A stretch of DNA of 35,387 bases from Acidobacteriota bacterium (GTDB lineage Bacteria; Acidobacteriota; UBA6911; JACQSX01): the NCBI GenBank assembly GCA_036507075.1, contig DASXQR010000177.1:1-35387 (forward strand), written 5' to 3'. The notes beneath the pieces are model-generated. The model saw only the letters and a list, made by a program, of their open reading frames with translations, did not search any database and was not told where the DNA came from. Positions 1 through 35,387 of the stretch are shown here, piece after piece. The translations under genes were made by a program, and so were the position numbers. Position 1 is the first letter of the stretch; each line of letters starts with the position of its first letter.

Positions 1-17
1 CGCCTAACCGCACGCTG

Positions 18-899
18 ATGGAATTTCTTCACCCTGTCTCTCCACAGACAATCAAGGTGGCGGTCTTCGATTTTGATGGGACACTCTCGCTGCTGCGGAC
101 CGGTTGGCAGGAGATCATGGTGCATTTGATGTCCCAGGTTCTGTCGACAGGATCATCCTCCCGGGCTGATATCGCGCTGCCGGCCGTGAAGTCCCCTGGC
201 ATGCCACAGGGTATTCAGCGAGATTCGCCGGAGCTGCAGGTCTATTTGCGGGACGTGGTGGACAATTCCACAGGACGGCAAACCATCGATCAGATGCAGC
301 TCCTGGCGCAATTCGAACAGGGCCTTGACCCAGACACGCCGGCGTCAGGCGATGGCCGCCTGTTGGAACGCGCGCTTGAACTCAAAGCGATCTACCTCGG
401 GCGGCTGAAGAATCAGATGGGTTCGCGACTGCAGTCGTTAAGGCTTGGTACTCTGCCTGCGTCGGATTTCCTGGTCTGCGGCGCGGCGGATTTCCTCGGC
501 TGGCTCGCTTCCAAAGGTGTGAAGCTTTGCCTGATCAGCGGAACAGATCAGGAATGCGTCGTGACAGAAGCGGAGCTACTGGGAATCAGGAGGTTTTTTG
601 GCGACATGATTTTTGGCGGCCTTGACGTGGCCGGCGCTTTTACGAAGTATCAGGCGATGCAGCAGGTCATTGTCAGTTGTGCCGCCGATAAATCCCAGGT
701 GTTGACCTTCGGGGATGGAATCATGGATATCCGGAGCGCCAGAGATGCCGGAGTCTTTGCCGTGGGCGTGGCTTCGGATGAAATCAAACGGGCCGGAGTG
801 AACCCGGTGAAACGGAAACAACTGATTGACGCCGGCGCCGAGGCTATCATTGGAGATTACGACAATTTTGAAGACTGGATCGGTAAGATTATGCTCTGA
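18..899 (+). CDS. HAD-superfamily hydrolase (phosphatase)
   Basis: Motif I FDFDGTLS, motif II LISGT, motif IV FGDGIMD. Confidence 0.85.
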   Translation: MEFLHPVSPQTIKVAVFDFDGTLSLLRTGWQEIMVHLMSQVLSTGSSSRADIALPAVKSPGMPQGIQRDSPELQVYLRDVVDNSTGRQTIDQMQLLAQFEQGLDPDTPASGDGRLLERALELKAIYLGRLKNQMGSRLQSLRLGTLPASDFLVCGAADFLGWLASKGVKLCLISGTDQECVVTEAELLGIRRFFGDMIFGGLDVAGAFTKYQAMQQVIVSCAADKSQVLTFGDGIMDIRSARDAGVFAVGVASDEIKRAGVNPVKRKQLIDAGAEAIIGDYDNFEDWIGKIML

Positions 900-915
900 A
901 TGTTTTTCGTCTTCG

Positions 916-970
916 TGTTCTTTGTGCCTTTGTGGTTCAAGAGCGCATCACCACAAAGGCACAAAGAACA
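916..970. repeat. Inverted repeat, ACCACAAAG 9-mer family, arms in outward orientation
   Basis: 916-936 TGTTCTTTGTGCCTTTGTGGT is the exact reverse complement of 950-970; 13-nt loop. Confidence 0.9.
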
Positions 971-991
971 AAGACTTAGGACAAAGCCCAA

Positions 992-1954
992 ATGCCCTTC
1001 CCATCTTTTGACCGATCCAGGCTGAAGCTGAAACCGCTGTCCGAGCGAAGGCATCTGATCGGGTTGGATCACTTCCTGAACTTGAGCGATCCCGTTCCAG
1101 AATTCGAACACCCCGACCTGCCTGAACTGGCACGCAGGGTCGCCCAGGCAAAGCAGCGCGGCTCGCCGGTGATTCTCATGATGGGCGCCCACCTGCTGCG
1201 GGCCGGCGTCTCGCGTTTCATCATTGATCTGATGGAAAAGGGCCTGCTTACGCATATTGCCATGAACGGTGCGGGTCCTATACACGACTTCGAAATGGCG
1301 CTGATCGGAGCTACCACGGAAAGCGTGGCCGATTACATCCGGCAGGGCCAGTTTGGCCTCTGGAAAGAAACAGGCGAACTTAATGAATGGGTTAGAAGCG
1401 GTGCTGCTGAAGGTCTCGGATTTGGAGAAATCGCGGGACGTGGAATTGAACAGCGTCATCTGCCGCACCGGGATCTCAGTATCCTGGCGGCAGGCTTTCG
1501 ATTGCGCATCCCAGTCACCGTGCACATCGGTATTGGCTACGACATCATCCACGAACACGCTTCCTGCGATGGCGCTGCCGTGGGAAGGAGTTCCTATCAG
1601 GATTTCCTGATTTTTGCCCAGACAGTCACGCGCCTGGAAGGAGGAGTTTTGATGAATTTCGGCTCTTCGGTGATGGGTCCTGAAATTTTTCTCAAGGCCC
1701 TGGCGATGGCGCGAAACGCCGCCCTGCAGGGGGAAGATCACGTCACTCACTTCACGACCGCGGTATTCGATCTGTTTCCGCTTGCCGGCGATTTGAGCCG
1801 CGAAGCTTCACGGGACACTCATCAGTACTACTTCCGGCCTTTCAAAACACTTCTGGTACGCGCGGTTTCCGAAGGCAAGAGTTTTTATTTCCAGGGTGAC
1901 CACCGCGCCACTTTCCCAAACCTGCACCGGCTCATCCTGCGGGAGGTCCATTAG
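992..1954 (+). CDS. Conserved hypothetical protein, deoxyhypusine-synthase-like fold
   Basis: 320 aa with motifs MMGAHLLRAG, AMNGAGPIHDFE, PVTVHIGIGYDIIH and NFGSSVMGPEIFLKAL; family recognised from memory. Confidence 0.6.
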   Translation: MPFPSFDRSRLKLKPLSERRHLIGLDHFLNLSDPVPEFEHPDLPELARRVAQAKQRGSPVILMMGAHLLRAGVSRFIIDLMEKGLLTHIAMNGAGPIHDFEMALIGATTESVADYIRQGQFGLWKETGELNEWVRSGAAEGLGFGEIAGRGIEQRHLPHRDLSILAAGFRLRIPVTVHIGIGYDIIHEHASCDGAAVGRSSYQDFLIFAQTVTRLEGGVLMNFGSSVMGPEIFLKALAMARNAALQGEDHVTHFTTAVFDLFPLAGDLSREASRDTHQYYFRPFKTLLVRAVSEGKSFYFQGDHRATFPNLHRLILREVH

Positions 1955-1966
1955 TGAGGCCGGATG

Positions 1967-2180
1967 GTAGGGGCGATCTGGTATGGCCGCCATTTTCTGG
2001 TGTAGAGACGCGGCATACCGCGTCGGAGCTCTGCCGCGGCATGCCGCGGCGCAACGTTTGTAATGTCCAAACTGCGGGGCGCGGGCTCCCCTGGGCAGGC
2101 GCTGCTTTGCAGCCTTTCGTGGCCGCCCTGTGTTCGCCGCTAAATCACCCAAACGGGCGGCCATGTTAGGCCACGCCTGC
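1967..2180. repeat. Cluster of GTAG-type REP-like palindromes
   Basis: GTAGGGGCGATCTGGTATGGCCGCC (1967), GTAGAGACGCGGCATACCGCGTC (2002), perfect palindrome GCCGCGGCATGCCGCGGC (2033-2050), and an inverted arm related to the first unit at 2155-2180. Confidence 0.7.
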
Positions 2181-2188
2181 GATTAATA

Positions 2189-3190
2189 ATGACCCGGTCG
2201 CGACTGCACCAGTTGCTTCGATCCATCCAGGGGAGGCGAATCCTTGTCATAGGCGATTTTTTTCTCGACAAGTATCTGGTGATCGATCCACGCCTCGAGG
2301 AGATCTCGCTGGAAACCGGCAAGGCGGCGCATCAGGTGGTCTCAGTCCGCAACCGTCCCGGAGGCGCCGGGACTGTAACTTCCAATCTCGCCGCGCTGGG
2401 CGCCCGCCCGGTTGCCCTTGGTATGGTCGGCCTGGATGGGGAGGGCTGGGAATTGCTGCGAGGTTTGCGGGAGGAGGGGGTGGACGTCGATCTCATGATT
2501 CAGAGCCGGGAGCATCAAACCGGGACCTACATGAAACCGATGCGGCTCCGTCGAAAGATCGAAACTGAAACGGAGCGGCTGGACCTGCGGCGTCGCTCAG
2601 CCCTGCCGCGCCGGAACCTCCTGGAGATCGTGCGCCGGATGCGGGACGCAGTTCAGACAGTGGACGCAATAATCGTCGTCGACGCAGTGCCGGAGGATTT
2701 TGGTGTTGTCGGAGAGCCGGTCCGAAAAGAGCTGGCGCGTCTTGGGCGGCATCGGTTGATTTTGGCGGATTCTCGCCGCAGAACAGGAGAATTTCGTAAC
2801 CTGATTTTGAAACCCAACGCGCAGGAGGCGCGGATTGCAGCCGGCGCGCGCAATCCCCAAAAAATTTCCAAACAGTGGGCGTTTGCCACAATGCAGGCTC
2901 TGTATCGACGCTCGCGCAAGCCGCTTTTTATGACTGCCGAAGCTGAAGGGATTTTCGTTTATGACGGACGGGCATTGAATCGTGTTCCTGCTCTTCCGGA
3001 GCGCGGCCCGATTGATGTCGTGGGTGCAGGCGACTGTGTGGCGTCGGCTCTGGGCAGTTCCCTGGCTGCCGGAGCAAACTGGATCGAGGCGGCGGAAATC
3101 GCGAACCTGGCGGCCTCCGTCACGATCCACAAGCTGGGCACCACCGGCACGGCTTCACCACGCGAGATCTTGCAATTGAAAGGCACTTGA
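2189..3190 (+). CDS. PfkB-family kinase resembling the RfaE/HldE heptose-7-phosphate kinase domain
   Basis: ILVIGDFFLDKY, PGGAGTVTSNL, KPNAQEA, DVVGAGD and C-terminal ANLAASVTIHKLGTTGT. Confidence 0.8.
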   Translation: MTRSRLHQLLRSIQGRRILVIGDFFLDKYLVIDPRLEEISLETGKAAHQVVSVRNRPGGAGTVTSNLAALGARPVALGMVGLDGEGWELLRGLREEGVDVDLMIQSREHQTGTYMKPMRLRRKIETETERLDLRRRSALPRRNLLEIVRRMRDAVQTVDAIIVVDAVPEDFGVVGEPVRKELARLGRHRLILADSRRRTGEFRNLILKPNAQEARIAAGARNPQKISKQWAFATMQALYRRSRKPLFMTAEAEGIFVYDGRALNRVPALPERGPIDVVGAGDCVASALGSSLAAGANWIEAAEIANLAASVTIHKLGTTGTASPREILQLKGT

Positions 3191-3269
3191 CCCTGAGCGA
3201 CCACGTTTGTCGGTCAGGCTCCGGTACCGTTGGGTGCCAGGAACCTACTAAAGCCAGGCGTTGACATGC

Positions 3270-3303
3270 CCGTGGTTGTTGACGTGGCCGTGCACGTAGA
3301 CGG
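3270..3303. repeat. Arm of an ACGGCCACGTCA low-complexity repeat
   Basis: GTGGTTGTTGACGTGGCCGTGCACGTAGACGG; 3280-3291 is the reverse complement of the 12-mer at 14380 and 14863. Confidence 0.5.
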
Positions 3304-3322
3304 TTTTTTCGCTTTCCGGCGG

Positions 3323-4243
3323 CTAATTCTTTCCTTCCTTCAGCCGCTGGCGGGCGTAGGCGGCGGCCCCCTGACACACGGCGCTTTCACCCAGTTTCGA
3401 AATGACGATCTGCGCACGGTTCTTGAAAGGAGCAAATACGTATCGCCGGACGTGATAGCGGACCAGCTCGGCCAGCGGTTCGCCCGCGGTGGAGATTCCC
3501 CCACCGAGGACAATTACATCGGGGTTGAAGAGCGTCGACACCATAGCGATTCCCTGGCCCAGGCGCCAGCAGAACTCTTCCATCAGGGTTACTGCCACCG
3601 GATTGTGCTTGACGAATTCCTGAATCACGGATTGCGCATCGGGGAAAAGGTCTCCGTACAATTGCCGCGCGCGCCGGGCAATGGCGGGACCCGAGCAGAA
3701 GGCCTCCAGGCAACCGTAGTTTCCACAGGCGCAGGCGGGCCCGTTTGAGTCCAGCACCAGATGGCCGATCTCGGCCTCCCCCTGCTCGCCCAATTGCAGA
3801 ATGCGTCCCTGATGCGCGACCCCACCGCCACAGCCTGTGCCCAGTGTCATGTAAAAGACGGTGCGGGCAGCGCGGCCGGCACCATAGAGCGCCTCTCCCA
3901 ATGCGGCCGCATTGCAATCGTTTTCCACAAAAACAGGAACGCTAAAGTGGCGTTGCAGCGTCGCGGACAGATCCACGTCTTCCCATCCCGTTTCGCTGTA
4001 GGATCGGACCGGACGACCAGTGACTCGTGAAACAGGTCCACCAAAACCATAACCCACCACTTCGATTGACGCCTTAACTTCTTCCTGCAGCTCGCTGCCG
4101 AGCGCGCACAGTTCTTTCAACGTCTCAGAAGCCGTCTGCTCCGGTCTTCTCAGCGTTTTTTTGATCTGGAAAAGTTTCCCGGAATCATCGGCAATCCCGG
4201 CCATCAGCTTGGTGCCGCCCGATTCGAACGCCAGGATAGCCAT
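3323..4243 (-). CDS. ROK-family sugar kinase
   Basis: ESGGTK, VENDCNAAALGE, TLGTGCGGG and zinc motif EIGH...CACGNYGCLE; no N-terminal HTH. Confidence 0.9.
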   Translation of the reverse strand: MAILAFESGGTKLMAGIADDSGKLFQIKKTLRRPEQTASETLKELCALGSELQEEVKASIEVVGYGFGGPVSRVTGRPVRSYSETGWEDVDLSATLQRHFSVPVFVENDCNAAALGEALYGAGRAARTVFYMTLGTGCGGGVAHQGRILQLGEQGEAEIGHLVLDSNGPACACGNYGCLEAFCSGPAIARRARQLYGDLFPDAQSVIQEFVKHNPVAVTLMEEFCWRLGQGIAMVSTLFNPDVIVLGGGISTAGEPLAELVRYHVRRYVFAPFKNRAQIVISKLGESAVCQGAAAYARQRLKEGKN

Positions 4244-4333
4244 AGAAACGGGATTGTATGCAGTACGGCGTCGTTCGCAAACCCAAAATACCGCGGCCGA
4301 TTCAAAACCGGAATTGTGGTAGCTTAGTGGATC

Positions 4334-4897
4334 ATGTCAGCCTCTGATTATTTGACCAATTTCAGACAGGCAACACTGGAGACCATCCGGAAGATTGACG
4401 AGCGTCGCGTCGCCGAAATAATCGAGATCCTGAACGAGGCGCGCCTGGCATACAAACATATATTTGTTATCGGCAACGGCGGAAGCGCAGCCACGGCAAC
4501 TCACTTCGCCAATGACCTGGGAAAGGGCGCCGCGCGGCTCCAGCCCCGATTTCGAGTGCTCTCGCTGACAGACAACATGGCGTGGATTACCGCCGTGGCC
4601 AACGATCTTGACTATTCACAGATCTTCGTGGAGCAGTTGAAGAATTACGCGCAGACCGGCGACGTAATCATGGCTTTCAGCGGAAGCGGAAACTCCCCCA
4701 ATGTTATCCAGGCCCTGGAGTGGGGTCGGGTTCACGGATGCAAATGCATCGGCGTGACTGGCCGGCCCGGAGGACAATTGCCTCAGGTCTGTGATCTGAC
4801 ACTGTTCATCGAATCGTCACACATGGGTCACATCGAAGAAGGCCACTTCGTCCTGCAGCACATGGTGGGCTATTTCTTCATGGAACAGGGTGATTAG
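4334..4897 (+). CDS. gmhA: SIS-domain phosphosugar isomerase, GmhA-like
   Basis: GNGGSAATATHFANDL, TAVAND, SGSGNSPNV and IEEGH. Confidence 0.7.
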   Translation: MSASDYLTNFRQATLETIRKIDERRVAEIIEILNEARLAYKHIFVIGNGGSAATATHFANDLGKGAARLQPRFRVLSLTDNMAWITAVANDLDYSQIFVEQLKNYAQTGDVIMAFSGSGNSPNVIQALEWGRVHGCKCIGVTGRPGGQLPQVCDLTLFIESSHMGHIEEGHFVLQHMVGYFFMEQGD

Positions 4898-4950
4898 CCT
4901 CCGGACATCCAGGCTGGTACCTGATTGCGTAAATTCGCGTAAGAATCTTT

Positions 4951-4978
4951 TCACCACAAAGACACAAAGGACACAAAG
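4951..4978 (+). repeat. Solo arm of the ACCACAAAG family
   Basis: TCACCACAAAGACACAAAGGACACAAAG; first 20 nt identical to 12451-12470. Confidence 0.85.
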
Positions 4979-5145
4979 CGGGACGAGGGGCGGCAAGCAA
5001 TTGACACTAATTCGGGAATATGACAACCTTCGCTCACTGCACGTCCTGGAAGTGAGCACGATGCCGGCCTCGAATCGAAATGACGAATGCCACCAGTAGA
5101 GCGCCGGCCCGCTGAAAACGTAATCAATCTCGGAGGGAATTGAGC

Positions 5146-6387
5146 ATGAACAGGCGGAGACTCTTTGTTGCAAGCTGTATTTCGCTGCTGACTACTTCAA
5201 TGGTGTTTGCGATCCGCGGCGACATCGAAGCGGCTTTGAGTCAGGCTTTTTTCCTGACCAAGGAGCAGATGGGTTACATATGGGGACCCGCTTTCTGGGG
5301 ATTTACCATTTCGATTTTCCTGAGCGGCGTGCTGGTTGATGTCCTCGGAATGCGTAGTTTGCTCTCCCTGTCGAGCATCGGATACATCGGAGGGATCCTT
5401 CTGGTGCTTCTTGCGCCCAGGCCGACCGGTCCGGTCGACTCCATTTTCTCGACAAGCGGAACGCTGCTCCTCTATGCCGGTTTCCTGGCAATGGGACTGT
5501 CTCAGGGATTGGTGGAGGGAGTGATCAACCCTCTGATTGCGACCATCTATAGCGATCAGAAGACGCACAAGTTGAATGTACTGCACGCCTGGTGGCCGGG
5601 TGGTCTGGTGATCGGAGGACTTACTGCCGTCACGCTGACCAGGTTCGATGTACGTTGGCAGGTTAAGCTTGCGACTATCCTAGTCCCCGCCATTGTGTAC
5701 CTGCTGCTCATCGTGGGGCAGGAATTTCCCAAGACTGAGCGCGTGGCTTCGAACGTCCCAACCGGGGAAATGTTTCGTGAAGTCTTTCGCCCGATGTTTC
5801 TGCTGCTGTTTGTTTGCATGTGGATGACGGCGGCTACCGAACTCGGACCCGACCAGTGGTTTCCGTCTGTGATGAAGGAAATCACGGGTCTTCAGGGGGT
5901 GCTCTTTCTTGTCTACACTGCCGGCTTGATGTTCGTGCTCCGTTTCTTTGCCGGTCCGATCGCGCACCGGTTCTCGCCGGTGGGCCTGTTGGCGATCTGT
6001 TCGGCCCTGGCCGCGGCGGGTTTGTACTGGCTTGGTGGTATGAAGCCCGGAACGCCGGCTATTATTGCTTTCGCAGCGGCTACGCTATTTGGCGTAGGAA
6101 AGACCTACTTCTGGCCCACCATGCTGGGCATTACGTCAGAACTCTTCCCAAAGGGCGGGGCTCTCCTGCTCAGTCTGATGGGGGGGGCCGGAATGCTGTC
6201 GATTGCGATTGTTTTGCCGATCATGGGGCAGGCTTTCGACAAGGAGGGACCGGGATCCGCTCTTCGCTACGTATCGGTGCTTCCTGTTATCCTGACTATT
6301 ATCTTCGGGGGGCTGTATTTTTATTACCGGGCAAAAGGCGGCTACAAAGTTGCCCGTCTTGATGTGGGAGGCGCGGGCGCGCGCTAG
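5146..6387 (+). CDS. MFS transporter
   Basis: About 12 hydrophobic segments, motif A-like GVLVDVLGMR; ATG at 5146 follows GGAGGG. Confidence 0.88.
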   Translation: MNRRRLFVASCISLLTTSMVFAIRGDIEAALSQAFFLTKEQMGYIWGPAFWGFTISIFLSGVLVDVLGMRSLLSLSSIGYIGGILLVLLAPRPTGPVDSIFSTSGTLLLYAGFLAMGLSQGLVEGVINPLIATIYSDQKTHKLNVLHAWWPGGLVIGGLTAVTLTRFDVRWQVKLATILVPAIVYLLLIVGQEFPKTERVASNVPTGEMFREVFRPMFLLLFVCMWMTAATELGPDQWFPSVMKEITGLQGVLFLVYTAGLMFVLRFFAGPIAHRFSPVGLLAICSALAAAGLYWLGGMKPGTPAIIAFAAATLFGVGKTYFWPTMLGITSELFPKGGALLLSLMGGAGMLSIAIVLPIMGQAFDKEGPGSALRYVSVLPVILTIIFGGLYFYYRAKGGYKVARLDVGGAGAR

Positions 6388-6407
6388 TGTACTGTGATTC
6401 GGTACCA

Positions 6408-6475
6408 GGAGAGACGGCCCGCGGGCCGTCTCTTCGACATTTTCAGGCGTAGCGACGCGGCATGCCGCGCCTACG
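6408..6475. repeat. Two adjacent REP-like palindromes
   Basis: Perfect 24-bp palindrome AGAGACGGCCCGCGGGCCGTCTCT (6410-6433, same family as 35302-35372) and CGTAGCGACGCGGCATGCCGCGCCTACG (6448-6475). Confidence 0.8.
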
Positions 6476-7385
6476 TCTAACATCTTTGGATTCCAGGGCG
6501 TTATATTCACGAATCTCTTTGACGACGTCCGCTGTCCTTTTTCGCCTTAAACAGAACCTCGAAGGTTTCCTGCCGCTTTTCAAATATCTGATCCTCCACA
6601 CGGAAACCCACGCATTTTGCGGCTCGCTCGCGTTTTTTGCGCTGCTGGCATTTTACCCCTTCAGCTTCCTGATGCTGACGCTGGCCAGACATGCTGTGCG
6701 ATGGGTATATGCCTATGCGGTCGTGGTAGATGCTCTCATTCATTACTATCCCGCCGGGCAGAATTTCCTCTTGAGGAACCTGGAGAATTCTGTCCGGCTC
6801 TACGGAAGAAAAATGGAGATCTTCTCTGCGGCTTGGCTGCTGCTGGGTGCGGCCGGTTTTTTTATTCCGCTCGAGTCCGCGTTCAACCGCCTCTGGAAGT
6901 TCGAGCGAGACCGCCCTTACTGGAAGAATCAGATCGTGGGCTTTCTGCTGACGACCGTCTGCTTTCTGCTGGCGGTAGTTTTCATTCTTTTGACGGCGCT
7001 GTTGAACTCGGGAGCGCAAAGAATAGTCGGCACGGGATTTATCTATGGCGCATTTCAGTACGGCACTCTGAGAGTGGCCGGCCTTCTGTTTTCTATCGCT
7101 GCCATATTTCTCTTTTACAAATTCCTGCCCAATGGAAGAGTGCGCTCTTCGGACGTATTCCCGGCTGCAATCCTTGCCGGGGCCGCCGCTGAAGTAGTGC
7201 GCTGGGTTTATTTGATGGTCCTTCCGCTGCTGGATCTGGAAAGAATACAGGGTCCTTACTACGTTTCCATCAGTTTTACGCTGCTGGTCTACTTTGAAGC
7301 CTTCGTTCTGTTCGGCGGCGCCTTCCTGGCGACAGACTCAAAAAAATTTCCCTGGATGGGCTTGATATTCAGGAAGAAAGAGTAA
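6462..7385 (+). CDS. YihY/virulence factor BrkB family membrane protein (true start probably later, e.g. TTG at 6519)
   Basis: GSLAFFALLAFYP, LESAFNRLW and LFYKFLPN; the ORF-track ATG lies inside a palindrome. Confidence 0.8.
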   Translation: MPRLRLTSLDSRALYSRISLTTSAVLFRLKQNLEGFLPLFKYLILHTETHAFCGSLAFFALLAFYPFSFLMLTLARHAVRWVYAYAVVVDALIHYYPAGQNFLLRNLENSVRLYGRKMEIFSAAWLLLGAAGFFIPLESAFNRLWKFERDRPYWKNQIVGFLLTTVCFLLAVVFILLTALLNSGAQRIVGTGFIYGAFQYGTLRVAGLLFSIAAIFLFYKFLPNGRVRSSDVFPAAILAGAAAEVVRWVYLMVLPLLDLERIQGPYYVSISFTLLVYFEAFVLFGGAFLATDSKKFPWMGLIFRKKE

Positions 7386-7410
7386 GCGGTCCCCGGCACG
7401 CTCCCTTTCA

Positions 7411-7544
7411 AATGCGGATTTCGGAATGCGGAATGGGTAAACGTTCTCAGCTTGGGAACAGATTCCATCCGCTTTTCGAGTTTGGAAACGACAAAACCGG
7501 CGGTGTTTCCATTATTCCGCATTCCGCATTCCGAAATCCGCATT
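7411..7544. repeat. Palindromic element with GCGGAAT heptamer arms
   Basis: 7411-7435 AATGCGGATTTCGGAATGCGGAATG is the exact reverse complement of 7520-7544; lies between convergent genes. Confidence 0.9.
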
Positions 7545-8240
7545 ACGCAATTGAGGTGAAGCGCCGGCATAATACCGTTCCGTTCTGCCGAGCTTGCCCC
7601 GAAAACTTAGAAAGAAGAAAAGCAGCGCGACAATCACAAATACGCTGAACCGCACGAGAATCAGCTCCAATGGAGGAAGACTGATGCGCGCTCCGAGCCG
7701 CCAGGCCGCCCAGCCCGCCAATTGGGACGGAACCACAGTCCACACCGCTACATAAAACCAGGCTCGCTCGGCACCCTCGTTGGCAGTTAATCGACGGGCG
7801 CGCGGAGTAAAATCGAAGCAGGTCGCCAGCACAATCAAAAGGGCCAACGGATAGTAGAGCCAGCCATACAACTCTCCCAACATCCAGCGACCCGTAAAGA
7901 TCGCAACGACCAGACCAAGAAAGTTCAATGTAAACGGAACCGTCAGATCGATCCATGCAGCCGTGTAGCAGACCGCGCGGTAGAGGAGATTCGGCTGGTC
8001 GTGTCCGAAATGTGTGATGTAGGGAGCGCGTTCCACGCCCGGCAGCCTGCCTGCTGACCCTCTCCAAATGCATACCAGCACCACCAGGGAAAGCCAGGTC
8101 CAGTGCCGCCAGTCGGGACCGTGGACAAACAACCGATAGGTCAGGTGTCCGGGAAGCACAAAAAATACCCAAATCCAGAGCGGCAAATGAAGCACACGAT
8201 AGTAGGTTTTGTTCCTTTCACGCTCGACAATTTGTTTCAT
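7512..8240 (-). CDS. Hypothetical integral membrane protein
   Basis: Start placed at MKQIVERE (8240) because the upstream extension is REP sequence; about 6 TM segments; C-terminus runs into the repeat. Confidence 0.7.
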   Translation of the reverse strand: MKQIVERERNKTYYRVLHLPLWIWVFFVLPGHLTYRLFVHGPDWRHWTWLSLVVLVCIWRGSAGRLPGVERAPYITHFGHDQPNLLYRAVCYTAAWIDLTVPFTLNFLGLVVAIFTGRWMLGELYGWLYYPLALLIVLATCFDFTPRARRLTANEGAERAWFYVAVWTVVPSQLAGWAAWRLGARISLPPLELILVRFSVFVIVALLFFFLSFRGKLGRTERYYAGASPQLRNADFGMRNAE

Positions 8241-8279
8241 GGTCTCTGGCAAAGCTGCGCCTGGCGCGCTTTGCCCCCC

Positions 8280-8399
8280 GTAGAGACACGATAAATCGTG
8301 TCTGAAAAGTGGCGCGATAAATCGCGCCCCGCGCCGCTTTGCGGCGCTCCGGACGCGACATGTCGCGTCCAACTCAGACGCGACATGTCGCGTCTCTAC
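8280..8399. repeat. BIME/REPIN-like array of four GTAG-family palindromes
   Basis: Begins GTAGAGAC and ends GTCTCTAC; units AGACACGATAAATCGTGTCT, GGCGCGATAAATCGCGCC, GGACGCGACATGTCGCGTCC and AGACGCGACATGTCGCGTCT. Confidence 0.85.
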
Positions 8400-8437
8400 G
8401 TTGTGCGGCCTTCCGCTTTCCGCCTTTTGCTTTCAGG

Positions 8438-10972
8438 CTATTTCCACTCCATCCCTTCGACCTGCCGCTGCAGTGTCTGGGCGATCTGTTCCGGTTCCGT
8501 GTCCGGCGGAAAGCACTGCGCCGCCCCGATGGTCACTTTGACCTTGCCGGGTACGGCTATTTTCTGCCTCCGCCGCTTGAGCTCAAACAGCCCGTCGATT
8601 CTGATCGGCACCAGGGGGATTTTCAAATTGTTTGCCAGCAGTCCAATGCCGGACTGAAACGGGGCCATTTGACCGGTCTGGGTCCGCACGCCTTCCGGGA
8701 AAATCACCACGCTGAACCGCCGGTCAACCAGCTCGCCGGTAAAAGAAAAACTGCGCCGGAATCCGCTTTGCTTCGGCAGCGGAAACACGTTGAACAGCGC
8801 CACAATCAAAAAATAACTGAGCTGCTCAATTTTGCGGCGAAAAAATGAGATCTCCGGCGGAGGGTGCCGCATGGCGCGCAGCATCTCACCTTCCATTGCT
8901 ACGGCAAGGCGGGTGCGAAAGCGCCCCGGCAAAGCCGCCATCACGTACCCGATGTCCACTGTCGAGATGTGATTGGCGACAATTAAAACAGGTGTGCGGG
9001 TGTCGCGCAGGTTTTCGCGCCCGCGGATGCGAGGCCGGGCCAAGACCATGGTGGCCGGCCAGGCGAGCGAGTAGTACACGGCCAGCCGGATCCATCGCGC
9101 CGGCCAACTCTGTGGCCATCGCGGATAATCATAGCCGGCCCGCTGCAGCGCCGGCTGCCGCACCATCTTCTCCAGATCCTCGAGCGTAGTGGCCGCAGTG
9201 AACTGGTTCTCATTTACATCAATCTGATAGCGGTCCTCAATGGCGCTCAATAGTTCGACCCGATCGATGGAACTGAGGCTCAAATCAGTGCTCAGATTTG
9301 TTTGAGATGAAATCTGCGCGGCCGGCTTTCCCGTAATCCGGCCGATCAAGTCGGCAAGAGTTCCTCCGCGTGATTCCGACACAGTCCCACCGCCGAAAGT
9401 CGCTTCCACTCTTTGCTGCACCAGATCCAGGCGGATTTTCTGTGTTGAGGTGCGGGGAAAATCTTCTTCCGGCCACACCAGCCAGCGCCTCATATGCTGG
9501 TATTCAGCCAAATTCTTGTTTGCGCGCCGCACGGCGTTACCGGCGTCCGCTTCGCGGTTCCTCAGCAGTAAAACCGCGCACGGCTCGGCATTCCCGTCCT
9601 GCTGCAGACCTGCCACAACGCAGTCGCGAATCTCAGGCTGCGCACGCAACGCAGCCTCCAAATCTTCCGGATAGATGTTCATCCCCTCGGCGTTGACGAT
9701 CACATTCTTCTTTCGGCCCTTAAAATAAAGATTGCCGGCGGAATCGATCTCACCGATATCACCCGTTCGGAACCAGCCATGATCTTCCGTTACAGGCTTG
9801 AGTTCCCTGTCCTGCCAGTAGCCGGCGGCGATGTTTTCCCCGCGCACCAGGATTTCCCCGTTTTCATCCAGCTTGACGTCGCGGCCCGGCAACACCTGTC
9901 CGATCGATCCTTTGCCCAGCTTGAACGGGTGATTCACGCTTATCAGAGAGGTCGTTTCAGTCAGCCCGTATCCCTGAATCACCACAAAGCCCAGTCGCGT
10001 CCAGAATATCTCCACTTCCGCGTTCAGCGTGGCGCCGCCGGAGATAAAGGCCCAGAATTTCCATCCGAACTGCCGATGTATGCGGCGAAAGCGCCACCAG
10101 CGTTTGAGGAAATGCTCCTTTTCCGCGGCCGCAAAATCCATGCGAAACTGTTCCAGTTCGCTGCGGCTCTCGGCGTCGCGTTCCACTTTGTCGCGCAGTG
10201 TTTCCAGCAGCCTGGGGACCGTTACAATGACGGAAATCCTCTCGCGCTTGACTGTGTGGATGATTTCGGAAGGATTCAGCGTAGGGTTGAAGATCACCGT
10301 GCCGGCAATCAACTGGGGTATGAAAATTCCCAAGAACTGGCCGAAGACGTGACTCAGCGGAAGCAGATTGAGGAATCGAATGGGATGGAAAAGCCGCTCG
10401 TACTTAAGATACTTTTGAATTTCCGTTTCCAGAGGACCGAGGTTGGCCAGGATGTTTCGATGAGAAATCACCACTCCTTTTGGATCGGCCGTCGTACCGG
10501 AAGTGAAGACAATCTCTACGGTGTCATCCAGGCCCAGACGGGCGGGCGAGTAGCGTTCCCGGCTGTGAGATGAGAGCGTCCCGGCCAGCGAGTCCAGAAT
10601 TAATTCGGGCAAATCGGCGCCGAGGCCGGAATGCCGCGCTGAGCAAACCAATAGACGGGCGTCAACCTGGCCGGCCACCTTGCGCGTGAACTCCGCGGCT
10701 GCGATTTGATCCATCGGGACGGCGACCGCTCCGCGCAGCGCGCAGCCGAAGAAACAAACTACCCATTCGGCGCAGTTTTCGCCCCAGATGATGACTCGAT
10801 CGCCTTTGGCGATGCCGCGGCGCTCGAGTTCCCGCGCAAACTGTGCCGAAGTGTCGGCAATGCGACGGTATGACCAGCGATCGATTCGATAGCCCCGCTG
10901 CTGCACATAGGCGGGCTGTGAATCATGACGGTAAAAATTTTCCAGATACTCGAGAATCGTCTGCCGCGGCAC
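8438..10972 (-). CDS. Long-chain acyl-CoA/ACP ligase + carrier domain + PlsC-type acyltransferase fusion
   Basis: FTSGTTADPKG, GYGLTET, FRTGD; carrier-like DLSLSSIDRVEL; acyltransferase NHISTVD and FPEG. Confidence 0.88.
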   Translation of the reverse strand: MPRQTILEYLENFYRHDSQPAYVQQRGYRIDRWSYRRIADTSAQFARELERRGIAKGDRVIIWGENCAEWVVCFFGCALRGAVAVPMDQIAAAEFTRKVAGQVDARLLVCSARHSGLGADLPELILDSLAGTLSSHSRERYSPARLGLDDTVEIVFTSGTTADPKGVVISHRNILANLGPLETEIQKYLKYERLFHPIRFLNLLPLSHVFGQFLGIFIPQLIAGTVIFNPTLNPSEIIHTVKRERISVIVTVPRLLETLRDKVERDAESRSELEQFRMDFAAAEKEHFLKRWWRFRRIHRQFGWKFWAFISGGATLNAEVEIFWTRLGFVVIQGYGLTETTSLISVNHPFKLGKGSIGQVLPGRDVKLDENGEILVRGENIAAGYWQDRELKPVTEDHGWFRTGDIGEIDSAGNLYFKGRKKNVIVNAEGMNIYPEDLEAALRAQPEIRDCVVAGLQQDGNAEPCAVLLLRNREADAGNAVRRANKNLAEYQHMRRWLVWPEEDFPRTSTQKIRLDLVQQRVEATFGGGTVSESRGGTLADLIGRITGKPAAQISSQTNLSTDLSLSSIDRVELLSAIEDRYQIDVNENQFTAATTLEDLEKMVRQPALQRAGYDYPRWPQSWPARWIRLAVYYSLAWPATMVLARPRIRGRENLRDTRTPVLIVANHISTVDIGYVMAALPGRFRTRLAVAMEGEMLRAMRHPPPEISFFRRKIEQLSYFLIVALFNVFPLPKQSGFRRSFSFTGELVDRRFSVVIFPEGVRTQTGQMAPFQSGIGLLANNLKIPLVPIRIDGLFELKRRRQKIAVPGKVKVTIGAAQCFPPDTEPEQIAQTLQRQVEGMEWK

Positions 10973-11041
10973 ACACGACTCATACCTTAAATCGACCGGG
11001 GACGTCTACTTTGGACTGGTTGGCAGGATGGACCGAAGAAT

Positions 11042-11300
11042 TAGCCGCTGATTTACACGAATTGACACGGATGGAAATAGGCCGCCGATTTACATGAATT
11101 AACACGGAAGGATATCGGGGTTGAGGGATGGGCGGCGATGCTCAGCGTAGCTGACACTCAGTGGCAGCAGAGCCCATCCTTCGGCCCCGATACTAATCAG
11201 CGTAATTCGTGTAAATCAGCGGCCTATTTCCATCCGTGTCAATTCGCGTAAATCAGCGGCCTGCTTCCCATCCGTGTCAATTCGCGTAGATCAGCGGCTA
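11042..11300. repeat. Palindromic element: 2 forward and 3 inverted copies of a 37-38 bp unit around an inner hairpin
   Basis: Unit GCCGCTGATTTACACGAATTGACACGGATGGAAATAG at 11044 and 11081; inverted copies end at 11223, 11260 and 11298; inner stem TATCGGGGTTGAGGGATGGGC/GCCCATCCTTCGGCCCCGATA. Confidence 0.9.
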
Positions 11301-11521
11301 GTTCGGGTTTTGCCGATCATGTGGCGGGCTTTGGAGATAGCAGCCGACTCCGCCTCTTCCCGACTGGGGGCCTCGGATCTGGCCAGATTAGCACCCGGGT
11401 CCACATTGTCGACCGTACAAATATAGTTCGGCCCCAATTTGTAGGATACGATTCGGATGCTCCACTCCCCTTCCTTTTCAATTCGGACCTGGCGATCTTC
11501 CGGCTTCAAAACTTCTGTCAT
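11291..11521 (-). CDS. Small hypothetical protein (76 aa) coupled to the sulfurtransferase
   Basis: ATGA overlap with the upstream stop; contains CTVDNVDPGA. Confidence 0.7.
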   Translation of the reverse strand: MTEVLKPEDRQVRIEKEGEWSIRIVSYKLGPNYICTVDNVDPGANLARSEAPSREEAESAAISKARHMIGKTRTSR

Positions 11522-12369
11522 GGCTGTTCCCCTTTGGCAATCGGCGCGTTGACCAGATTGCCCCACTCGGTCCAGGAGCCGTCATAATTGGTCACTTTGG
11601 GATATCCGAGCAGGTACTTGAGCACGAACCAGGAAAGGCTGGAGCGCTCTCCGATGCGGCAATAGGCGATTACCTCCTTGTCCGGAGTAACGCCCGCGCT
11701 TTCATACATTTTCTTCAAATCGTCGGCCGACTTGAACGTTCCATCCTCGTTGCAGTTCTTTCCCCAGGGAATACTTGCGGCCCCCGGTATATGCCCGCCG
11801 CGCTGGCACGTTTCCGGCAGTCCGGGGGGGCTGAGGATTTTACCGCTGTACTCGTCGGGCGAACGCACATCCACCAGCGCCGCTCTTTTCTTAGCTGAGG
11901 CTTCCATGGTCTGCTGCAAAAAAGCGCGAATGGAATTGTCCGGGCCGCTGGCTTTGTATGACTTTGCCGCGTATTCTGCCGGCCCTTTGGAAAGAGGACG
12001 CCCTTCCTCGATCCATTTTTTTCGCCCGCCGTTCATGATGCGCGCGTCCTTATGGCCGAAAATCTTCAGTTGCCACAGAGCCCAGCAGGCAAACCAATTG
12101 TTGTTGTCACCGTAGATGATAATGGTCGTATTGTTGTCTATTCCAGATTCCGAGAGCAGCTTTTCGAGTTGATCCCTAGGAATAACGTCGCGCCGCACGG
12201 TATCGCAAAGCTGGCTCTGCCAGTTCCATCCGATGGCCCCTTCAACATGGCCTTCATCGTAAGCTTTGGTATCAACATCGACTTCCACTACTCGAACATT
12301 TGGATCCTTCTTGTGCTGCTCTACCCACTCGGTCGAAACCAGAACCTCAGAATTGGCATAATTGGCCAT
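11518..12369 (-). CDS. Tandem-rhodanese thiosulfate sulfurtransferase (CysA/SseA type)
   Basis: LVSTEWV, GHVEGA, active site YCRIGERS, NYDGSWTEW; GGAGG RBS before ATG 12369. Confidence 0.92.
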   Translation of the reverse strand: MANYANSEVLVSTEWVEQHKKDPNVRVVEVDVDTKAYDEGHVEGAIGWNWQSQLCDTVRRDVIPRDQLEKLLSESGIDNNTTIIIYGDNNNWFACWALWQLKIFGHKDARIMNGGRKKWIEEGRPLSKGPAEYAAKSYKASGPDNSIRAFLQQTMEASAKKRAALVDVRSPDEYSGKILSPPGLPETCQRGGHIPGAASIPWGKNCNEDGTFKSADDLKKMYESAGVTPDKEVIAYCRIGERSSLSWFVLKYLLGYPKVTNYDGSWTEWGNLVNAPIAKGEQP

Positions 12370-12446
12370 ATTGCACCTCCGTTGGTCGTTGCTCAATTTC
12401 GAAAATCCACAATAGGAGGCCCTTATTATAGATAAGCTTAGCTCAG

Positions 12447-12523
12447 AAATTCACCACAAAGACACAAAGGCCACGAAGAGGCTTTTAACTTCTTTGTGCC
12501 TTTGTGTCTTTGGTGGTGAATTT
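12447..12523. repeat. Inverted repeat, ACCACAAAG family
   Basis: AAATTCACCACAAAGACACAAAGG ... CCTTTGTGTCTTTGGTGGTGAATTT. Confidence 0.9.
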
Positions 12524-12566
12524 TTTTCATACGTTCCAGCGCCGGTGGCGTTATTCCTTTGCCGGT

Positions 12567-12593
12567 TAACACTATACTGAGGCGCGCGTCTAA
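12567..12593 (+). promoter_or_regulatory. Candidate ECF promoter
   Basis: TAAC-N16-CGTCTAA upstream of the first ECF gene. Confidence 0.45.
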
Positions 12594-12665
12594 CGAATTG
12601 GGAAGCACCTCGGCGGCTCTGGGAAACAGGGGTGGTAAAGCGCTCGGCGGTCTGTTCGGGCCCGG

Positions 12666-13346
12666 ATGCGTGTGCCGGTGTCAATGGCAAGTGCCTGCCT
12701 CCTGAATGTTCATAATGTGAAAACGCCTTCCGTGACGGCAATTTACGACGACCAGCGACTGGTGGACGCGGCGCGCGAAGGGGATCGGGCAGCATTTGGA
12801 GAGCTCTATAAACGTTACTGTCGAATGGTTCACGGGATTCTTTTGGCGCGGGTTCCCCCGTCAGAGGCCGCGGATCTGGTGCAGGAGGTATTCCTTACGG
12901 CGCTTCGCAAGCTCGAAACACTGCGCGCCGCAAATGCCTTCGGTGGCTGGCTTGCCATGATTGCGCGAAATCGAGCCGTCGATTACTACCGCCGTGCGGA
13001 GGACACAGAAGAGATTTCAGAAGAAATCCCGGCGTCTAACCGCCCGTCGGCCGAAGCAGCAGAGGCACTTGAGATCATCCGCCTGCTGCCGGGCACCTAT
13101 CGCGAAACGCTTATCATGCGATTAGTCCAGGGAATGACAGGCCCGGAAATTGCCGCCGTGACAGGGCTCGCTCCCGCTTCCGTGCGCGTGAATCTACATC
13201 GAGGAATGAAATTGTTGAGAGAAAGGCTTTCCTGCCGCAACACCGGCAGGGGTGAAAAAAGAATGGATCGCCATACAAAAGAAGGCACGCTGACACCAGG
13301 AGAGACTCGATCCGCGCTTTTGCCGGAAGAGGGAAAACGCCCATGA
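12666..13346 (+). CDS. ECF sigma factor (start uncertain)
   Basis: GDRAAFGELY, AADLVQEVF, WLAMIARNRAVD and region 4 EIA...SVRVNLHRG. Confidence 0.88.
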   Translation: MRVPVSMASACLLNVHNVKTPSVTAIYDDQRLVDAAREGDRAAFGELYKRYCRMVHGILLARVPPSEAADLVQEVFLTALRKLETLRAANAFGGWLAMIARNRAVDYYRRAEDTEEISEEIPASNRPSAEAAEALEIIRLLPGTYRETLIMRLVQGMTGPEIAAVTGLAPASVRVNLHRGMKLLRERLSCRNTGRGEKRMDRHTKEGTLTPGETRSALLPEEGKRP

Positions 13347-14362
13347 GCGATGATTATTTGTGGAATGGCTCCGGCGAACCCGATCTCGAAACGACGCGGT
13401 TAGAAGAGCTTCTGTCAGTTTACCGGTATGATCCAAAACCGCAACTGGAAGCTCGTCTCCATCGTGTTTCCCCTGCCAGGCGCTTTCATTCGCGATTTTT
13501 CTCACCGCTTGCCGCCGCGGCGCTTCTGTTTCTGGTGACTGCAAGCATAATCTTGAACTTCAATCTCCCAGCCCCTTCATGGCAGGTTTCCCGGCTGGAA
13601 GGCCGGCCCAGAGTGGGCAATGGAATAATCGCAGCAACAGGTGTCATTTCGGAGGGCGATTGGCTGGAAACGGACAGCGACTCACGGGCCAGAATCGACG
13701 TGGGGCGGATTGGCGAAGTGCAGGTGGAGCCGAACACGCGCATTCGCATGCTGCAGGGGCGTCGCAGCGAACACCGGCTGGAACTGGCCCGCGGCACAAT
13801 GCACGCCACCATCTGGGCCCCGCCCCGCTTTTTCTTTGTCAACACGCCTTCGGCCGTAGCCACCGATCTTGGATGCGCCTACACGCTGGAAGTAGGGGAC
13901 GACGGCACCTCCGTTCTCCTTGTTTCAACCGGATGGGTCGGTTTTGAATCGGCTGGAAGAGAATCCTTTGTTCCCGCAGGAGGGGTTTGCGTCAGCCGTC
14001 CGGGCGGACCGCCCGGCACGCCCTACATGGGAGACGCATCGGATGTCTTTGTTGCGGCGCTGAAGGTTTTAGACTTTGAAAGAACCGGCGCAGACGAAAG
14101 AGACAAGGCTCTTGCGACCTTGCTTTCCGAGGCAAAAAGCAGCGACGGGTTGACGCTTTGGCATTTGCTGGGACGCGTGAGTGAGGTTGAGCGCGGCCGG
14201 GTCTATGACCGCATGGCAGCTCTGATCACCCCCGACAAGGGAATAACACGGGAGGGCATCCTGAAGCTTGACAACCGGATGCTCGATCTCTGGTGGAACC
14301 AGCTCGGCCTGGGAAGCACCGGTTGGTGGCGGTTGTGGAAGGGACCCTCGCCGTTCAAATGA
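13343..14362 (+). CDS. FecR-like membrane anti-sigma factor
   Basis: ATGA overlap with the sigma gene, one TM segment, FecR-like FFVNTPSAVATDLGCAY. Confidence 0.75.
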   Translation: MSDDYLWNGSGEPDLETTRLEELLSVYRYDPKPQLEARLHRVSPARRFHSRFFSPLAAAALLFLVTASIILNFNLPAPSWQVSRLEGRPRVGNGIIAATGVISEGDWLETDSDSRARIDVGRIGEVQVEPNTRIRMLQGRRSEHRLELARGTMHATIWAPPRFFFVNTPSAVATDLGCAYTLEVGDDGTSVLLVSTGWVGFESAGRESFVPAGGVCVSRPGGPPGTPYMGDASDVFVAALKVLDFERTGADERDKALATLLSEAKSSDGLTLWHLLGRVSEVERGRVYDRMAALITPDKGITREGILKLDNRMLDLWWNQLGLGSTGWWRLWKGPSPFK

Positions 14363-14379
14363 AAGTCGGTTGAGCCTCT

Positions 14380-14874
14380 ACGGCCACGTCACTGCTGTCC
14401 AAATTAGCCAGGCTTGTATCTCATGTTACTTTTCCTCGATACTGATTGAATTCTGTGCCCGGCCCGTGTCCAGGCCTTTCCAAACACGATACGGCCGACC
14501 TAAAGCCCGCCGCCTTTTGGGCGGGCGTCAGCCTGTGGCCCATGGCGGAGCGAAGCGGAGCCGTGGGAACGGCAGCATTCAACTCGATAAAGCCCGCCGT
14601 CTTTCTTTGGGGCGGGCGACAGCAGTCGATGCTGGGGAGAAAAGGAGCGGACAAGGATTACGCGAATGGTCCGTGCCGGCGGCTGTCGCCCTGAAAAAGC
14701 GGGCGGGCTAATCTCATCAGAGAGTCGCAATTCCCACGGCTGCGCTTCGCTCCGCCGTGGGCCACAGGCTGAACGCCCGCCAAAAGGCGGCGGGCTAGTG
14801 AGCGACTGCTATTTTAACTAATCTCACTCTCGCAACTCAAAAAGCTAATTTGGACAGGAATGACGGCCACGTCA
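14380..14874. mobile_element. Non-coding composite MITE/REPIN-like element with three nested inverted repeats
   Basis: 14-bp IR 14395-14408/14844-14857; about 66-bp IR 14504-14569/14731-14796; inner IR 14591-14623/14682-14709; flanking direct 12-mers at 14380 and 14863. Mobility is inferred. Confidence 0.65.
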
Positions 14875-14928
14875 ATGTCCACGAAAGTACGCGCCAAAAA
14901 AGGCGCACCTGGTCCCTGCCCGACTACC

Positions 14929-15759
14929 TCAACGAGCCGCGAATTCGACTTTCACCTCGGGGGAAAGCTCGACTTTAATGCCCTTGATGTCCTTGAGAAA
15001 GCGCTTGGCGTCTTCGGGATTCTTTGTCAGGCTCAGCTGCGTCAGGGCAGTTTCATTGGAAAGCAGCGCTTCGAAATTCACGTCCAGCAATGTCACCGTG
15101 GAACCCTCCACATAAGTCGCGTTGGTTTTCTTCAATCGCCCGTCGATCTCAAGCATCCGGCTGATCCGGAATCCCTTCAAAAAATTCTTGAGCTGTGCCA
15201 ACTCAGCTCCGCCCGGCTCCGGCTTGGGAGCCGCAGAGGGAGTGTCACTAGATGATTTTGTGACATTTGAGGGCGGATTAATGATCGTCAGCAGCGACGA
15301 ACCGTCAGATTGCCGAGCGAATCGAAAAGTCACATCCTCGCCGGAAGCGCTATCCTGCGGCCCCCCGGGAGTGGGAGTGCTGGGCTTTTCGCTGATCCGG
15401 AGCCGGCTGATGTCGGCAAACTGATAGGTTGCGCGCAATCCCTCCGAGTCAGACGTCTTGATCTTTTCGCTGGAAACAAAGGTCACGCCCTGGCCCATCT
15501 TCGACACCTTGGCGCGCGCATCTTTTTCCGAAAAAAGATCGCCCGCCATGTCCTTTTCCGAAGATTCCTTTCCGCCTATCTCTTTGGCCATGCCGGAAAC
15601 CATTCCCTTCATCATGCCAACCATTTCCGAGCTCATGGCAGTGGTTTCGACAATAGTGCCGCTGCCGTCCGGCTTCAGCCGGATGACGGTTGTGGACGAA
15701 ATGCACCCTGTCAACGACAGGGCAATGATCAAAAGGATAACCATAGTTGCGGTTCTCAT
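14929..15759 (-). CDS. Hypothetical lipoprotein
   Basis: AGGAGG RBS; signal peptide with lipobox LTGC; followed by IRLKPDGSGT. Confidence 0.75.
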   Translation of the reverse strand: MRTATMVILLIIALSLTGCISSTTVIRLKPDGSGTIVETTAMSSEMVGMMKGMVSGMAKEIGGKESSEKDMAGDLFSEKDARAKVSKMGQGVTFVSSEKIKTSDSEGLRATYQFADISRLRISEKPSTPTPGGPQDSASGEDVTFRFARQSDGSSLLTIINPPSNVTKSSSDTPSAAPKPEPGGAELAQLKNFLKGFRISRMLEIDGRLKKTNATYVEGSTVTLLDVNFEALLSNETALTQLSLTKNPEDAKRFLKDIKGIKVELSPEVKVEFAAR

Positions 15760-15815
15760 CGTGCCTCCTGGATTCGCTACTCTAGAGGTTGGGGGGACGC
15801 TTGGCAAGTTCTTGA

Positions 15816-15960
15816 ATCACGAAAAGAGGGAGCCGCGAGGGCGCGAAAGCGCGAAAAATAAAAGGTTCCGTGACTTCCAAGGCTGCGCTAAGTACCGTGA
15901 TATCAATCTTTTGCTAAATTGAAACACCAGGCATTCCTCCTTTCACGTCTTCGCGGTGAG
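15816..15960. repeat. Degenerate palindromic element, CCGCGAAG 9-mer family
   Basis: GCCGCGAGGGCGCGAAAGCGCGAAA (15832-15856) and inverted CCTTTCACGTCTTCGCGGTGAG (15939-15960). Confidence 0.55.
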
Positions 15961-16015
15961 TTTTTTATCCCAACGACATTCCTCCCTTTCGCGTTTATTT
16001 GATAGAAAAGGGCAG

Positions 16016-16573
16016 ATGAAGAGCAGGCAGGTGATCGAAGAATCAAATGCAGACCTTGCCACCCTGATCGAACAGGCACAGGAAGGAGATCGGGGCGCTT
16101 TCGACCGCCTGATCGGATTGTTTGAAAAAAACGTAATGAAGACAGCATTTTATCTAACAGGAAACCTGCCCGACGCCCAGGACGTCGCACAGGAGGTCTA
16201 CATCAAGATCTTCCGACATATTGGGAGCGTGCGCCGGGATGGCGGCATTGAGGGCTGGGTTTACCGGATCACGGTCAACGCGGCTCGCGACTGGCATAGA
16301 AGAAAAAGGCCATGGGAGCCGCTCAGCGACCTCTTTTTTGCGCCCGCCAGGCGCGACCCGGTTTTGGGAGGGGAGTTGAAAGGAAGGCTCCTGACGGCAC
16401 TGCGAAGGTTGACATTTCAGGAACGCGTCTGCTTTGTCTCCAGGGAACTCAGGGAGATGACAACTTCCGACGTGGCGGCCGCGCTCGACTGCTCGCAGGC
16501 AACAGTTCGCGGGCACTTGTTCAGCGCGCGCAAGAAGCTTCAAAAGCATTTCCGGGATTTCTGGGAGGAGTGA
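16016..16573 (+). CDS. ECF sigma factor
   Basis: GDRGAFDRL, DAQDVAQEVY, WVYRITVNAARD and TVRGHLFSARKKL. Confidence 0.9.
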   Translation: MKSRQVIEESNADLATLIEQAQEGDRGAFDRLIGLFEKNVMKTAFYLTGNLPDAQDVAQEVYIKIFRHIGSVRRDGGIEGWVYRITVNAARDWHRRKRPWEPLSDLFFAPARRDPVLGGELKGRLLTALRRLTFQERVCFVSRELREMTTSDVAAALDCSQATVRGHLFSARKKLQKHFRDFWEE

Positions 16574-17106
16574 TGAATCGCTTTCTCAAGAAAGAGTGGG
16601 ATGACGCGGAAATACCCGCATCGGCATATATGCGCGCGCGCAACAACGCCTGGTCGGCAATCCAGGGCAATAGGCCACGCCGGCGAAACGCATTGGTCCC
16701 GGCTGCGATTTTGGCCGGCGGCATCCTGACCCTTGTGTTCCTGGTTGTACAGCTTGATAACGCCGGTCGTCATGCAAACGGAACCGCGGCCAGGAAAGAA
16801 GGCACTCGCAAACCTGTGGCTTCCACATCTACGGTCACAGCAGTCGCCGCAGTTCCGTCCTCTGCGCCTGCAAATCGAAAAGAACCAATCGCGCCCGCAG
16901 CCGCCGTGCTCGCGGGCCGACGGCGGGATCGGCTGGACAGAGAAACCAAACCTGGGTTAAACAGAGCAAATTTCCCTGCGCAGCCGGCGCAGCCGGCAAA
17001 CGCGGCACCCGAAAGACTGGTCATGAATTTCACTTTACCCGAATCTGGTGTTCGTGTGATTTGGACGCTGGAGAAGGATTTCAGAATTGATGGAGAAATG
17101 CGATGA
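16573..17106 (+). CDS. Putative single-pass membrane anti-sigma factor
   Basis: TGATG overlap with the sigma gene, GGAGGAG RBS, one TM segment, Ala/Pro-rich linker. Confidence 0.6.
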   Translation: MNRFLKKEWDDAEIPASAYMRARNNAWSAIQGNRPRRRNALVPAAILAGGILTLVFLVVQLDNAGRHANGTAARKEGTRKPVASTSTVTAVAAVPSSAPANRKEPIAPAAAVLAGRRRDRLDRETKPGLNRANFPAQPAQPANAAPERLVMNFTLPESGVRVIWTLEKDFRIDGEMR

Positions 17107-17864
17107 GAGCAAAATACTCTCTGATAATTGCCCTGGTTTTTTCATTGATCAGCGTCAAAGGCCTTGCACAAGCAACCCCCGAGGCGGAGGCCGCCGTCAA
17201 AAAGATTAAAGCCGCGGAAAAAGTCACTAGAGTTTACGAGGTAAAGTCTCGCGACGCGGTCGAGTTGGCGGGATTGTTGGAAGGCTTTCAGGCAAGAATA
17301 GTAGCCAACAGCTCGTTCAACACCGTGACGGTGACAGCGGTCGAAGAAGACCAGGGAGTGATCGCGGGACTGATCCGCAGATTTGATACGCCGCAACGCA
17401 TGATCGACTTGCAGTTTTACGTGGTCAGAGCATCCAAAGGCGGAACGGGTATCAAAGACGGGGTGCCGCCCAATATCCGAAAAGTGATTGAAGAGCTGGC
17501 ATCGCTGACCCGCTACGACAGCTTTGAGTTGGTGGACTCGCCGGTGATTCGCGTAGATGAAGGCCGGGTGGAGGCTGAGTCGAGCGGAAAAGTCAAAATC
17601 TCGGTGCGCTTCCCGCGAGTCATTTCCGCCGATCAGAAACGTCAGATTGCTGTGGGAAATTTTAGCTGCAGTCTTTGGTTTCCGGAGAAGAATATCGACG
17701 GAAAAGTGATGCGAGAACAGAGAGTGAACGAGTTGCGCTCTTCCTTTACGGTTGCCGATGGAGAAACAATAGTACTGGGAAGCAGCCGGTTGGGAGGCGG
17801 TGCTTCAGGGTCGGCAAATGACGACGCCATCGTCACCGTGGTTACCGGAAAGGTCTTGAAGTAG
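17103..17864 (+). CDS. Exported protein resembling a secretin N-domain with a short secretin-like C-terminal part
   Basis: Signal peptide; TRVYEVKSRDAVELAGLL...NTVTV...IRRFDTPQRMIDLQ; SSFTVADGETIVLG. Confidence 0.6.
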   Translation: MRAKYSLIIALVFSLISVKGLAQATPEAEAAVKKIKAAEKVTRVYEVKSRDAVELAGLLEGFQARIVANSSFNTVTVTAVEEDQGVIAGLIRRFDTPQRMIDLQFYVVRASKGGTGIKDGVPPNIRKVIEELASLTRYDSFELVDSPVIRVDEGRVEAESSGKVKISVRFPRVISADQKRQIAVGNFSCSLWFPEKNIDGKVMREQRVNELRSSFTVADGETIVLGSSRLGGGASGSANDDAIVTVVTGKVLK

Positions 17865-18092
17865 TGTCGAATGTCGAGTGACGAGTATCGAGTGGGGAGT
17901 GATAAGGGCGAATATCGAGTGATTCAATCGACGCCCCAATGTTTGAAAGTTGAAGATTTGATTACCTTAAAACGTCCCTCGACATAGTCGACACTGCAAA
18001 TTCGACACTCGGCGCTCACTGGGCGCTCGTCCCCCGCCACCCGCTACTCGCCCACTTGTCCCTCGTCACTCGACACTCGCCACTCGCCACTT
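17865..18092. repeat. Palindromic element with CGAGTGN heptamer arms
   Basis: GTCGAATGTCGAGTGACGAGTATCGAGTG at 17866-17921 and inverted CTCGTCACTCGACACTCGCCACTCGCCAC runs at 17978-18091. Confidence 0.8.
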
Positions 18093-18102
18093 CCCAACGC
18101 CA

Positions 18103-18130
18103 CAACTTTTCCCATACACTCCCGGTCTAA
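18103..18130 (+). promoter_or_regulatory. Candidate autoregulatory ECF promoter
   Basis: CAACTT-N17-TCTAA ending 25 nt before the ATG; resembles the sigmaE/AlgU consensus. Confidence 0.55.
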
Positions 18131-18155
18131 ACCCAGTGAGAAGAGCAGGAGATAG

Positions 18156-18734
18156 ATGGCGCCTGACGATAACGAGTTGATTCTCCAGGCCCAGCAGGGC
18201 GACATGGGGGCGTTCGAGCAGCTTGTGTACCGCTACGATCGTCAGGTCCTGGCGCTGGCCGAGAGCTTTTCGGGTAATGCAGAGGATGCCAAGGATATTT
18301 ACCAGGAGGTCTTCATCCGGGTGTACCGGGCCCTGCCCCGATTCGAATTCCGAAGCAAATTCTCGACCTGGGTGCACCGAATCGTGATCAACAGCTGCCT
18401 TACGCACAAGGCGCGCCGGAAGGATCATCTGATGGACTCAATCGACGAACGGCATACTGCCTTGGACGGCGACTCTTACGCGCTTTCCGATCTGCTGGCC
18501 AGCGACGTGACTGCGGATCAGCACGCGCGGCGCTCCGAGATGTCCCGGCATCTGCAGCAGGCCCTCAACGCCCTCTCTCCACAGCAGAAGATGGTCTTTA
18601 CGCTTCGGCACTATCACGGCCTGAAGCTCAGGGAGATTGCCGGCATGATGACGTGCGCCGAAGGCACTGTGAAGAAATATCTGTTCACCGCAACCGAGCG
18701 GATGCGCGAACAGCTCAAAGGAGTTTATTCGTGA
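18156..18734 (+). CDS. ECF sigma factor (RpoE/SigW-like)
   Basis: GDMGAFEQLV, DAKDIYQEVF, FSTWVHRI and EIA...GTVKKYL; AGGAG RBS. Confidence 0.92.
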   Translation: MAPDDNELILQAQQGDMGAFEQLVYRYDRQVLALAESFSGNAEDAKDIYQEVFIRVYRALPRFEFRSKFSTWVHRIVINSCLTHKARRKDHLMDSIDERHTALDGDSYALSDLLASDVTADQHARRSEMSRHLQQALNALSPQQKMVFTLRHYHGLKLREIAGMMTCAEGTVKKYLFTATERMREQLKGVYS

Positions 18735-19699
18735 AACACGAAGAATTCAGAGAATCCCTGGTGCTCTACCTTTATGACGAGTTGAACGACATGGAAAAAG
18801 ATTCCTTCGCCAAACACCTGAAGGAGTGTCCTTCCTGTTCGGCAGAACTGGAAGAAATAAAGAGGCTGCAGGCGGCCCTGGGAAGCGAGCCGCATGAAAC
18901 GTCAGAAGAGTTGCTTCAGGACGCGCGCCGGCAGCTCTTTTCCGCGCTGCGCCGGGAAACACCCTATGCGCCCGGAAATCGCAATCAAGCCGCCGTTGAG
19001 CCCGGAAGCCGCTGGGGAGGTTGGCTGGTCGGCTTCTTCCCTTACCGCGGCGCCTTTGCCGCGATTGCGACCTTCGCTTTCGGAATTTTTGTCGGATACC
19101 TCGCTTTTTCTCTCACCAGCACCGGAATTTACGTCGCAGGGACCACGCCGGTTGATGACCCGGCCCGCGGCGGAGCAGAGATCAGAAACGTGCGCTTTGT
19201 CGATCCGGATGCCAGAGATGGTCAGGTGGAGCTTGAATATGAGATCCTCCGGCCGGTTCACATCAAGGGAAGCATCGACGATCGCAGGATTCAATGGCTT
19301 TTGAGCCGCGCGCTGACCGGGGATGAGAATCCCGGCGTCCGCCTCGGAGCACTCAATGCGCTGGCAGCGGCCAAGCCCAAAAATCCGGACCGCGAAATCA
19401 GGGAGGCATTGCTCTCGGCCCTTCACTACGACAACAACCCGGGCGTGAGAAAAGAAGCGATCGCCGCTCTTCAGAGGTTCCCTTTCGACACGGAAATCAA
19501 GCGCGCCTTCCTTGATGTGCTGATGCACGAGCAGAACTCGGGCTTGAGGATTGCCGCCATCAGGGGCCTGCAGGCGCGCACAGAACGCGACCTCTCCGAT
19601 CAGGAAGTACTGAAGGTCCTGCGTGACAAAGTGAATTCAGACGAAAATTCCTACGTGCGTATCCAGGCGAGGTCGGTTCTGGAGGAGGTTACGAAATAA
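18731..19699 (+). CDS. Zinc-binding anti-sigma factor with TM segment and HEAT repeats
   Basis: GTGA overlap; HLKECPSC (HxxxCxxC); repeats DENPGVRL, DNNPGVRK, EQNSGLRI and DENSYVRI. Confidence 0.85.
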   Translation: MKHEEFRESLVLYLYDELNDMEKDSFAKHLKECPSCSAELEEIKRLQAALGSEPHETSEELLQDARRQLFSALRRETPYAPGNRNQAAVEPGSRWGGWLVGFFPYRGAFAAIATFAFGIFVGYLAFSLTSTGIYVAGTTPVDDPARGGAEIRNVRFVDPDARDGQVELEYEILRPVHIKGSIDDRRIQWLLSRALTGDENPGVRLGALNALAAAKPKNPDREIREALLSALHYDNNPGVRKEAIAALQRFPFDTEIKRAFLDVLMHEQNSGLRIAAIRGLQARTERDLSDQEVLKVLRDKVNSDENSYVRIQARSVLEEVTK

Positions 19700-20838
19700 T
19701 GAAACGCCAAGACTCCCTTGCTTTAGCCGTGATCTTTCTTTGCATCTCCTTTGCCGGCAGCGGCCTGATTGCCGCCGATCGTTCCCGGTCTTTCGCCGTC
19801 AGCCGCGGGGGAATGCTGGAGGTCAACATCAGCGGCGGAAACATCACGCTCAATCCCTGGGAGAAAAATGAAGTCTTTGTCGCAGCCTCGGGTATCGACG
19901 ATGAAAACGCAGCCCGCTTTGAGATGACACAGACGGGCAATACCGTCCGGGTTGAATATCGCCCGCGTCACGGTTCCGATCGACTGCACCTGGACATCAG
20001 CCTTCCATCCCAGTTCAATACGGATCTTCGCACAGCGGGCGGAAACATCGAGGTCCGCGGCGCGATTTCCGGCAATCTGCTGGGAAGCACGGCCGGCGGC
20101 GACATCCGATTAAATGACGTGAACGGCCGTACCGACATGAAAACCTCCGGAGGAAACGTCACGGCGGGTAACATCCGCGGCGATGCCACCCTTAAGACTT
20201 CAGGCGGCGACATTAACCTGGGAAACGCAGACGGAGTGGTCGATGTTCATACCTCTGGCGGCAACATTCGAATCAGCAACGTGGGCCGCACGGTGACAGC
20301 CAAGACTTCGGGGGGCAATATCGTGGTTGGAAATGTCGGAGGCGAGGCGAATGTTGCCACTTCCGGCGGCAATATTGATGCCGGCAAGATCGCCGGCAGC
20401 GCTCAATTGAACACCGCGGGCGGGAACATCGAACTGAATGGGGCAACCGGAATGGTGACTGCCAGAACCGCCGGGGGGAATCTCAGGCTTCACGATATCT
20501 CGGGATCGATTCAGGCCGCCACGGCCGGCGGCGATGTGGAGGCAGAGCTTATCCCCAGCGGCAAAGGCAACAGCCGCCTGATCACAGCCGGCGGCGACGT
20601 TCGGATTTCCCTGCCCGAAAATTCCAGGGCTTCGATAGAAGCCGTAATCCGGATCCAGAACTGGCGCCGCAACGGAAACCGCTATGAAATCCGTTCCGAT
20701 TTTCCGCACCAGAACTACCGGAAGGACGAGCAATCCGAAGAAATCCGATCCAACTATGTCCTCAACGGAGGGGGCGAAAGAATCACGCTGGAAACGGTCA
20801 ACGGCAACATCGAAATCCGCAAGCTGGGGCGAAGATAA
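19699..20838 (+). CDS. DUF4097-like beta-strand repeat protein
   Basis: Signal peptide and many T(S/A)GG(N/D)I repeats; ends LETVNGNIEI. Confidence 0.85.
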   Translation: MKRQDSLALAVIFLCISFAGSGLIAADRSRSFAVSRGGMLEVNISGGNITLNPWEKNEVFVAASGIDDENAARFEMTQTGNTVRVEYRPRHGSDRLHLDISLPSQFNTDLRTAGGNIEVRGAISGNLLGSTAGGDIRLNDVNGRTDMKTSGGNVTAGNIRGDATLKTSGGDINLGNADGVVDVHTSGGNIRISNVGRTVTAKTSGGNIVVGNVGGEANVATSGGNIDAGKIAGSAQLNTAGGNIELNGATGMVTARTAGGNLRLHDISGSIQAATAGGDVEAELIPSGKGNSRLITAGGDVRISLPENSRASIEAVIRIQNWRRNGNRYEIRSDFPHQNYRKDEQSEEIRSNYVLNGGGERITLETVNGNIEIRKLGRR

Positions 20839-20844
20839 AGATTA

Positions 20845-21025
20845 AACCGCCAAGAACTGAACCGCCAAGAACGCCAAGATCGCCAAGATAAATTATTTAA
20901 GCCTTGTTCCGCCAATACAGCGTTTTCCACGGTTCACTGCTCTACCATGTGGATCCTCTGCAAAAATCGAGTCAACTGGGTAAATCAGAAATCTTGGCGC
21001 TCTTGGCGTTCTTGGCGGTTCAGTT
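20845..21025. repeat. Palindromic element, CGCCAAGA 9-mer family
   Basis: 20855-20889 and 20991-21025 are inverted copies matching at 34 of 35 nt. Confidence 0.9.
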
Positions 21026-24000
21026 TTAAGCTCGGGCCGGCCAGGATCGAATAAAGCGTTGGCACAAAGACCAGGGTAATCAAGGTGGACAGCGTCAGGC
21101 CGCCTATGACGGCGACGGCCAGCGGCCGTTGCAGCTCGGCGCCGCTTCCAAGGCCCAGCGCCAGGGGCAGTAATCCAAAAAGCGTGCAAAGTGTTGTCAT
21201 CAGAATCGGCCGCAGGCGCACGCGCGCAGCCTGAACCAGCGCCTCATGAAAATCAATATCGGGCTTCGCCGCAAGCGCGTCAGTGTAATCGAGCAGGATA
21301 ATTCCGTTCTTCACGACCAGGCCAATGAGCAGGATCAAACCCATGAAGGAAGAGACATTGAGCGGAATGCCGATGAGCCACAGCAAACCGAGCGCTCCTA
21401 CGATTGCCAGCGGAGCCGCGCTCAGGATGACCAGCGCGGGGACAAATCTTCTGAACTGCCCTACGATCACGGCAAATACCAGCAGTATGGATATCATCAG
21501 AACGGTTATCAGGTCTCGAAAAGCCCGCTGTTGGCTTTCGTACTGGCCGCCGATCTCGTAACTGTACCCGAGCGGCATCACCACTTTTTCCATCATCGAT
21601 TTCACGTCTCGCACTGCGCTCCCCAGGTCCCGGTTCTCCAGCCGCCCCGTGACAGAGACCATCTGCTTTAAATCCTCGCGGTAGAGTTGCGTCTGCCCTT
21701 CCTGCATTTCAACGCGCGCCACAGAGGAAAGCGGCGTTACCTGGTCCTTGGAATTCTTCAGCGGAAAATTGCGTACCCATTCAAAATTGAAGCGGTAGCG
21801 GTCCGGAAGCCGCAAACGAACCGGAATCAGGCGGTCCGCTTCACGCACGCTTGTGGGCTTAACACCCAGCAATCCTTCTTCCAGTTGCGTCGTGATCTGG
21901 CGCGCATCCAGGCCCGATTGGGCGGTGCGCACCGGATCGATATTGACCACCATTTCCGGATTTCCGCGAAGGATTCCCTTGATGTCGACCACGCCCTCAA
22001 TGTGCTTCAACTTTTCTTCAACCTGGCGCGCGAGATCTTCCAGTTGGCTGAGGTCGTCGCCGAAAAGTTTGACTTCAATCGGCTCGGGGTTGCCTTCCAG
22101 ATCGCCCAGCAGATCAGAAAGTATCTGCACAAATTCTATAGTGACGCCGGGAACCCGTTCCGCCATCCTGGCGCGCTGCTCTTCGATGATCTCCTCGGCG
22201 TGACGCTCCCGTTTCTCCTTTAACTTTACGACGATATCGCCCCGGTTCTGCTCGGTGGCGAATAGGCCCATTTCGGCTCCCGTGCGGCGCGCAAAGCCCT
22301 GCACTTCAGGCGTCTCGCTCAGTACTGCTTCTATTCTCCGCACCATCTGGTCCGTTTCAGCGAGCGACGTTCCCTCGGGCGTCCAGTAATCCACTACATA
22401 GCCGCCTTCGTCCATTTCCGGCAGGAATCCCGTTTCCATACGATAGTAAAAGAACAAGCCCGCCAGACTCAGCAGAATCACTACGCCAATCACGAACCAT
22501 CGAAAACGGAGCGCGCGGCGTACTCCCGACTCTGCCAGACTTTCAAGATGAAAGGATCTTTCCGGCCGCTTGGACTTCGGGGCGGCAGAGGACGATGGAT
22601 GAGCCCGACCTTTGAAGGAATCGACCAGCACCGGGATCAGAAAAAGCGCCAGAAAAAGCGAAATCAACACAGCCGTAGCCAATGTAATGGACAGAGCGGC
22701 AAAGAACTGCCCCACCACTCCCTGCAGTAGTCCCAACGGGAGAAAAACGACCACCGTTGTGAGCGTCGATCCGATTACGGGAGCCACCAGCTCATTGGTT
22801 CCCAGCTCGATGGCCGAAGGCATCGCCATCCCTTCGTCCAGATGGCGGTGGATGTTCTCCACCACCACTATGGCGTCGTCGATCACCAGTCCAATCGCAA
22901 CCGCCATTCCGCCCATCGACATCAAGTTAATGGTGGTTCCGAAAACTCGCATAAAGAAAAACGTTCCTACGATGGTGAGCGGCAGCGTGGTGGAGGCGAT
23001 CAGCGTGATCCGCCAGTCTCTCAGGAAAACGATCAGCACTATCACGGCCAGCACGCCGCCAATCAGGATGGCGTCGCGCACGCTGGCAATGGATGACTTG
23101 ACGAATTCGGCAAGGTCGTAAACCACGGAAAACCGCAATGCCGGGGGCAGCGTGGGCTTCATCTGCCGCACCGCTTCCTTCACCTCATCGGCCACCTGTA
23201 TGATATTGCCTCCAATTTGCCGGCTGACATTGACCAGCGCGCCGGGTTTGCCATTACCGCTGATAAGAATGAGCGGATCTTCAATGCCGTAATCCACCGT
23301 GGCGATGTCGCCGATGCGAACCGGGACCTGGTTTCGATAGGCGACGACCGTTTGCCGGATGTCGGAAAGGTTTTTCAATTCGCCGCTGGCAAGAACCAGA
23401 AAGTTTTTATAGTCCTTGGGCAGCCGGCCCACGCTGGCGATAACGTTCGCCCGTGCCAGCGATTCCCTCACATCGTCCAATCCTAATTGGGCCGCCTGCA
23501 GCCGCGATGGATCGATGATGACGGAGATCTCCCGCACGTCGCTCCCCAGCGCTTCCACCCGAGAAACACCGGCGATCCTGCTGAGACGCGGGCGAATTTG
23601 AAAAAACGCGATCTCCCGGACATCGCTCGGAGGCAGATCGCCGGTAACGTTGATGGTAAGAATTGGAAACAGGGAAGGTGTCAGCCGTTCCACCACCATG
23701 GACGTGTCCGGGGGCAAGGATTCCTTTGTCTCGCCCAGGCGCGCCTGCGTCAGTTGCAGCGCGGCCTGCATGTCCGCTCCCGGCTGGAACTGGATATTGA
23801 CTTCCGTGGATCCACGAATGGTTTTAGACCGAACTCTCCAGACACCCAGCACCGTGCGCGCCGATTCCTCCAATGGCCGCGTCACCGCCAGCATCATGTT
23901 GCGCGGCGAAAGGTGATCGGAGCTGGCGACGATCGTGATGCGGGGGAATTCTACTTCCGGATAAATATTGCTGGGCAACTGAAACGCAGCCAGCAAACCG

Positions 24001-24071
24001 GCGGCGCAGAGGAGAAGCACAGCCAGCAGGATCAACTTCGAATTGGCCAGCGAAGCGCGCGCGACGTTCAC
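20985..24071 (-). CDS. RND efflux permease (AcrB/CusA/CzcA superfamily)
   Basis: 1028 aa; AIGLVIDDAIVVVENI, GFLPEMDEG, RLRPILMTT and PLAVAVIGG. Confidence 0.93.
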   Translation of the reverse strand: MNVARASLANSKLILLAVLLLCAAGLLAAFQLPSNIYPEVEFPRITIVASSDHLSPRNMMLAVTRPLEESARTVLGVWRVRSKTIRGSTEVNIQFQPGADMQAALQLTQARLGETKESLPPDTSMVVERLTPSLFPILTINVTGDLPPSDVREIAFFQIRPRLSRIAGVSRVEALGSDVREISVIIDPSRLQAAQLGLDDVRESLARANVIASVGRLPKDYKNFLVLASGELKNLSDIRQTVVAYRNQVPVRIGDIATVDYGIEDPLILISGNGKPGALVNVSRQIGGNIIQVADEVKEAVRQMKPTLPPALRFSVVYDLAEFVKSSIASVRDAILIGGVLAVIVLIVFLRDWRITLIASTTLPLTIVGTFFFMRVFGTTINLMSMGGMAVAIGLVIDDAIVVVENIHRHLDEGMAMPSAIELGTNELVAPVIGSTLTTVVVFLPLGLLQGVVGQFFAALSITLATAVLISLFLALFLIPVLVDSFKGRAHPSSSAAPKSKRPERSFHLESLAESGVRRALRFRWFVIGVVILLSLAGLFFYYRMETGFLPEMDEGGYVVDYWTPEGTSLAETDQMVRRIEAVLSETPEVQGFARRTGAEMGLFATEQNRGDIVVKLKEKRERHAEEIIEEQRARMAERVPGVTIEFVQILSDLLGDLEGNPEPIEVKLFGDDLSQLEDLARQVEEKLKHIEGVVDIKGILRGNPEMVVNIDPVRTAQSGLDARQITTQLEEGLLGVKPTSVREADRLIPVRLRLPDRYRFNFEWVRNFPLKNSKDQVTPLSSVARVEMQEGQTQLYREDLKQMVSVTGRLENRDLGSAVRDVKSMMEKVVMPLGYSYEIGGQYESQQRAFRDLITVLMISILLVFAVIVGQFRRFVPALVILSAAPLAIVGALGLLWLIGIPLNVSSFMGLILLIGLVVKNGIILLDYTDALAAKPDIDFHEALVQAARVRLRPILMTTLCTLFGLLPLALGLGSGAELQRPLAVAVIGGLTLSTLITLVFVPTLYSILAGPSLKLNRQERQERQDF

Positions 24072-25228
24072 TTGTCGATGATGATATGGGCCTTATCTTC
24101 CAACCCGTAATTTCCGGAGATCAAGACGATTTCTCCCGCCGACACCCCCGAAATAATTTCCGTACTACCTTCCTCTTGCAACCCCACAACGACCGGGCGC
24201 CGCGTTGCCATGTCCTTCTGCACGGTGTAGACGCTGGAGCCCTTCTCTGATTTGACAACGGCCGTCGCGGGCACCAGGACTGTATCCGGATGTCGCTGCA
24301 GAACCAGTTTCGCCTGGACATACATGGCCACCCTGAGAAGCCTCCCCGGGTTTTGGACCCTCAGCCGTACCTCGGCAGTGTCGGTGGTCGGATCGACCGC
24401 GCCGGCGACCGTCAGGATTTGCCCGCTGAACTGGTTATCGGGATAGGAAGGCGAAACGATGGGCATTCGATTTCCCGGGCGGACTTTCGTCAGATAGCGG
24501 CTCGGTACTCTTGCCTCCATCTCCACCACGTCGATGCTTCCAATTTCCAGGACCGGATCGGAGGGACTGCCCGTGGCCTGTTCTCCAGAATTGAGAAGGC
24601 GTTTCAACACTACCCCCGAAAGGGGAGCGAACAACTGGCAGCGATCCACCTGAATCTGTGCCGCGTCGCGAGCCGCCTGGGACTTTTGAAGCTCGGCCTG
24701 CGCCACCCGAAATTGAGCTTCTGAATCTTGAACTTCCTTTCCTGCGGCGATTCCTTTCTGGAACAGCGAGCGATTCCGCTCCATTTCCTTGCGCGCATTC
24801 TCCAGACTTGCTTCCGCCTGGCGGACCGAAGCCTGGGCCTGCGCGTGTTGTTCCCGATAGGTGGTCGAATCCAAGCGCGCCACCAGTTGACCCTTGCGAA
24901 CATTATCGCCCTCGGCGGGAAATACATCGGTAATTCGACCGCTGACCAGGAAGCTTACCTTCACATCCGAATTCGGTAATGCGGAAATTACGCCCGGGAC
25001 ATCGACGGCTTCAGTGATGGCGCCTTTTCTTGCTGATCCGATCTTGACGTGGACGGTGGGGACCGGAGCGGCCGCTTCCTCCGTTTCCTCGGGCGCCTTG
25101 GAACAGGCTCCGGAGAAGATCAACATCAACAAGACAAACCGCCAAGAGCGCCAAGACCGCAAAGAGACTGAATGCCAGATCGAAGAAATTCGCTCGTGTT
25201 CGGCTAAATGGTGATCAGGGAGTCTCAT
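24068..25228 (-). CDS. RND periplasmic adaptor (MFP), probable lipoprotein; start uncertain
   Basis: SGAC lipobox-like, EGDNVRKGQLVARLD, helical hairpin, APLSGVV and VDPTTDT. Confidence 0.88.
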   Translation of the reverse strand: MRLPDHHLAEHERISSIWHSVSLRSWRSWRFVLLMLIFSGACSKAPEETEEAAAPVPTVHVKIGSARKGAITEAVDVPGVISALPNSDVKVSFLVSGRITDVFPAEGDNVRKGQLVARLDSTTYREQHAQAQASVRQAEASLENARKEMERNRSLFQKGIAAGKEVQDSEAQFRVAQAELQKSQAARDAAQIQVDRCQLFAPLSGVVLKRLLNSGEQATGSPSDPVLEIGSIDVVEMEARVPSRYLTKVRPGNRMPIVSPSYPDNQFSGQILTVAGAVDPTTDTAEVRLRVQNPGRLLRVAMYVQAKLVLQRHPDTVLVPATAVVKSEKGSSVYTVQKDMATRRPVVVGLQEEGSTEIISGVSAGEIVLISGNYGLEDKAHIIIDK

Positions 25229-25304
25229 GATGCGTAGTCACTGCGCTCGTCAAAACGATAGAAGCGGATTGATATCCGTGGCGGTCTTGGCGCTCTTGGC
25301 GGTT
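25137..25304. repeat. Palindromic element, CGCCAAGA 9-mer family
   Basis: 25137-25160 AACCGCCAAGAGCGCCAAGACCGC is the exact reverse complement of 25281-25304. Confidence 0.9.
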
Positions 25305-25310
25305 CATTCT

Positions 25311-26648
25311 TTACGGGAGCGGCACACCGGCCACTTCTTCGAGTTCCGCGGCCGACATCTGGAAATCGAATTCGGCTTGCAGAGATTCTACACGCACGTC
25401 GCGCAGGCTCTTTTGCGCTTCCAGCACCGTCAGGATTGAGCTTTTCCCTTCGCGGTAACTCTCTTCTGCCAGCCTCTCCAGTTCCAGCGCCGCGGGAACG
25501 ATCTCCGTCTGAAAACTGCGCATCCGCGTTCGCTGCGCCTCGAGCCTGGCCAGAGCCGACTGCACCAGGCCTTCCACTCGCCGCCGGATTGCCTGGTGGG
25601 CCAACTTAATCTGCTCCTGCAGGGCGCGTGTCTGCTCGATTTGTCCTGCGCGCTTCTTATGAAGCGGCAGCTCAATGCTGAAACCTGCGCGAGGTCCCGC
25701 CGCAAATTCCGGCGTCCAGCTATCCACACCGGCGATTAGATTCAAATCAGGATAGGCTTCCGCCTTGAACAATCGGAGTCTCTGATTTTCCACTTCGAGC
25801 TGAATACTCAGCAATTGTAGTTCTGGATTCTCTCGCAGCGCCGTTGCCAGGTAAACGGCAGACTGAAAGTCGGGGGCAAATTCACTGAGCGATCCGCTCA
25901 CCGGGACTCGTTCTTCTGCCGTCAGGTTCAGCACCGTCCGCAGTTCCGCCTCGGAGGCGAGCCTCTGCTTCTGCTCGAACTCGAGACCCGCGCGCGCTCT
26001 GGAAAGCCCCAGCCCCGCCTGCAGTGTTTCCAGGAACGCGACGGCGCCTGCCTTGTAGCGTTCTTCCGCGGTATTAAACACGCGTTGAGCGATTTCTACT
26101 TCCGCTTCGGCCAGCGCGATGCGCTGATCGGCAAGCATCCTACCGTAAAAGGCCTTCCTCAAGTCACGCCTCAGTTTGCGGAAGGCATCGGCCAGCTCTG
26201 CGTCCTGGAGCTTGAGCTCGCTCTCAGCCAGGCCGATCCGACGCGCGCGCTTTCCACCCAGTTCTACCGGTACCTCGAGCAGTGTCGAAAGGTGTGGCGT
26301 GTCCTTGGCTATCTCGGCGCTCAGCAGTGGATTGGGACGCTGCGCCGCGATTCGCAATTCCGCCTGCCGGATGGCATACTTTGCGCGGGCTGCCTGCACC
26401 TCCAAATTGCGCTGCTGGGCCAGTTGATAAACTGTCGGGTAGGAGCTTGTTCCGCCAGCTGTCTGGGCCGAAATCGACTGCGGGCCGGCCAAGGGGAGCT
26501 CAATCACAGCGCAGCAGAATAAAGTCCGGCAAGCCACGAACCGCCACGTTCTTAAGCTCGGGAACACGCTGGGGCGCACAAACGTCGCAATATATCCCAC
26601 AATCCGTCGAATCCGGAAATATTGTATAGTGCTCGCGAACACTACCAA
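25311..26648 (-). CDS. TolC/CzcC-family outer membrane factor (true start probably a later GTG, 26600 or 26579)
   Basis: RPNP, PVELGGKRARRI and YREGKSSILTVLEAQ; upstream of MFP and RND. Confidence 0.85.
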   Translation of the reverse strand: MVVFASTIQYFRIRRIVGYIATFVRPSVFPSLRTWRFVACRTLFCCAVIELPLAGPQSISAQTAGGTSSYPTVYQLAQQRNLEVQAARAKYAIRQAELRIAAQRPNPLLSAEIAKDTPHLSTLLEVPVELGGKRARRIGLAESELKLQDAELADAFRKLRRDLRKAFYGRMLADQRIALAEAEVEIAQRVFNTAEERYKAGAVAFLETLQAGLGLSRARAGLEFEQKQRLASEAELRTVLNLTAEERVPVSGSLSEFAPDFQSAVYLATALRENPELQLLSIQLEVENQRLRLFKAEAYPDLNLIAGVDSWTPEFAAGPRAGFSIELPLHKKRAGQIEQTRALQEQIKLAHQAIRRRVEGLVQSALARLEAQRTRMRSFQTEIVPAALELERLAEESYREGKSSILTVLEAQKSLRDVRVESLQAEFDFQMSAAELEEVAGVPLP

Positions 26649-26661
26649 GAATGGAGTTGCA

Positions 26662-27486
26662 ATGATTCAATGCCGCCCGCTGTATCAGGCTTTTTCACAT
26701 CTTGCTGTTTCCCTGACCTTCGTTTTGAGCTCCAGCATTTTCGCTCAGAGTACCCGACAGCCCAAGAAATTCGAAATCACGGATAACTCATTCTTCATCG
26801 AGGAAGCATTCAATCAGGAGCGCGGTGTGGTGCAGCATATTTTCAATGCCCTGCGCAGCCGCGGTCGTGCAGCGGTTCCCAACACCTGGGACTTCACCTT
26901 CACGCAGGAGTGGCCGCTCGATGGAATGCGACACCAGTTTTCCTATACCATTCCGGCATCGTCCACAGACAATCAGGACTCCGGGCTGGGTGACATACTT
27001 CTTAACTACCGCTTTCAGGCTGCCGAAGAGGAGCGCAATGGATTTGCCATGGCGCCGCGATTGAGCGTGATACTCCCCAGCGGAAGCGAGCGGAAAGGTT
27101 TCGGACAGGGATCACCCGGCGTGCAGGTCAATTTGCCGGTGAGCCGTCAGGTTTCCGATTTTTATTTCCACTTCAATTCGGGAGGAATGTGGTTCCCCGG
27201 AGCAAGCTCGGAATTTCAGAGCTATAACCTGGGCGGCAGCGTGATCTGGCGAACCAATGCGCGCCTGAACCTGATGACCGAATTCGTGGCGTTTGCCGAA
27301 AGAAGTCGGATCGACGAACGAACGTCATGGCAGTACCCGGCGCTGGTCATTCCCGGCTTTCGCAGCGCAATCGACGTGGGAAGCACGCAAATCGTCTGGG
27401 GGGCGGGTGTTCCACTCGGGCTGAGCAACGCAACACCACCACGCGGGTTGTTTCTCTATTTTTCGGTGGAACATCCGTTTAAATAA
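26662..27486 (+). CDS. Putative outer-membrane beta-barrel protein
   Basis: GGAG RBS, signal peptide, ITDNSFFIEEAFNQE, SGLGDILLNYRF and C-terminal LYFSVEHPFK. Confidence 0.65.
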   Translation: MIQCRPLYQAFSHLAVSLTFVLSSSIFAQSTRQPKKFEITDNSFFIEEAFNQERGVVQHIFNALRSRGRAAVPNTWDFTFTQEWPLDGMRHQFSYTIPASSTDNQDSGLGDILLNYRFQAAEEERNGFAMAPRLSVILPSGSERKGFGQGSPGVQVNLPVSRQVSDFYFHFNSGGMWFPGASSEFQSYNLGGSVIWRTNARLNLMTEFVAFAERSRIDERTSWQYPALVIPGFRSAIDVGSTQIVWGAGVPLGLSNATPPRGLFLYFSVEHPFK

Positions 27487-27494
27487 CGTAAACC

Positions 27495-27537
27495 CGGCAT
27501 AACCCGCAAAAAAATTTCTTTTTGCGGGTTTATGCCG
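27495..27537. terminator. Hairpin between convergent genes, possible bidirectional terminator
   Basis: CGGCATAACCCGCAAAAA...TTTTTGCGGGTTTATGCCG. Confidence 0.55.
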
Positions 27538-27545
27538 CCTTTGAC

Positions 27546-28709
27546 TTACGTGACGATTCTCGCCCCGCCGGCCGCTTTGCAGGCGAAAAGGACGGAGGGC
27601 AGATCCACTTGTTCACGATATTTCTCCTGCACCTTCTGAGTAAAATCGCTGATGCCGTCGCTGTCCACCAGCGCCACCGCGCATCCTCCAAAACCGGCGC
27701 CGGTCATGCGGGCGCCGATGCAAGCGGGATGACGCGACGCCAGCGCCACCATCAAGTCCAGTTCGCGGCTGGAAACCTCGTACAGGTTCTTCAGGCTGGC
27801 GTGTGACTGGCTCATCAGCCTGCCAACCGCTTCCCGATCCTGGACGGCAAGGGCGCGTGTCAGGTCAACGGGCCTGAAGTTTTCCTGCACCACATGCTTC
27901 GCCCTCCAGAATGTGGTTGTATCCATCGATGGCTGGAAGTGCTCGAGCGTGGAAAGATCCACGTCGCGCAGCGAAGAAATATCCGGCCGCTCACGCCGGA
28001 TGATTTCAACAGCCTTTCGGCAGCTGGCTCTGCGCTCGTTGTACGCGCTTCCGGCTAGTGTGCGCCGCGCTCCCGTGTCCATCACCACAATTGAGAAGCT
28101 GTCGGGGATGGGCACGGCTTCCGCCTTGAGACTGCGACAGTCGATCAGCAACGCACATCGTTCCTTTGACGCTGCAGAGACAAACTGGTCCATGATGCCG
28201 CTGTCAACGCCTATATAGGCATTCTCAACTTTCTGGCCAATTCCGGCCATAAACGGCGGGTCCCAATCAATACCCGACAGCGCGGCAAACGCTCTGGCAG
28301 CGCTCATCTCAATGGCAGCCGAAGAAGCGAGACCTGCGCCAACTGGCACGTTCCCCTTTACAATCATGCTGGCGCCGACGACTTTGGAGCCGCTCTCTGC
28401 CAGTGCCCAGGCAACCCCGGCAATATAATCGATCCACCTGGAGCCTCCCGGGGCCCGAAGCTTTGCAATCTCCAATTCCTGTAATTCCTGAAAGTCTATC
28501 GAGTAAGCCTGGACGCGACCATCCTTGCGGGGTGTAAAGGCAGCGGCCACATATCGATCGATGGCTGCAGGCAGCACGTAACCCTCGTTGTAGTCGGTAT
28601 GCTCGCCGATCAAATTCACGCGTCCCGGAGCCAGCGCCACCTTCGGCTTGCCGGCATCCGGGAAGATACTCGCAAACTCGGTGCTTACAGCCGCGATGAG
28701 GTCTTCCAT
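27546..28709 (-). CDS. galK: Galactokinase
   Basis: APGRVNLIGEHTDYN, PVGAGLASSA, GIMDQF and ARMTGAGFGG. Confidence 0.95.
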   Translation of the reverse strand: MEDLIAAVSTEFASIFPDAGKPKVALAPGRVNLIGEHTDYNEGYVLPAAIDRYVAAAFTPRKDGRVQAYSIDFQELQELEIAKLRAPGGSRWIDYIAGVAWALAESGSKVVGASMIVKGNVPVGAGLASSAAIEMSAARAFAALSGIDWDPPFMAGIGQKVENAYIGVDSGIMDQFVSAASKERCALLIDCRSLKAEAVPIPDSFSIVVMDTGARRTLAGSAYNERRASCRKAVEIIRRERPDISSLRDVDLSTLEHFQPSMDTTTFWRAKHVVQENFRPVDLTRALAVQDREAVGRLMSQSHASLKNLYEVSSRELDLMVALASRHPACIGARMTGAGFGGCAVALVDSDGISDFTQKVQEKYREQVDLPSVLFACKAAGGARIVT

Positions 28710-28714
28710 ACTAA

Positions 28715-28757
28715 AAAGTCAAAAGTCTGAAAGTCGAACGTCAAAGGTCGAAAGTCG
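28715..28757 (+). repeat. AAAGTCN heptamer run
   Basis: AAAGTCAAAAGTCTGAAAGTCGAACGTCAAAGGTCGAAAGTCG; related run at 30044-30063. Confidence 0.7.
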
Positions 28758-28771
28758 GCGCATGAAACTTT

Positions 28772-28919
28772 AACCACAAAGACACGAAGGACACAAAGGG
28801 AAGACGTGGGGCAGGCAGAGGCCGGTCAGCTGTCCAAAGTGAAAGTGCCAGGGTTTTTCAAGCTGACCGGCCTCTGCCTGCCCCACGTCTTACTTCGTGC
28901 TTTTTGTGCCTTTGTGGTT
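28772..28919. repeat. ACCACAAAG-family arms enclosing a 31-bp perfect REP-like inverted repeat
   Basis: Outer AACCACAAAGACACGAAGG/TTTTTGTGCCTTTGTGGTT; inner 28801-28831 is the exact reverse complement of 28861-28891. Confidence 0.9.
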
Positions 28920-28939
28920 GAAGAATCCTTACTCGAATT

Positions 28940-29974
28940 TCAGTCAAGATAATGGCGTTCGGACATTTCACGCAGTCGCCCTGCGGCTTCCTCGGCGGTT
29001 ATGTCTCGCTGGGGCTCGGCCGTCATTTCATAACCTACGCCGAATTTCTTTATCGTGGCCGATCTGAGAAGCGGCGGATAGTAGATGGCATGCAGCCTCC
29101 AGAAAGGGTATTCGCCTCCGTCGACTGGCTGGCCGTGCCAGCCCATGGTATAGGGAAAGGAAGTCTGGAACAGATTATCGTAGCGCGTGTTCAAACGCTT
29201 AAGAATATCGGCGAGCGCCCGGCGCTCGTCGTTGGAGAGTGACGTCAGGTCGGGTACCTTCCGTTTCGGGATCAACATTGTCTCATACGGCCAATACGCC
29301 CAAAAAGGAACCAGGACAACCCAGGATTCATTTTCACACACGATTCTTGATGGCGACTCGATCTCCTGTGAGAGATAGTCTCCAAGGAGATCCGAGTTGT
29401 AGGCCCGGTAGTGGCGTTGCTGTGAGACGAGTTTCCTGAGCGGCTCGCTGGGAATGGATTTCACGCCCCAGATCTGGCAGTGGGGATGAGGGTTGCTGCA
29501 TCCCATGGTCGCGCCTTTGTTTTCAAAAATCTGAACGTAACCGATAAACGACTGGGCGCCCAGATCTTCGGTCTGCTCGGCCCACACATCCACCACGGTG
29601 CTTATCGCGTGAGTGTCCATACGCGCCAGCGAAAGATCGTGGCGCGGAGTAAAACAGATGACCCGGCATACCCCCGGCTCGGCCCGGGCGATCAGCAAAT
29701 CAGACTGGTTAATCTCACCCTCCGGCGTATTTGGCAGCAGGGCTGGGAAGTCATTATCAAAGATGAAGGTCGTGGTGTAATGCGCATTGCGATGGCCTCC
29801 CGATCGCTCGTTCCCGGGGCACAGATAACAACCAGGATCGTAGGGAAGGTTGACTGGCTTCTCCACAGATTCGATTTGCCCTTGCCAGGGACGCTTTGTG
29901 CGCTGGGGCGAACAGAGTACCCACTCATCAGTGAGCGGATTGTACCGGCGATGGGGACGCTCCATGTCGATCAT
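28940..29974 (-). CDS. galT: Galactose-1-phosphate uridylyltransferase
   Basis: HRRYNPL, RPWQGQ, CYLCPGN and catalytic [10 protein letters not shown]; start at 29974 or 29965. Confidence 0.95.
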
Positions 29975-30123
29975 AATTATTAATAAGGATAGTCCGAAAG
30001 CCTGTCCAGAGTTCACGAATTTCAAAATGCGAAAATTGAAAACTCTGAAAGTCGAAAGTCTGACTCTAATCGCCATAAGAGCGTGATGCTCGAATCTACC
30101 GGCTGCCGATTCGCCACATTGCT

Positions 30124-30215
30124 TTCACCGCAGAGACACCAAGATCGCTGAGTCTCGCAGAGTCTGCAATCCAGGCTCTGCGAAATCTCAGCGTGCTCTG
30201 CGCCTCGGCGGTGAA
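30124..30215. repeat. Palindromic element, ACCGCAGAG family
   Basis: TTCACCGCAGAG...CGCTGAG...TCGCAGAG paired with CTCTGCGA...CTCAGCG...CTCGGCGGTGAA. Confidence 0.75.
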
Positions 30216-30273
30216 TGCAACGCAGCCGGCTTCACGACCTAAATTCGGGGCAATAATGCTAGGATCAGAAAGG

Positions 30274-31410
30274 ATGAAAGGCCCTCGCGCAAAGAAAATG
30301 ACGCCAGCCAGAATCGAGAGCGGCGGTTTTCCCAGCCTTCCAATTCCCCTCCCCATCCCGTTTCCGCCCATGGAGGCAACGCGTGCCGGTCAACTGCCGC
30401 CGGGAGATGATTGGCAGTTTGAACCGAAGTGGGATGGATTTCGGGCCTTGGTCTTCCGGTCCGGAGAGCAGATCGTCCTGCAATCAAAATCAGGCCAGCC
30501 GCTGGCGCGTTACTTTCCCGAACTGATAAAGGAATTCGCCAAACTGAAACAAAAGTCGTTTGTCCTGGATGGCGAAATTGTTATTTCCGTTGACGGAAGG
30601 CTCTCGTTTGACGACTTGCTGATGCGGATACATCCAGCAGCTTCGCGCATCGCCAAACTTTCAGCCGAGACCCCGGCCATGTACTTTGCGTTCGATCTGC
30701 TCTACCAATCCACGGGAAAGAAGAAGCTTCTCGTGAAAACTCCGTTGTATGAACGCCGCCAATGCCTGGAGATTTTTTTTCGAAAGGCGGCAGCGAGTTC
30801 TTCAATCAAGCTCACACCGGCAACACGGGAACGCAAGACGGCAAGTCAGTGGTTCCGGAAGTGGGGCGCCATGGGTCTTGACGGCGTGATCGCCAAAAAG
30901 GTGAACGAGCCGTACCACTCCGGCGACAGGAAGGGGATGGTCAAAGTAAAAAACCTTAAGACCGCCGATTGCGTGGTTGGCGGCTTTCGTTACGCCACGG
31001 GTTCGCGAATGATCGGTTCGCTCCTGCTGGGCCTCTACGATTCCGAGGGTAAACTGAATCACGTCGGCTTCACCTCCTCGTTCACCCCTCAGGAGCGAAA
31101 ACAGCTAAAAAAGATCCTGGAACCGATGCGCGGCGGCAAGGGCTTCAGCGGCAGAGCTCCCGGGGGTCCAAGCCGCTGGTCCACGGAAAGAAGCGGGGAA
31201 TGGGAACCGGTCAACCCGTTTCTGGTTTGCGAGGTACGTTATGACTACTTCTCACAGCAGCGCTTCCGGCATGGAACGAAGTTCCTTCGATGGCGGCCGG
31301 ACAAGAAACCCAAAATGTGCACCCTGGATCAGGTAGCGACGACCGGTTTGTCCGTAGTCAGTGGTCCGTTGTCAGTCGCCAGTTTACTGCTTGGAACGTC
31401 GAAGGTCTGA
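30274..31410 (+). CDS. ATP-dependent DNA ligase, LigC type (start uncertain)
   Basis: EPKWDGFR, LDGEIV, AFDLL, DGVIAK, TADCVVGG and FRHGTKFLRWRPDK. Confidence 0.9.
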   Translation: MKGPRAKKMTPARIESGGFPSLPIPLPIPFPPMEATRAGQLPPGDDWQFEPKWDGFRALVFRSGEQIVLQSKSGQPLARYFPELIKEFAKLKQKSFVLDGEIVISVDGRLSFDDLLMRIHPAASRIAKLSAETPAMYFAFDLLYQSTGKKKLLVKTPLYERRQCLEIFFRKAAASSSIKLTPATRERKTASQWFRKWGAMGLDGVIAKKVNEPYHSGDRKGMVKVKNLKTADCVVGGFRYATGSRMIGSLLLGLYDSEGKLNHVGFTSSFTPQERKQLKKILEPMRGGKGFSGRAPGGPSRWSTERSGEWEPVNPFLVCEVRYDYFSQQRFRHGTKFLRWRPDKKPKMCTLDQVATTGLSVVSGPLSVASLLLGTSKV

Positions 31411-31412
31411 AA

Positions 31413-31910
31413 TCAATGAAGCGCGGCGGCTTGATTGATCGTGTCCTTGGCAATATCGCTCAGTTTTTCGTCCGCCTTCTTTTCCTCGTCGACGGTTTCC
31501 TTCAATAGATCCAGAGCATCATCATAATCGAGCAGCTTTGCCCAGGTGCAGATCGTTCCGTAGCTGGCAATTTCATAATGCTCGATCTTCTGAGCCACCG
31601 AGATCAATGCCGCATCTTTAACAGAAGGATCGGCTGTCGACTGCAGGATTTCAGTAGCTTCACGGATCAGACCCTGCACGCCAAGGCACGGCTCCGTTCC
31701 GGGATCGACGCCCAGCATCGCAAAGACCCGCTGCAGTCGTGTGAGTTGCTGTCGTGTTTCTTCATAATGATTCTGGAATGCGTTTTGAAGCTCCGCATAA
31801 GCCGCCGCCCGAATCATTTTGGGGAGGCTCTCCACCATTTGAACCTCCGCACTGTACAGATCCTGAAGCTCATGAAGAAACAGTGAATGAAATGATTGCA
31901 GTTTTTCCAT
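31413..31910 (-). CDS. DUF892 (YciE/YciF) ferritin-like protein
   Basis: ELQDLYSAE, AQKIEHYEIASYG and EEKKADEKL; GGAGG RBS. Confidence 0.9.
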   Translation of the reverse strand: MEKLQSFHSLFLHELQDLYSAEVQMVESLPKMIRAAAYAELQNAFQNHYEETRQQLTRLQRVFAMLGVDPGTEPCLGVQGLIREATEILQSTADPSVKDAALISVAQKIEHYEIASYGTICTWAKLLDYDDALDLLKETVDEEKKADEKLSDIAKDTINQAAALH

Positions 31911-32041
31911 ATGACCTCCTTTGGAATTAATAACCGCCACCTATCGAATTGAGGAAGCCGCCCTCACAAACTTCCCCCTTCCTTCCCCTTCATAACCCTC
32001 TTTTTTCATTGTAGTACTGATTCCGGGCACCGCAACCTGGA

Positions 32042-32325
32042 GCAGGAGGCAGGAGGCAGGAGGCAGGGGCAGGAAGCAGGAGGCAGGAAGCAGGAGGCAG
32101 GGGCGGCGGATGGCACGCCAACCGAACCGCGCGCGTCAGCAAGCGGACCCTCGATGTGTCACTTCTGATTACCGTTGTGACGGATAACCTGGAGGCGACC
32201 AAAGTCTACAAAGCTTAACTGCGTACCGATATTCCGGAGGGTCCGCTTGCTGACGCGCGCGGTTCGGTTGCTCTGCCCATCGGCCGCCTCCTGCCTTTTG
32301 CCTCCTGCCTTCTGCCTCCTGCCTC
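32042..32325. repeat. GGAGGCA heptamer arms enclosing a 34-bp perfect REP-like inverted repeat
   Basis: Heptamer runs at 32042-32104 and inverted at 32286-32325; inner 32119-32152 is the exact reverse complement of 32237-32270. Confidence 0.9.
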
Positions 32326-32470
32326 TTAATCGCAACTTTTAGCGCTACGCGGCATCAAAAGGCTGACAGCCTGGGCTGAAGGCCTCTAATTTGACGCCTT
32401 CACGACGGTGGAATTCTTTGCTAATGTCGCATTTTCGCCGTGCATCGACATGGAGATATGGAGGTAAGTA

Positions 32471-34069
32471 ATGTTTCGAGCCAGATCTTGCTGCCGTGCC
32501 GTTACTCGCCTGGCAGTGGTGTTTTTTACCTTTTCGGCGCTGAGCGCTCAGTCTGAAGACTATTTGCGCGAGCCAGGCGTTCGCATCAGCCGAAGCGTAA
32601 GCGTCGAGATTGTAAGGCTCAGCACCGGACGGCTAAGGGCCTATTATCCGGTCAGTTCCGGAATCGTGAGCGCTACTTCGCTGGACGGCCTCAACTGGAC
32701 CGCTGAAGCGGGTCTGCGAGTCTCCGGCGGCATCCATCCGGCAATCATCACGCTGCCGACCGGCGGATTTCGGATGATTTACGGTCTTTCCGACCAGTTC
32801 CCTTTCCGGGAACGACTGGGCAGCGCCATATCGACCGACGGACTGACCTTCGTGATTGAAACCGGAACTCGACTCAGCCCTTTGCCGGAAGACAACGGCG
32901 TCGTGGGAGCGCCCAATGTCATCCGTCTGCCAAATGGGCAACTGCGCATGTATTACATTAACGGCCTTGCGGGAGGTGGAATACTGAGCGCCACTTCCGC
33001 CGATGAGGGTCTGACCTGGAGTCGTGAACCGGGAACCCGAGCTGGAAACGGGGTACTTTTCCCCAATTCCCCTCCCAGTATTTCCGCAAGTGATCCGGCG
33101 GTGGTGCTGCTTCCGGATGGCAGATTCAAGATGTTCTTTCTTCACCGCGACGGGGGCAGCACGGCGACGGGACAAAACTATGGAATTTACAGCGGGACTT
33201 CGACCGACGGCTTGAGTTTCACTCTGGACAGCGGCGTGAGGATAGTCGGCAACAAGGTTCCGGAAGATGTAAATGGGCTGGCTGAGCCGTTTCCGGTGCT
33301 CCTTTCCGACGGCCGCATTCGCCTTTATTTTTCCGGGGTGGGCGCTGCACAATTCGATCTCCTGAGCGCGCTGTCTGCGGGTGTGGCTACAGGCGACAGT
33401 GCCATCATCAACTTTGCGCAAATCGGTAATGGCACCGGAATTGTTTCCGAGCTTGTCCTCAGCAATCCTTCGGCTTCACGCACGGCGGCCGGCAAGATGG
33501 AAATCTTCGGAGACGACGGGACTCCTCTGGCCATGGGTTTTGCGGGATCTACCTCCAAGAGCCAGGTAGACTTTTCAATTCCGCCGCTGGGTGAGATTAC
33601 TATCGCGACGGATGGACAGGGCACGGTGGCCGTTGGTTCGGCGCAAGTAACCGCGGATAACACCGTGGGCGGGGTAATTCGCTTCAATTTGTCCGGTGTG
33701 GGCATTGCGGGAGTCGGTGAGAGCCAGCCGCTGAGCGGATTTATCACACCCGCAAGACGCAAGCTGGGTCAGATCAATACCGGTGTGGCGGTGCGTAACA
33801 CGGAAGCTGTTTCCGTCACGCTCAATTTGACTCTGCGGAATGCGCAGGGGCAGGTAATTCCCAACGGTCTGCGGACCATTCAGAATCTTGCAGCGGGCGG
33901 TCACCTGGCGCGCTTCCTGGAAGAGCTTTTTCCAACGGCGGCCCTCGATGATTTCGTTGGAACGCTCACTGTGGAAGCGGTAAGCGGCAGGATTGCCGGA
34001 ACCACACTGGAGCTGGGAACTGCGGCTGGACAGTTCACCACCTTGCCTGTGACGCCGCTGAAACCATGA
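32471..34069 (+). CDS. Secreted protein with a five-repeat beta-propeller-like domain and a C-terminal beta-rich domain
   Basis: Signal peptide, GGAGG RBS; repeated LxxGxxRxY...SxDGLx(W/F)xxExGxR (Asp-box-like) units. Confidence 0.7.
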   Translation: MFRARSCCRAVTRLAVVFFTFSALSAQSEDYLREPGVRISRSVSVEIVRLSTGRLRAYYPVSSGIVSATSLDGLNWTAEAGLRVSGGIHPAIITLPTGGFRMIYGLSDQFPFRERLGSAISTDGLTFVIETGTRLSPLPEDNGVVGAPNVIRLPNGQLRMYYINGLAGGGILSATSADEGLTWSREPGTRAGNGVLFPNSPPSISASDPAVVLLPDGRFKMFFLHRDGGSTATGQNYGIYSGTSTDGLSFTLDSGVRIVGNKVPEDVNGLAEPFPVLLSDGRIRLYFSGVGAAQFDLLSALSAGVATGDSAIINFAQIGNGTGIVSELVLSNPSASRTAAGKMEIFGDDGTPLAMGFAGSTSKSQVDFSIPPLGEITIATDGQGTVAVGSAQVTADNTVGGVIRFNLSGVGIAGVGESQPLSGFITPARRKLGQINTGVAVRNTEAVSVTLNLTLRNAQGQVIPNGLRTIQNLAAGGHLARFLEELFPTAALDDFVGTLTVEAVSGRIAGTTLELGTAAGQFTTLPVTPLKP

Positions 34070-34076
34070 GCCTGAG

Positions 34077-34144
34077 AGTGGTCCGTGGTCAGTGGTCAGT
34101 CGGGACACGGACTACTGGCCACTGACCACGGACTACTGGCGACT
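34077..34144. repeat. Palindromic element with GTC(A/C)GTG heptamer arms
   Basis: 34077-34100 and 34114-34137 are inverted with 2 mismatches; solo arm of the same family at 31350-31383. Confidence 0.85.
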
Positions 34145-34474
34145 TTTGGCTTCGACCGGATACCCCGCTTTTATCCACCCGTTAAAACCGCCGTACAGCG
34201 GGTGAACATTATCGAAGCCTTTTTCCGCCAGGTTGTGCACCACACGGGTGCTTGCCTCGTCGTGCGGTCAGGCACAATAGGCAATGATGGGGCGATCACG
34301 CGGAAACTCCTCTAGATGTTCGCCCACTTCATCTGGTGGAATGCGCATAGCTCCCGGAAGCTGTGCGTCTGATTCTTCCCAGGCTTTGGGACTGCGAACG
34401 TCAAGAACAAGCAGCGGCTCTCGACGCTCCAGCCTTCCTTTCAGGTCATCGATAGTTACCTTCGTTAAAGGCAT
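34133..34474 (-). CDS. Single-domain rhodanese, probable selenoprotein (UGA at codon 69; 113 aa)
   Basis: After IIAYCA-TGA (34270-34268) the frame reads PHDEASTRVVHNLAEKGFDNVHPLYGGFNGWIKAGYPVEAKSRQ-TAG, the normal rhodanese C-terminal half. Confidence 0.8.
34225..34267 (-). promoter_or_regulatory. Candidate bacterial SECIS element
   Basis: CCGC-ACGACG-AGG-CAA-GCACC-[CGUGU]-GGUGC-ACAA-CCU-G-GCGG directly 3' of the UGA; folded by eye. Confidence 0.65.
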
Positions 34475-34486
34475 CTCATTATCTGC

Positions 34487-34981
34487 TTACTTGCGGGACT
34501 CTCGGGGAGCGGACACGTCCGGGACTTCTTCGCCCAGTGCCGTTGCAAGATCGATCTGATGCTCCTGTTCCTGGACCAGAATCTGGCGAATTTGCTCGGC
34601 GACGGCGAACTCACCCAACGCTTCACACTGCCTCACACGCTCGCGATAATTGCGCACCGTTTCATTCTCGTTGCTCAGATCAAACCTCAACATATCGACG
34701 GCATTCTCCGACAACTTTACGGGTTTTGGCGAAGCAGTGGGCATTCCGCCGAGATAATCGATGTTTTTGGCAATGGTGAGCGCGTGCTGGAGCTCCTGGG
34801 TTGCATGAACTTCCAGTTCCCCGGCTATGCTCATGTATTCAGGTCCCTTGAGCACCTGCGAATAAATAACGTAGGCGATGATCGCCTGGTACTCGCGGGC
34901 AAGATCTTCATTTAACAGATCGATCAGTTGCCCGCGAGTCACGGGAGTTACCTCGGGCGGAGTTTGTGTTTCAACCGGCAT
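34487..34981 (-). CDS. Ferritin-like protein (bacterioferritin-related)
   Basis: LNEDLAREYQAIIAY, ELQHA, IDYLGG and EQEH; AAGGAG RBS. Confidence 0.85.
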   Translation of the reverse strand: MPVETQTPPEVTPVTRGQLIDLLNEDLAREYQAIIAYVIYSQVLKGPEYMSIAGELEVHATQELQHALTIAKNIDYLGGMPTASPKPVKLSENAVDMLRFDLSNENETVRNYRERVRQCEALGEFAVAEQIRQILVQEQEHQIDLATALGEEVPDVSAPRESRK

Positions 34982-35139
34982 GGTTTCTTCTCCTTGAATA
35001 TTTTGGGGTTACGCCCTGGCGTACATTGCATCGGGGTGCAACTTGTCTTACGCGTACTCCAGGATCCCAATATGAATGTAGCTCGACTCGCGCCAAAAGC
35101 AACTTGCCGAAGAGGGGATTTGCCACAAAGCCACGCGGG

Positions 35140-35246
35140 GGGATGGAGGGATCAAGGGATGGAGGGATGGAGGAGGGACGGAGGGATTGAGACATACGCT
35201 CTCCATCCCTCCATCCCTCCATCCCTCCGTCCTTCCATCCCTCCAT
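35140..35246. repeat. Palindromic element with GGATGGAG octamer arms
   Basis: (GGATGGAG)n at 35140-35190 and (CTCCATCC)n at 35201-35246. Confidence 0.85.
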
Positions 35247-35301
35247 ACTCTGTACTACTAACCATGAGAATTTTCGCGGCCTGCGCAAATTATTCGGGAG
35301 C

Positions 35302-35372
35302 GGAGAGACGGCCTGAGGGCCGTCTCAGCTTGGCAGGACACCGCAGAGAGACGGCCCTCAGGCCGTCTCTCC
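35302..35372. repeat. REP-like doublet, GAGACGGCC family
   Basis: 35302-35326 is the exact reverse complement of 35348-35372; each arm is itself a hairpin. Confidence 0.9.
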
Positions 35373-35387
35373 TTGACTTTTGGTTGC

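Follow-up and report, generated by a model that had tools for sequence, protein, structure and literature searches.

A minus-strand rhodanese gene of an Acidobacteriota genome with a probable selenocysteine codon in its active-site loop

A rhodanese reading frame near one end of contig DASXQR010000177.1 (assembly GCA_036507075.1, Acidobacteriota bacterium) is present in the public protein collection solely as a product of 68 amino acids, which raises the question of whether the TGA that closes it is a stop or a codon for selenocysteine (Sec). The window, as we call the whole stretch of DNA that was analysed, is 35,387 nucleotides long. It was originally predicted that a 68-residue frame stops at TGA right after IIAYCA, that the same frame continues for 44 codons encoding a rhodanese tail, and that standard gene callers would truncate such a gene. 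All three statements were borne out, the public call being the 68-residue protein, and we add that the gene lies on the minus strand, which had not been given. The frame runs from ATG at 34474 to TAG at 34133 and consists of 68 codons, the TGA at 34270-34268 and 44 further open codons. The features of the locus are as follows.

34133..34474, minus strand: CxU rhodanese gene, 113 aa, single rhodanese domain with one in-frame UGA (translation, PF00581, NF041203, AlphaFold2)
34268..34270, minus strand: putative Sec codon 69, the in-frame TGA of a C67-A68-U69 motif (TGA or Cys at the same column in homologs)
34274..34276, minus strand: codon of Cys67, the canonical rhodanese active-site Cys (aligns with the Cys of 3tp9 and of the ordinary paralog L029)
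34237..34251, minus strand: conserved upper stem-loop of the SECIS, 5 bp, loop CGUGU with G at loop position 2 (34245) (conservation in 19 genes; kept with TGA)
34230..34257, minus strand: outer tier of the hairpin, a 3-bp lower stem pairing 34257-34255 with 34232-34230 (predicted folds; absent from the family consensus structure)
34487..34981, minus strand: ferritin-like gene, ending 12 nt upstream of the rhodanese gene (Pfam PF00210, 78 bits)

Predicted product and its classification

Reading through the UGA raises the score against Pfam PF00581 (Rhodanese) from 29.2 to 50.1 bits (gathering score 22.2), with the domain at residues 8-102 of the read-through protein, and that against NF041203 from 47.6 to 102 bits (residues 5-110, Sec scored as Cys). 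An AlphaFold2 model of the 113-residue protein, built from a 66-sequence alignment with Cys in place of Sec, has a mean pLDDT of 94.3 and locates two helices and one strand C-terminal to the UGA; judged from this model, a 68-residue fragment without these last elements would likely be inactive. The complete protein is probably cytoplasmic, since no N-terminal extension stands ahead of its domain. From 4 candidates, a word-indexed search of proteins retrieved nothing beyond the 68-residue product of the window itself. The significance of the locus is mainly that of an annotation correction, and, as Sec forms make up 53 of the 80 metagenome loci sampled below, many such genes are probably truncated too.

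Rhodanese-type selenoproteins, to which the prediction had appealed, do exist, and the CxU kind is already catalogued and has been known since 2005; the gene described here is a further member. In its available parts, PMC13188914 lists it as rhodanese-like selenoprotein form 3 (CxU, NF041203; example TKB26178.1), credited to Zhang and Gladyshev 2005, and in the corresponding part of PMC9312934 the protein appears as COG0607 form 2 (CxU). Both elements of the form 3 definition, a PF00581 domain and CxU in the active-site loop, were found here. The protein shares with form 3 and with NF041203 (rhodanese_LYCAU) the single rhodanese domain, the CxU motif (here YCAU), the in-frame UGA and a SECIS in the coding region. 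NF041203 is its best NCBIfam match (102 bits, the next 42); however, with Sec scored as Cys, this score is below the equivalog cut-off of 115, and the match extends over positions 22-126 of 126, without the N-terminal part of the model. Because of the score we file the protein in the wider CxU form, outside the NF041203 equivalog. The four closest relatives score 100-110 on the same model, and judged by such scores this clade would lie just outside the curated equivalog.

With GlpE and PspE of E. coli (PDB 1gmx, 2jtq) the protein shares the rhodanese fold and the Cys that opens the active-site loop, but it differs in having Sec or Cys at +2, a conserved acidic residue at +5 and a loop two residues longer than that of the ordinary paralog L029; its score on the GlpE model is 37, against a cut-off of 102. 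The remaining rhodanese selenoproteins in the available text of PMC13188914, namely forms 1, 2 and 4 (UxxS/UxxG) and form 5 (TsoB, UxxxxU, NF045694), likewise have a rhodanese domain with Sec in the active-site loop, but their Sec motifs are different, and the TsoB model gives 17.8 for this protein against a cut-off of 805. PMC1976440, in its accessible part, describes a rhodanese-related family with a UxU variant, and this family is probably the CxU rhodanese family. The portion of PMC2593051 at hand covers single-domain rhodaneses, and those of PMC1794560 and PMC12013277 hold nothing on the CxU family; in the open-access literature we found no paper testing the activity of any CxU rhodanese.

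The best named relative belongs to a Terriglobales (Acidobacteriota) metagenome-assembled genome and is 41% identical, and the closest solved structure is distant (best E 4.7e-10). In a scan of genome contigs with a single protein, 4 loci came up, including one CxU relative. A search of plasmids yielded none but distant rhodaneses: the 30 listed of 265 reach 43% identity at most, and ArsR fusions are numerous among them.

Single-domain rhodaneses of another kind, CxxxxU, with TGA five residues after the catalytic Cys and a hairpin behind each, were seen at L070:398-733 (minus strand), L071:335-742 (minus strand), L073:3-242 (plus strand) and L075:274-672 (plus strand). They occur in genomes G001, G003 and G005, and one query found none in G000, the genome carrying the window. 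This motif is absent from the five rhodanese forms in the available text of PMC13188914, the closest being UxxxxU of TsoB, and BH2092 (PDB 3nhv) has CxxxxC.

Codon 69 and the hairpin behind it

The original prediction called for homologs with Cys or a conserved TGA at position 69, and both were found. TGA stands exactly at this column in 19 distinct genes of 10 genomes (L032 included), a count that is not a frequency, as the set was drawn from 40 related genomes and G000 and consists of returned loci together with 20 regions chosen for having TGA. Of the 150 full-length representatives listed, the 66 with the best BLAST scores were taken, and 56 of these were aligned, the 10 that are 202-323 aa long being set aside. 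Cys stands at position 67 in 50 of the 56 and at position 69 in 35, the other 21 having neither Cys nor Sec at 69; Glu or Asp occupies position 72 in 49, and Arg77 is present in 22. The D25-R27 and GG..W rhodanese motifs, together with the catalytic Cys, are nearly invariant. Sec forms are probably mostly missing from this full-length library, being truncated.

The prediction had also described a two-tier stem-loop directly after the UGA, with an apical loop CGUGU starting after 21 nt. Such a structure is present, its upper stem (GCACC/GGUGC) pairing 34251-34247 with 34241-34237 over codons S75-T76-R77-V78-V79, although only these 5 bp are conserved: RNAalifold run on the 19 genes yields the same five pairs and no others. 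We compared the hairpin with the bacterial SECIS consensus, which requires a loop of 3-9 nt, a stem of 4-16 bp, G in the first two loop positions, a spacing of 16-37 nt and a minimum free energy of at most -7.5 kcal/mol. Measured directly, the two tiers together lie within these bounds and agree with the Zhang and Gladyshev model, as given in the available part of PMC13188914, in the 5-nt loop, the 5-bp upper stem, G followed by U at loop positions 2-3, the 21-nt spacing and an energy of -9.0 kcal/mol; in contrast, the conserved 15-nt core taken by itself attains -6.1 kcal/mol, which does not reach the threshold; the lower tier is unconserved.

Folding of this single sequence gave no excess over shuffled controls (z from -0.04 to -1.01), and the hairpin was the minimum-energy fold in two of the five windows folded, a rival fold winning in the other three. 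We therefore rejected single-sequence folding as proof of a SECIS, and the significance of the hairpin comes only from the comparison of homologs. An extended stem of eight pairs was rejected as well, as it is 78.9% paired and its added pairs are often broken. Over the genome, a perfect stem at the same offsets with G at loop position 2 follows 521 of 194,699 TGA triplets (0.27%).

In the 19 TGA genes, 98.9% of the cells of the 5-bp stem are paired, with both-sided changes in three of the five pairs; 3 of 500 shuffles attained the real value, and slid controls reached at most 62%. The stem of the present gene itself contains a double change, G-C to A-U, which keeps the pairing while replacing Ala by Thr and Ala by Val. 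At this place L037, the closest ortholog, shows an A-C mismatch, the intermediate of this very change, and the same mismatch would result from one difference in an RNA contig of depth 2.1 described below, so that a perfect stem does not seem to be required.

The link between TGA and the stem was assessed in metagenomes with a DNA pattern in which codon 69 could be any TGN and which ended before the stem, so that it was blind to the hairpin. It gave 120 matches, and 80 loci were read, with TGA at codon 69 in 53, Cys in 27 and TGG in none; dropping three duplicate TGA contexts left 50 TGA and 27 Cys genes. Within this sample, whose loci are mutually related and which the pattern biases towards DedA fusions (57 of 77) and cannot extend to the window's own gene, the stem is perfect in 46 of 50 TGA genes versus 1 of 27 Cys genes, and has at least four pairs in 50 of 50 versus 3 of 27. 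G occupies loop position 2 in every TGA gene and in 10 of the 27 Cys genes, and Ser75 is coded by AGY in 45 of 50 and 5 of 27, respectively. Beyond the TGA the frame stays open for at least 38 codons in 48 of the 50 loci, the remaining two reaching the end of the locus. With the AGY-coded Ser75 and the stem-preserving double change, the CxU family offers a clear case of a coding-region SECIS constraining protein sequence.

The contrast was weaker among fully read loci from the phylum-wide search described below, where the stem was perfect in 15 of 22 TGA genes and had four of five pairs in the other 7, while the four Cys genes comprised one perfect stem, two with four pairs and one with three (L206, L207, L222 and L223, which are non-rhodanese, were left out, and L226 was too short to score). 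In a Cys-form rhodanese at L232:1368-1625 (minus strand, genome G056), no more than 35 upstream codons are open, in contrast to the closely related L230 and L231, and the gene is probably frameshifted.

Selenocysteine machinery, paralogs and independent sequence

G000 (6.1 Mb, 95.7% complete) was searched for selA, selB, selC and selD, as had been proposed, and carries all four above curated cut-offs: selA at 529 bits, selB at 380 bits, selD at 347 bits, with an in-frame TGA of its own, and selC as a tRNA-Sec with a UCA anticodon. The TGA of selD (L013, contig C59) lies in a CAGU motif, and a short strong stem starts directly at the codon. A second match above the tRNA-Sec gathering score (L017, G000:C43:8059-8148, 52.3 bits) is probably a long-arm tRNA of another kind; ARAGORN calls one SeC tRNA only.

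NF041203 has eight matches in G000, and four of them contain an in-frame TGA in the CxU motif. These four copies, the present gene included, appear to represent three architectures (two cytoplasmic, one exported, one DedA-fused). The paralogs discussed here are:

contig C69: stand-alone TGA paralog, 54% identical to this gene
L027:895-1839 (contig C187), plus strand: DedA/VTT-fused CxU TGA paralog (Pfam; stem present)
L028:1342-1833 (contig C191), plus strand: apparently exported CxU TGA paralog (signal peptide judged by eye; stem present)
L026:646-1170 (contig C104), minus strand: Cys-Asp-Gly paralog (GGA at the Sec codon; one stem pair broken)

The last of these nests in a tree among the cytoplasmic TGA genes, with modest support, and its Sec was probably lost through a single base change. 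The Gly of this paralog and the 21 representatives with neither Cys nor Sec indicate that residue 69 is dispensable in some relatives.

A similar pattern was found in 57 of 301 genomes of the phylum, G000 included. We searched selA and selB in 53 of the other 56, leaving out three whose only match was a non-rhodanese TGG; one more, G084, was later dropped as non-rhodanese. Thirty of the loci were read as protein and the remainder were classed by the matched motif. selA is present in every one of the 35 genomes that carry a TGA form, and selB in 33, the exceptions being an assembly in 470 contigs and one that is 84% complete. Of the 17 Cys-only genomes, six have both genes and 11 have neither, but these 11 are not independent, since all belong to one family, in which the three TGA genomes all have both selA and selB. 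In G072, selB is followed on its own strand, two genes downstream, by an exported CxC rhodanese (L236:3343-6678, minus strand), and G100, a genome of that genus, has a TGA motif match on contig C23 some 3 kb away from selB; such proximity was seen in one genus only.

The prediction had further asked for reads over the TGA. Run X2, a soil metagenome with a different study code, contains an 822-nt contig over 34077-34898 without a single difference across the gene and its TGA, which makes an assembly error unlikely. The RNA run X5 gave a 171-nt contig of depth 2.1 with three differences, ending 11 nt past the TGA without bridging it. No contig over the gene is listed for run X1, from which the assembly may derive, and run X3 has only parts outside the gene.

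On this evidence, codon 69 is in all probability decoded as Sec, to give a product of 113 rather than 68 residues. It could be argued that the TGA is a true stop, produced by nonsense mutation, assembly error or gene decay, and it is the case that the 68-residue form is the only product on public record and that the local hairpin is thermodynamically ordinary. Such an explanation is very improbable, though, given the TGA at the same codon in orthologs and paralogs, the downstream frames open for at least 38 codons in 48 of 50 TGA loci, the way in which TGA tracks with selA and selB, and the identity of the X2 contig. Still harder to credit, to the point of being almost negligible, is an alternative genetic code in which UGA stands for Trp or some other standard residue: it would be in line with the open frame beyond the UGA and with the paralog that has GGA (Gly) at this codon, but the tRNA-Sec is the only tRNA called with a UCA anticodon, the homologous loci have TGG in 0 of 80 and Cys in 27, and a neighbouring 532-aa ORF terminates at TGA.

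Possible function of the Cys-Ala-Sec loop and its context

The original proposal of a CxU active-site selenoprotein is supported by the TGA/Cys column, the sel genes and the hairpin, but it needs to be refined in one respect, as Sec69 is the second residue of the CxU pair and the canonical catalytic site is Cys67. From the position of Cys67 and the longer loop, Sec69 appears to be an extra residue at +2, the catalytic Cys not being replaced.

How might such a site work? Very probably, SelB with Sec-tRNA would bind the GCACC-CGUGU-GGUGC hairpin, 16-31 nt downstream, and UGA would be decoded as Sec. In bacteria, translation ends at UGA without selenium, and a lack of selenium would here leave the 68-residue fragment. 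For the chemistry, the reading that we favour by a modest degree is that of a 113-residue rhodanese selenoprotein in whose Cys67-Ala-Sec69 loop Cys67 carries sulfane sulfur or selenium and Sec69 releases it or passes it on. As in GlpE/PspE, a persulfide or perselenide would arise on Cys67; Sec69, in its loop longer by two residues, would attack this group to give a Cys-Sec selenenylsulfide, with sulfur or selenium being freed; and a cellular thiol or thioredoxin would re-reduce the Cys67-Sec69 pair. Sec is more nucleophilic than Cys. The stronger conservation of position 67 than of position 69 (50 versus 35 of 56), the two-residue insertion in the loop and the UxU variant in the accessible part of PMC1976440 lend support to such chemistry.

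A selenoprotein whose CxU pair serves instead as a redox or soft-metal(loid) binding or sensing site, the domain working by itself or as a regulatory tail of membrane proteins, is a possible though less probable alternative. It gains from the fusions of the CxU domain to DedA/VTT (in the metagenome loci, 34 of the 50 with Sec and 23 of the 27 with Cys) and to an Na+/H+ exchanger domain, from its occurrence after apparent signal peptides (judged by eye), and from the description of the rhodanese-DedA link as unclear in the available text of PMC10127716, which reports DedA-rhodanese fusions and where selenium comes up solely in the title of a reference. Against it, the rhodanese motifs D25-R27 and GG..W are nearly invariant, as is the canonical catalytic Cys, and no conserved metal-resistance context was noticed by eye around the closest orthologs. 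That the rhodanese fold here belongs to a phosphatase or arsenate reductase of the Cdc25/Acr2 type, whose loop motif is CX5R, seems improbable, as no such loop is present: the residue at +6 is Glu73 counted from Cys67 and Ser75 counted from Sec69, and Arg77 appears in just 22 of the 56 representatives, its conservation in Sec genes being explained by its codon, which forms the SECIS loop. What speaks for such an enzyme is the common fold superfamily, a weak profile match to the plant dual-specificity phosphatase 1t3k (E 1.8e-4), and the fusion of DedA proteins to PAP2 phosphatases as well, also from the available part of PMC10127716.

Going beyond the sulfur- or selenium-transfer reading, we offer as a speculation that the CxU rhodanese could be a modular redox switch based on selenium, of far greater breadth than its catalogue entry. 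It would use a Cys-X-Sec chemistry as yet uncharacterised in rhodanese-fold proteins to move sulfane sulfur or selenium between compartments or to gate transporters. If so, the stand-alone 113-residue copy would be its simplest version to assay; a small soluble CxU member is a convenient assay target in any case. In two genomes, G100 and G072, the CxU rhodanese is joined to the C-terminal end of an Na+/H+ exchanger domain (L217:1-1644, plus strand, PF00999 at 136 bits in L217; L218), with the SECIS stem conserved.

The ferritin-like gene is possibly co-transcribed with the rhodanese gene here; on the minus strand, no site resembling a promoter was called. Among 172 loci, many with short flanks, this neighbour was found only in two that copy the window, and the closest orthologs have other neighbours. 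A functional link between the two genes was considered and is unsupported, the pair not being conserved, and gene context of this kind gives no pathway. Near the ferritin-like gene are a DUF892 protein (31413-31940, minus strand) and an ATP-dependent DNA ligase (30193-31410, plus strand), and the region may resemble a loose general-stress neighbourhood. An ORF 22 kb away (11518-12396, minus strand) looks by eye like a tandem-domain sulfurtransferase. Short degenerate intergenic repeats occur at 34075-34135, 35150-35250 and 35300-35375, with an inverted repeat followed by a T tail at 35346-35371, and the repeat at 34085-34145 matches many unrelated soil contigs.
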